This document shows, piece after piece, positions 1 to 64,000 of a stretch of DNA of 64,000 nucleotides. Source of the DNA: Histomonas meleagridis 2922-C6/04-290x. Its lineage: Eukaryota; Protista; Parabasalia. The translations under genes were made by a program, and so were the position numbers. Below the pieces are notes generated by a model. It was not told the DNA's origin and searched no databases. It saw nothing but the letters and a program-made list of their open reading frames with translations. The DNA lies in assembly GCA_020184695.1 (NCBI GenBank), contig JAANOX010000232.1:124001-188000 (forward strand). Direction: 5' to 3'. How positions within the stretch are numbered: the stretch's first letter is position 1; each line of letters starts with the position of its first letter.

Positions 1-403
1 CATAAATGAAAAATGTGTGTCTCATTTCGTCAAATTAATATCTAATAAAACATTAGTACCTGAAACGCGTTTAAATAACAGGTTTTAAATGTCGAAAATA
101 TTTTCGAACAAGGATTTTCAATTTTTTGGGTTGTGGAAAAGTCAATTTTATATAAAGTTTTGAATTGCTCTCACTTTCAGAGAATCGAAAATTTCATTCC
201 TTAAGCAAAACTCAATTTATAATAAAAAACATGCATCTAACTTAACACGTATTTTGAGCTAGAAGCAAACAAAGAAAATTATGGAATCTTTGAAATTTAT
301 TAGATAATTTTTTGTTCATATTAAAAACAATTTTTAGATTTAAATGATGATTTGCTTGGGCATGCACTTGAAAAATTCCAAATTTTAGAAGTTTGCTTGT
401 TTA

Positions 404-1012
404 TTATAATGCAGCCATTTTAACGAGATCTGGATTTTCTTCAATTTCTTCTTGATCTATTGGGATTTGTTCAATTGGTTTGCCTGTTGTCTTGCTAACA
501 TCTTTGGCAATTTCGTTATATACAAGACGAACAGCAAGTTCTTGATCTTCAGCTTCTGTATCTCCGTTCAATTCGTCCATAGTTTCGTCAAGCATTTCTT
601 CAGTGAGACCGGATTTCTCCATTTCTTGTTGAAGTTGCATCATTGTACGTTGCATTTCTGGAACTTTCACCATTTGATTCATCATACGTGTAACTTCAGC
701 AGACTTTTGGAATGTTCCACAAACTTTCACTTGGGCCATTTGTAGATCAATTTGACGAACCATTGAATCAAGTTGTGTGCATGTCTTTAACAACTTAGAA
801 CGGGTTTTCTTTGAATTTGCTATTTCTGCAATAAGTGGCATGACAGAGTCTTGATGTCCTTGTTTCATTAAAAGTTTTACCTTTTGTTTAATTTTGTCTT
901 CTTCTCTTTCGATTTTAAGCATTTGTCGATTAATTGCACGGCGTTCACTACGAATTGTTGTTTTCCATTGTTTTGCACGTTCTTGTGGAGTCAGCTTCTT
1001 TCCACCAAACAT
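404..1012 (-). CDS. VPS24: ESCRT-III subunit Vps24/CHMP3 (SNF7 family)
   Basis: MFGGKKLTPQERAKQWK...IRSERRAINRQ...QLQQEMEKSGLTEEMLDETMD fits CHMP3; ATG at 1012 chosen over the TTG start. Confidence 0.85.
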   Translation of the reverse strand: MFGGKKLTPQERAKQWKTTIRSERRAINRQMLKIEREEDKIKQKVKLLMKQGHQDSVMPLIAEIANSKKTRSKLLKTCTQLDSMVRQIDLQMAQVKVCGTFQKSAEVTRMMNQMVKVPEMQRTMMQLQQEMEKSGLTEEMLDETMDELNGDTEAEDQELAVRLVYNEIAKDVSKTTGKPIEQIPIDQEEIEENPDLVKMAAL

Positions 1013-1597
1013 TTTGTCTATTGTCAAAACCGTTGGTTTTAGTGCGGTTAAATGAAGGGTAACTTTTTGAACATTTTAAACATTTTGAGATATCTCATAG
1101 AAAATATTCTAATACTTATTACGGTTTTACTTTTCATATTTTGACTGCCACATGAATTTTCCGATAGATTTACGATACAACTTTTTGAGCCAGCTCCTTT
1201 GACGCGATCCTATATTTCTTATAGGTAAATGCAATATTCTTTAGATAAATTTCATATGCTTTCGGAATTAATTCATTTTGTTAATAATGAAAAATGGCAT
1301 TCATATAAATAAATTCTTTCATCATCATTGTTGTGATAAGCAGCAAATAAAAAATAGAATTCTTAATATATCATCTTACAATAACTATGATAAATTTATA
1401 TATTCGAATTATGGTAATACGGAATCTTTTAGATAAATTAGAAAAAGGATTCAATCAAAATATTTCACACACTCTAGAATCATATTAAAATTTTGCTGAA
1501 ATTAACAAATACCTATTTCCCAATATCAGAATAAAATCACAAGAAAATTTTAAAAAAATTAGAATCTTTATAATAATATTACAGAATATGTTATTGA

Positions 1598-2241
1598 TAA
1601 TGAAATTATTAATATTCCAAGTAATGCATTTAATGGATGGACAACGAGTAAATCGATTAATATGAGTAATTCAGTTACAACAATTGGAACTTATGCATTT
1701 CGTTATTGTTCGTTTATGAAAACAGTTATTATCATCAGCGAAAATATTTTCATATTTTTACAACAATTAGGATATAGTATTTCAAATATGTTCTTCATTA
1801 AAAAATATTGCAATACCTAATTCAGTTACAACATTTCAATTTTTTGCATTGAGTGATTGTTCCGATTTAAAATGTCAATTGAAAGTAATGCATTCTACAA
1901 TTGCAATGATTCGATGTGATTTATTTTGCAGATTATAAATCCCCAACATCTTTTGGTGAAAATGTATTTAATAGTGGACCATCTCAAAACACGACATTTG
2001 TACCACTTAATATAATCTATAACCTGGCTAATGAATATGATATTTATCTTTGGGCATTCTTACATTTACAGAATCAAACACATTCTCGGAAATGTACATT
2101 TCAAATACATTCTCTAAATCAAAAACATGTTGGATTTGTTTGCTTTTATTATCTGGTTATATTTTTATTAAAATTTTTGTGAAAAAAATCAGCATCTCCA
2201 GTATTCAATTGGGTACAACTTCCTATATTAAGTGGCTCTAG
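1598..2241 (+). pseudogene. Decayed BspA-like (TpLRR) leucine-rich-repeat surface protein
   Basis: Fragments in different frames: IPSNAFNG..NSVTTIGTYAFRYC, CSSLKNIAIPNSVTT, IESNAFYNC, SPTSFGENVF, TFTESNTFS; several stops and frameshifts. Confidence 0.7.
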
Positions 2242-2531
2242 TCTTTAAATATATATATATGATTTAATATTTAAAATTTTGGTGAAGTAATATAATGGAC
2301 AAAATCTATTAAATGTATCAAAGTCGCTCATTGCTTCCCAATTGACATTTGATAAAATTTTTTTGATTGTTTCCACTGTTGCGAAAACATAAACATAACT
2401 TGTTGACTCTTTGTTCTTCTTATGTTCCACAAATCAAAACAATTCATCTCTTTGCCAACATAATAACAATTGATTCCATTTACACATTACAAATCCAAAC
2501 AAAAAACTGATTTGAGGCGGAATTTACTGAC

Positions 2532-3884
2532 TTAGTCTTCCATTGCTTCTCCTTCGCCTTCGCCTTCTTCCTCTTCTTCTCCGACTTCATCAATTCCAAC
2601 TGTTTCGTACATTTCGTACTCCTGTATCAAGTCGGTCATGTTCGATCTCGCCTCATCGAATTCGACTGTTTCGAGTCCTTCGTTGACGTACCAATGGATG
2701 AAAGCTCTTCGCGCGTACATCTTTTGGAACTGTGAGTCGACGCGTGTGAACAATTCTCTGAATGCTGTTGTGTTGCCGATGAATGTCGCAGCCATCTTAA
2801 GACCACGCGGTGGGATATCGCAGATGGAGCTCTTCACATTGTTTGGTATCCATTCGACGAAGTACGACGTGTTACGTGCTTGGATGTTAAGCATTTGCTC
2901 ATCGACTTCTTTGGATGACATTCTTCCACGGAAATGTGCGGAAACAGTTAAGTAGACACCACGGCGTGGGTCGCAGGCGGCCATCATGTTCTTGTTGTCG
3001 AATAATTGTGACGTAAGTTCGGGTACTGTTAATGCGCGATATTGTTGTGAGCCACGGGAGGTGAGTGGAGCGAAGCCTACGATGAAGAAGTGAAGACGTG
3101 GGAATGGGACAAGGTTAACTGCGAGCTTACGAAGATCAGAGTTAAGTTGACCTGGGAATCTTAATGAGCATGTAGTACCGGACATAACCATTGATACAAG
3201 ATGGTTAAGATCGCCATATGTGGGTGTGGTAAGCTTTAAGGTACGGAAACAAATGTCATAAAGTGCTTCGTTATCAATGCAGAAAACTTCATCAGCAGAT
3301 TCAACAAGTTGGTGAACAGAAAGAGTGCAGTTATATGGTTCGACAACGGTGTCAGATACTTTTGGTGATGGAACAATGGAATAGGTGGAAAGAATACGAT
3401 CAGGATATTCTTCACGGAGCTTGTTAAGAAGAAGTGTACCAAGACCTGAGCCTGTACCACCACCAAGTGAGTGAACAAGTTGGAATCCTTGAAGTGCATC
3501 GCAGGATTCAGCTTCTTTACGAACGACATCAAGAATTGATTCTGCAAGTTCTTGACCTTCAGTGTAATAGCCCTTAGCCCAGTTGTTACCAGCGCCTGAT
3601 TGACCGAAAACGAAGTTATCTGGACGGAACAATTGACCATATTGTCCAGCACGAACTGCATCCATAGTACCTGGCTCAAGATCAACAAGAACTGCACGTG
3701 GGACGTATTTACCACCAGTGGCTTCGTTGTAGTAAACGTTAATTCTTTCTAATTGAAGATCGCTATCCCCATGGAAAGAACCTGTTGGGTCAATACCATG
3801 TTCATCTGAGATAACTTCCCAGAACTTAGCACCGATTTGGTTACCGCACTGTCCAGCTTGGATGTGTACGATTTCACGAACCAT
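2532..3884 (-). CDS. TUBB: Beta-tubulin, trichomonad type
   Basis: [25 protein letters not shown] motif, acidic C-terminal tail. Confidence 0.99.
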
Positions 3885-4376
3885 AAATGTTTGTGAGGTG
3901 AATTGTGAAAATTCAAAAAGATACGTTATTCGATAGGATATTTAACCGCGCTTTTTGTTTGAAATCTTCGAAATAACGTACAAACGACAAGACCAAAGAT
4001 TGCGTTTGACAAATAGAAGAACAAATGTATCTGCATAATAACAAGTGAAACACGATTTGCAGCCAAAGAAGAAATATTAAGCTAAAAAGTAGCACAAAAA
4101 AAATTGTGCATTTTTAATCGAATAAATAATAATATCCTAAGTTTTTATTAAACATTTACTGAAAAAGACTCGTGCTGAATTGCTACAATTGTTCAAAAGA
4201 AGAGATAAGAAAAAAAGAATAATGAATAAATTAATACAAATTCATTTTCTAACTCAAATGAACTTAGTTTTGACAAGAGAGATATTGCTATAAGGGATGG
4301 TTTTGTTGATATTTACAAGTACCACCTAATTACATATCACAAGAAAGAAAACAAAACCGTTTATTTGGTTCTTCAT

Positions 4377-5975
4377 ATGAGCAAAAAACAAGAACCAAAA
4401 CAAGATGATGACAAACTTTCAAGGTTAGTTTCTTATTTTGACGAAAAAGAAAAATATTGCAAAACGATTTGTTTACGGAATGACGAATTTTCTAAATTAT
4501 TATCAATACTCAATGATTTTTATCCGCAACTGATAAATATATATGAAAATATTTTATCTATAGACGGAGGCAAAAACACCAATTTATCAGGAATTTATCA
4601 GAATGATTTTGCTCAAATTTCCAATTTCATTGCTTCATTCGTTTTGACAAAAGTTTCCCAAACCATTCTTGATGAAACAACTTTTTCGAATTTTAAAACA
4701 GCACAAACGGAATTTTCACAAATTTTATCAATTCAGATCCCTTTTTTTCTTTCACCATTCAAGTCAACAACATTCAACATCAACAAAGTTTTAAAGACCG
4801 GCGATGTTACATCTTATGTCCGCATCAACCAATCTAATCCAGAACATAAGTTAGAGTCCCTCCAACAATTTAATAACATTATTATGCAAAGTCTTACAAA
4901 GCTCACATACAAGCTAAGCACTCTTCAAGGGGATGCATCCCAGTTCATTACATACACAAAATATCCATCTCCATCACTTATCAAAGATTATCCCGATTTT
5001 AAAAATGAGCTTCAAACCAATTCAGAGCATCAAAAATCCCTTGAAAACGCTATTCTGACAATATCTCCACAAATTGTAAAGCTTAAAGAGCAACAATTAC
5101 AAATCTCAAATCTTTCCAAATTACATTTTTCAACATATTCCGACCTTCAACAAACACATTCGACTTTAACAGAATGCCTAAAAGAGAATTGTACTGCCGA
5201 ACTTGAATTTCTTAAGCTGAAACTCATTAAACAAGCAGAACAAGACTACGAATTCTTTAATTACGAATCTTTCACGCAAAAAATTATTTCATTTCACGAA
5301 ACAGAATCAAAACTTATCGAGTCGTTGGGTCAAGATATTACTTCTGAGCAATTAAGTTCTTATTTAGAAGAACTTCAAAGACTTTGTAATCAATTTGATT
5401 ATGACAACGATCAACTTACCAAAAAAGTTGCCGTCAAAACAAGAACAGAAGAAACCTTTACCGAAAAGTATCCTAAGACGAACTCGGAACCTCCGCAGAG
5501 GCTACTGAAGAGCAGAGAGCGCTGCAAAGCACTCGAAAAAAAGTACAAAAATCAAATTGAGTACTTGAAAAACGGTTTTGATCGACTAACCGAAAAGTGC
5601 GCACAAATTTCTGATGAATCAAATTCGATGTTTTTGTTGTATGATTCATTAGAAAATTCATCGAAGATTACAGAGTTTTTCGCTTCAAGTTCAAGTATGG
5701 ATTGGTTGGATTCGATAATATTGCATTTGAAAACAGAAATCGAAAAGAAAAAGAAAGAATTAAACGATATCAAAAATCAAATCGAAAACATAAGAAAAGG
5801 AATTGTGGCAAATAATAGTAACATTTGTCATCATCAAAAGGATGTATGTATATGTAATTGTGGACATACATTTTGTAAGAACTGTATCGATAATTATGTA
5901 AAAGAAAACGGCGAAAATTGTCCAATCTGTAAATCGCATTTTGCTCCTGATGAATTGATTCAAATTGTTTGGTAA
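4377..5975 (+). CDS. Coiled-coil protein with C-terminal RING finger (BRE1-like E3 ligase architecture)
   Basis: Long heptad-rich region followed by ICHHQKD..CGHTFCKNC..CPIC; ATG at 4377. Confidence 0.75.
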   Translation: MSKKQEPKQDDDKLSRLVSYFDEKEKYCKTICLRNDEFSKLLSILNDFYPQLINIYENILSIDGGKNTNLSGIYQNDFAQISNFIASFVLTKVSQTILDETTFSNFKTAQTEFSQILSIQIPFFLSPFKSTTFNINKVLKTGDVTSYVRINQSNPEHKLESLQQFNNIIMQSLTKLTYKLSTLQGDASQFITYTKYPSPSLIKDYPDFKNELQTNSEHQKSLENAILTISPQIVKLKEQQLQISNLSKLHFSTYSDLQQTHSTLTECLKENCTAELEFLKLKLIKQAEQDYEFFNYESFTQKIISFHETESKLIESLGQDITSEQLSSYLEELQRLCNQFDYDNDQLTKKVAVKTRTEETFTEKYPKTNSEPPQRLLKSRERCKALEKKYKNQIEYLKNGFDRLTEKCAQISDESNSMFLLYDSLENSSKITEFFASSSSMDWLDSIILHLKTEIEKKKKELNDIKNQIENIRKGIVANNSNICHHQKDVCICNCGHTFCKNCIDNYVKENGENCPICKSHFAPDELIQIVW

Positions 5976-6632
5976 AAAATTGTTTTATTTTAGTTTTTAG
6001 AATCGGAATATAAAAAGGCATCTCGATACAGAAAAACGTGTCTGATAAATATTTGTAATTTAAGTTTTTTTGAAAGGGTCAAAATTGACAATACATCCAA
6101 AAGGTATAAATATTGGAATAATATTAATGATTAAGGTGAATCTGTTGTGATGGATATTGTCGAATTTAATGACGAACTAGTTAACTCAAACAATTATGCC
6201 TAAATCCATAAATGATATCGTCAATATGGTCATTCAATGGATATAATATTATTCTTCCAAAATGAATTTAACACAAGAAAACGAACCACGTGGTCCAGAT
6301 CCTTATAATATTAAGAATTGGATTCCCACGTTTTAAACGAAAGTTCTCAGTGCACATATACAGAATTGTATTAATGCTACGGATCAGATAACAAAGTTAT
6401 ATAATGGAGTAATACCACATAACCAAACGAAAAACCGCATTAGTACTGCTTTTCTTCCTAAATACATTACTAAACTGATTCTTTCAATACACAAATACAT
6501 TGTAATGTTACTCAGTAAATTTCCGTATTATCTAAAAATTGCAATGTAAATATCATATACAAGATCTTTACCGCCAAAAGCAAGAAGTTTCTGATCCATT
6601 GATACGTTTTTTTCAAATGCTTAACATCGATG

Positions 6633-7709
6633 TTATGCCTCATAGCAGCGCGTTTTCTTCAGTTTAGCGTAGAAGTCGTCGCCTTCTTTTGGAACCATGT
6701 CAACCGATACATTAATTTCGATATTTGTTTTAGTTATTACTGGGCGGTATATTGGCACTGAAAGTATATCATACACGTATGCAAACCCTGTCCAGAGCGC
6801 CATCATTGCCTTCGCAGCGGCCGTGTTCATTGGACCAGAACCTTTTTTCCCCACTAAAACGTAGTGCGTTTTATGCGCGCTCATTTTGTAGCCACTTATA
6901 TCTTCCCATTTGATTGTCCCGCCATTTTGATCTTTTTCTGGCAAAGATTTCAGATACAAATCGCGAAATGTGGACAAGTAATCCAAAACTTTGGCCGAAT
7001 ATGAAGCGTTTAGCTCAGTTTGGACCCATGCGTAGTCTCCAAATTCAGGGAGATAATATGTTGTTGATGCATTTGTAGAATTAATTTTAACGGTTGAAGG
7101 ATTACATGTATAATAAATGCTGTGCTTGCCACTTCCTTCTCTTGAAGAACCTGTAAAACCGATTTCAAGATATGGAAAGCCATTAATCATTTCATTAAGA
7201 TCACTTTCATATGATGAAAAAGGCTGAGAATAACTTATCGCATTATCTACAACATCAGAATTACTTATAAATATGGGAGTAATAATTTCAAGTACAATTG
7301 TTAGACTTATACAAATTACAAATGAAATGTATATTAAAGGATTACTCTCACGATATAAAAAAATGGGTAAAAATACAAAAAATAGAACAATGCTACAATA
7401 ATATACCCAATACATTGCAATTGTCAATCCAGAAATTTCTCCAAAAAAATCAAGGTCTGGATGCTCTTTTTTAGCCTTAAGGTACTTGCTCCGAGGAATA
7501 AAGAATGAGCAAAAGAAAAGCAAAGTGAAAAAAATAATGAAGAAGGTACTTATACAGATTGCAACCCAAGGAATTTTTTGTGCGCTTTTTTCATTTTTAT
7601 CATTTTTTTCTGGAGGGTTCTGTGATGGAAGAACTAAATCGTTTAAATGTCTTTCTTGATCATCAAGGGATTCTAAATTCATTTTGAACAGTTTACTTTT
7701 AACGATCAT
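6633..7709 (-). CDS. Hypothetical multi-pass membrane protein
   Basis: 358-aa ORF with three N-terminal hydrophobic helices and one near the C-terminus. Confidence 0.75.
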   Translation of the reverse strand: MIVKSKLFKMNLESLDDQERHLNDLVLPSQNPPEKNDKNEKSAQKIPWVAICISTFFIIFFTLLFFCSFFIPRSKYLKAKKEHPDLDFFGEISGLTIAMYWVYYCSIVLFFVFLPIFLYRESNPLIYISFVICISLTIVLEIITPIFISNSDVVDNAISYSQPFSSYESDLNEMINGFPYLEIGFTGSSREGSGKHSIYYTCNPSTVKINSTNASTTYYLPEFGDYAWVQTELNASYSAKVLDYLSTFRDLYLKSLPEKDQNGGTIKWEDISGYKMSAHKTHYVLVGKKGSGPMNTAAAKAMMALWTGFAYVYDILSVPIYRPVITKTNIEINVSVDMVPKEGDDFYAKLKKTRCYEA

Positions 7710-8546
7710 AACTTACCGGTTAATTCTTAAGAAGTTTACTATTGAATTTTGAATTCATTTTGAGCTAATGTAATTTGATTTTCCATCATTGTTTTGAAAA
7801 ATGAAGATAATTGAACAATACGATAATAAATTTGTTTGAGTTTCTTTTGTGGTTCACTAGATGTCAAAGGAATGATTACAATCAACTCCTTTAATATTTG
7901 ATCATTTCATATGCATTTTCAATTATTTCTTCTATTTCATCAATACGAATTTTACAAAATTCTTCATTTGCAAACGGATCAGTGAAATTGATATTGGGAA
8001 ACTTCGAAATCGCATATACGTAACTTTTGAAGTTTCTCATCCTACATTCAAACAAAATAAGTCAATTCTGTTTTATTTACATCTTAACGTTCCCAATTGA
8101 CATTTTGTTCGTTGTTTTTTGGTCAATTTCATTGATGAAACATCTTGTTGTTTGTCTTTTAAAAAATGTTTTTAAAGCAAAAGTGCAATTATTTTTAAAT
8201 TAACTAATTTACTTAGGAATCAAGAAAAAATTGCTGAAATAATAAATTTTTTTTGATATTAAAGGAGGAAATTTGACTGCAATTTAAAGAATTTAAATAA
8301 GCACTTTCATTGAAATTTTTGATTTTAAAAGCTTACTTTAGGATGAAGGGTAGGAGATATGTTTCTTGAAGTCAATTTCTTTCCAAAATTGTTTTTTTTG
8401 ATTTACAAAAAACGAAATTAATACAATATGTAAAAACAGTTTTTTGAATTAGCTTGACAAAATTTCCTAAACTTTTTCAACACTAATTTGATCGATTATA
8501 TTCAATTGGTTAAGTGGTCGGAGAAAATTTCTTCATTTTAATAAAA

Positions 8547-9356
8547 ATGTCCTCAAGAAACGATTATGAAAAATTATTCTTACAGCATGGATACTCAAGA
8601 GATGAAATATGTTCAATGCCAGAAAAAGTTTTTCAAAGAACATTAGAATCATTTTTGAATGAAGGACAATCTCCTGAAATGAGTTATTACCCAGAAACCC
8701 AATACAGATACGTTTCACAAAGGCAAGCTCAAGAAAATCAAAAGAGATATGAAGAATATTTTGCTAATCTCCAAAGTCAACAAGGACAAAACCCAGATTA
8801 TCCACAAGACTATAACGAAGATGAAGCAATAAGGTTAGCAATGCAACGATCCTTAGAAGAAAATTATGCACATCCAGAACAAGAATGTCCACAATTTACA
8901 TACAATAACCAACCAAATTATCAAAGTGCAAGAGATATAATTCATGATCAGAACTGTGAGTATAGAGATGCTTGCGACCAAGCATTTCAGACTGAAATGG
9001 AAAATAATCACAATAGACATTATGAAGAAAACGAAGCAATAATTCGAGAGGAGGAGCACAACCAACGTGAAGCTGAAGTTATTGGAAGGTATTATGGATT
9101 GAAACCAGAGCCAGAATCAGGAATTGCAATTGCCGTTAATTTATTTGGTCAAAGGATTATCAGAAAATTCGATCCAAACGAATTGGCAAAAGACATATAT
9201 TCATGGGTTGCAGGGCAAACAATTAATGAGGAACAAAAGCTTTATTTTGATATGTTCAATTTGAGATTGCCAAACGGTCAAGTCCTGAATCCTGATATGA
9301 CGATTGGAGAACAAGGTATAAGGGGACGCACAATGTTACAAATTGAGATGCTTTAG
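8547..9356 (+). CDS. UIM- and UBX-domain protein (p97/Cdc48 adaptor-like)
   Basis: UIM EDEAIRLAMQRSLEE; C-terminal UBX-like IAVNLFGQRIIRKF...TIGEQGIRGRTMLQIE; ATG at 8547. Confidence 0.75.
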   Translation: MSSRNDYEKLFLQHGYSRDEICSMPEKVFQRTLESFLNEGQSPEMSYYPETQYRYVSQRQAQENQKRYEEYFANLQSQQGQNPDYPQDYNEDEAIRLAMQRSLEENYAHPEQECPQFTYNNQPNYQSARDIIHDQNCEYRDACDQAFQTEMENNHNRHYEENEAIIREEEHNQREAEVIGRYYGLKPEPESGIAIAVNLFGQRIIRKFDPNELAKDIYSWVAGQTINEEQKLYFDMFNLRLPNGQVLNPDMTIGEQGIRGRTMLQIEML

Positions 9357-9382
9357 ATAGAAGAATAAAAATGTTAATTTAT

Positions 9383-9619
9383 TTATTGTGTCGAATTTGA
9401 TTCATTTTTTTCTTTTTTTGTACTTGACTTATCTTTACCAGTGCTTGATATGCTCTTATAGTATTGGTGAATAAGTTTTGGACAATTAATGTTTTCAATA
9501 GGTTCGAGTGTATCTTCTTCAGGCGGATATCCTTTCCATCTAATTCGAAAATATGTAACGCCATTAATAATTTTATGAGACACAATCTTTTCAACCTCAT
9601 ATACTTCTTCTTCGCTCAT
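9383..9619 (-). CDS. Small stand-alone chromodomain protein
   Basis: EVYEVEKIV...YFRIRWKGYPPEEDTLEP..NINCPKLI; ATG at 9619 (78 aa). Confidence 0.85.
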   Translation of the reverse strand: MSEEEVYEVEKIVSHKIINGVTYFRIRWKGYPPEEDTLEPIENINCPKLIHQYYKSISSTGKDKSSTKKEKNESNSTQ

Positions 9620-11516
9620 CGATGAGCAAATTTGCAAATTTTCTTTTAGTTTCTAAAAATTGCTTCAAAAACATAACCGCCGATTTTATCACAGGTCACT
9701 TTTTTTGCGAAAAAGCGACCCAATGTTTTCACACTTTTTGTAAGCCATACAAATATTCTGGTGGCCCAGAAAATTTGAGATCATCACCATTCAAATCGAT
9801 CTGACAATGATTGTGGTGGTTTGAAAAAAAGCATTAAATGCAAAAGGAATCCATTTTGTTCAACTTTCTGATTTATCACATGCAGTATTATTCCATTGTG
9901 AAAGAACTATGTATAATATGTTGGTCAAAAATATAAAAATTCAAATGAAAAAAATTTCATTTGTTCAATCTTTACAGGAAATTCAAGTCATTATGTTTCA
10001 TTTTTAGTAACAATACGAAGCTCGCCTCAGCCAGTTTTGTTCGATAATGTGTAAGTGAAAGCTCAAAGATCATTTATAAAAAAATGCTCAACTTTTCAAT
10101 TTTTAAAAATGACAGTTTCATACATATCATTTTGGCATGCATGCCAGTGCATGGAGAAAATTTTCTCCCCTCAAAAGATCAAAAGCAAATTGTATGATTT
10201 ACGAAAAACTATTGATCAAAATTGTGACGGGAAGTTTCAATTTTTGAGAAGTTTCCATCTCACTACACAAAAAGTTTGCTCCTTTTCGTTTTTGTTCTTC
10301 AACGTTTGGGAGTGATTTTTCGTTCTGAGCCCATATTTGCTTACCTAATATTGGAATTTTAAAGGCGTTATTAATCGAACAAAGTTCATACCAAACTTGA
10401 ATGATGTAAATACCGGATTTTTACATTACGTTGGAGGAAGAACATTTTCCTTAGGCAACTTACAATCAATTAGAGACTTGATCTTCATTAGAAAAATAAA
10501 TCCAAAAAAATTGATCGAACATTATTAATTTTTTGTTAATAATAGGGTTGTTTTCCGTTCCTTCTTGACTTCATTTTTCTGATTTGAACAGAAACAATTT
10601 TGGAGATTTTTTTTGGATTCTTGGAAGAATATAATGTCATCACTTTTCCAATCTGATATTGATTATGATATTTTTGCTTCTTTTGTCGAAGTCTGTTTTT
10701 CAATGTTAGTAACTAAATGAAAGTATAAAAAATGTCTTATAAAAACAAACCTTCAATGTAATATAGTTTGCGCCTTGTCTGCCAATATCAATTTTTGTGT
10801 TTATTGTAATAATATAAAAAAAATTGAAAAAAATGCAAAAGTATTTTCTTTCCTTTTCAGTAAGATACAATACATTTAGTGTATGAAACGTCTGTGATGT
10901 TAACGTTGATAAATATAGATTGTTGCAAGTTGAAATATTATTATTTTTAAAGTTCCTTCATTTATAATCAATCTTGATGTAACACTTATGATTACACTAA
11001 GATAATGCATTTTATTTTTCTTTTCCATTCTAATAATGAAGGAAACTTTCTCCGAAAATTATATCATCAACCAGAACTTTGTATGAATTTGGAACGTGGT
11101 GCTGTTAAACCCCCAGAAAATTCTCAATGTGAATTCAATTTCACCATACTTTTGAATACTTCGATATTGAATGTATTGAAACAATTGTAAACAATTGCAA
11201 GAAAATTATTATTCAAGAATTTTGGAACAATAAAAGTATATATGATAATAATTTTCAATTGTAATATACAAGGAGCTAATGTGTATCTGAAATTTGCTGA
11301 AGTATAAGAATGTATCAAGTGTATATTCGGATATAATTATTTTGTTTACAAATAAATTTCTTTCAATTATTTGGTCACTTCACTTACATGAAAACAACAC
11401 ATGCTATTCCGGACCTTTTCTCTCAATTCTGTTCCGATTCAATTGAAATATTTCAATGATTATTGGCAGTTAAAACTTTAGTTTTGAATTGATTATGGCT
11501 TTTTCAGTTTTTGCGG

Positions 11517-11969
11517 TTAATTCTTTCTACGTTGGTTCACCAATTGAAATTTTATAGCATTCCCTTCCATAAATAAATATTGGTAAGAATCTGAATCAGA
11601 GTTTGACGAGTTTGAATTAGGTTTTTCCATTTCGTTTCTCGACTCAATTTTATCTGTTCTAATATCTAACACGCGAGCCATTTCTCTCGCGATAGATTGA
11701 TTTTCTTTTGAAAATAAGTCAACAAGTCGATCAATTCTACTGACAATTTTACATTCGAGCACGTCACCTTTTTTTATACCTTGGTTTCTCAAAGTATCAG
11801 AAGGATTTAGAACGCATCCATTATGAAATAGATATACTCTTTCGTTATCGAAACACGAAAATTGTAGCAAATTAGCCAGTTCTGCTGCTGTTGATGAACT
11901 ATGTGTAACAACAGGGAGAATTGCACCAGGCAGCCACTGAATATTGACCTTCAATTCATCGTCATTCAT
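11517..11969 (-). CDS. Ubiquitin-like fold hypothetical protein
   Basis: VYLFHNGCVLNPSDTLRNQGIKKGDVLEC resembles a Ubl C-terminal half; ATG at 11969. Confidence 0.65.
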   Translation of the reverse strand: MNDDELKVNIQWLPGAILPVVTHSSSTAAELANLLQFSCFDNERVYLFHNGCVLNPSDTLRNQGIKKGDVLECKIVSRIDRLVDLFSKENQSIAREMARVLDIRTDKIESRNEMEKPNSNSSNSDSDSYQYLFMEGNAIKFQLVNQRRKN

Positions 11970-12517
11970 ATGGCTTTCTGGGGAGAGCAATTCTGGAACC
12001 AATCATTCAAAAAGTGTTGGGTTTCTGGGAAATTTTTGAAACGGTTTGTTTCAAATTTGATTGGGATAGCCGCCATGAAATCAAAATCCGCTGTTAAATT
12101 TGGAGGTTGATTTTACCCTGAAAATCTTCGACAGAATTCAAAATGCAAACAAACTTTTTCTTGAACACTTCTATATCAACTAAAAATATCTTGAAAGAAA
12201 TAGTTTTTGTCCGAAGAAGAAAAGAACTTTTTTGAATCTTAATAATAAATCATCACAATAAATGTCATTTTTTAATGCAAGTTGTTTCATATTAGATCTG
12301 TTTGCATTTAATACAAGAGAAAATCTGGTATTGAAATGTATTTTTCCAATATGCCAAATGTTAACATTTATAATGTTTTTCCTTGGTCTCATGCATGTAT
12401 CATTTTGTTACAGATTTATTCAGCTTTATAATTTTTAAACATTCTATGTAACATATCCTCTTAATTTAAAACTAATTATTAGAAATAAAAAAATTTTATT
12501 AATAAATCGTGGACTGT

Positions 12518-15076
12518 TCACGCTTTCCTAACATGTGCCAAAAACATATCTGCGACTTTTTTGAACTTGGGGTACCCCGATACCTTTGTAAAGTATTCAA
12601 CTAAACGTTTATTTCTTTTAAATGCTTGAGCGCATTTCGAGTGGAAGCTCAAAGACACAAAAGCTAACATAGCGAATGTATAATATTCCTTGTTAGATAG
12701 TAGTGATATTAGTGTATCATTAAATGATAAAAATTCTGGAGTATAAATACCGCTTCTAGCAATATAATCAATTAGTAACATACATTTATATTTTAACAAA
12801 CCATTATTTGAAGTGGAACATGTTCCAATTATATCCTTCAAAATTAATGAGTTTGATAAATTATAAACAAAGTCTTCTTCCATGGGGCACCTCAACAAAA
12901 CCGTTATTACACTCTCTGTGAAAAATGTATCGTTCAGGGCAATAACCGCTTTTAATAACGGAACAAAAAACGGTTCATTTGCCAAAAATTCAATGTTGTT
13001 TACGTCCATGAATAGAATTATAAACGTATTCCAACATTCTTTGGGGTACTCCATTGTCAGATTGAAAAGATTTAAGTTGTTGAGAACGAGTTGGCTTGAT
13101 TCTGGATCTTCTGCAAGCCTAAACAACATAAGCCAAGCGTTCTGGATTTGAGAATCATCTTCAACATCAAATTGGAAAGTACCTAAAAGAGAAGGGACTA
13201 ATTCATCATTGATCGTGATTTTAGGCAATCTAAGCATAAGTGAAAGTGCAAACTTACAAAAGTTCTTTTGATGCAAGTGAGCAATCAAAATGTCAGAATC
13301 AACAACAGATAAATCTGTGACCATATTACAGAGAAGAGCATATGAAACGTATACATTTGATGTACAGTTTGAGCTCAAAAAGTTAATAAGCATATTGTCA
13401 ATGGTAATGATATTAGATTTTGAAAAATTTTCATTTTTCGCAGAAAGATAAGTCAGTGCATAAATTAAGTCGGCTCCAACGGGTTTATCTTTGAACTTTG
13501 GGGTAAGACGAAGTAAGTTTTCAATGAAAGGATTTGATGTTTGAGATTGAATTGACGAATTGATAACATATTTGATAAATGGCATAAACTGTACCGGACG
13601 GTCATTGAGAAATGCCTCAATTAGACTTGAATGTGCCTCTTTTATGGAGTCTAATGACTTGAGTATTAATTGTTGGAAGATTTGAAGTGTTTTATCGATG
13701 TGTTTTTCATCAAGAGGCAAAGAAAGAATAAAAGATTCGGAACAAAACTTTTCTGCAAAAGATGAATTCCTATTGATCATGTTAATTATTGTCTTGAAGA
13801 TTTCACTGAGTACAGGTTCGGGTGAGCTGTTTTTGAAGTGGTAAAGGAATGCTTGGATAGCTGTGCTAGAGTCTTTAGGTTGAAGATGATTTTTACATCT
13901 ATCAATTGCTGATTTGAAATCAAATTTGTTATATTCAATCAACGATTTGTAAAACTCTTCGTCAAAAGATTTATCTGTTTTGCTAGTTTCTGATGAAGTA
14001 GGTTGCAAGCATGCAGAGAAATTTGAACTTGTAAAGTTCCCTTCACTATAAGTTCCTCTAGATGAAACAGAGTTAAATGAAGAATGACTTTTCGAATGAT
14101 AAAATTGTGGTTCAACAAGAACAATATTCGAAGGGTCAAGTTTTGGTTTGGAATTTTTAACGATCGCCTTTCTGGCAGATTTGATAAACCTTTGAATTGT
14201 CTTTACGTTTGATTTATGGAATAAGGACTTATAGTTACTAATAAGATATTGAACAACTTCATCTGCTGTATAACGCTTTTCAGGTTCAGGATCCCAACAT
14301 TTAGTAATGAGCTCTTGGAGAACAGGTGATGTTTTTTTAAATTCTGGTCGCTCGTTGTTTTTACATACTCTGTTATAATAATCATTAATAGTTTTGCAGT
14401 TTGTGAATGGTTTTTTACGTTCACAAACTTCGTATAATAAAAGAGCATACGAAAATATATCTGCTTTGAAATCATATTCATTACTTACTAAGACTTCTGG
14501 CGCCATAAAATGAATAGTGCCAACACTTTCTGTCATAGGAGCCTGATCAATTTCCCCTTGAAAACGTGCATAACCTAAATCGCATATCATTGGATAAAGC
14601 TTGCTATTTAATAAAATATTTGAGGGTTTCAAATCTCTATGAATTATGCTTTTTGAGTGAAGATATTGTATACCCATTGCAATTCCTATGGTAATAATTG
14701 ATAAATTTGTTGAGCTTAAACGAATGTTTGAATCCTTTTTCATTATTGCCTGATGGAGTGATCCATTTGGAATGAATTCGGATATGATCGAATAAGGTTG
14801 CTTGTTTGTGAATCCGACAAATGGAACAAGAAATGGACAATCACAAGAAGCCATTGTTTGTATTTCTAACAAAAAATAACGAAGTGAGTTGGGGTTCATA
14901 TCTAAAATGTTAAGTTCTTTAATAGCAACTTTTTTGTTTGTTTTTTTATTTATTGCTGAATAAACTCTCCCAAATGTTCCTCCGCCAATTTGTGTTTTAT
15001 TTTTAAAATCATTCTCTTGATACAAAAATGGCTGAAGAACCTCTGTAAGTTTTTGGATTGCAACTTCGTTTTCCAT
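12518..15076 (-). CDS. TKL-family protein kinase with long helical C-terminal region
   Basis: GGGTFGRV, VAIK, HRDLKPSN, DLG, GTIHFMAPE. Confidence 0.92.
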   Translation of the reverse strand: MENEVAIQKLTEVLQPFLYQENDFKNKTQIGGGTFGRVYSAINKKTNKKVAIKELNILDMNPNSLRYFLLEIQTMASCDCPFLVPFVGFTNKQPYSIISEFIPNGSLHQAIMKKDSNIRLSSTNLSIITIGIAMGIQYLHSKSIIHRDLKPSNILLNSKLYPMICDLGYARFQGEIDQAPMTESVGTIHFMAPEVLVSNEYDFKADIFSYALLLYEVCERKKPFTNCKTINDYYNRVCKNNERPEFKKTSPVLQELITKCWDPEPEKRYTADEVVQYLISNYKSLFHKSNVKTIQRFIKSARKAIVKNSKPKLDPSNIVLVEPQFYHSKSHSSFNSVSSRGTYSEGNFTSSNFSACLQPTSSETSKTDKSFDEEFYKSLIEYNKFDFKSAIDRCKNHLQPKDSSTAIQAFLYHFKNSSPEPVLSEIFKTIINMINRNSSFAEKFCSESFILSLPLDEKHIDKTLQIFQQLILKSLDSIKEAHSSLIEAFLNDRPVQFMPFIKYVINSSIQSQTSNPFIENLLRLTPKFKDKPVGADLIYALTYLSAKNENFSKSNIITIDNMLINFLSSNCTSNVYVSYALLCNMVTDLSVVDSDILIAHLHQKNFCKFALSLMLRLPKITINDELVPSLLGTFQFDVEDDSQIQNAWLMLFRLAEDPESSQLVLNNLNLFNLTMEYPKECWNTFIILFMDVNNIEFLANEPFFVPLLKAVIALNDTFFTESVITVLLRCPMEEDFVYNLSNSLILKDIIGTCSTSNNGLLKYKCMLLIDYIARSGIYTPEFLSFNDTLISLLSNKEYYTFAMLAFVSLSFHSKCAQAFKRNKRLVEYFTKVSGYPKFKKVADMFLAHVRKA

Positions 15077-15868
15077 TTTTCCCCTAATTTATCGCACTTT
15101 ACAAAAACTTGGAAAATGAACCAGACTCACAAAAATTGTGAAGTCCGATAGAATAAATAAAAATTTATGTTGTGTTATGGTTTTTTTATTAAGAGTTCGT
15201 ATTTCATAAAATAATTAATATTATTTATTCATTTCTCAGATACTTGTATCAAAGGGTCTGTAAGCTTTGAAGTTCATGCTTAGCAAAAAATATTTGACTT
15301 TATTTTAAAGTATGTAATACATTCATTTGTTTGTAATTAAACAACAATTTAAAAGGCATTTCATTGTATCCCAAAACACGCTTAACAACACAGCAAAAAC
15401 CAATACACATATTTAACTTCATACCCACGTCCACAGTTTTAATTTTTTGCCCAAAAACGAAAGCACGAAAAAAAAGTACATTATGTACATCATGAGTTTG
15501 AAGAAAAAAAAAATGATTTTATATAAAATACATTCTTAAAAGTTTGTTTTTTAAAAAGTTGAAACAATTGTTTCATATAAAAATTATATCATCAATACGA
15601 ATGAATTATATCATATCAACAGAAGAAAAAAAAATATATGTATTAACAATCATAAAGAATACATAATAATGAGTTTAAAAAAATTTTTTTTCTGTGTAAA
15701 ACTAAATTTATCAACTTCTTCAAAACATTAATATATATTTATAATATATTTATACATAATAAATTATATTTTAAAAGACATTTTCGAAACAATTTTTAAT
15801 GTTTCTTAATAAATCAAACAAAAATCAAACAAAATCACGAAATCTATATTTACATACAAAATAATTTG

Positions 15869-17779
15869 TTATTTTCTATTTGTTTCATCATTATTTCTAT
15901 TTAGCCAAACCTCCTTCAGCTTTCTGAGCCTTCTATTTCTGGGCGAACTATTATCGAACATTGTTTTGTGCGTGTTTCTGTTCATGCGAGCTTGCATATT
16001 TTTAATGTTTTTACTTTTATTATTTACATTTTTATTTTCAGTTTTTTCAACAACTTCAATTTTCTCATTTTTAATTTCTTTTTCTTTTACATTTTCATTT
16101 TCGATTTCTTTGTTTTCTTTCGTTTCTTCGTTTTCATTTATTACAATCGGCTTATTAAACTTCTCAAGATATTCGTCGATGTCATCCTTCAAAGGAATCG
16201 ATTTCGATTCAGCTTGAAAATTTTTATTCATTTTTTGTTTTTTCGCTTTCGGCTTATCAGGAAGTTCATCAAGGAAATCATCCGATAGCTCAAAGCTATT
16301 TGTTTCTGTTTGGTTCATCCAAGAGACGTCGATTTCTTGCATGAGCGGGAAATCGAATTTTCGTTCGATTTTCGGTTTTTCTTTCGTTTGTTCTTTCTCT
16401 GGAAAATATTCGTGAATTCGGTCACGTGTTCGTTCAAGAATCGATTTTTTATTTATTACTTTTTGTTGCATTTTTTGCGTTTTCATTGTTTTCCATAAGT
16501 TAAAATATTTCGACAATTTTTTGTGTTGAATTTGTTTTCTCTTTTTTAATAATGTAAAATGAAATGAAAAAAGGAGAAATATTGTAATCTTCATAGCACA
16601 CGAAATATTTTTCTTCTTCTTTTCTTGAAGAATTGGCTTTAATTTAGGACTTAAATTTTTGATTAAATTCGATTGAAATGTTTTCGAATAATGATATTTA
16701 GGCTCTTTCTCAAAAATTTTATTCTCACTTAAAAGAGTAATTTTTAATTTTTGTTGTTGCTGTTGTTGACTATTTTCATTTAATGTCTTTTGACGAAGTT
16801 CATAAAATTCGTTTATTTTGGAGGACGTTAAGATTGGCGGTTTCGGTTTTGATCGTTCTTTTTTGATTTGTTTTTGTTTTATTTCAACTTTTGGCGTTTC
16901 TTGTTGTTTTATTTGATTAAGAATTTCAGCTGTACTTGGCTGATGAGAATTTTTAACCTCGTTGACCATTTGAATTTCTCTACGATGTTTTTCAACTTCT
17001 TTTTCAATGTCATCGAAAAATTGTTTTTGTTTTTCTTGCATCGATTTCTTTTGAAGCTCAATTTCAGCAGCTGCAGCTTCTTCTCTCTTTTTTCGTTCTT
17101 GAAGGAATTTGGATTTCATTCGTTCTGTTTCTTCTTGTTCTTTGAGAATCGTATTTATTGGGTTTCGTTTTTTTGTGTATCGATTAAGAAAATTCGATGC
17201 TTTATGTTCATGTTGTTCTTCTTTAATAGGCTGAATATCTTTTGGAACTTCAGTTATTTGTGGTGGTACTTCCTTTGGCTTTGGTGGAGTTTCGATTATA
17301 TTATTATCTGTTTGACTAGTTTCAATTTCTTTGGCAATTTCATCTGACCGTGTAATGTCTTTTACAAAGTCTGTAATATTTTCTGCTTTTTGTGTAGTTT
17401 CGAAAATATCTTTTACTATTGTGCTCATTCGAACAGCTTGTTTATGTTCGAAGGAATTTTCGTCTATTTGTTTCTTAACTTCTTCAGGAGGTAATTCAAT
17501 TGGCTCTGATAATTCTACTTTTAGATCGTTTTTAATAAAATCTGATGTTTCTTTAATTAAAGTTTTTAATTTATCATGTATTTTTGTTTGTATTTCTTCT
17601 TCTGAGATGGTTGGCGTTAATAATCTTTGGAAAAGTTGTTTTTCTTCTTCTGTTTTCTCTTCAATTGGTTTTGGCTTTGCATCAAGAAAAGACCAATCAT
17701 CAAGATTCTCATTTGGGTCAATTCCGAATAGTTCATAGTCTTCGTCTAAATTGATTGAGAATCGTGCATGAATTGACAT
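15869..17779 (-). CDS. Low-complexity K/E/Q-rich coiled-coil hypothetical protein
   Basis: Long open frame in very AT-rich DNA; ATG at 17779 (MSIHAR). Confidence 0.75.
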   Translation of the reverse strand: MSIHARFSINLDEDYELFGIDPNENLDDWSFLDAKPKPIEEKTEEEKQLFQRLLTPTISEEEIQTKIHDKLKTLIKETSDFIKNDLKVELSEPIELPPEEVKKQIDENSFEHKQAVRMSTIVKDIFETTQKAENITDFVKDITRSDEIAKEIETSQTDNNIIETPPKPKEVPPQITEVPKDIQPIKEEQHEHKASNFLNRYTKKRNPINTILKEQEETERMKSKFLQERKKREEAAAAEIELQKKSMQEKQKQFFDDIEKEVEKHRREIQMVNEVKNSHQPSTAEILNQIKQQETPKVEIKQKQIKKERSKPKPPILTSSKINEFYELRQKTLNENSQQQQQQKLKITLLSENKIFEKEPKYHYSKTFQSNLIKNLSPKLKPILQEKKKKNISCAMKITIFLLFSFHFTLLKKRKQIQHKKLSKYFNLWKTMKTQKMQQKVINKKSILERTRDRIHEYFPEKEQTKEKPKIERKFDFPLMQEIDVSWMNQTETNSFELSDDFLDELPDKPKAKKQKMNKNFQAESKSIPLKDDIDEYLEKFNKPIVINENEETKENKEIENENVKEKEIKNEKIEVVEKTENKNVNNKSKNIKNMQARMNRNTHKTMFDNSSPRNRRLRKLKEVWLNRNNDETNRK

Positions 17780-18055
17780 GCAAATTTCCAAAAATTTCGA
17801 AACGTTAAGACGATATGAATTTTGTGAGCAGTTTGTCACTTTTTTCTTTTTTTTTTTAAAATCTTATAAGAAACATAATGCTATTTGCTAATAATATAAT
17901 TCGCTCTTATATTAAAAGAGAAATTAATCAATGTTTAAAATGTATTTTGGTTAATTTGTGAATTTATTTACTTTCGAATGTTATTCGTTTTCATTTTAGG
18001 ACATAAAATTAGGATCTAAAAAAGGAAATATTGATTACCATTTAATTTGATTTAC

Positions 18056-18448
18056 TTAATTTTTAGCAAGTTGTTCTTTGACGAGTTGTGCGCGCTTAGC
18101 AGCAAGTTTTGCATGTTTGAAACGTTGGAAATCGTTCATCTGAGATTTAGCAGCAGCAGCCTTAAGGTTCTTTCCCCATTTTGTTTCTTCGAATTTGGCA
18201 ACAGCATCTGCATCCTTAACAGCAGCTGCAACTGCTTCCTTATTAGCAGCACGTTCGATTTTGACAACAATGTCTGTAAGTTTGAGGCGTTTGATTGGGA
18301 TCATTTGACGTGGTTCGTTGCATCCAATAACATCGATCATAACGCGCTTGTCATCGACAATATCAACAATGACAGCAAGTTTATCAGCAAGAGGACCATA
18401 TGAAACGAGAGCAACGCGTCCAAATTCGACAAATTGTGTGTAAGGCAT
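18056..18448 (-). CDS. RPL14: 60S ribosomal protein L14 (eL14)
   Basis: FVEFGRVALVSYGPLADKLAVIVDIVD..QMNDFQRFK. Confidence 0.95.
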   Translation of the reverse strand: MPYTQFVEFGRVALVSYGPLADKLAVIVDIVDDKRVMIDVIGCNEPRQMIPIKRLKLTDIVVKIERAANKEAVAAAVKDADAVAKFEETKWGKNLKAAAAKSQMNDFQRFKHAKLAAKRAQLVKEQLAKN

Positions 18449-18455
18449 TCGGAAA

Positions 18456-18475
18456 AAAGGTCAGCCAAAACCGTT
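18456..18475 (-). promoter_or_regulatory. M5 (CCTTT) and M3-like (AACGGTTT) core promoter elements of RPL14
   Basis: Sense strand reads AACGGTTTTGGCTGACCTTTTTTCCGA-ATG; matches motifs described for Trichomonas ribosomal protein genes. Confidence 0.65.
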
Positions 18476-18563
18476 ATCGAAATTGACAATGTTTGTTCTG
18501 GTTCGAAAAATTTGGGGCAGCTCAAGTCCGTTACGAATATAAACGTATTCTCATAAGAAGCAA

Positions 18564-20024
18564 ATGAGTCAAGAAGAATCAGAAAATAAAGACTTACTTG
18601 AAAATGCAATTAATATTTCAAATCAATGTCATGAAGAACATCCAAGGAAGTATTATTTTGGAGAAGGAGAACCAGAATTTGTTAAACAATGTAAAGAAGT
18701 TTTACGTATTTTAAAATCCACAATCCCAATATCAGAGCTTTATATTTCTGAAGATTCTATCATTGACTACCCGATATTTAAAAAAATACATAAACATATA
18801 TCACAAATACAACATATATATCAAGGAGAACAAGATAAATTAATTAATATTTTTATAGAACATTTATTTCCAAAAAATCCATTACCCTTACGTCATAAAG
18901 TTTTAATATCATCATCACTTTTTAGTGCACGAGTTTATATCCATGAATCTTCACTTCAACCAACACCACATCATGCATACATCGATGGTTATTACAATTT
19001 GGTTATTCGTCTCAATGACAATTTACTTCGTATTCCACTTCTCATTGAAGGTGAAGATGATCAATTAATTCCACCAACAATTCCAAATTCTATCCGATTT
19101 GTTAGTGACATTGATAAAACTGATTCTGTACAAAAAGAAATGAATAAATATCTTTGCGAAATTGCTCCTGAACGTGGCCGAAGTGAACAATTACATTTAT
19201 TCATCTCAATTTTAAACCGTAACAATTCGCTAAGTGATTTTCTTCCATCTTTAATGAGCTCTATAGCGTCACCAGATCTAACATTTGCCATTGCTATAAC
19301 CACACTTGCATCAGAACCAAATAATATATTAATAGTCACAAATGTATTTAATATTCTTTCTTCATTAAATTTACTTGATCATTATTTCAGATGTTTAATT
19401 ACATATGTAATCGACATTGGAATTAAAACAAAACATGTTCAATGTCCAGAATCAATTTCATTACAAAATATTTTCATTTCTTTTTCTATACAATGGATTC
19501 GTTCATTATGTGAAAAGTTTAAAACAAAACAAAATATTTCTTTAGAAGAAATAATTTTTGTGATTTGTAATGATATTAATAATAAAAAAGATATACAAAA
19601 TGAATCTCTTTACATGTTAAAAGCTGCTTTATCTATCGCAGCTTACGCAGATGAAAGTGGTTTTGCTGCAATTGCTTTTTTACTCGAAATTATAATTTGG
19701 CCTTTCGTGAAAGGTTTACATATCGAAGAAGAATTCGTACAAACGAAAATTGATCTTTCGCAACAAAAAGAAAATGTTATAAAAATTAGAAATATTTTGA
19801 AAAAGACAATTTTAAATGTGTTAAATATGAAAATTTCAATTGTCTTTTACCCCGAAAAAATCGAAGATCAAGTAATAGAAATACATAACTTTATCACACA
19901 AAAAATAAATTTGTTCATCAAATTGGTTATATATTTAAATAGCAGAAAGTTACAAGACTCGCCTTTGTTTCATATGATGAAGTTTTCATATACAATTTGC
20001 AATGAATTGGATGATGATGATTAA
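18564..20024 (+). CDS. Hypothetical protein
   Basis: 486-aa ORF with ATG, divergent from RPL14; no motif recognised with confidence. Confidence 0.75.
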   Translation: MSQEESENKDLLENAINISNQCHEEHPRKYYFGEGEPEFVKQCKEVLRILKSTIPISELYISEDSIIDYPIFKKIHKHISQIQHIYQGEQDKLINIFIEHLFPKNPLPLRHKVLISSSLFSARVYIHESSLQPTPHHAYIDGYYNLVIRLNDNLLRIPLLIEGEDDQLIPPTIPNSIRFVSDIDKTDSVQKEMNKYLCEIAPERGRSEQLHLFISILNRNNSLSDFLPSLMSSIASPDLTFAIAITTLASEPNNILIVTNVFNILSSLNLLDHYFRCLITYVIDIGIKTKHVQCPESISLQNIFISFSIQWIRSLCEKFKTKQNISLEEIIFVICNDINNKKDIQNESLYMLKAALSIAAYADESGFAAIAFLLEIIIWPFVKGLHIEEEFVQTKIDLSQQKENVIKIRNILKKTILNVLNMKISIVFYPEKIEDQVIEIHNFITQKINLFIKLVIYLNSRKLQDSPLFHMMKFSYTICNELDDDD

Positions 20025-20276
20025 TTTGTATATAAAACAATAACTAATATATGTTAATAAAAATTTAAATTGTATTCCATGTTTTTTTTTTAATAATAAT
20101 CCAAATGAAATTATGCATCATTCAGGAATTCTTCTAATTAAAATCTTATTACAGACTTTTCGAAAAGAGATAAAAACAGTTCGGTTTTGTAACTTTTTGA
20201 TATAGAGCCGCCAAAACCGCATAATGCAATCAAAAAGAAAAAATGACCGTTACTATTGCACCCATCCCAACAAAAG

Positions 20277-20864
20277 ATGAGACCAAACATTAAATTAGTT
20301 TTTATTGGCGATTCTTCAGTTGGAAAATCAAGTTTAGTTGTCAAGTATTGTACAAAGGCATTTCCGTTTGAAATTCAACCAACAGTAAATGCTGCATATC
20401 AAACAAAAATCTTTCAATTACCTGACAAAACAGAAATAGAACTTAGAATTTGGGACACGGCAGGTCAGGAAGCTTACCATTCATTAGCTCCAATTTATTT
20501 TCAGAATTCTTCAATTGCTTTTGTTGTTTTTGACATTACTTCTCATTCTTCTTTTAAAAATGTTGAAAATTGGATTAAACTCGTACGAGAATACGGAAAC
20601 AAGAATATGGTAGTTGTTATTGTTGCAAACAAAGCAGATCTTGAAAATGATCGTCAAGTTCAACCAAAGGAATATAACGATTTAGCAGACAAATGTGGTA
20701 CTCTTGTACAAGAAACAAGTGCACTCACAGGAATTGGAATTGAAGAAATGTTTGATCTTGCAGTAAACAAACTAATTGAATCAGATGAATCTCTTCAATA
20801 TCAGTTATACGTCTCAAAGAATCAAATCGGGCAACAACAAGTAGCGAAATCTGGATGTTGCTAA
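20277..20864 (+). CDS. Divergent Rab GTPase
   Basis: GDSSVGKS, WDTAGQE, NKAD, ETSA, C-terminal CC prenylation motif. Confidence 0.9.
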   Translation: MRPNIKLVFIGDSSVGKSSLVVKYCTKAFPFEIQPTVNAAYQTKIFQLPDKTEIELRIWDTAGQEAYHSLAPIYFQNSSIAFVVFDITSHSSFKNVENWIKLVREYGNKNMVVVIVANKADLENDRQVQPKEYNDLADKCGTLVQETSALTGIGIEEMFDLAVNKLIESDESLQYQLYVSKNQIGQQQVAKSGCC

Positions 20865-21017
20865 TGCGTTTTTAGCGAAGTTATTCTTATGTAAAAATTG
20901 AATTATTTTCAGAAACTGTGTTTGAAAAACCGATTCCAAGGTTCGAAATATTTATGTGTAATTTTTTTTTGTTTTTTTTTGGTGAGCGACCAATGGCTTA
21001 GATTTCTGTTATAAAAA

Positions 21018-24000
21018 ATGCAAAATCTTGGGGTCGAAGGCACTCCATTTGATGTTAATGCTTTTGATCAAGTTTGCCTTGGACTTCGTAATCAATCTAG
21101 TTCCGTTTCTGTAGATCAAGCAAACGAAATTTTAACAAATTTCCTAAAACGAAATGATGCATGGCAATTTATCCCACAAATTGCTGACGCACCAACATCC
21201 CCATATGCTAAATTTTTTGCAATGAAATTATTCAAAGATTTAGTTGAAACCAAATGGGATCTTATTGATCCACAGATTAGAGAAAGTTTGAAAAATTATT
21301 TAATTTCTCATGTTTGCCAATGGGCTAATATACCTGATTTTGATGTTGCTGTTTTAAATGAAGGTGATATTGCGTTAACAATAATCATTCTTAGAGAATG
21401 GCCACAAGAATGGAGCTCAGTTATTGATGATCTCCTTTCATCAGCAGCTGGTTCTAGGGGGATATGTCATAATAATTTAAAAATAATCACATTTTTATCA
21501 CAACAAGTTATGGATTTTGGATATGAAGAACTTACATCCACACGAATTTCTCAAGTTTCGTCAGCTCTTTCTAAGATTTCACCACAGATATATGAACTAA
21601 TTGAATCAGTTCTTAATAATTATTTCAATACTGATGATGTTGAAATCGTTAATACAGCACTTGTTGCACTTAAATCCATTATTAAGTGGCTTAATCCATA
21701 TTTTATTTTTGAAACACCATTACCAGTAGCATTATGTAATTCATTTTTACCACTTTCCAAATATCAAAATTCAGTTTTATCTATTTTTGGTGAAATTGCT
21801 TCGTTAACTAATGTCCCAGAACAATATCATTCCATATATCCGCAAATATTTCATTCAGTCATTGATTCATTACAAGCAATTCTTAATCCATCAATATCAT
21901 TACCTGAATTCACAGTTGCAAATCAAGACTTTGTTAAGACATTAATATTTACATTATCATCATTCTTAATAAATTATACTTCTATCATTGAGTTAGCACA
22001 AGAATTCGAACCATTAGGTATCGCACTTACATGGACCATCGAATTCATGAAGATCATTGAAATTGATAGTTTCCGTACACTATGTGAAGTTTGGGGTTCA
22101 ATTGCACGAAACTTTTATCTTAAACAATCTGCGAATTTGTTTGAGTTTTATAATCAATTCTTCCCTATAGTTCGTCGTATAATGATAACACGAATGGAAC
22201 GACCAAACGAAATCATTATATATGAAGATGAAACAGGAAATGTCGTAAAAGAAGAAACACGTAACACATTAACACTTGCATTATATTCAACAATGCGTGA
22301 AGCTTTAATCTTCTTAACAAACATTGATCCTAATGATACTGTCAAAGCGATTTTAGATAAAATTCCACAGTTACAAGAACAATGGTCTGTTGCTACATTA
22401 AACTCAATGTGTTGGAGTGCAGGTGCTATTAGTGGCACATTACCCGAAGCAGAAGAAAAGGTTTTTCTTATCAAAATTATTCAACAACTTTTAAACATTA
22501 CGCAAAACATTACATTTGATGAAAAAGCGATCATTGCGTCATGTTTAATGTTTATTTGTACACAATATCCCAAATTTTTAAGTCAAAATTGGGATTTCCT
22601 TAAGATTATCATTGAGAAATTATTTGAGTTTATGCATAATAGTTTTAATGGTATTATGATTATGGCTGTTGATTCATTTTATAAAATTGCTCAACGATGT
22701 CGTAAAGCTTTAGTCATTACACATCCGAATGATCCAGTTTTATTTGTAGATAGTATCTTACAAAGACTTGATGAAATAATATGTGATCTATCAATGGATT
22801 TAATTATTACAATGTTCGATGCTATTTCTACTATAATTGCAGGTACTTCAGATGAAGGAGTTAAATGTTTACAAACTAAATATTTAATGGATAAATTAAA
22901 TAATCAATGGCAACAACAAATGCAAAACTTTAATTTCCAAAATATCGATTGTTTACGATCAGTATTATTTATACTTAAATGTAATATGGCCGTCGTTAAA
23001 AATGTTGGGCAATCATTTCATATGCAAATTGTACAAATATTTGATCAATTTATGCAATTATATTATAAATCATGTGAGTTTTGTGGTGCAATGCTTAATG
23101 AGTTCCAAGAAATTGCACCATCATATGAAATATTTCGAGTTGCACGTGAAATTAAATCATCGATTTTACAAATCTTTATAATGTTTATCAAGAAAACTAT
23201 TAATCTTCAAATGATACAAAATAATATATTACCACAAATACAAATGGTTTCGACTGAATTTGCAAACTCTAATCATTTATCACGTGTAGCAGAAGTACTC
23301 GATATAAACTCAATGATTGCCAAGAAGATCAAACAAGATTATTCACCAAATGTCCCACATATGATAGAGTTAGTGTTATATCCAGCAATCCAAATGATAA
23401 ATAGTGAATATGAAAATTATTTCGATTTTAGAAAAAGTATTGTCGAGTTCGTATATCAAATTATGAAAAATTGTTCTGCAATATTCTTCCAATTACCTAA
23501 AGAACAAATACAAACTATACAAGGCTTAATAGAATGGGGTTGTCAACATCCTAATCATGAGATTTGTATAATGAACTTCGAATTAATGTTAAAGTTTTTG
23601 AACTTAATCGAGTTAAAGGCAAGCGCATCTTTTAAGAATTTTTATTTCTCAAACTTCTTCGATCAAATGTTTGTGAAAATGTTCGATTTAATGACTGATA
23701 CTATTCATAAGTTCGCGTTCACGCAACAAGTGAATTTGTTTAGGAAAATGTTCTTGTTGCAAATAGATCAAAATCAACCCGAGAGATTGGCTGCATTAAT
23801 TGCAGAAGTGTTCCAAAACAGAGAATTCCAATTCTTTTGTTTAGTGTTTAATAGACTAAAAGAACAAGCAAAAAATGCAGACGAATTTAGAGCAACAATG
23901 AGAGATTTGTTGATCGAAATCAGGCAATACTCAAAGGAAGACCCGGACTTATATAAGGAAGAAAGATTAAGAAGAAGAAAACAGATAGAAGAACAAAATT

Positions 24001-24044
24001 CCAGAGTTCCAGGACTAGCAGAACAAGATGAAAATGGATTTTAG
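21018..24044 (+). CDS. XPO1: Exportin-1 / CRM1
   Basis: RMERPNEIIIYEDETGNVVKE (H9 loop), CWSAGAISG, KAIIASCLMFICTQYPKFL..WDFLKIIIEKLFEFMH. Confidence 0.92.
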   Translation: MQNLGVEGTPFDVNAFDQVCLGLRNQSSSVSVDQANEILTNFLKRNDAWQFIPQIADAPTSPYAKFFAMKLFKDLVETKWDLIDPQIRESLKNYLISHVCQWANIPDFDVAVLNEGDIALTIIILREWPQEWSSVIDDLLSSAAGSRGICHNNLKIITFLSQQVMDFGYEELTSTRISQVSSALSKISPQIYELIESVLNNYFNTDDVEIVNTALVALKSIIKWLNPYFIFETPLPVALCNSFLPLSKYQNSVLSIFGEIASLTNVPEQYHSIYPQIFHSVIDSLQAILNPSISLPEFTVANQDFVKTLIFTLSSFLINYTSIIELAQEFEPLGIALTWTIEFMKIIEIDSFRTLCEVWGSIARNFYLKQSANLFEFYNQFFPIVRRIMITRMERPNEIIIYEDETGNVVKEETRNTLTLALYSTMREALIFLTNIDPNDTVKAILDKIPQLQEQWSVATLNSMCWSAGAISGTLPEAEEKVFLIKIIQQLLNITQNITFDEKAIIASCLMFICTQYPKFLSQNWDFLKIIIEKLFEFMHNSFNGIMIMAVDSFYKIAQRCRKALVITHPNDPVLFVDSILQRLDEIICDLSMDLIITMFDAISTIIAGTSDEGVKCLQTKYLMDKLNNQWQQQMQNFNFQNIDCLRSVLFILKCNMAVVKNVGQSFHMQIVQIFDQFMQLYYKSCEFCGAMLNEFQEIAPSYEIFRVAREIKSSILQIFIMFIKKTINLQMIQNNILPQIQMVSTEFANSNHLSRVAEVLDINSMIAKKIKQDYSPNVPHMIELVLYPAIQMINSEYENYFDFRKSIVEFVYQIMKNCSAIFFQLPKEQIQTIQGLIEWGCQHPNHEICIMNFELMLKFLNLIELKASASFKNFYFSNFFDQMFVKMFDLMTDTIHKFAFTQQVNLFRKMFLLQIDQNQPERLAALIAEVFQNREFQFFCLVFNRLKEQAKNADEFRATMRDLLIEIRQYSKEDPDLYKEERLRRRKQIEEQNSRVPGLAEQDENGF

Positions 24045-24404
24045 TATATAAAAATTCATCGATTTTTTTATTTTATTTCATTATAAATCAAATGACATTT
24101 TAGTTAAATTAAGACATTTTGCTTTAAAAGATCGAATTTGTCAATGAAATATAATTGATTATACATTATTTTTTTCTATGATTTACGCTGAGCTAAGGAA
24201 GTTATACATTGAAAAGCGTTCTGAATTGAAAAAAATATTTGATAAGTTTATGGTGTATAAAATGATGAATTTTATGATAGCATTCAAAATTCAATGTATT
24301 CAACGGTTACTAATAGTCCTGTCTTAAAATTATTTCGAAATTGAACGCTAACGGTTGGCATTAATTTTATGCAAGTTTTTAATTGGCTTTTACTAACAAA
24401 TACA

Positions 24405-25325
24405 TTATTTCTTCTTGAAGAATGGATGCTTCAGCGCTTCACTTGCTGAAATCCTCTGGCTGTAATCCAAATTTATCATTTTATACATTAAGTCCACCAA
24501 ATTAGGATCTTGCAGATTTCGATGTTTCGGTGAAAATAAAGACTCAATCTCTAAATCTGGAGTTTGAACCCATTCACTGTCCCATTCTTGACGTTCTTCA
24601 ATGTTCAATTTTCTGGCTATGTTCCGAAGATTATCTCCTCCAAAGAAATGAGACATTTTCTTAAGAGCAGCAGCTGATGTACGACACTTCCATGGTGGGA
24701 ACTTTCCACCAGAAAGGAGATGAATTATTAACAACCCAACAGCCCATATATCTGAGCTTGTTCCATAGTCTTTGAAACCTAGGAGCATCTCAGGCGATCT
24801 GCAACATAAGGATCCTGCTTTGGGTGACATGCTTTTAGTTACATGGGTTCCACATCCCCAATCAAGTAATTTGACATCCTTAAAATGTGGAGAAATGTTA
24901 ATGTTATCAATTTTTATATCTCTATGAACTATTCCAAGAGCATGAGCTGATGCTAAACCTTCCAAAACGGATCTAATCATGAATTTTAATCTACATAATG
25001 TCAAATGACGAATGATTCTAGATGTTTTGATACTCCTAAGGAACTCAAAAACAAGAAGAGTTTGGTCTTTTTCAATAACTTCATATAATTGAACAATGTG
25101 TGGAGAACCATTTAACTCTTTAAGAAGTTTGATTTCGTTATTGATTAGCTTTTTGCTACCTCGCTCAACAACTTTGACTGCTGCTATATTTTCTTTTTTG
25201 TATATTGCTTTATATACATGTGAGAAATATCCATGTCCAATACATTTCCCAAATTCTAGGTTTGGTACTTCTTGAAAGCTTTTAAGTACTTTTCGTGGTC
25301 CATATGCTGGTCCGTTCTTGCTCAT
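24405..25325 (-). CDS. CMGC kinase, divergent CK2-alpha-like
   Basis: GHGYFSHV, HRDIK, DWG in place of DFG (a CK2 hallmark), SPEMLLG, ALKHPFF. Confidence 0.8.
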   Translation of the reverse strand: MSKNGPAYGPRKVLKSFQEVPNLEFGKCIGHGYFSHVYKAIYKKENIAAVKVVERGSKKLINNEIKLLKELNGSPHIVQLYEVIEKDQTLLVFEFLRSIKTSRIIRHLTLCRLKFMIRSVLEGLASAHALGIVHRDIKIDNINISPHFKDVKLLDWGCGTHVTKSMSPKAGSLCCRSPEMLLGFKDYGTSSDIWAVGLLIIHLLSGGKFPPWKCRTSAAALKKMSHFFGGDNLRNIARKLNIEERQEWDSEWVQTPDLEIESLFSPKHRNLQDPNLVDLMYKMINLDYSQRISASEALKHPFFKKK

Positions 25326-26267
25326 TTTAAAATTTTTGAGGGGAAATCAATGATTTAAACTTGTAAAGAGTTGAATGGTTGTAAGTAAATTTTTAAATAA
25401 ATTCTTTATTGTAAGACGATCATTTCCATCACAAAAAAATCAATACCCGTTGTAAAATGCTCACAGATTTTCCAGCGACTTCACATGTGTCGGAAATCTT
25501 TTTGAAACGGGGTTTTTGACTCATTTATTTAACCGCTTCGTTTGGTTTTTCAAAAAGCTTTTTGAATTTTCTGAGCCAAAATGAAGCTTTTGAAAAAATA
25601 AAGCTTTTTCAATATGTGTTAACAAAATCTTAGCCTGTTCAAAATATTTGTGAGAAAATACGATTGTCAGTACACAAAAAAAATGTCAGATGAACCGCTT
25701 TGCATTCAAAAAGCTATATCGGCGACGGTTTTCGGTACATGAAACTATTAAGCCTGAATTTCTTCTTTACAAAATAATAAAAATTTAAATAACAATTCCC
25801 AATAACAGCACGAAATATTATATAACAATAAATTGATACCAAAATGAAGTTATGAAAATATTCAATTTCTCCAAAATCATGAAATGAATATGCAAAATAT
25901 TTTGAAAGGTACAAAAGTAGGAACTGATACTTAGCAACATATATATCATAAAAATTTTTATGTGAAATAAAGTAATGAATGAAAATTAGAATGATTTTAA
26001 AATCATCATCAACTATAAGAAACCCCCAAACCATGGAAGAAAATACTCGAACTTAACTGGTAACACAATACCAAATGAAGTAAACCAATATCGCTTAGAA
26101 TTCAACAAAAAATCACATATATTTAAGTGTGTCACTTTTTATTCAATTTTTCCTTAAGTAAATTCTTGTGTTGATGAATTAAATCGTAATGTTACATATA
26201 TTTTCGAGCAAATTTTTTGGCTCAATGGTAGTGGTTAACCACCATAGTTGAATCAGCCTAAACTAAG

Positions 26268-27360
26268 AATCCTGATGCATTATGTTCATTAGGAGAATAT
26301 TATGAATATATTGGGAAGAACACGAGTCTTATTCAAAGGTCTGTTGAATGTTATGAAGAAGCAATCTTAAAAAATCATACACGTTCAATGTATAACTTAG
26401 CAAATTTGATTAGTTAATATACCAGGACATATCTTGTGCCACGTAATCCGAAAAGATCAATCGAACTTTTTAACGAAAGCTTCTGAATTAGGTGATTTAA
26501 ATTCGATGAAAAATTAGCTGAAATTTATAGGGAAAAAGATCCTTATAAATCATTATATTATTATGAAAAAGGTTCTGAATTAGGTGATGATGATTGTACT
26601 TATAACTTAGCTTTAATGTATCAAAAAGGTGAAGGAATACCTAAAAATAAAAAGAAATCTTTAGAATTATATCAAAAAGCAGCAAGTAATAACCATGTTC
26701 AAGCATTAACTAATTTAGGTGTTATGTATCATTATGGAAAAGGAGTCGAAAAGGATTTAAATAAAGCATCCGAGTATTATGAAGCTGCTGCTAAAAAAGG
26801 ACATTTAAATGCAATTTATAATTTAGGTGTACTTTATTCACAAGATGAAGAAATGAAAAATATTCCGAAAGCTTTAGAATATTTCGAAATGGCAAGAAAG
26901 AAAGGGGACACAATGGCAATGCATAACATGGCATTAATATATTTAAATGGTAATGGAATAGAACAAAATGTACAAAAAGCTGTCGATATATGTGAAGAAT
27001 TAATTAAAATGAATTACTATAAAGTTATTGATACTTTAATTAAAATTTATGCAAATGGGAAAGGAAATGTTGCCAAAAATCCAAAAAGAGCTTTGGAGTT
27101 ATGTCAATTTATGTTCGATAACCAAAATTTCCAATTTTTAGATGTCGCTATAACAATTGTTACAAAAGAAGAAAAACCCACCAAATAATGAACGAATTTT
27201 GGAAATTTTGGAAAATGGCGCAAAGCAGAATGATCGATTCGCTTTGATAGAATTAATAAGAGTGTATTCAGAAGGCGATTTTGGAGTGGCACCTTCCGAA
27301 GAAAAGATGAATTTCTATCAGGAAAAACTTAATATGACCCCTGAATGCACGATTTGGTAA
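26268..27360 (+). pseudogene. SEL1-repeat protein disrupted by a stop and frameshifts
   Basis: SEL1 repeats (ALTNLGVMYHYGKGVEKD..A.EYY..AA) spread over several frames; in-frame TAA at 26415; frame changes near 26470, 26510 and 27170. Confidence 0.75.
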
Positions 27361-27855
27361 ATAAAATTTCTGATTTTAGTGACGAAATATACACTTGCAT
27401 ATGTAAGTAAGTTTTAATAAAAGATCAATTTTTTCTTCTTTATTAGCATCTGTAAAAAATTGCTTTGAAGTTTACTTGTCGGAAACACAAAAAATTACTT
27501 TTAACATGGATGAAAATAACACACTTGGAGTACATGACAAAATAAATGTTCACTATCATTTTCCTTGATATAAAATTGCTTAGTACATTTTAAATATTGA
27601 CAGTATTTCAAAATGAGATTTAAAAATTATTTTGTTTTAAAACATTTATTCTTGAAATTCATATTGGATATTATGATAAAAAAAAAATACTTTTGATAAG
27701 AATTTTTTGCAACAAAGCATAATAGGACTCATGTTTTACAAATCCTTGGAATTTGTGTTCATTGCTTAACATAAGCCGACTATCAATTTTTTTGATAAAG
27801 TTTGTTTGACATGAAAAGTGATTTCTTCAGATATGTTCAAAGTTTTTTTTTCGAA

Positions 27856-28430
27856 ATGAGTATTACATTTTCACCTACTGTAAGCGCTATTTTTCTTTCA
27901 TATTTTGTTATTATTTTTATACTTATTTTAGTAATTATCATTTGTTCGTGACATTTGTATCTATTTTGTCTGGAATACATTGGAGTAAAATTAGATATGA
28001 TTACTCATTAGATTCTGAAAACATTTGTTACAACTTGTATATTTTATATGTTATGACTACTATTTCATGGGTGTCACCAATTGTTCTTGCCTTTTTTATT
28101 ATAATTTTCTTGATTATTCCAATCAAAATCCGTCAAAAAATCCCTGGTAGGATATACCACATTTATTTAATTATATTATTTTTAATTCTATTATTCAATT
28201 TATCATCAGATATATGCTGCTTTGCTTATTCAGCACCAAATAAGTGTTCAAGCATCAGAAATATCCAAACACAAGCATTGCGATTTGATAAAGAAACATG
28301 TAATAAATATCACTCAAGCATCGAAGCGTTCTTTTATTTGTATGTCATTTCATTTGCACTGGATGTAATTCTTATTTTGTGTCCTTTTTGTAGTTGTCCT
28401 CAGGATAAAGAAAAACAACTTTCAGCGTAA
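27856..28430 (+). pseudogene. Small membrane protein with a frameshift near 27940
   Basis: ATG at 27856 gives MSITFSPTVSAIFLSYFVIIFILILVIIICS*, while the TM-rich, Cys-containing body continues in another frame (27942-28430). Confidence 0.55.
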
Positions 28431-29126
28431 CATATAAAAAATTATGAAGATAAATTAACTTTTAATATGTTGCTATGTAAACCATCGCTTATTGTATTTA
28501 CTTTTTTTTATGAGTGACATTTTTTGTTGTAATATTATTTATTTTGTTATAAATCTTGTAACTCCTCAATAAAAGTTTTATTGTTTATTAAAGATCTATT
28601 ATTGTTATAATACTTACATTTATGAGATTTTATATTTAAAAATTATTTCGAAAATTTATGTTTTTTTTAGGCTCCGCTTTAAAGATACAAGTATCAGGTT
28701 GGGGAGCACCTTATTTACATATGATGTGTAGGTTTAAGACTTTCAGTAGTTGTATTATTAATTCTAGAATAGAAAGCAATACTTGCATTTGCTCTATTAA
28801 CTTTACATTGTTATATTATATATTCCACACAAAGAATGAAAAAAAATTATAATTAAATTAATGCTTTATAATGTCTATAAAAAATTTTGCTTTTACACTC
28901 AAGAAATTTTTAATTAAAGATTACCATAAATAAATGATAGCTTGTAAACGTAATAATTTTTTTCTCAGCCTATTTCCCTTTACATTTCATAGCCCTTTGA
29001 TAAAATCTATTTATATGAGATGACGTGTGGCAAATTGATTTGAGGGGAGTTAAAACTGACATTTTTCATGTTGGAGAAAAAGAGTAACTTACAAGAAAAA
29101 CAATCAAAAACCAGGAACAAAAAGAA

Positions 29127-30332
29127 ATGAAAATCATTAAATCAATTCAACAAATCATATTTGGTTTAAATAAAGAAAATATTTCTCAAGCAGCTCAATC
29201 AATTATTTCCATATTTGATTATAGTTATCCATATTCATTTAATATTGTTATGAGTCATTATGTTATTATCTGTATTTTTATTGAAAAGAATGATTTCGAT
29301 ATATATTTGAATTTTATGAAAGAAATTGAAAAATTTCAAGAAACCAATAAAGTCAAATCTAAAATTTTTGATGTTTTTACTAATTTTCTTCTTTTTGCAA
29401 AATTTATTGACCTCGATCCAAATTACACAGGAATTTACGAGCAAAAATTATATTACCCACTTTTGAAAATGTATGAAAATAATATTCTTGATCTAAAAAT
29501 ATTGAAAGATGAGGAAAATCCATATTTTATCCATTATATGTCTAAAGAAGAAATTTATAAACATTTTAGCTCTTTTAACCAAATCATTGCTAATTATGAA
29601 GAATTATCAAAGAATGATTGGGAACTTCATAAGAAATATATTGAAGAAGGACATAATCCAAATGAAATTGCAAAAATAATTCGAAATGATGAAATTGAAA
29701 AACTTCAAGAAATATCATCACAACCAAAATTTGATTTTAATCAAAGAATTAAACCATCACTTTATGAAAGATGTTCATTTGTTAATAAAAAAAATGTTAC
29801 ATTAATTGAATATGCAGCATTTTTTTCTTCAATTAAATGTTTTAAATATTTACTTATGAATGGTGCAAATGTAGAAAACACAGGTAAATATGCAATTGCT
29901 TGTGGAAATGAAGAAATTATCCATTTATGTGAACAAAATCATTCATCATTTAAAGATGCATATGAAACAGCAATTGAATTTCATCGAAATGATATTTTTA
30001 ATTATCTTTATGAAAATAAAATTATCGAAATTGATGATATAGAAAAATTAGGCTCTCTATGTATTATGTTTTGGAACATTGAAGTTTTTATGTTTTTACA
30101 GAAAAATGGAATGAAAATAAATGAAAATATTCTCAATAATATGGTAAAAATTGGAAATCTTTATCTCATTAAGTATTTTCTGAAAGAAAATCCAATTCCA
30201 AAAAATATTTTTGCATACTCTCCCGAATTAGGGAACATTGAACTCGTTGAATATCTTTTAAATCAAAAAGAAATTGATATTAATGCTAAAGATATTTATT
30301 TGTTTAATATGATATTTGTTACAATAATTTAA
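29127..30332 (+). CDS. DUF3447/ankyrin-repeat protein, N-terminal ORF of cassette locus A
   Basis: YEELSKNDWELHKKYIEEGHNPNEIAKIIRNDEIEKLQ..LIEYAAFFSSIKCFKYLLMNGA; ends in a partial ANK repeat (ELVEYLLNQKEIDINAKD) and runs into spacer 1. Confidence 0.85.
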   Translation: MKIIKSIQQIIFGLNKENISQAAQSIISIFDYSYPYSFNIVMSHYVIICIFIEKNDFDIYLNFMKEIEKFQETNKVKSKIFDVFTNFLLFAKFIDLDPNYTGIYEQKLYYPLLKMYENNILDLKILKDEENPYFIHYMSKEEIYKHFSSFNQIIANYEELSKNDWELHKKYIEEGHNPNEIAKIIRNDEIEKLQEISSQPKFDFNQRIKPSLYERCSFVNKKNVTLIEYAAFFSSIKCFKYLLMNGANVENTGKYAIACGNEEIIHLCEQNHSSFKDAYETAIEFHRNDIFNYLYENKIIEIDDIEKLGSLCIMFWNIEVFMFLQKNGMKINENILNNMVKIGNLYLIKYFLKENPIPKNIFAYSPELGNIELVEYLLNQKEIDINAKDIYLFNMIFVTII

Positions 30333-31129
30333 TATTTTAAAATTTTTATTTGGGAATTATTGAAAATATTTGCAACAGCACTTATTTGTGCATCTGAATT
30401 TGGTTACACCGAAATAGTTAAAATACTTCTTGAGCAAGAAGGAATTGATATTAATGTTAAAGATATTTATTTATTTTGTTTGATATTAATTTCAATAATT
30501 TGATAATTTAAAATAATATCTGGAAATTATGTAAATTAATTGATACAGCACTTATATTAGCATCTCAATTTGGTTACATAGAAATAGTTAAATTACTTCT
30601 TGAACAAAAAGGAATTGATATTAATGCTCAAAATATTTATTTGTTTTATTTGAAATTTATTTTAATAATTTGAAAATTCAAAATAATATTTCGAAATTAT
30701 TTAAATTATTTAACACAGCACTTATTACAGCATCTTATGAAGGTCATACAGAAATAGTAAAATTACTTCTTGAACAAGAAGGAATTGATATTAATGCTAA
30801 AAATATTTATTTGTTTTATTTAATATTTATTTCAATAATTTGATAATTTAAAATAATATTTGGAAATTATATAAATTATTTGATACAGCACTTATTTGTG
30901 CATCTTCAAATGGACATACAGAAATAGTTAAATTACTTCTTGAACAAGAAGGAATTGATATTAATGCTAAAAATATTTATTTGTTTTATTTGATATTTAT
31001 TTTAATAATTTGAAAATTCAAAATATGATTTGGAAATTATATAAATTATTTGATACAGCACTTATGTTAGCATCTGAAAAAGGATATACAGAAATAGTTA
31101 AAATACTAAATGAAAAAGGGGCTAATTAA
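30270..31129 (+). repeat. 170-bp tandem array: 5 ankyrin cassettes with 80/81-nt AT-rich spacers
   Basis: ACAGCACTT at 30375, 30545, 30715, 30885 and 31055 (exact 170 period); cassettes translate as TAL..AS..G..EIVKLLLEQEGIDINAK[D/N]. Confidence 0.97.
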
Positions 31130-31560
31130 AAGAAATTCCCATAAAACGCGATCCCAATAAAGTGATGACAAAAGTGGTTTTGATGAATAAAAATTTGTGA
31201 TAAGAAGAGAAACATAATGTAATCGAAGAGATACAGAGGTAGAATGCGCTATAACAATAGTAATACCAATGGCAGCCCCAATTTCGGGACCAAGTGTACG
31301 TGATAATAAATAAAAACATCCGCCTTCTTTTATTTCTCCATTAGTGGCAATAACACAAATACTTGTAAGTGTTCCAATGGAAACACATGTGGTAATAAAA
31401 TAAAAAGAAGACTATAGCCCCAACCAATGTTTGAAATTGTACGATGTAAAGCAAGAAAATATGTAACACATAGAAGATTATAAAATACAGGAATAAAGAC
31501 ACCAGAAAACCAGTGGAAAGTATGTTTTATATTAATGTGATCTGTTAAATACAGAAATTT
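31130..31560 (-). pseudogene. Fragment of an SLC12/APC-superfamily cation-chloride cotransporter-like gene
   Basis: WFSGVFIPVFYNLLCV.. and IATNGEIKEGGCFYLLSRTLGPEIGAAIG match the SLC12 N-terminal TM signature; frameshifted and truncated. Confidence 0.7.
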
Positions 31561-31599
31561 CCATCATTTATATTAATATTTATTTAAGTCACATTATTT

Positions 31600-33700
31600 T
31601 TAATCTTCATTGGAGTCTTTTTCGGGGGGGGGTTTTCTATTCATTATAAAAAGGACAAGAAAAGTTATTCCATCAATTACCACAGCAGCAATTACAATTA
31701 CAGCAATTGCCCAAGGAGGTGCATCTGTATAAACGACGACAGTACTACTCATTGGTTCAATACCTCCGAATTTTTTATCACCGAAATTTACGGTGACAAT
31801 AACCCTATTATTACCGAACACTGTTTGTTGTACTTTCCAATCATCAGACAAATATTTATGATCAGTCATTTCATAATATCCAGTTAAATAAGAAATTTCT
31901 TCTGCAGTTTTATAAGATTGAACGAATCTATTTTTATATCTTTCCCAAATTGTTTGATTAAACAAAAACATTGGCGGAGTTCCATATAATCGATTAAACA
32001 AATCTCTTTTATCCCATTGAGGAATTACTTTCGAATTATGATCTCCCCAATACCAATAACTTATAACACAATCATGATAAACAAGTTCGAACAAAGGAAT
32101 TCGTAAAGTTTCATCAACCATATATTGAGTTTCTTCAGGAACATAGAGTAAACACTGTTTCTAAATCTCTTCCAGAGTTAGGTACTCTATATTCGCCAGG
32201 ACTCATCATTCCTTCAAAGAAATCGCAATTAGGTATAGCTTGTTCTTTACCATTCTCTGTTCCTACAACAAATCCACGATTTGTATATTCCTATAAAAGT
32301 TCGATTCGGCACAACCAACTCGTGGACATTCTTCAAGTGTTGAACCTGCTGGACATGATAAATTATTTACTGACCATGAAGTAATTATTTGATTATTTTC
32401 ATCAACAATAACATCATCAGGAAATGCATCATAAAAATATGCTGTCGAATTACTTACATAACCTTTGATAATATTTTCAGGATCCATTTGATCTTGATAA
32501 ATATCATATCAACTTGAAAGGATATTAGTCATATTATTATTCATATAATTAACTTCACTGATTGATCCTCCACCTGATGATAATATTCGTTCGATTCCTA
32601 ACGATTGCATTTCGGTATATAATTTGATTTTATTAATATTAAAACTACCAACAGTCCATACATTAACTGAGCCAATTAATTTATCAACGTTTGGACGAGA
32701 TTTAATATTCTCTGTAAATGGTACTAAATATCCTTTTTCTTGCGCATATTTTCGATATCTTTTGGCTATAGAAACATGATTTCCTTCTAAAAAGACATAA
32801 CGAAGTTTTCGAGGATATGAAAAGCGTCCTTTCTCAAGACTAAATCGTGGTTTAATATATAAATATTCTTCATTATAACGGACAACGGCTACTGAACTAT
32901 CATAAGGCGTTTCAAATATTATTATCATTGAACTTTGATCATTTGTTTGACCAACAAACGCCATTGATAAACTATAAATACTATAATAAAATTCATCACG
33001 TCCAAGAAGTTCGGTTAAATCAACAGGAAGTGTGATGCCTTCACAGTATGGAAGTACAATACGATCTCTAAGTGAAGAAATAAATGGAAACGGATAATCT
33101 GGTGGAAGAATTTCGGAGTCATTGTTATCAAGAGCAACTGTAGATCGAAATCCATCCTCTAAAAGTTCAATATTAAAGTGAATAAGATTATCTGGTGTAA
33201 TTGTATCAATAGAAATTGTACTACTGGTAGTTTTTAAATTTATTGTAGTGCCACCAATAGTTTGTCTACGTTGAGTCAAGTTCGTTGGGTGGTTTTATCA
33301 TAAATTGTCATATTTAATAAAAGAGTATCATATGTTAATTTGATGTTTGATGGGCGCATCGTAGTGACCAGTTATATCCCACTTTATAGATTTAAACTTA
33401 AAATTGGTAATAACTCTTCCGACAAAACGAAATGTGAAATTACGTGAATTTCCTGGAATAATCCATTTTCTAGTATAAGTAGTATATTCGCCAGGTGAAT
33501 CAACAACTGGATATGATTGAAATGACCAATCAGGTTCATTTTTAAAATCGTATGGAATGATTTGAAATTTAGCATCTCCTTTTATATAAAAAACATCGCC
33601 AGTAACAGTTGTTTCATCACCGGGTTGACATGAGATACGAGGTGATGTAACAGAATAATCTTTTTCGCCAATATGTGAAAAAGAAAATTCATTATCTGTT
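31600..33700 (-). pseudogene. Disrupted membrane-anchored glycoside-hydrolase-like gene (bacterial DUF5696/GH101-like)
   Basis: Collinear fragments: IAKRYRKYA..RPNVDKLIGSVNVW; SS*YDIYQD; VGTENG..FFEGMMS..YRVPNSGR; RIPLFELVYHDCVISYWYWGD..KRDLFNRLYGTPPMF; C-terminal TM helix. Confidence 0.7.
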
Positions 33701-33986
33701 TGTTGGAGTTCAGTTTCACAATCTTAATGCTTGCGAATTTTATATTAAAGAAGTAATTACATGAGGACGCATCTAATGATCTGCTTGTTTTCGGGGTACG
33801 TAAGCAGAGGTTTGATTCACTGATAAATATCAGCTGATAACGATATATCGATATATGATCAACCGAAGCGACTGTGAAGTTTGCAAACGGTTTTTTGATT
33901 GGATTCAAATTTTCCATTGTTACACCCAAATTTGAAATAATTTTGTCAATTGTGTGCGTTAAACCTCACAAAAAAGTTACATAAAA

Positions 33987-36900
33987 ATGCTTATTTTTTC
34001 ATTCATTCAGTGCATTTCAAGTGAAGTTCATGTTTTTAACACAGTTATGGGTGGGAAGATATCATTTGATACCAGTCAAAAAAGGGCACTTTCATCATAT
34101 AGTCAATGGGTATTCGTATACTTCCCTAATTCTCCAAGTATCGAGCAACTGAATGAAGTAGGAATCGATTTACGAAAGGGTTTTGTTTATAAAAATGTTT
34201 ATAAACTTTTTTTGACCCCTAAACAAATTTCATTTTTGCAAAGTGTTAATGCTATAATCACACCTATTGGCCCGAACGACAAGCCCATGAACATTTCTCA
34301 AATTGAACATGCAACTCAATTGTATATCAAAGTGAATTTTCCGCATCGACCAGAAGAGCGTGACTTCAAAGTTCTCGTTCACGCACCTGACCACATTATT
34401 GTTGAGACGCAAAAACCTCTTGAGGTTGCTAAATTGTTCTGTGAAATCGAAGAAGTTGAATTTGTCTGTGCTTATATACAACCCATCTCAGCCAACAATG
34501 TAGCCTCAGGGTTTACTCAAAAGAATGCGTACACACTTGAAACTGATTCATATGGCAATACAGTTGCACCACGATATCTTGAAAGCAAAGGCATTACTGG
34601 CAAAAACGTCACTGTTGCTTTGCTTGATACAGGCATTGACTATTACAACACACTTTTTTATGACACAACCACCAAATTAATATTTAATAATTTCACGAAT
34701 CATCGATTCTTTACTTCATTTTTTGCATCACGTTTATTAATTAGTAATATTACAAAATCATTACAATCAACAGTTGGTGGCTATTTCAATATGAAATATA
34801 CATATGATTCAATTCAAGGTACAAATTCTTCGAATATTACAAAGGCTTATTATTCATCAATTGGTCCGACAGTTTTAGGTGTGATTAAACCAAATATAGT
34901 TGCGCCAGGTTCATTTATTACAAGTGCAAATTATAATACGTCAAGAGTACCTAATCATGGATCAACAGATGATTATGAAAATGATTTATTTTTATATGAA
35001 GGTACATCAATGGCTACACCTAATGCAGCAGGTGCAGCAGCATTAATTGCACAATATTTAGAAGGTGGTAATTATTTAGGTGAACAAATAAAACAAGCGA
35101 ATGCATTATTATTAAGATCACTATTAGTTGCATCTGCTTCAAGAAATGATTCAAGTTATACACCTGATTGTTATTTAGGTCATGGATTAATTGATTTATC
35201 TACAGTATTACCATTTGAAGGTGATAATTTCGGATTACGTTTTACTGAATATATTGAAATGACTGAAGGACAAAATCATCATATTGGTAAAATTAAAGTT
35301 ACTAATTCTAATACACCACTTAGAATTGTATTAAGTTCATATGATAAAGGATTAAATGAAATTTCACCTATAGCAATTTATTATGATTTAGATTTAATAG
35401 TCGTATCACCATCGAAGAAGATTTATATTGGAAATAATCGTATTAATGATACTGAACATTATACATTAAATGAAAAAGTTATTGTTCAAACATCAGAACT
35501 TGAACAAGGTGAATATGAAATTCATGTAATTACTAAAGTTAATATTGAACAAAATGATACAATACCTTATGTAGTTAGTGTAGTAGGACCATTTACACAA
35601 ACTGATATTACAACAAATCCAAAATATATTATAATGACAAATACAACAGAATGTATATCATCAGATAATGGTGAATGTAATAATGGTCTATTAAAATGTA
35701 AGACAGGTTATACTGGACAATTATGTAACATTCAAATTGAAGAAATGCCGAATAACATTGATAAAGCTATAATTACACTTAAGCCAAATACATTAAAACA
35801 TTTAAAGATTTCACCACAACCACAATATGATGAATTATATCTTGTCCACTTAGCACGTGATAATTCAAATCTTTATTCTTATTTATGGGATATGGGATCA
35901 CCAGATAATTATATTCCTGTATTAGCTAATAATGCATATTCTACTCGAACACAAAATACATTTTTCTCATCAACGAATATATTACCAACACTTGATGCTA
36001 AGAAAGAATATTATTATTTCATTCATAATAATTATCCTGAAGATGGGGAATTCTTGATATCAACAATTAACAAACCACATCAAAATGGATCATTATGTTT
36101 CTGTAATAATAATGAATGTTCACTTAAAGATGTCTGTGAATTACAAAACACTTATTCATCAAATGAATCAATTTATGGAATACTTACTTATTTATATGAT
36201 CGAGTAACTTATATTGATAAAGATATTTATATGTCATCAATAATATTCTTAGCACAACTTAAACTTAACTTCGAATTACTTAATAAGAATGTTAGACATT
36301 TAATTACATTCACTGATACTATATCATTGTTTTCATTAGCTAAATTTGAACCTTCTTTAGTAGCTAATAATTTGGATATTAATTTCATCGATAATAACAT
36401 TCGTTTAACTAATACTACTTCTGTTTTCTTCAAATATATGGAACTTAGGAATGTTACATTTGTTGAAAATAGTTTAATTAATTTGGATGTAAATGAATTA
36501 ATTATTGATTATGAATCTTATAATGAACAAAAATTAAAAGTTTTAAGTTCAATTAAAATGAATAATTCTCAAACTCCAATTCCAACGATAAAATTATATA
36601 ATAATTATATCGAATTCATTCATGCAAATAACAAATCAAAGAAAATTAATTTAATCGAAAACCTTAAAATCGAATTCTTTGTGAATTATAATAATGTTAC
36701 CTTAGATGTTAAGAGTGGTCAAAATGATAAATTCAATATACCAAATGGTGTCGAAATTATAATAAACGTCGACGGGTTATCGGGCGTAGTATGTAACATC
36801 GATAGCAGTATCAGAGATAAAGTTTCGTTGTCGACTGACAAGCCTCATAAAGGATTAACGACACTGCAAATAGTATTAATCACTGTGGGATGTGCACTGG

Positions 36901-36995
36901 CAGTCGCAATCATTGTGGTGGTGTGCGTCATATGCATAAAGAGGAAGAAGAATAAGGAATTGACAACAGACACAGTGCGAAAGGATCTTCTTTGA
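33987..36995 (+). CDS. Subtilisin-like (S8, KP-43-type) type I membrane protein lacking the catalytic His segment
   Basis: LLDTGID (D214), SSIGPT..KPNIVAPG, GTSMATP (S341), jelly-roll region, EGF-like Cys, C-terminal TM plus basic tail; no HGT motif. Confidence 0.85.
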   Translation: MLIFSFIQCISSEVHVFNTVMGGKISFDTSQKRALSSYSQWVFVYFPNSPSIEQLNEVGIDLRKGFVYKNVYKLFLTPKQISFLQSVNAIITPIGPNDKPMNISQIEHATQLYIKVNFPHRPEERDFKVLVHAPDHIIVETQKPLEVAKLFCEIEEVEFVCAYIQPISANNVASGFTQKNAYTLETDSYGNTVAPRYLESKGITGKNVTVALLDTGIDYYNTLFYDTTTKLIFNNFTNHRFFTSFFASRLLISNITKSLQSTVGGYFNMKYTYDSIQGTNSSNITKAYYSSIGPTVLGVIKPNIVAPGSFITSANYNTSRVPNHGSTDDYENDLFLYEGTSMATPNAAGAAALIAQYLEGGNYLGEQIKQANALLLRSLLVASASRNDSSYTPDCYLGHGLIDLSTVLPFEGDNFGLRFTEYIEMTEGQNHHIGKIKVTNSNTPLRIVLSSYDKGLNEISPIAIYYDLDLIVVSPSKKIYIGNNRINDTEHYTLNEKVIVQTSELEQGEYEIHVITKVNIEQNDTIPYVVSVVGPFTQTDITTNPKYIIMTNTTECISSDNGECNNGLLKCKTGYTGQLCNIQIEEMPNNIDKAIITLKPNTLKHLKISPQPQYDELYLVHLARDNSNLYSYLWDMGSPDNYIPVLANNAYSTRTQNTFFSSTNILPTLDAKKEYYYFIHNNYPEDGEFLISTINKPHQNGSLCFCNNNECSLKDVCELQNTYSSNESIYGILTYLYDRVTYIDKDIYMSSIIFLAQLKLNFELLNKNVRHLITFTDTISLFSLAKFEPSLVANNLDINFIDNNIRLTNTTSVFFKYMELRNVTFVENSLINLDVNELIIDYESYNEQKLKVLSSIKMNNSQTPIPTIKLYNNYIEFIHANNKSKKINLIENLKIEFFVNYNNVTLDVKSGQNDKFNIPNGVEIIINVDGLSGVVCNIDSSIRDKVSLSTDKPHKGLTTLQIVLITVGCALAVAIIVVVCVICIKRKKNKELTTDTVRKDLL

Positions 36996-37079
36996 GTATT
37001 AAACGATTATTTCTTTTAATCTTTTGTTTTAATTATTGTAATCGAAGAAAATGTTTAATTACGATATGTTACATTAGTA

Positions 37080-37247
37080 ATGAATTCTGGTGCGTTTAGA
37101 ATCAGAATTGTTAAGAAAAATAATAAAAAAGTAATATCAGATGAAGATGTGAAAAATTATAATGATATTTGTGATTGGTGTATTTGTAGAATACATCACC
37201 TTGAATATGCAATACCTTGTGGACATATTATATACAATATTAGTTAA
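37080..37247 (+). mobile_element. SWIM-type zinc-finger remnant, probably from a Mutator/MULE transposase
   Basis: 55-aa ORF containing C-I-C-x10-C-G-H (CICRIHHLEYAIPCGHI); no TIRs seen. Confidence 0.45.
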
Positions 37248-37536
37248 ATAAAAGTTAAAGCTTCTTGATGGAATGATACATTTTGAGGAATTTAGAGTTG
37301 AAGTACTCTAAATTGACTTAAAATTGCTCAAATTTTTCATCATATATTTGGTCGAACAAAGATACTAAAATTCGTTATTATTGACTGGGTTTGGCTGGGG
37401 AAAACAATAATTCTTGAAACTTTTTGTTTATGCATTTGGTGAACCTATTGACACTTTTTTGCCTACAATGTTCGATAGATCTTGTGCAAAAACATTTTCT
37501 TAACGAGAAAAATTCGAAAATATTCTATCATCCAAA

Positions 37537-38590
37537 TCAGTTGTATTTATATCCTTGATTATCAATTCCTTCTTGTTCTAAAAGTAAATTAACTATTTCT
37601 GTATGAGCATTTTCAGATGCTCTAATAAGTGCTGTTCCATATAATTTAAATAATTTCCAAATATTATTTTGAAATCCAAAATTATTAAAATAAATATAAA
37701 ATAAAACAAATAAATATCTTTAGCATTTACATCAATTCCTTTTTGTTTAAGAAGTAATTTAACTATTTCTGTATGACCATTCCAAGATGCCATAATAATT
37801 GCTGTTTTAAATAATTTAAATAATTTCCAAATATTATATTGAAATATGAAATTATTAAAATAAATATCAAATAAAACAAATAAATATCTTTAGCATTAAT
37901 GTCAATTCCTTCTTGTTCAAAAAGTAATTTAACTATTTCTGTATGACCATTCCAAGATGCCATAATAAGTGCTGTTTCAAATAATTTAAATAATTTCCAA
38001 ATATTATTTTGAAATATGAAATTATTAAAATAAATATTAAATAAAACAAATAAATACCTTTAGCATTAATGTCAATTCCTTCTTGTTCAAAAAGTAATTT
38101 AACTATTTCTGTATGACCATTTTTAGATGCCATAATAAGTGCTGTTTCAAATAATTTAAATAATTTCCAAATATTATTTTGAAATATGAAATTATTAAAA
38201 TAAATATTAAATAAAACAAATAAATACCTTTAGCATTAATATCAATTTCATTTTGTTCACAAAGTAATTTAACTATTGCTGTATGACCATTTTCAGCTGC
38301 ATATATAATTGCTGTTTTAAATAATTTAAATAATTTCCAAATATTATTTTGAAATCCAAAATTATTAAAATAAATATAAAATAAAACAAATAAATATCTT
38401 TAGCATTTACATCAATTCCTTTTTGTTTAAGAAGTAATTTAACTATTTCTGTATGACCATTTTCAACTGCATATATAATTGCTGTTTTAAATAATTTAAA
38501 TAATTTCCAAATATTATTTTGAAATATAAAATTATTAAAATCAATACCAAATAAAACAAATAAATACCTTTAGCATTAATATTAATTCCT
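37537..38590 (-). repeat. 170-bp tandem array: 6 ankyrin cassettes with 80-nt AT-rich spacers
   Basis: GCTGT (reverse complement ACAGC) at 37631, 37801, 37971, 38141, 38311 and 38481; cassettes translate as TA[L/I]I.AS..GHTEIVKLL.EQEGIDINAK[D/G]. Confidence 0.97.
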
Positions 38591-39759
38591 TCTTGTTTCA
38601 GCATATATTCAACAAGTTCAATATTAAATGATCCAGTTGAGTTAACTAATATGTCTTCAGGAAGTTTGTTTTCTTTAAAGAAATCTATAACAAGAAATAT
38701 ATTTCCATTATTTGCTATAACATCAATAAAAGAATCATTAATTTTCATTCCTTCTTTTTGTAAAAATGAAAAAATTTCATAATTATTATAAAAAATACAG
38801 TTTTTTCCTAATTTTTCTAAATTATCAATTTCTTCTATTTTATTTTCATAAAGATATAAAAAGATATCATTCCGATGAAACTCAATTGCTGTTTTATATG
38901 CACTTTTAAATGATGAATGATTTTGTTCACATAAATGGATAATTTCTTCATTTCCACAAGCAACTGCATATTTACCTGCATTATTTACTTTTGCACCATT
39001 CATAAGTAAATATTTAAAGCATTTAATTGCAGAAAAAAATGCTGCATATTCAATTAATGTAACTTCTTCATAATTTTTATTAATAAATGAACACCTTTCA
39101 TAAAGTGATGGCTCAATTATTTGATTAAAATCAAAATTTGGTTGTGATGATATTTCTTGAAGTTTTTCTATTTCATCATTTCGAATTATTTTCGAAATTT
39201 CATTTGGATTATGTCCTTCTTCAATATATTTCTTGTGAAGTTCCCAATCATTCTTTGAAAGTTCTTCATAATTATCATAAAAACATTCATTAAATTCACA
39301 AAAATCTTTTAATTTTTTTTCTGGAATATAATGAGCAAAATAAAGCTGTTTTATATTTTTGATAATTTTTGATTGTATTAAATGTCGTTGAATCATTTTT
39401 TCAAGAATATAAAATGATTCTTGTGTGCGTTTATTAATTAGATAACGCGCATACAAATCAAATATATTTAATTCAATTTTAATTTTTACTTCTAATGACA
39501 TAATTTCATTAAGAAAATTTAAATAAAAATCAATATCGTTCATTTTCGTAGTAATGACTGTGTGAGTAATTTGAATAATAATTAAATTAAAAGATATAGG
39601 ATAAATATTATCAAATTTGTTAACGATTGCTTTTGTAGATTCATTAATATTTTCTTTGGTCAGATTAAAAATCAAACGCTCAATAGATATCAATGTTTCT
39701 AGATTATTTGCATGTTTTTCGTCCTTGGATTGACATTCCATTTTTAGGATGTACACCAT
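38443..39759 (-). CDS. DUF3447/ankyrin-repeat protein, N-terminal ORF of cassette locus B
   Basis: Paralog of 29127-30332 sharing YEELSKNDWELHKKYIEEGHNPNEI; reads through spacer 1 into cassette 1 out of frame. Confidence 0.85.
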   Translation of the reverse strand: MVYILKMECQSKDEKHANNLETLISIERLIFNLTKENINESTKAIVNKFDNIYPISFNLIIIQITHTVITTKMNDIDFYLNFLNEIMSLEVKIKIELNIFDLYARYLINKRTQESFYILEKMIQRHLIQSKIIKNIKQLYFAHYIPEKKLKDFCEFNECFYDNYEELSKNDWELHKKYIEEGHNPNEISKIIRNDEIEKLQEISSQPNFDFNQIIEPSLYERCSFINKNYEEVTLIEYAAFFSAIKCFKYLLMNGAKVNNAGKYAVACGNEEIIHLCEQNHSSFKSAYKTAIEFHRNDIFLYLYENKIEEIDNLEKLGKNCIFYNNYEIFSFLQKEGMKINDSFIDVIANNGNIFLVIDFFKENKLPEDILVNSTGSFNIELVEYMLKQEGININAKGIYLFYLVLILIILYFKIIFGNYLNYLKQQLYMQLKMVIQK

Positions 39760-40669
39760 ATATAAAAATTTTTTGTGTTCGAATCGACAGAGCTTTGTTT
39801 GGCTGTATATGCATACAATTCAAATTTTTTTTCTTTGCTGTTTACCAGCTGGACAAAAATGATTCCGAATGTTTTGTGTATAGACACCTCAAATTCTTCT
39901 CGATAAAGAAACCAAATATATATTTAAATTATTTTGGATGTTTTGTTTAAAAAAATTGAGTAATTTCCAACAATTTCATATTCTAGAGCTCATTGAAAAA
40001 ATTTTCTGAGAGATAGAGCGACATGAACAAACTAAAAAAAAAAATCTACAAAAACATTTTCAAAATTGGGTTAAATATTGTTTTAATTCGTCAGAAAAAA
40101 TCATATTACATAATTAAAATCAATAAATTTTTACATATATAATATAATTGATTCATCAATTCGTTTAATTCCTCATAGATCTAGCTTTTTTATTAATAGA
40201 TCTTAATTGAATAAAGTTAATTCAATAAATAAAATTAATTTTAATAAAAGGTGTTTACTGCAATAACAAGTTTTTGACATTCAATTTCAGCCTCAAGTTT
40301 ATAATTCTGTTGTTCTGCAGATTGCCAATTTACTATTTTGTCTTACCATTTCTCATTTTTACAAAGTTCGCCCAAAATCTTATAGTATTTCAAATTTCAA
40401 TATTTTCATCTTTAGTTGTTATTAAAATTTCATTAATTGCCAATGCTTTAAATTTTTTTATCTGATCTTTTGATTTTTTCAAGTAAATTACCATAAATCT
40501 TAAATGTGTTTACTTTTTTGGTGAAACAGAACCAACCATATATGAAAATGCTTGATTTTTCGATTGATATTAAAGTCTTGTTATTTGTACAATTCACGGT
40601 GGCACATTTGGAAGATTTCAAGTAACCACTACAATATTATCGGGATGTGTATCACCACCAAATATATTT

Positions 40670-40800
40670 ACTCAATCTAATACATTCACTGGATTAATCA
40701 TTGTATTTACGAGACAAATACATTTACTAAATCTAATACATTCTCACATTCAAATACATTTTTTCAAAGTAATGCATTTTCGAGGTCTAACCCGTAGATT
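40670..40800 (+). pseudogene. Remnant of an S/T-rich (SNTF) stalk repeat of a surface protein
   Basis: TNTFTKSNTFSHSNTFFQSNAFSRSN with no intact ORF. Confidence 0.4.
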
Positions 40801-41190
40801 CCATTCAGATTTCTTCATAATTAGCCCCGAATCTTGTCAAAAATTAAGATAAAGGTATTAATACATATTCTGTTGTTACAAATATATCAAATGTTGGCGA
40901 AAATCCACATGTAGAAGATTTCAAGGAAGGGCATTTTGTTAATATTTGAATAAGTTTTAATTTCTTTAACTTTATGATTAAAAATTGAGTTTAAACTTGC
41001 CAAACTTTGTACCATGACAATAATAAATAAAAATTTGTATAAGCAATTATACTTTTTTATAATAAATATTTATTTACTTCTTTGTTAACAAACATTAAAG
41101 CAATTTTGCATGAAAAAGTTTAATCATTAAGCACTTATCTGTATAATTCATTTAAATCAAAAAATAACTCAAAAAGATAATTGATCACGT

Positions 41191-41610
41191 TTATGTAAAT
41201 GCTCTGAATACGCAAACTGCTTTTCCGTTCTCTCTCTTTGCGCACAGTGGATAAGCACCATCTCCATAACCACTGAATGTAATAACGCCTCGAGGAACCA
41301 CTCCCATTAGTGGTGCGTCTCTATCTTCAAGTAAAGATGTGCATAAAATGGAAAACTCTTGTTTGATTTATTGATCTTCCTGATCTGTCATAAAACATCC
41401 ATCTCTTACTACATATTTTCTGAACCTATTCAATGCCTCCTTATCTTTAGCCATGAAGACGTCATTTGTATTAAAGAAATGTGACTGTGAAGTTAGCGTT
41501 GACATTGCAATATCACTTCCAACCAATCCATACACTTCAAATCCAAGCATGTCATTCACAGGCGTTATCTTGTTTCTCTCAATATTCTCATGATTTCCAA
41601 CAACTTTCTT
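41191..41610 (-). pseudogene. Interrupted gene with an SGYGDGAY motif (DUF4241-like)
   Basis: Single frame ...GCFMTDQEDQ*IKQEF..GVITFSGYGDGAYPLCAKRENGKAVCVF; internal TAA at 41368; no ATG in the upstream part. Confidence 0.5.
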
Positions 41611-41764
41611 GTGTAAGTTTTAGAAAATTTTTGAGTGAATTTACAACCGAATCTCTGTATTGAATTTTTACCACCCATTTACCCCCTAAACAATTCAGAA
41701 CATGACGTTGAAGATTTGCAAAGTTTACAGAGTAAATTGAGAATGCCATAATGTTTATTAATAA

Positions 41765-42466
41765 CTACTCGGCCTGTTGCTCTGACTTCAATGACTCTAT
41801 CCTGGACCTTATCCTCTCGAGCTTTGGGTCTTCGTATGTAGATATTTGATTTCCACATTGTTCAAGTTCATCGGAGAGTTTAATTAGATATTCGCAAGAA
41901 GCAATCTTCTTCGTGGCGTAAAGGTCCATAGAATGGATAATGAGCTTGGATAAGTTTTGGCGGTATTCGTCTTCTTCTTCCTTAAGTTGTGCTTGTCTTC
42001 GTTCGAAATTCTCAATGTCAGTCTTCTTTTGTTCAGCCAAAGTATCATATTCCGTTTGGGCTTTTTGCATTTCAGGAGAGCCGGGCTTTGATGATCGAAG
42101 TTGACCGAGTTTTGTTTCTGCTTTCTCAACTGCTTTTGTTGTTTTCTTTGCGCGTTCTTCAAGTTGTTGTGTATGCTTACGATTCGATTTGATGCCATCA
42201 TTTAAAGAACGGATTTTTGCAAGTTCACAACGGATATCAACAAATTTATCGCCTACTTCTTTATAATTTTGTTCAGCTAGCTTAAGCTTTTCTTCAGAAT
42301 GAAATACTGGCTCTTGAATCTGTTGTGCTGGTTGCTTACGTATAAATTCAGTGAGTGGCTTTCCATGACCGCTTTCATATGCTGCATACCTTTTTGTGGA
42401 ACATGTTGTTATTATTTCAAGGCTACGATCCATGTTATGCCATTCAGGGAAGGATTTCGTGAACAT
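41765..42466 (-). CDS. Coiled-coil, BAR-like hypothetical protein
   Basis: 233-aa all-helical ORF with a pattern similar to 57109-57993. Confidence 0.7.
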   Translation of the reverse strand: MFTKSFPEWHNMDRSLEIITTCSTKRYAAYESGHGKPLTEFIRKQPAQQIQEPVFHSEEKLKLAEQNYKEVGDKFVDIRCELAKIRSLNDGIKSNRKHTQQLEERAKKTTKAVEKAETKLGQLRSSKPGSPEMQKAQTEYDTLAEQKKTDIENFERRQAQLKEEEDEYRQNLSKLIIHSMDLYATKKIASCEYLIKLSDELEQCGNQISTYEDPKLERIRSRIESLKSEQQAE

Positions 42467-42866
42467 TTTAACTGGAAATTATTTTTACTGTTTCTTCTAA
42501 TAAACCGCTTCAATTCAAAATTAAATTTAATTCGGGCCACCCCATTTGAGGATAAGCACAAAAAGAATCATAAAAAAAGTCAGCTTTTGAATTTTCAATC
42601 ATTAATTAAAGTATGCTTTTATTATCGCAAATAACATATATGGTGGAATACATCCTGTAAATTAAGTTTTGATAATGATAAAAAGAAATTCGACAAAGAT
42701 GATGAAAAGCACCTTTTGTGAAATGTATTCAAAAGTACTTGATTTCTGTGAAACTGCTCTTTTGTCAAAAAATTTCAACTGAAAAACGATCATAATTAAC
42801 ACTTAATTTTATCGATTCAAAAGTAAACGTTCTCTGAAATCATCAGAAACATTTTGCAATTTTTTA

Positions 42867-45743
42867 ATGTCAAGTAACCTTAAAAAAAGAATCATTGCTC
42901 TTATGAATCTTCCTGAAAACAGTAGATGTGCAGATTGTGGGGTTAAGGATCCACGATGGGCTTCTTCTAAATTGGGTATTTTTATATGCATAAATTGCAG
43001 TGGAATTCATCGTTCATTAGGAACGCATATATCTTTTGTTCGCTCATGTACTCTTGACGAGTGGAGGGAGGAAGAAGTTGAAGTCATGGAAAGAGTCGGA
43101 AATGCACGTGCCAATGCCTACTGGGAAGCACTCCTTCCCGCTGATTATCAAAGGCCTGCATCTGGCGACACCAATGGTATGATTAAATTTATCCGTCAAA
43201 AATATGAGCAAGAAAAGTGGGTTGACCATAATATGCAACCACCGCATATAAAACCGCATTCCAGGAAGCGGAAAGTTGAGAAACCCAATCAAGCACCATC
43301 TGTTCCAAATTATCAAAATCCCAATCAGATTGATATTTTTGCTGTAGATCCACCACAACAGCGTCCTAACACCAATGATCTTTTATCAGATTTCTTTAAT
43401 ACAGATTCCAATTTATCATCAAATCAATCAAATCATTATGATCCCTTTTCCAAAGATAATTCACCACAGCCCGATCCATTTCTTTCACCTTCTTCCCACA
43501 AAGCCATTCCACGCCCCACAACCACCTCACTTTCTCCACAGCGACGTTTGTCAGGTCGATTCAGCATACATCAAACGCAGCGCAACCGTTCGCCATCACC
43601 CGACGGCCACGACTCCATTGAATTGTTCGATCCCATTCAGCGGCAGAACAGCAAAGAGATGTCTGATTCGAGTGCATGTCTTTCTGATCAGCATAGCTTT
43701 GAAATTGACTCAAAAACAAATCGAAACAGTAACGACGGCAATTTATATGATCCATTTTCGACACTACAAGATGAACAACATAACGACAATTTTAATCCAT
43801 TTGAGAAACCGTTTGATCCATTTGAAAGAGATAACATACAAAATGATAAAACAAATAATAACAATGATATTTATGACCCATTTTCAAACAACCAAGAGAA
43901 AAGCGACAAAAATACAAATGACATTCATAATGTTTATGATCCATTTGATAAGAATAATATCAAAAATGAAAATAATGAAAGAAATCAAATTGAAGAAAAA
44001 GATGAAACGTTTGATCCTTTTGAAGGAATCGAGCAACCGAAACAAAACACTAATAACAACAACAGTAAAACAGAGAAGAAACATAAGTCAAAGAAAGGAT
44101 TTAATCCCAAAGACGCAAAGAAGAAAGTCAAAGGCTTCTTCGTGAATACAATTGGCGGCTTATTTAAAGACAAAATCCTCAACAAGAGCACAAAAGAACT
44201 TGTTCGTCCACAAAACAAAATCGAAAGTAATCCAAATGTTGTTGATAACAATGAACAAAATAAAACAGAAACGAATAATAATAACAACGAAATAACAAAT
44301 AATAATAATCAAAGAAAAAGAAGACATAGCAAAAGAAGACATATTAAATCAGTGCCTTTATTTGACCCGAATGAAGTCGAAGATATCAAAGATCCATTTG
44401 ATGATTCGAATGATTCAAATGAATATACATTTAAAAAAGATGACCAAAATGATTATATTAATGAGCCTGAAGTACCAAATCCATTTAATAACGACAATGT
44501 AATTAAAGATGTCTTCGACAGTACACAAGAATCATTGATAGAAAAACATAAATTAATTCCAAAGCCAAATAATAAAAAGCCAAAATTCGAATTCCAGACA
44601 ACAGTTATAGCTGACGAAGCACCAAAGATCACTCGTAACGCATCTAATTCACAAAAGTCAAATGATTTATTCGATTTATTGGACGGAGCAATTCCACAAA
44701 ATCAACAAAAACAAACATCAAATAATAATAATAATACTTCGAATAATGATTTATTTGATTTGTTAGATAATGAATCAACAAAATCAAGTAATAATAATAA
44801 GAATTCTCATAATGAATTATTGGATATTCTTGATCAAAATTTACCACCTCCTCAAAACAAACAACAAAATTCAATAAATTCACATGACCTTTTCGTGGTG
44901 ACCGTTAACAAAGGGGCGAACGATAGGAAATCAAATGATTTATTCGATAAAATTGATAACACATCTCAAAATTCAAAGAGTGGTAACATGTTTGAAAACA
45001 TTTTGGACTCAAAAAGTCAAAGCTCAAATTTACAACAAAATTCACATAGATCAACAAGTTTATTTGATGTGTTTGTTGAACCAGTACAAAAAAGTACAAC
45101 TTCAAGTAGATCAAATTATTCGCCCAGATCTAATGATTTATTCGACGCTTTGGATGAAGCACCACAAAATCAAAACGTATACTTTAATAGCTCACGAAAA
45201 TCGAATAGCGAAGTACACAGTATCTTTGATGAATTAGGTCAAAATAATAGAGTTAACGTGTCCCAGAAATCGAATGATTTACATGAACTTTTCGACCCTC
45301 CCCAAACCCAAACGAACTCCCCAAGATCGAATGGTTTACATGATGTAAACCAAAATAGGTTTAGCCATAATTCACAGAAATCAAATAATTTGTTTGATAT
45401 CCTTGGCGAGGCTCCATCTAATCAAGTTATGACGAACTCCCATAAGTCAAATAATTTATTTGATATTATTGACAAATCTTCACAAAGTCAAAATCAAATA
45501 AGTTCACACAAATCTAGCGATTTGTTCGATATCCTGGATGAGCAGATTCAAAGTAGTAGCTCTAACAGATCAAATAATATGTCTGCTCATAAATCTTCAA
45601 ATATGTTCGATATTATGGATAACGGACCACAGAAACTAACGCCACAGCCTCAACGATCGCCGAACGTGATGTTCGACGCATCTAACTCAAATCGACAGAA
45701 TAATGCAAGTAGCCCAGACCCGTTCTCTTTTATAGATTTTTGA
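42867..45743 (+). CDS. ArfGAP (SMAP/AGE2-like) with long DPF/NPF- and xNDLFDxLD-rich tail
   Basis: CADC-x16[26 protein letters not shown]..[10 protein letters not shown]. Confidence 0.93.
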
Positions 45744-46123
45744 TATTGTTGTATGGATGTGAAATTTGAATAAAACTAATAGTAAATATTGGCTTTTGTT
45801 TGATGATTTTTGGCAATTATTTGACTACTTGTTTAATACTTACATTCAAACTGTCACAAGGAGTATCATTCTCTGTTGTAATGTTAAGAGTTGCAACAGA
45901 ATTCATGTTTCACATAAAACAAGTTTACCAAAATGACTTTTGAATATTTTGAATTGGCCTCCATCGTCCAAATTTTGAATGAGATGTGGTTTCCGATTAA
46001 TATCAATTCAAAAGAAGACTTTTTCACAGGTAGGCCGTTGATTGTTTACGATTTCTTTTCAATTTTTTTATCGTCATCTGATTCATAGAAAAACGATGGT
46101 TATGTAAATTTGGTTTTACTTCA

Positions 46124-47455
46124 TCAAAGATTGTCAAGAAGAGCGTCGCCAGCATCACACGTAAAATTGGTGAACGTATCTTGTGTGTCTTTTCCAATCA
46201 AGCTTCCTTCGTCAAAAGAAAATCCCGGTGTTTCACCAGTGAAGGAATCATCGAATAAGGATACATCTGTAGCGTCCGAAATAGGTGGGATCCATTCAGG
46301 CTCATATTTCTTATCCAATACAGCCTTCCAATCGATTGCTGCAAAGAATGGATGTTCCTTAATTTCTTCCACATCTTTATCACTGCTGCCAAGCCTAGTT
46401 GCTGGATTACGATCCAAAAGTTTACTTACAAAGTCAACAGCTTCAGGTGACATCGATGATGGAAATTCAATATTGTCATTAAGAATTGCACGATACATTG
46501 AATTAACATTCTCATCATAGAATGGAGGAAGCCCTGTAAGCATTTCGAAGATTAAAACGCCATAACTCCACCAATCAACAGCTTTTGTATATGGTAATCT
46601 TTGAAGCATTTCAGGAGCTAAGTACTCTGGAGTACCGCAAAATGTTGTTGCCTTTTGGTCTCCGGAGACTTCTTTTGCAAGTCCGAAATCTGTTAAGCGA
46701 ATATGTCCTTTCATATCAATAAGGATATTTTCTGGCTTAAGGTCACGATAAATAAGTCCGAGAGAATGAAGTTGACCAAGGCCAAGAGCTATTTCAGCAG
46801 CATAAAGACGAACACGAGATTCCGGAAATGTCGTTTCATCTTTAAGACGGCCAAATAACTCACCACCAGGTACATAATCAAGAACCATGTACAGTTTGGC
46901 GTCTGTTTGGAATGTATAATGTGCACCAACAAGGAATGGATGGCGTGTTCTAACTAATATTCCTCTTTCAGTAATAATCTGGTCGATTTGATCATTGTCT
47001 TCAAGAACTTTCTTGCTCATTGACTTCATTGCATACAATTGCCCATTTTTCTTGAATTTAACTAATTGAACTTTTCCATATGTTCCACGCCCAAGAACCT
47101 TAAGAACTTCAAAGTCATCAAGAGTGGCTTTCTTTATTGTTTTCCTTTCGACTGTTTGTCCAGCTTTGATTGCTTGAATAGTGTCAATCCAGTCTTGGAC
47201 TAATTTTTGTGTATCTGCAACTAAATAATATGTTTTCCCTGCCGATGTCTCAAGCTTAAATGCAGGTTGCTTTTTGCAATCAGGAGCAGTGCATATGTTT
47301 GTGATCGAAGGAATATTTATTTTTCCTTTTTCCGAACTGTTTGGTTTGTTTGAATATATAAGGTCTTTATCAACAATCTTAAACCAGCGTCGCCCCCACG
47401 ATGTGGACTTACCAGTTTTTTGCTTGTACAACCAGCCTTCCATCACTGAGCTCAT
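46124..47455 (-). CDS. PH-domain AGC kinase (PKB/Akt-like)
   Basis: N-terminal PH (MEGWLYKQ..WGRRWF), GRGTYGKV, YRDLKPEN, TFCGTPEY, hydrophobic motif FTNFT. Confidence 0.92.
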   Translation of the reverse strand: MSSVMEGWLYKQKTGKSTSWGRRWFKIVDKDLIYSNKPNSSEKGKINIPSITNICTAPDCKKQPAFKLETSAGKTYYLVADTQKLVQDWIDTIQAIKAGQTVERKTIKKATLDDFEVLKVLGRGTYGKVQLVKFKKNGQLYAMKSMSKKVLEDNDQIDQIITERGILVRTRHPFLVGAHYTFQTDAKLYMVLDYVPGGELFGRLKDETTFPESRVRLYAAEIALGLGQLHSLGLIYRDLKPENILIDMKGHIRLTDFGLAKEVSGDQKATTFCGTPEYLAPEMLQRLPYTKAVDWWSYGVLIFEMLTGLPPFYDENVNSMYRAILNDNIEFPSSMSPEAVDFVSKLLDRNPATRLGSSDKDVEEIKEHPFFAAIDWKAVLDKKYEPEWIPPISDATDVSLFDDSFTGETPGFSFDEGSLIGKDTQDTFTNFTCDAGDALLDNL

Positions 47456-48294
47456 AAAAAAATTTATTTCAATTTTTCTATACTTAATTTCTTTACGGTT
47501 ATTACATCAAATAAACGTGCGATTGAACCAAGGTGATGTCATCATGAAATGTCCATGATCATCTTTTTTGGTTGCTATTCACATAAATATCAACAAATTC
47601 GTTCAACTTTTTATTACCCTGTTATTTTATGAATGAAAAAGAAATATGACGTAAAATTAATTCATTTAAGTTTTATTTACTTATAATATTCATTACCTTT
47701 TAATAGAATTATGATTCAGTTAAATCATTAATGCAAGTTTTATTGCGAAATTATGGTCCATTTATGGAATTTGACATGAATTTTCTACCAGAAGATATTT
47801 AAACGTCCGTCTTTGTTTATGCAAACATTTCAATTGAAAATATTGACTTTTTTTTTGGTACTTTTTGTAAACTGTTTAATTCCCTATCGACTCTTGAAAA
47901 AATTGAGATAAACTAAACGGTCACCAAAGAAATCACTTCACTGCTACTTTTTTCTCTCAATAAATTTACAACAAATCACAACATTTTCACTTTCGAAAAA
48001 GAATTCATAAAAAGCGTGTTGTTGGCTTTCGCATGTCAGCTTCACCAAGCGATTCGATATGTACTTATGGATTCTGATAGACCAGTTTTACTTGTAATTT
48101 GAGGATAAACTAGAAATAAATTATCTGGCATTGCAAATCTTTTAGAACAATAATAAAATTATCTTTAAAAGTGTTATGATTGTTAGGAGAATTATGTGGT
48201 GTTCGTGCAATCAAGTTGTATTAAAAAGGATTAATTTTGTACAAACTATTCAAATAAAACCTGGTATTTTCCTATTTGTTCTGATCATTTCTTT

Positions 48295-48423
48295 ATGGGA
48301 TTTTCTCATAGTGCAATAAATCAATATGAGAAAAATTTACAAATATTACAATCTCTTGAACAAATTATTTTTAATTTAAATGATGATAATGTTGATGAAT
48401 CTGTTGAATCTTCTTTAACATAA
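48295..48423 (+). pseudogene. Truncated N-terminus of a DUF3447/ankyrin family gene
   Basis: NLQILQSLEQIIFNLNDDNVDES resembles NLETLISIERLIFNLTKENINES of locus B; stops after 42 aa. Confidence 0.55.
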
Positions 48424-48503
48424 CGGCCTCCCTAATAATTTGATATAATATGAAATAGTGTTTTTATAAAAATTATTTTTATATACATAGTTCAACCATC
48501 ACA

Positions 48504-50159
48504 TTAATAACCGATTTTTTGCATTAGTTTCATAAATTCGTTTGGTTGTATCATAGCCGTACACCCGTAAGTCAGCTCTATGTTGTTTTTCTGAGCGATG
48601 TCCATCAATCCATTCATTTCCACGTAAGAACCTGGCCCAATTACGAACACGTAAACATTTCCAATTTCCGTTGGCTGTTCTATTTTACCTGTTTGTATGT
48701 TCATCAAGTTAAATCCGTCTATATTTTCCTCCAATATTCTTCTTGTTGTTTCAACAATAGGTAACTGTTGATACATTTCATTTAAGTTTGATTTTGACCC
48801 AAAACCACTCACATGCTTTAATAGTTTTTGTATATTTCCTTTGTTATTACTTTTAGCAATTTTAAAATTCTCAAAATAATTCGGTAAAAACTCAAGCGAT
48901 TGATCAATGATATCTTCAATTGTTTGAATTTCATTATTAGGGATTATATTATATAAATATGCAATCGATACTAATCGTAATTTATCATTATCATTTGGTA
49001 TCGTTTTAACAAAGTCGATTAACTTTGGAAGATCAACTCCATTTTGAAGAAAGATATCTTCTTCAAACTTAAATAAAGAGTCTAAATTGCGCGACTTAAT
49101 ACACTTCAAAAGAGAATCTGCAATTTTCGTATGCGTCAAAAGTGACAGCCGTTGATGCGAAAGTTCGGGAAAATTGTTAATTGCAGTAGAAAGATTTTCT
49201 TCAATCGACCCATACTTCGTTATGAATGAATTGACTTCTTTCCCAATTGTTGACGCAACGGTATCAAAAACTTCGAATTTGTTATCGATCCAAAATTTAT
49301 CAATGTCATTATCTAAGTCATATAACTTACCATCAACTTTAACTTCGTTTTTATTGATGCCGAGGTTGTCTTCGATTAAAGCTGCATATGTTGATGGATG
49401 ATGAAGTGGACCTGCAAAATCCATGGTCCGATCAAGAATTATAAGTAATGGTGGTCGATAATTATTTGTTTGGCTTCGCCTACTTTCCCATAATTCGAAA
49501 TTTTGTGAAAGTGGGCGAATTTTTTCACTTAAGATTGTGACAACAAGATGTGCAGCTTCATTATTATTTTGGAAAAGAACACGTGGGATCTCACCAGAAG
49601 TAAGAAAAACAGAGACAAGGCCATTGGCTATTGAATTTATACATGTATTGACTAAATCATCATTAGTTTTAAACCCAAATATATCATGGATAGTTGTGTC
49701 TTTCTCAAAAAGAGTGAAGAGATGTGGTTCTGGTGATGAAAAGTTTACATACTGATCAAATATGGTTTTGATGAATTTACTACAGTTTTGATTAGAAATT
49801 AATACAGCAAATTGCTCAAGAAGATCACTTGGGCATGGCGATATGAAACTAATATTAATAGATTCATAAAGTGAAATTGAACAATCTTTGGCAATTTTGT
49901 GAATATTTTCTTCTGTAGGTTCTAAAAAATAAATAACATCGGCATCTGGAATTGGATCTCTTTTTTTGTCAATATGTGAGAAAAAAGTAACACCAACCTC
50001 AAGAAGACGTGCAACTTTCATTAATGTTGTCAATATATAAAGACCACGATCATCGAAAATTAAAACCTTCCACTTCATAGCATCCTTGGGGTTGTTTGAA
50101 ACAGCTTCATTAAGATTTAGAATACGTTGTATTAGTTCTCTTTGTTTCTTTCTCAGCAT
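48504..50159 (-). CDS. SLY1: Sec1/Munc18 family protein, Sly1-like
   Basis: MLRKKQRELIQRILNLN..WKVLIFD..GVTFF..PDADVIYFLEPTEENI..LIILDRTMDFAGPLHHPSTYAALIED; ATG at 50159. Confidence 0.85.
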   Translation of the reverse strand: MLRKKQRELIQRILNLNEAVSNNPKDAMKWKVLIFDDRGLYILTTLMKVARLLEVGVTFFSHIDKKRDPIPDADVIYFLEPTEENIHKIAKDCSISLYESINISFISPCPSDLLEQFAVLISNQNCSKFIKTIFDQYVNFSSPEPHLFTLFEKDTTIHDIFGFKTNDDLVNTCINSIANGLVSVFLTSGEIPRVLFQNNNEAAHLVVTILSEKIRPLSQNFELWESRRSQTNNYRPPLLIILDRTMDFAGPLHHPSTYAALIEDNLGINKNEVKVDGKLYDLDNDIDKFWIDNKFEVFDTVASTIGKEVNSFITKYGSIEENLSTAINNFPELSHQRLSLLTHTKIADSLLKCIKSRNLDSLFKFEEDIFLQNGVDLPKLIDFVKTIPNDNDKLRLVSIAYLYNIIPNNEIQTIEDIIDQSLEFLPNYFENFKIAKSNNKGNIQKLLKHVSGFGSKSNLNEMYQQLPIVETTRRILEENIDGFNLMNIQTGKIEQPTEIGNVYVFVIGPGSYVEMNGLMDIAQKNNIELTYGCTAMIQPNEFMKLMQKIGY

Positions 50160-50315
50160 TGAATTGACAATGTTTGTTTGTAACAAAAAAATTAATTTGG
50201 TAAAAAAAGAGGAAAAAAAAGCATTGATAAAATGAAATTTTTCAAAATGCAACTCATTAGCATTTTACATTTATTCAAAAAATAAAAATAGTTTAACAAA
50301 AACAATTATAATTTA

Positions 50316-50705
50316 TTATTGATTTGGTGGATTTCCTTTTTCAGCAAGTAAGCGAGCTATAACGCGTTTTGCTGCTTCTTTCTCGTAAAGTGCAGTTGAT
50401 AGTTCTCTTTGAGCAGTTGCAAGTTTTAAGCGTAAATCATGCATTTCTCCAAGTGCTGCTTCATATTCTGTTTGTAAAGCTGCTAGTAATTCAACAAATG
50501 ACGTTGCTCTTAATGTCCCTGTGGGTGGATGTATTGGTTCAACTTCGAGTTCTTGGAGTGAAATTGATGATAATTGCTGGTGACAAACTGGACATGTGTT
50601 GTTATGTTGTAGATATGACTCTATTGCAGATTTTTCAAAAATGTGTCTGCATGGAGTGATTACAGGTGAATGAACAATTTGCCCTGTTAACCTGCAAAGA
50701 AGCAT
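50316..50705 (-). CDS. PRP19: Prp19-like U-box plus tetramerisation coiled coil, without WD40
   Basis: HIFEKSAIESYL..ATSFVELLAALQTEYEA..LRLKLATAQRELSTALYEKEAAKRVIARLL matches the Prp19 N-terminal half. Confidence 0.8.
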   Translation of the reverse strand: MLLCRLTGQIVHSPVITPCRHIFEKSAIESYLQHNNTCPVCHQQLSSISLQELEVEPIHPPTGTLRATSFVELLAALQTEYEAALGEMHDLRLKLATAQRELSTALYEKEAAKRVIARLLAEKGNPPNQ

Positions 50706-51697
50706 ATTTGAATTGACTTAGTATGGCTGAACATTAACGGTTGTCAGAAAAAGTGTCCATATGCAAAATTGGCTGCAGAAAGGTTCCCCAACGATAGAAT
50801 CGAATGAATGAAAAATCATCGGATTTATATTCAAAAACTGAAGTAAACCTTTCTGCAACCACATCAACTGTTTAACAACATAGGAAATTTTCGGTACTAT
50901 TTTCTTAATCTATATGGATATAGTGTTTTAATTTTTTTATTTGAAGCCCTTACTTTTTTATCTATTTTTTAAAATAACAACGAATTGATTATATTGTTTT
51001 AATCAAATTCAAACAAAAGAAAAAACATTCAACACCATCACTTGAATTACAATGAAATACATACATCGCAAGCTATTAAAAACTTAGTGATAATGTAATT
51101 AGAGATTTGTAATTCTATACTTTACGACAAACGATAAACCATTGGATTCACGCTCAAATGAAACGAAAGATTATTAACGATAGATTAAAATGAATCAAAA
51201 ATAATCGGTGTTGAATTCAAAAACTTGTGACGATTGGAGGCATCGCACTGTTCAGCAAACCTTCGCGCTTTCTCCAATTATAATGAAATGATCTGAAACT
51301 TATTGTTCTATAAATATAATGATGCCTTCTCGATAAATAAACAAAGGATTGGTTCTTAAAAATGTTAGTTAAATTGCTCGAAATTGCGATAATTCTTTTT
51401 CAATTTGACAGAAAACGTCAGAACCGATACTCTCTCAATTATCTGTTTTCATCACAACACGAATATCTGCATCAATACGTGACAAACATCTAATTAATTC
51501 AGAAATTATTTCATCAAATTATTAATAAATTCGTAACTCTTAAATCAACCAAAAATAATTTCTCTTTATCACAAAAATATCATTTTAAGATCATTTTTTG
51601 AATTTTCCTGCGTTCACAAGTCATTCAAATTGAAATTTAACCCCAATTTTTCAATAGTTCTTGAGGAGCAAACAAAAGTTTTTATCTCACTTCTCTC

Positions 51698-52570
51698 ATG
51701 GGTAATCTTCCAAGCCAAGAAGTATTAGACAAAGTTGCCAAATCAGTTGATGTTCATATGAACGATGGTTTCAAGAAGAAAGATTTCCAACAACATCGTG
51801 GCGTAAACACAATCGAAGGTGCACTTAAATTCTTAAACATGATTGCTTGCGATCTCTCAAAACAAGACTACAACAAGTCGCCACCGAAGGAGCTATGTAA
51901 AGATAAGGTTTTGTTCATATGTTGCAACACATACACAAAGCCAAAATATCAACTCGGTGTTGGTCCTTTGAATGATTCCATCACATGCGCTGTCAATCAC
52001 ATCAGAAGAGGCTTCAAGGTTTACTTCTTGCATAATTCTACACCACACATTTTCATGAGATGGCTTAGATATATCCTCAAGAATTTCCAAAACACTCTTT
52101 CTGTATTCTACACTGGCCATGGCGCATCAATTAAGGATGTCTCTGGTGATGAAGATGATGGTTATGATGAATGCATGGTTTTCGATCATGGATATGTTCT
52201 TGATGATGACCTTGCAAAGCAATTATCCAGCTATGCAAAGAACGGACACCGTGTTCTCCTTCTCACTGATTGTTGCCACTCTGGATCAATTTGGGATATT
52301 CAATCCAACCCACTCAAAAGAGATAAGCTTCCAAATAATATCATGTCAATTTCTGCTGCTAAGGATGATCAAACTGCTAAGCAAACAAAGATGAATCAAA
52401 AAGATCAAGGTATATTTTCTTATTACTTTTGGAAAATCTTGAACGAGAATCCAAAGATCACAAGTCGACAAATGGCTGCAAAGATCAATCCATTACTTAC
52501 TAAGTATCATCAGTGCTACACTGATGCAACAACATCACCTCAAATGCTTGACGAACCGATTTTCGAATAA
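51698..52570 (+). CDS. Metacaspase (peptidase C14B)
   Basis: Catalytic dyad YTGHG and TDCCHSG; DEDDGYDECMV. Confidence 0.92.
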   Translation: MGNLPSQEVLDKVAKSVDVHMNDGFKKKDFQQHRGVNTIEGALKFLNMIACDLSKQDYNKSPPKELCKDKVLFICCNTYTKPKYQLGVGPLNDSITCAVNHIRRGFKVYFLHNSTPHIFMRWLRYILKNFQNTLSVFYTGHGASIKDVSGDEDDGYDECMVFDHGYVLDDDLAKQLSSYAKNGHRVLLLTDCCHSGSIWDIQSNPLKRDKLPNNIMSISAAKDDQTAKQTKMNQKDQGIFSYYFWKILNENPKITSRQMAAKINPLLTKYHQCYTDATTSPQMLDEPIFE

Positions 52571-53703
52571 ACGAAATCATTTCTGACTTTGTAATTGTTT
52601 GTAAAAGTATTTAATAAATCTTCAAAAGCAGCGCGTGCAGTAACCAAAGTTGTGCAGTGGCACTTTCCATCGGATTTAAATGTTTTACATTGCGTTTTCT
52701 CAAAATTTTGAGTTAATTCAGTGCGGTTACACTGAAAAATATAAAAATGGAACCTGATCGTTCTCAAAATTCTATGGATGTTAAGCTTTTTATCACATAT
52801 CATCGTCGAAAAGTTCCAAAACTTATGAGAAAAATTTAATATTAACAAATAAATTAAGCCAAAATGTATAAGAATAATTTATTCTTAAAACGACATGAAG
52901 TAACATATTTTTAATGACTTTTATTATAGAATTTGAATAATTTTAAAATTTATGCTTGAGTTGTCATTCATGATTTTATTGATTAATGAAGTTGCTATAC
53001 AAATGTAATGACTTTCAAGAATCGATATTCATTTTCTTGATATGTAAAGCAGTTGCTTATTAATCAACAAGTTATTATCTACTATATCCTTATGATAAAA
53101 TAGTAGTAAAATATTTTGATAATAAAGAAAATATTAACGAAAATAATATTCAAAACAGAAATAGATAATGAAATAAATAATAATTTACAACAAATGATAC
53201 ATGTTAAAGATTTACTTCTAGAAGCTTTAATATTATGTTTAGATATTTTTGAAAATAACTTATTAATAGTTAAAAAATATATTTATAGCTGATGAAGATG
53301 ATCTAACTAAATAAATCCAATTATTAACAAATACTAACGAAATAAAACAAATAAAATATAGTTATTCAGATGTTATAGAGTTTATTAGTATAAGGCATAT
53401 TCGTTTAAACGAAGTTTGTCAAATCTACTGGTATTACTTATAAGCATTCATTATTTTATGAACATAACATAAATTTCCTCAATTGGGTTTTATAATGTTA
53501 TATATTTTAATATTATTCACAACATATATAATTAATAATACTTCAAAAACATTATGTTATATATATTCTAAGTAACGTCATGAATGTGATGAATACGTAT
53601 CCCGAATGCGACCGAAGACTTCGTCCGACTTCTATTTCTATCCAAAGTTTTATTACATTAAAATAATTATTTACAAATTTATTTCTTTATTAATTTCATA
53701 TAG

Positions 53704-55242
53704 TTAAAATGCTTCGACATTCCATTTGTGCTTTGACCAAAACTGCACTGCGTTTGTTCTGGTCATTTTCCCTTCGACGACTGCCACGTTTATCATAATG
53801 TTTCTTATGTCCTCTTGCGCGCTATTCTCTGGTCCGCAGTAATAAAAATGTGTTTCTGTGTTTTGCCATAATTTCCACAACTCGTTTGTGTTCGCCTTCA
53901 TCAAGTTTGTCACGTGGACTTTGTCCTCTTCTCTTGAGACAGCCAAATATAACTTGTCGATGACTCCGTCATGTTCATATCCAGCAAGAAGATCAATGAT
54001 TGGCTGACACATCTTACGCGAACGAACGCCAAAAAACAAGAGACAAGGCCCAAAGTTTCCTTTTCTTCGATGATCGAGTAATGATAAAACTGGTGCAATA
54101 CCACTTCCCAAAGCAGTGATAATTAATGGAGTAGAGCTTTCTGATGGATATTCAAATGACCCATCGATGATTCGTATCGCGATTTGTGTTGTGGTTTCTA
54201 ATTGCAAAAAGTGTGTCGCTAAACCGTAGTAACCGTTGTCAAAACCGAAAAATACATCGACAACAACTAAATCAACAGAGCCTTCTCTTTCACTAGCAAC
54301 TGAGTATGAACGTGGTACAATAACTTCGGCAAGTGAAAGGAACTTCTCAAGAGGATTGACTACATGTGGATATTTTAAGAGAAATTCGGCCATCGTTTTA
54401 ACTTCATTATCAAATGGTATATCGAAAGCTGCAAACATGTCTGGATCTGGTCTGCAATTTAGGTCAATATATTGCGTGAAAAGTTGTTTTATCGATATGA
54501 TTTTCGGAAACATTTTATTCGTGCTTGTAATCTTAAGTACAATGTTTCCGTCAAGTCCAACTTGCGTTAAAACATTGTTAACAACAGAGCTATCATTTTC
54601 TGGCATGATTAGGATTTGATCTCCTGCATTATAAGTCATACCATCCAGCAATTGCAAGGTATACTTATGCATGGTTGGGCTGTAATTATCAGATAAAACT
54701 TCTTTTTCGATGATTGGAACAAATTTGAATCCTTTTGGACAAATCTCTTGAACGGCCTCATCAACTTTTTCAATCTGGAATTGATGTTTATTTGTTTCGT
54801 TCTTAAAAGAGTTCATAGCTGATGTTACGTCGTTAATAAATTTTTCAATTTTCCCTGTTCCATAATCTGGTTCACATCGATCTGATTTTACATATGGAAG
54901 AAATGGTTGTGCGCCCATGCTTTTGAGTAGAGTGAATAAGTTATCACCAGCACGGCAAAAAAGTTGATAATAACTACTGCCAAGTCCAAGTAAAGCAAAC
55001 TTAAGTTTACTTAAGTCAACTAGTGAATCTGTAATTCTCTTGGCAAATTTTTTACTGTTTACAGGATATTGCCCATTTCCAATTGTGGATATCACAAAAA
55101 TTCCATATTTTGCATTGCTAATTGTATCGTTTGATAAGTCATTTAATGTTACTGCTTCAATGCCAAGATTTGAGGCGATTTTCTTTGCAGCATTGCCTGC
55201 AGCACCTCGAGTAGTTCCATAAGCAACTACAATTTCAGACAT
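53704..55242 (-). CDS. Diflavin reductase (flavodoxin + FAD + NAD(P)-binding; CPR/NDOR-like)
   Basis: YGTTRGAA, STIGNG, FALLGLGSSYY..FC, PRSYSVAS, GSGIAP, LFFGVR, YYCGP. Confidence 0.88.
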   Translation of the reverse strand: MSEIVVAYGTTRGAAGNAAKKIASNLGIEAVTLNDLSNDTISNAKYGIFVISTIGNGQYPVNSKKFAKRITDSLVDLSKLKFALLGLGSSYYQLFCRAGDNLFTLLKSMGAQPFLPYVKSDRCEPDYGTGKIEKFINDVTSAMNSFKNETNKHQFQIEKVDEAVQEICPKGFKFVPIIEKEVLSDNYSPTMHKYTLQLLDGMTYNAGDQILIMPENDSSVVNNVLTQVGLDGNIVLKITSTNKMFPKIISIKQLFTQYIDLNCRPDPDMFAAFDIPFDNEVKTMAEFLLKYPHVVNPLEKFLSLAEVIVPRSYSVASEREGSVDLVVVDVFFGFDNGYYGLATHFLQLETTTQIAIRIIDGSFEYPSESSTPLIITALGSGIAPVLSLLDHRRKGNFGPCLLFFGVRSRKMCQPIIDLLAGYEHDGVIDKLYLAVSREEDKVHVTNLMKANTNELWKLWQNTETHFYYCGPENSAQEDIRNIMINVAVVEGKMTRTNAVQFWSKHKWNVEAF

Positions 55243-55324
55243 AAAGTGAACCGACCAACGATAAAAACGGTTAATGAAATAAACGCTTTATTTTTTATAT
55301 TTTCTCCAATGTCAACAATAATTT

Positions 55325-55515
55325 CACGATATAGGTATGCCATTTTCAGGCAAACAAACAAGTGCTTCCCAAAATATTTTAAATTATGTAGCAAATTATT
55401 AAAATAAATAATAAAATTATTAACACCAATTTTGTTCAAAAAATAAATTAACTATTTCTGCATCACCTGTTTCAGATGCAAACACAATTATGTTCTGTAT
55501 TAAATAATTTCAAGA
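55325..55515 (-). repeat. Degenerate orphan copy of the ankyrin cassette/spacer unit
   Basis: AATTATTTAATACAG..FASETGDAEIVNLFFEQ..ATTTATTTTAATAATTTG..AAAATATTTTGGGAAGCACTT. Confidence 0.7.
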
Positions 55516-56286
55516 GTAATTAAATTATGCCTGCAATTATAGAAGAAACAAAATAACTTTCACTTGTTTTACACAATATATGGAGGTCAAATAACACTTA
55601 TTAAAAATAGCATAATATTATGGTTTAGAAATTTTATTAATTTATCTTAATAATGAACCTTTATTAATGCTTAATAATTAAAATCCCAAAATTTCATTCT
55701 TACTCATCAAAGTGATAATATATCATTGTACTCTAGATGAAATATATTTTTATATGTATTTGATACATTCAAAAGAAACCTTTTCCCAATGGTAAATCAT
55801 TTCATTGTACTGCAAGTTTCCTGATACTTGTTTTATGATTGTTCATCGCTTTTCTTATGTTGATTCAAATGATTTTATATTTGTAGTTTTTCTCAAATGA
55901 AAAACTCATTAAACAAATTTAAGAATTAGGCTCAATGATTTTGTGTTAAACTTCATAAAAATTGTTCTAAAATTTCTGAACATACATAAAATAATTGTAA
56001 TCTTTTTTGGAATCAATTGTGGCAAGAAACTCTCATCCATTGAAATTTAACCAACAAATCCGTAATTTTGGGAGACTTTCAAAACATTTTAATTAATTTA
56101 CAATGTAACAGAAAACACTCAATTCCAAATAACTGTTCGAAAGTGAAAATGAATGCTTTGTTATCAACAAAACTCAGATTTTATACCTGGCAAGAAGCAA
56201 CCATAAAAAATTGAATGCAAAGGTTTCTTTGTTGTAACACATTTGAATGAATCAAAATTCATGAACTCTAAGGATTTGAATTCCAA

Positions 56287-56862
56287 ATGCGAGTTTTTTG
56301 TTTTTTTGAATGCACCTTGGGGATGACTTCACATCACTCTTTTATGGCAGAGTCTAATTTGGATGAGTTGGTAAGAAAATGTGAGGCAACTATCAAAAAT
56401 GAAAACAAAAAAGTGATAATAATCGATGTATTGACTACAATTTCTGCTTTTATGGAATCACATTCAGATGAAGTTCAGGAAATTTTTGGACTAACAGGTG
56501 TGTTGTTTTTCATTAAAGATCAAGCTATTGGACTATATAGACAGAAATTCCAATCATTCATAAAATCAATATCAACTCCAATGTGCACAACTTCGATTAA
56601 TAATTATTTCAGATGTCTTCATTATGATCATTCTCAAAAGCCTATTTTTGACCTTGTTTATAAATATTATTATACAAATGTACTGAAGATACAACCAAAC
56701 ATAAATTTTAATATAAAACAAATTACATTTCGAGTTTTTAGAAATTTTAACATTATTCCTTCTTCAAAATTCATCTCTGCCGTAAAGAAACCAATACATA
56801 AGTCAAAGAAATTTGATGCTTTTCTTTCACCTTCTTATCCATGGCACCTTTACTTCGTCTAA
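56287..56862 (+). CDS. Possible initiator-binding-domain (IBD) family protein
   Basis: LTGVLFF..AIGLYRQKFQSFI..CTTSINNYFRCLHY resembles the parabasalid IBD pattern; true start may be a later Met. Confidence 0.5.
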   Translation: MRVFCFFECTLGMTSHHSFMAESNLDELVRKCEATIKNENKKVIIIDVLTTISAFMESHSDEVQEIFGLTGVLFFIKDQAIGLYRQKFQSFIKSISTPMCTTSINNYFRCLHYDHSQKPIFDLVYKYYYTNVLKIQPNINFNIKQITFRVFRNFNIIPSSKFISAVKKPIHKSKKFDAFLSPSYPWHLYFV

Positions 56863-57108
56863 TAAATCTAATTTTAAGTTTTCTATTTTATTTTTTCTTT
56901 AAAATAATTTTGGTATTTTTTTTGAACAAAATTATTTATTAAATATATATTTTGCCAAAATATTTGTTTCATGGTTTAGATAAGAATTGATGCTTCCATT
57001 TGGTTATATTTATTTAAACTTAATTACTCGAAAATCTTTAAACACCCGAATTTAGGATTTTATTTGACTTTAACGTTTTTATCTATCGTTCAGGCACTGT
57101 CAAACCTA

Positions 57109-57993
57109 ATGAACTTGTTCGCGAGCAGGAAAGATATATTATGCCAAGAAATGACCAACACATACAATGCACTTGTTCAAGCTTCAAATTTCCGCAAAGC
57201 TTATGCTAAAAGCTGGAGTGATTTTGGATCAACAGCATGTGCTATGATGGCTTCTCAAATTCCTGAGCTCAAACATCAATTCGAAGAAATGAGAAAGCTT
57301 TTTAATGACGTAGCCGAAATTCATGTCCGCTTAGCCGAAGGTGAATTACGAAATGCAGAAGATTTTCGTGATGTTATCGAGCGTTTTGCAGTTGCCTTTC
57401 GAGCCAACGAGGAGTCTTACAATTATAAAGAAGTCTATAAAATGGCTCGTAGGAAGTATCAATCATTACTTGATAAAAAGAAGCAACTTGAGTCAAAAAC
57501 AGGCGGAGAAAAGGAACTACCTAAGGTAAATGTTCAAATTGAGGATCAAAAACATGTTGTTATCAAAGCCATTAATGCTTATATCAAAAAAGTCAAATTC
57601 CTTCGAGAAGCTAAAGATAAATATAACAAGTTCAAGATTCGCCGTATGAAGCACGGATGGGTTAGGTACACAGAATCACTGAAGAAAGCCACTGATGAAG
57701 AAATTGCCAAATTTACTGAAATTCAAGATTTGCTTTCCTCACTTAAAGTTATTGACCCTAAAGCAGGTGAAGCTGCAGAAGCTATGGTTGCCCAACAAAT
57801 GTCAGTATCTCCACCAGAACCTGTTCAAATGCCAAATGCACCAGATTTACCTGAAGAGGAAAAGGAAAATGAACAAGATGAACAAGAAGAAGAGAAAGAG
57901 GATAAAGAAAGCGATGAAGAAATAGTCGAAGAACAACAACAGGAAACAATTAATGGAAATATGAATGAACCATTATTCGACGACTTTGAATAA
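57109..57993 (+). CDS. BAR-like coiled-coil protein with acidic tail
   Basis: RLAEGELRNAEDFRDVIERF..; ATG at 57109; E/D-rich C-terminus. Confidence 0.75.
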   Translation: MNLFASRKDILCQEMTNTYNALVQASNFRKAYAKSWSDFGSTACAMMASQIPELKHQFEEMRKLFNDVAEIHVRLAEGELRNAEDFRDVIERFAVAFRANEESYNYKEVYKMARRKYQSLLDKKKQLESKTGGEKELPKVNVQIEDQKHVVIKAINAYIKKVKFLREAKDKYNKFKIRRMKHGWVRYTESLKKATDEEIAKFTEIQDLLSSLKVIDPKAGEAAEAMVAQQMSVSPPEPVQMPNAPDLPEEEKENEQDEQEEEKEDKESDEEIVEEQQQETINGNMNEPLFDDFE

Positions 57994-58488
57994 GGAAATT
58001 ACTAAAATTTGAATTAATTTTATAAAAATGCAATTTCACTTATTTTTTCCTGTTGTTGAAAAAATTTTATGCTTGATTCTTTACGCTGTTAAATGATCCA
58101 TATGTGTGGATTCCAAAAAAAAATTGATATATTTAAGTTATTAGCTCAATAAAATAAATCCATTTTTGTTAAACATATGTTAGTTTTTATGATTTTACTG
58201 AAGAAGAATAAATTTATTGATTTATTAAATTAGGAATTTAAGCACAAAATACAGAGATAAAACTTTTGCATTCATCTTACAATGTAATTACGTGTTATTT
58301 AAAACTTTGTAACAAGTTATATCTCAGAATTAAAAATATTTTTTCTTTTCATCCGCAACTTCATTTCTAAAGCGGTTATTCTCACAAAAAGTCAAAACCA
58401 TTGGTGTAAAAAGTTTCACTGCGTTACAACCACTTTTTGAAATACGATTTTTGTGAGTAATAAACGGTTTTGAACCTTGTTGGTTTAT

Positions 58489-59091
58489 TTAGCAGCTGCA
58501 CTTGTTGCCCTTCTTTTCTTTTGACTCGATTGTAACAACTGCAGGCCCACTAGGTGCTTCATCTTTGATTGAATTAAGTGCAACTTGAGCAACACGCATG
58601 ATCATTTTATCAACATTGTCACCAGTTGTAGCAGAGATTTCAAAGTATTCAGCTCCATGTTTGTTTGCAACTTCTTGGCCTTGTTCAGTTGAAACAACTC
58701 TTTCGTCAACAAGATCGATCTTATTTCCAATTACAAAGAGAACAGGAGGAGGAGAAGTTCCTGACTTAACACCAGTTGCCCAGAAATCAATTTCACCGAG
58801 GGATGCTGAATCAGTAACTGAGAAAACGATAACAGCTACCTTTGCACCACGATAGTACATTGGAACTAATGTTTTGAACCTCTCTTGACCGGCGGTATCC
58901 CAAATCTGCAACTTCACTGTTTTTCCATCGACGTCAAAAGATTTAGAAGCATAACAAGCACCGATTGTTGGTTTAATGGATGGATCGAATTCACCGCTTG
59001 TTACTCTTGTGACGATACTTGTTTTGCCTACCATTGTTGTTCCTAGAAGAACAACCTTTGCTTCTGGTACTGTTTCAGCTTTTGCAGCCAT
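58489..59091 (-). CDS. Rab GTPase, Rab5/21-like
   Basis: GTTMVGKT, PTIGACY, WDTAGQERF, GNKID, C-terminal CSC. Confidence 0.92.
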   Translation of the reverse strand: MAAKAETVPEAKVVLLGTTMVGKTSIVTRVTSGEFDPSIKPTIGACYASKSFDVDGKTVKLQIWDTAGQERFKTLVPMYYRGAKVAVIVFSVTDSASLGEIDFWATGVKSGTSPPPVLFVIGNKIDLVDERVVSTEQGQEVANKHGAEYFEISATTGDNVDKMIMRVAQVALNSIKDEAPSGPAVVTIESKEKKGNKCSC

Positions 59092-59221
59092 TTATTTTTT
59101 GACATTGTTTGCACTTTTTGTTATTGTTCAAATTCTTATCGTCGTTCAAAAAGTTCGCTGTCACTTTTGCCGCAGGCTTTGGTCGTACGGCATTCAATTT
59201 GGTTGGTTCACATTTAGTAAA

Positions 59222-59884
59222 ATGTCTTGCAATAAGTTCGCTGCTTCAATGGCACAAACCTATGTCTCCGCTGCATTAGGTAGTGCTGTTTCTCAAATGG
59301 CCACACGTGGACTTAATGGTAACGCAAAACCATTCTGTGTTAAGGACGCTGTTATTCCATCAATGATGACTGGTACTGCTTTCATTGCTTACCCAGTGGC
59401 CGTTCAAATCCTTAAGCAAAATTGCCCAACATTCAAGAAGAACTTAGAAGATCCAAAAGGAAACAAAGCACTTGTTTACATTGAAGGCGGTGCACTTGGT
59501 GCTGCAATCGTTACAGCCATGAACTACCCATTAAGTGTTATCCAACAAAAGAAGAACTGCAAGGATGCATGCAATCCAAAGAATGTTCTTGGATTTTATG
59601 TTGATCAAATTGGTTCATCCATTGGCTTTGCTGCTACAAATGGTACCCTTTCTCCTCTCGTCCCAGTTCCAAAGAATTCACTTCTTGCATATGTTCGTAA
59701 TCATGCAATTGTCCATGCTGCTAACATTGGTGGAAAACTTCTTTCTGCACCAATTCATTATGTCCGCCATGGTACAAAACTTTCCAGCATGATCGGTGGC
59801 TATATCAAAGGAATGATTGGTGTTGACATCACTGGCGATGCTACAGCACACTTCAAGAATGTTCTTGGTTTTATGATTCAGTAA
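59222..59884 (+). CDS. 220-aa hydrophobic parabasalid protein, possibly of the hydrogenosomal membrane protein (Hmp23-like) family
   Basis: ATG at 59222, codon usage like highly expressed genes, several amphipathic or hydrophobic helices; the family call is from recollection only. Confidence 0.6.
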   Translation: MSCNKFAASMAQTYVSAALGSAVSQMATRGLNGNAKPFCVKDAVIPSMMTGTAFIAYPVAVQILKQNCPTFKKNLEDPKGNKALVYIEGGALGAAIVTAMNYPLSVIQQKKNCKDACNPKNVLGFYVDQIGSSIGFAATNGTLSPLVPVPKNSLLAYVRNHAIVHAANIGGKLLSAPIHYVRHGTKLSSMIGGYIKGMIGVDITGDATAHFKNVLGFMIQ

Positions 59885-60028
59885 AGATCACGCTAAGTCG
59901 TGAATATTATTTTAAAGTAAACAAATTTGAGGACTTACAATTTATCTAACTCTGTTTACACCTTGTAATAAAAAAGTGGTAAATTAAAAATTTTACAACT
60001 GTTTTTGAATTAACGATAAGTGTTAAAT

Positions 60029-60411
60029 CAAAACTTATCGGCAAGCGTGAACATTAAGGAACGGATTGAATATTTATCGTCTTTTTATAACGACCCTTGC
60101 GATTTTGTGTTGAAATTGATCGTTTTTGATTGAGAGGGCGTTCAAAAAACCGCTACGATGTGAGTGTCTTGCTGTGATTTTATCATCGCAGGAGTAGCCG
60201 CCTTCCATGTGCCAAAATAACAGAGTGGTTCAGCAGAAAAGGCCGAAGGCCTTATGCCGAACTACTCTGAAATGCACAGCAAGTACTCTCCATCCTATAA
60301 TAAATTCCAATTCCAATTCTACCTACAATTCACCCAAGACGACGGTTTATGCCTTTCATTTTACAACCATCCAATCCGTTCCTTAACGTTCACGCTTGCC
60401 GATAAGTTTTG
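60029..60411. other. 383-bp foldback element (structured ncRNA or MITE-like)
   Basis: 40-bp inverted arms 60029-60068 and 60372-60411 (39/40 match) enclosing nested helices; GC-rich relative to its flanks. Confidence 0.8.
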
Positions 60412-60627
60412 TTTTCATGTGAGAAATTTCCAATATTACACATGTAACAATAAATGTTTTAAAAAATATGTAGGTAACTAAAAAAAGTAACAAGGAGTAG
60501 AAAGAAAAATGTCAAAAGGAGATTTTTCAATTTCTTTAAAAAAAATTTAATTTAAATTATTATTAAAATGCCAATGAGCATTTGTTTGCTCATGCTAAAT
60601 ATTACTAAATTGTTGTGTGTTTAGTGT

Positions 60628-61125
60628 TTACTTTGACATGCTTGATAACCATGCTGGGATTAAAGCTGAGCAAAGTTGTGAAAGGATCATAGATGTAGTG
60701 GGATGGAATGTACTGAAAAGGATATGGGAGTTGATAAGAAGAAGGAAACAATAAAATGCGTTATTGTAGAAGAGAGTGAACCAAAGACCTTCAGATTCAC
60801 GAACTTCACCTTTTGCTTGTTTCTTTGCATTCTTTTTTTGGAGGTTCCTTTGTTTTATAACCCATTGAGCAATAAATGAGTATGCTACAGTAAGGCCAAA
60901 GACACCACAAGCATAAGCAACGACAACATAAGGGATGTGAACTTTAAGATCAATACCACCAACTGTTATATAAAGAATGATTCCAATCAAACTTGTAATA
61001 AGAGCAAAAGGAAGATATTTTATATGAACTGAAAAACCTGTTTTTCGGCTAACCCTTAAGTCACTATAAAGCGACTCCTGATCTTCTTCTGATTGAACCT
61101 GACGCGGGCTCGATTTTCTTTTCAT
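60628..61125 (-). CDS. SSR3: Translocon-associated protein gamma (TRAP-gamma)
   Basis: EVRESEGLWFTLFYNNAFY..FSTFHPTTSMILS parallels EVADYEATTFSIFYNN..NFNPTVNYILS. Confidence 0.8.
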   Translation of the reverse strand: MKRKSSPRQVQSEEDQESLYSDLRVSRKTGFSVHIKYLPFALITSLIGIILYITVGGIDLKVHIPYVVVAYACGVFGLTVAYSFIAQWVIKQRNLQKKNAKKQAKGEVRESEGLWFTLFYNNAFYCFLLLINSHILFSTFHPTTSMILSQLCSALIPAWLSSMSK

Positions 61126-61253
61126 TTATTTTGTCACTTTTAATTGAATTTTGTGGCATTTTGGCTGGATAAACGGTTTACATTGAAAAATTGTTCACAT
61201 TACAAAAATTGCTAAAATGGAAATAATCGGTTTTTCCTTCGTTAATGTATTGT

Positions 61254-61835
61254 TTAACGATTTGACTTAGCAATACGCTCAAGTTCATCCTTCTTACGAA
61301 CGGCGTAGCTATCGTTAGTGTTTCCAGATGCTGCAATGAGTTCATCAGCAAGGCATTCAGCAATTGTCTTTGAAGAGCGGAATGCAGACTTACGAGCACC
61401 TTCTGTAATAAGGGCGAGTGATTGGTTGATACGACGGAGAGGTGATACATCGCATGCTTGACGACGAACTGTACCACCAACACCAATACGTGTTGAATCT
61501 TCACGAGCTCCACAGTACTGAACGGCCTTAACAAAGACAACAAGTGGGTTTTCGCCTGTAACTAAATTGATGAGATCAAATGCTTGGCGAACAATGCGGA
61601 TGGCCATAAGTTTCTTACCTGCGTTACGGCCGTGACACATAAGATAGCAAACAAAGCGTTCAACAAGTGGGCAATTTACCTTGTGGAATTGTTGATGTTG
61701 ATAACGACCTGCTGTATGTGGGAGAATGACTTGTTGCTTTTCGTGAACTGAAATATAGTCAACGAGGGCTTTATCGAGTAGTTCGAAATCAATATCGGAG
61801 TAAGACCACTTTCCGAAGAGCTTGACGTCTTGCAT
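61254..61835 (-). CDS. RPS5: 40S ribosomal protein S5 (uS7)
   Basis: [48 protein letters not shown]; ATG at 61835. Confidence 0.97.
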
Positions 61836-61917
61836 TAGAAAGGCCAAACAAACCTTCTCAATTTCCGACGGTTATTGACAATGGTCGAAGTCTGAAAAAC
61901 CGTTGGCCTTTTCCAAG
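61836..61917. promoter_or_regulatory. 82-bp bidirectional promoter of RPS5/RPL23 with mirrored M5 and M3 motifs
   Basis: TTGGCCTTT just upstream of both ATGs; GACGGTTA (+, 61867-61874) and AACGGTTT (-, 61897-61904). Confidence 0.75.
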
Positions 61918-62340
61918 ATGTCAAAGAGAGGACGCACTGGTCAACAAGGCACCAAGTTCGCAATGACACTCGCTTTACCAGTCGGCGCAGTTGTTCAATG
62001 CGCTGATAACTCTGGTGCCAAGACAATGTTTGTTATTTCAAAGCGTGGTCATAAGGGTAGACTTAACAGACTCCCAGCAGCTACAGTTTCTGATCTTATT
62101 GTTGTTACCATCAAGAAAGGTAAACCAACACTCCGTAAGAAGGTTATGTGTGCAGTTATCGTCCGTCAAAAGAGATTATGGCGTCGTAAGGACGGTGTTG
62201 TTATTGGTTTCGAAGATAATGCAGGTGTTGTTATCAACGATAAGGGTGAAATGAAAGGTTCTGCAATCACAGGTCCAGTTGCCAAAGAATGTGCCGAACT
62301 TTGGCCAAAGATTGCCAGCGTTGCTCCAGCCGTTTTCTAA
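61918..62340 (+). CDS. RPL23: 60S ribosomal protein L23 (uL14)
   Basis: [48 protein letters not shown]; ATG at 61918. Confidence 0.97.
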
Positions 62341-62478
62341 AGAATAACGCTAAAGAATGGTTTTATTTCTTTTTTCTTATCTCCAAAAAATTTGGTTTTT
62401 TTAGATCATAAAAATCAAACAAACATTGTCAATTTACCACTTTTGTACTAATAAATTAACGTCTTCTTTCACTTTGAA

Positions 62479-62907
62479 ATGTCTGTCTCTGTTGATATTA
62501 CATCTGAATGCCGAAATGCTTTCGATAAGCTTCGTGTTAGCAGAGTTCCAAATCACTCATTCATCATAAGACCAGATCCTGAAACACTTAAATGCGAATT
62601 AGAATATGAATTCCCAGAAGGAAAATCTCTTGATGACTTGGCTGACTTACTCCCAAAAAATGAACCACGCTTCATTGTAATGATGGTTGAACGTATCCAT
62701 GCTGATGGAATTCGAAAATCTTATCCTTTACTTCTTATAGCATACTGTCCGACTGGACTTGCTCCACAAGTTAACATTGTTTTTACAAATGCTCGCTCAT
62801 CGATTTCACGAGATTTTCAACTTGACTTAATATGGGATGTCAAGAAATCAATTCTTCTTGGTGATGAAGAACTCAAAGAAAGGTTTGAAACAAACAAGTG
62901 GAACTAG
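62479..62907 (+). CDS. GMF: Glia maturation factor (ADF-H family)
   Basis: LPKNEPRFIV..HADGIRKSYPLLLIAYCPTG. Confidence 0.8.
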   Translation: MSVSVDITSECRNAFDKLRVSRVPNHSFIIRPDPETLKCELEYEFPEGKSLDDLADLLPKNEPRFIVMMVERIHADGIRKSYPLLLIAYCPTGLAPQVNIVFTNARSSISRDFQLDLIWDVKKSILLGDEELKERFETNKWN

Positions 62908-63227
62908 TGAATTATGAATTAAATTAATAACTTAATATCTTGTTTTTTTAATCATTCATATTTCAGTTCTTGGATATAAGTTTCCAATCTGAAATTATAA
63001 AACTATAAAATGTGTACAACCATGGAAGTAATATTCCATGGTGAGCATTTAGAAAGTCATTTTTTTAATTGAAAATTGATTATTGAATAAAATTCATTCT
63101 AATAAAAATATTTTAAATGGCATACAGAAGATTGTCACTGAATAAAAAATGTTTGACCAACATTTAGCAAAATGAAGAAAAAACTGATTTTTATTCAAGC
63201 ATCAGTAATAATATTACTTCCTGCCTT

Positions 63228-63659
63228 TTAAACATTTTTCTTTTTGCTTAGGTTAATTTTTGAAAAGACTTTATCAGATTGAAACATTTTTATCCATTTA
63301 CTGGTGACTGCCGAATTTGAATCAATTTCTCCAATATTATTAGGGAAAATATATGATTTAATTGGATCAATTTTTTTGATGCTATGAGTTATTGAAGCAG
63401 GTAGAGGTTTGGCGAATTTATTATGATTTCTACTGAGATCATTGTCATTTTTTGCGAAGGATGCTTCTGAATGAGTACCTTTTAATATTGATGTGTAACT
63501 CTTTAGTATAATGGATTTTTTGGATGTATCAACTGATACAACAGGTTTTTGTGAACGTTTGGGGTTTAAGAATGAATTAGAATTAGAAGAATCGAATTTA
63601 CCTTGTTTAGATTTGATATTTGGGTTTCTTAATAGGCACCATACGAAGCAAAAAATCAT
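63228..63659 (-). CDS. Hypothetical ORF, possibly the 3' part of a frameshifted gene
   Basis: 143-aa S/K-rich ORF; broken coding-like frames continue toward the window end. Confidence 0.35.
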   Translation of the reverse strand: MIFCFVWCLLRNPNIKSKQGKFDSSNSNSFLNPKRSQKPVVSVDTSKKSIILKSYTSILKGTHSEASFAKNDNDLSRNHNKFAKPLPASITHSIKKIDPIKSYIFPNNIGEIDSNSAVTSKWIKMFQSDKVFSKINLSKKKNV

Positions 63660-64000
63660 TGTTTAAAAGTGTTAACATTTTGTCAAACAGTTCAAATTTT
63701 GAAAGAAATTCAACTTTTTCAAAAGTATGGTTTGATCGTTTTTGAACGTGTTTTACAACCACGTGGTTTGGAAGTTTGGGTAAAGCTCAAAATATTTGGC
63801 ATTTTTTCTTTGGTTTACTCATATCGGAACCACCTCTCAGAAATTTTTTTCAACTCATTCAATTGGAATTGAATATCAGTTGTCATTTAGGGTGCATCCT
63901 TAAAGCGTATGCCTAATGATGAAATTATCATAAACACAGGAGATAAAAACTTGATTAATTTATCATCCTGCTTGAAATTCCTAGTTGAGCTTGAGAAATA

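Follow-up and report, generated by a model that had tools for sequence, protein, structure and literature searches.

A long inverted repeat of Histomonas meleagridis as a probable old copy of a dispersed, MITE-like foldback family

Introduction

MITEs such as Stowaway, Tourist and the T2-MITEs of Xenopus are small, non-coding elements with TIRs, strong hairpin potential and no transposase of their own. The repeat family of Histomonas meleagridis described in this study resembles them in all of these respects, and it is likewise dispersed through intergenic DNA near genes, in tens to a hundred copies. When the usual criteria for MITEs were applied, the family was found to be shorter than about 800 bp, to have conserved TIRs and to occur as dispersed copies with unrelated flanks. 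However, it differs from typical MITEs in that neither a TSD nor a parent transposon is detectable and in that conservation is higher at the centre of the element than at its outermost ends. The family is also old and small compared with typical MITEs, occupying about 0.06% of the genome.

Kolobok elements and T2-MITEs have a TTAA target site and an AGGRR/RR terminus, and Kolobok has been reported in Trichomonas vaginalis (PMC6004289). The copy at our locus is similar at its inner ends (TTAA-GGAAC...GTTCC-TTAA), and the terminus of the family, A-AGGAA-CGG, fits AGGRR, which is a short and weakly diagnostic motif (PMC6004289). However, the other copies keep only the proximal AA...TT. Their left ends read ATAA, CTAA or xxAA, the commonest left 4-mer being ATAA and not TTAA, and their right ends read TTGx or TTTT. 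Because only AA...TT is conserved in the other copies, we read AA/TT as part of the TIR and not as a TSD; the TTAA at our locus falls within an extended inverted repeat.

The FB-type foldback transposons are near-full-length imperfect palindromes that are able to snap back into a long hairpin, and the family shares this property with them, although it is much shorter and its arms are unique sequence without tandem sub-repeats (TRF returned only a 17-bp microsatellite). The same host genome contains non-autonomous IS481EU elements, which are likewise DNA transposons with TIRs of less than 50 bp (PMC10045372). The IS481EU elements of H. meleagridis (e.g., IS481EU-5N1_HisMel) have TGT...ACA termini and TSDs of 4, 15/16 or 24/25 bp (PMC10045372). 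We rejected an assignment to IS481EU, given that the termini of the family are AAGG...CCTT (CAAAAC...GTTTTG at the long arms) and that none of the IS481EU TSD lengths was found. MULEs and MULE-derived MITEs are a further point of comparison, and our locus is like them in having long TIRs. The MULE transposase domain PF10551 has at least 40 matches in the genome, several of them in open frames of 350-650 aa. None of these matches lies within about 8 kb of any TIR-core match, and no 9-11-bp MULE-type TSD rose above the null in six complete copies; one central-block copy on contig C7 lies 4.9 kb from a MULE domain.

Results

The window, i.e., the whole stretch of 64,000 nt that was analysed, corresponds to C232:124001-188000, and the genome that we searched comprises 281 contigs and 43,133,364 bp from an attenuated strain of H. 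meleagridis (PMC8529796). The repeat search of the window identified a single dominant inverted repeat at the locus. Its left arm (60025-60071) and right arm (60369-60415) are each 47 nt long and are separated by 297 nt, and 44 of the 47 positions pair (94%). The earlier note on this DNA had placed the arms at 60029-60068 and 60372-60411 with 39 of 40 positions matching, which is exact, and the repeat extends further on both sides of these limits. The inner part of the left arm is the TIR core AAGGAACGGATTGAAT (60056-60071, plus strand), the left terminus common to the whole family. In alignment A1, the corresponding core at the right end (60369-60384, minus strand; C232:184369-184384) has one mismatch, GGAT for GAAT. 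The remainder of the left arm, an outer extension at 60025-60055, matches its mate at 60385-60415 in 29 of 31 positions.

The interior of the element (60072-60368, plus strand) is a long imperfect palindrome with nested helices. It is non-coding, and its ORFs are all short (28-75 aa). Within it lie the central block (60193-60319, plus strand), which is the best conserved part in the family and the source region of profile R1, and an apical hairpin (60221-60269, plus strand) in the form that we call flip, with the loop GAA at 60245-60247. The structural details of the earlier note could be reproduced from the letters: the helix 60077-60083/60336-60342 pairs at 7 of 7 positions, 60221-60231/60259-60269 at 10 of 11 with one G·U in addition, 60162-60176/60275-60288 with a bulge, and the apical AAGGCC-GAA-GGCCTT at 6 of 6 (60239-60253), while ACAGAG is present at 60220 and TGAAA at 60268. 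The short TTCCAA repeat TTCCAATTCCAA at 60305-60316 was also recovered. TRF reports it as a microsatellite, (AATTCC) x2.8, at 60303-60319 (plus strand), which is private to the window copy and does not occur in the consensus.

Just outside the left arm there is an extra motif, ACGATAAGT (60013-60021, plus strand), that forms a 10/11 direct repeat of 60400-60410 and pairs with 60033-60040 as a local hairpin of 8 bp; the earlier note had given this hairpin as 60014-60021/60033-60040, and all 8 positions pair. A related word, [AC]CGATAAG, is found four times in or beside the element, at 60013-60020, at 60033-60040 (minus), at 60072-60079 (minus, one mismatch) and at 60399-60406 (plus), i.e., twice in each orientation. 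This word could serve as a binding motif for a transposase.

Both strands of the element have very stable predicted folds. The plus strand has an MFE of -148.3 kcal/mol (z = -12.9) and the minus strand one of -157.4 kcal/mol (z = -11.1), in each case better than 100 of 100 shuffles. The two transition mismatches of the arms, 60053/60387 and 60069/60371, are A·C on the plus strand and G·U on the minus strand, and the single G·U of the apical helix sits on the plus strand. With G·U pairs on either strand and the more stable fold on the minus strand, there is no plus-strand preference. The earlier suggestion that the G·U pairs weakly favour a plus-strand RNA is therefore not upheld.

The element lies between two genes that converge on it. 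The upstream ORF (58976-59884, plus strand) encodes 302 aa without a Pfam family, and its stop codon is 140 nt ahead of the element. The downstream gene is a TRAP-gamma homologue (60628-61125, minus strand; PF07074, E = 9e-11) with its stop 213 nt past the element. The region C85:90106-94146 is a syntenic paralogue of both flanking genes, the 302-aa ORF being 80% and TRAP-gamma 82% identical. At this paralogous locus, the intergenic region is 2.5 kb long, unrelated and without the repeat. An empty site was sought through C85, but these 2.5 kb of paralogous intergenic DNA have diverged too far to be aligned, and none could be reconstructed.

As a query against its own genome, the 391-bp element returned 48 BLAST matches at 67-88% identity on many contigs, so that the copy-number check proposed with the earlier note yields many dispersed copies. 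A 23-mer from the left terminus had 23 genome matches at three or fewer mismatches, against none for a reversed control. The TIR 16-mer AAGGAACGGATTGAAT had 76 matches at two or fewer mismatches, against 28 for its reversed control, and 22 matches at 0-1 mismatch. Profile R1, a sequence-only profile of the central block made from alignment A2, gave at least 76 matches at no fewer than about 73 distinct places with E <= 0.001, a genome count that is a lower bound and for which 150 first-look candidates were scored. We estimate the family total, including fragments that consist only of ends, at 80-100 copies or roughly 0.06% of the genome.

The unit of the family is about 330-390 bp long and non-coding. 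In more than 10 copies the homology starts abruptly at AAGGAACGG (window position 60056), and the upstream flanks are unrelated, a few segmental duplicates excepted. The complete copies (the window copy, L002, L004, L010, L017 and L020) finish with the inverse, ...ATTCAATCCGTTCCTT. Because AAGGAACGGATTGAAT stands at the left and its inverse at the right of the complete copies, the family has a 16-bp TIR. Moreover, nearly all copies match the family profile on the reverse strand too, which identifies the interior as an imperfect palindrome. Numerous copies are truncated, and the truncation can affect either end. The neighbours are unrelated host genes, including those for TRAP-gamma, NlpC/P60, BspA-LRR, CCDC113, BTB, ankyrin, ribosomal P0, subtilase and kinase proteins. 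Two copies, L020 (C106, ~35 kb) and L072 (C142, ~67 kb), have their right flank in common, with a 42-nt indel right after the terminus. We regard these two as segmental duplicates; owing to the indel, the true right boundary could be placed in more than one way.

Identity to a leave-one-out consensus ranges from 66% to 91% across the copies and is 79.9% for the window copy. The tree of the copies is star-like, is without a well-supported branch and has a median end branch of 0.17; its star shape points to one old burst that was followed by neutral decay. The window copy was considered as a possible master copy, and its 79.9% identity to the consensus and its average structural preservation rule against this. 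In alignments A1 and A2, conservation peaks in the central block, which has a mean column identity of 61% in A2, and not at the outermost ends. For a MITE, it is unusual that the centre is conserved above the level of the outermost ends. Exact-pattern scans of metagenome contigs found no relatives of the family.

The outer arms set the window copy apart. The outer-arm 21-mer has no match elsewhere in the genome at three or fewer mismatches, save one probable chance match (L033), and the right end of the window copy as a BLAST query against the genome finds only itself; the outer arm was thereby ruled out as an independent repeat. When the 32 nt outside the TIR core were scored for complementarity, the five other complete copies gave values of -4.5 to -0.5, against a null of -2.3 ± 3.2 and a value of 28 for the window copy, and none of the five has complementary outer flanks beyond the level of mismatched pairs. 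Homology to the outer arm in other copies rests on two kinds of match. The right end of L023 carries TTCACTCTTGCCGATAA, which matches the outer part of the right arm, TTCACGCTTGCCGATAA, at 16 of 17 positions and in a homologous position. In addition, L020 at its right end and L028 at its left end (and, with one mismatch, L011 at its right end) have GCMAGCGT at a distance of 15-17 nt beyond the core, and the chance expectation of such occurrences in the examined flanks is about 0.002 according to a post-hoc calculation from base composition. The ends that bear the outer extension are mostly right ends. From these matches we conclude that some ancestral elements reached past the core and that they did so chiefly at the right end.

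Among the copies identified, a long and almost perfect pair of arms is seen in the window copy alone. In a copy that has diverged by about 20%, arms that are approximately 65-70% complementary would be expected, against the 94% observed. Neutral decay alone does not predict this match, and another process has to be invoked. Selection is one candidate. The simplest explanations for the 47-nt arms are that gene conversion or template-directed repair took place between the two closely spaced inverted repeats, or that one outer end was duplicated secondarily in inverted orientation; either could have produced the pairing.

In alignment A2, which contains about 18 copies, the apical hairpin occurs in two orientations that are reverse complements of each other, at similar frequency and with the loop GAA or TTC. 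The loop is GAA in the window copy, L004, L010, L017, L023 and L018 and TTC(G) in L002, L003, L005, L012, L025, L020 and others. Each member scores higher against the reverse complement of the other group than against the other group directly (18.8 vs. 10.3 for the window copy and 22.2 vs. 14.7 for L012). Because the alignment to the reverse complement is the better one, it is the whole hairpin of about 45 bp that is inverted, and not the loop alone. When the hairpin columns were left out of the tree, orientation required 4 changes, compared with a mean of 5.1 for shuffled labels, i.e., there is no clustering; a constraint that puts one orientation into one clade lowers the log-likelihood by 9.85 units (AU p = 0.06). 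Because orientation is not clustered on the tree, both forms of the hairpin appear to have been present throughout the burst, and this pattern hints at recurrent flipping of the hairpin.

Flip and flop forms are known from the parvovirus ITR and the poxvirus telomere, and template switches produce inversions in DNA hairpins; the family resembles these systems in having two reverse-complement orientations. In contrast to the parvovirus ITR and the poxvirus telomere, the hairpin of the family is internal to a chromosomal repeat and does not lie at the end of a replicon. The observed inversion, being one at the DNA level, is more readily reconciled with a DNA hairpin than with an RNA whose loops are sequence-specific. 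The flip/flop hairpin is a small curiosity for the evolution of DNA hairpins inside repeats.

The Rfam scan of the locus (E <= 10) returned only the snoRNA GlsR7, whose 16.6 bits fall short of the gathering score of 75 and whose E value of 0.85 is at the level of chance; 16 other copies gave no match at the gathering score. Accordingly, the check for a known RNA that the earlier note had proposed comes out negative, with no match near the gathering score at the locus or in these copies. RNAalifold found no consensus pair (0) in 20 aligned copies. When the MFE pairs of the window copy were mapped to the other copies, 65.6% of the cells were paired, compared with 36-46% in controls in which the 3′ partner was slid by 1-3 columns. 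This difference in retention indicates that the helices are ancestral. There was no compensatory excess, the pairs kept through two-sided changes numbering 58 against 33-77 in register-shifted controls. According to a leave-one-out consensus structure, the window copy retains 77% of the pairs and the other copies 60-91%. The interior of the window copy thus decays like that of the others, and this copy qualifies as neither a master copy nor a conserved gene. We infer that the ability to form a hairpin belonged to the ancestral element as DNA and does not reflect selection for an RNA structure.

Discussion

We consider 60025-60415 to be an old, decayed member of a non-autonomous family of class II (DNA) transposons, i.e., a foldback-type MITE, and we put the probability of this reading at approximately 0.8. 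The earlier note had named a foldback transposon or MITE as the alternative to an RNA, and it is this alternative that the dispersed copies, the TIRs and the unrelated flanks support. The transposase that moved such a family would have acted in trans, through recognition of the TIRs and subterminal motifs, and the family would have amplified in one old burst and decayed neutrally since then. A scan for TSDs in six complete copies, with boundary offsets of 0-35 and k = 2-15, found nothing above a mismatched-flank null; the best hint, 10-11 bp at offset 31, is gone against a mismatched-pair null. This agrees with the earlier note, in which no TSD was evident. Short TSDs may have eroded because the copies have diverged by about 20%. 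An autonomous element was sought as an inward-facing TIR pair within 20 kb, and none was found except a 10.5-kb pair on C83 that consists of two separate copies. Likewise, no alternative interior common to truncated copies and no transposase beside end-only fragments were found. A missing autonomous partner fits an extinct family but gives it no positive support. The family appears to be dead and is probably extinct.

The earlier note had put forward a structured plus-strand RNA, similar to RNase P/MRP, SRP or telomerase RNA or of a new class, and the Rfam, RNAalifold and compensatory tests all speak against it. If the locus were such a non-coding RNA gene, either of a new class or for a divergent form of one of the RNAs just named, its pseudogenes or paralogues would make up the rest of the family. 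The very stable fold (z = -12.9) and the strong conservation of the central blocks among the copies would suit this explanation, as would the pair 60226/60264, which has changed on both sides from the consensus (G-C to U-A), likewise in L015/L009. However, compensatory changes as a whole stay at the control level, RNAalifold yields 0 pairs, and Rfam is negative with its RNase P, MRP and SRP models included. Furthermore, the window copy is no nearer to the consensus than other copies, as a conserved master gene should be, and the strand evidence is divided, with the more stable fold on the minus strand and the G·U pairs shared between both. About half of the copies have the entire apical hairpin in inverted orientation, and the family has TIRs, which RNA genes do not need. 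We consider an RNA gene to be highly improbable. The least probable of the explanations that we weighed is a SINE-like retroposon that arose from a small RNA and spread by way of an RNA intermediate. The sharp 5′ end, the well-conserved 5′ region and the variable downstream extent of several copies would be expected of such an element, but Rfam detects no tRNA, 5S or 7SL-like head, there is no A-rich or simple-repeat tail, and TIRs are present. The copies are truncated at both ends and not only at the 5′ end, and around 5′-truncated copies with 3′ tails no SINE-type TSDs of variable length were seen. RepeatMasker, run with the Trichomonas library only, lists 23 retroelements that amount to 0.01% of the genome (PMC8529796).

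A different question is whether the window copy itself has acquired a role. This copy might have been co-opted as a source of a long hairpin RNA. In a transcript of it, the 47-bp arms would pair into a double-stranded stem, which would enter a small-RNA pathway, and the cell, or selection, would preserve the complementarity of the arms in spite of the decay of the interior. In favour of co-option, the arms are complementary at 44 of 47 positions despite a divergence of about 20% from the consensus, no other complete copy has complementary outer arms, T-runs end both strands just outside the stem, and the position of the element between two converging genes makes read-through transcription conceivable. 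However, the interior is preserved no better than in other copies, gene conversion between close inverted repeats accounts for the arms without any function, and a single locus of this kind is known. We regard co-option as unlikely. A composite explanation, in which a foldback transposon moved or was copied through a snap-back hairpin DNA intermediate and the window copy was afterwards kept as a hairpin-RNA/dsRNA locus, seems to us more doubtful still. If a snap-back hairpin intermediate did exist, it would explain why flip and flop forms occur without phylogenetic clustering.

With the foldback-type MITE as the preferred reading, the candidate "new structured RNA" is struck from the list, and an old, unannotated, lineage-specific MITE-like family in H. 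meleagridis is newly documented. In the published annotation, repeats were identified by RepeatMasker with the 'trichomonas' library only, which gave 235 DNA transposons and 0.23% of the genome (PMC8529796). The family is unannotated because that annotation relied on this library alone (PMC8529796), and an annotation of this design could not have detected it. Because the Trichomonas library missed the family, the repeat annotation of the genome is incomplete. Given the matches to the MULE transposase domain, at least 40 in number, the DNA-transposon content of H. meleagridis is probably under-annotated. This incompleteness matters for gene models and for hairpin-like "RNA" candidates elsewhere in the genome.

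The family also bears on rearrangements, given that one 3.6-kb inverted duplication terminates within a copy. The segments C17:436479-440101 and C17:447933-452370, which involve the copies L045, L046, L038 and L039, are inverted segmental duplicates of each other, with about 3.6 kb per arm, 99% identity and about 7.8 kb between the arms. The outer boundary of this duplication is inside a family copy, approximately 110-146 nt from the left end of that copy, and the hairpin-prone repeat may have seeded the rearrangement. An outward-facing pair of TIR cores at C11:40936 (minus) and C11:50097 (plus) is similar to the arrangement on C17; a megablast self-comparison of C11:39000-48999, a stretch that ends before the second core, returned no inverted match of at least 300 bp.

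Two minor observations concern DNA beside other copies. Next to truncated copies, a repeated sequence unrelated to the element itself is common to L007:543-1601, L021:1005-1531 and L027:379-796, at about 65-72% identity and at multiple offsets. The ORF that overlaps this flank repeat has no Pfam family in L007, encodes an ankyrin-repeat protein in L021 and a CCDC113/CCDC96 coiled-coil protein in L027. Beside the copy L006 (C70, ~276 kb), the ORF at L006:1896-2501 (minus strand) encodes an NlpC/P60 peptidase together with a bacterial-type SH3_3 domain, which is a bacterial-like domain combination in a eukaryotic genome.
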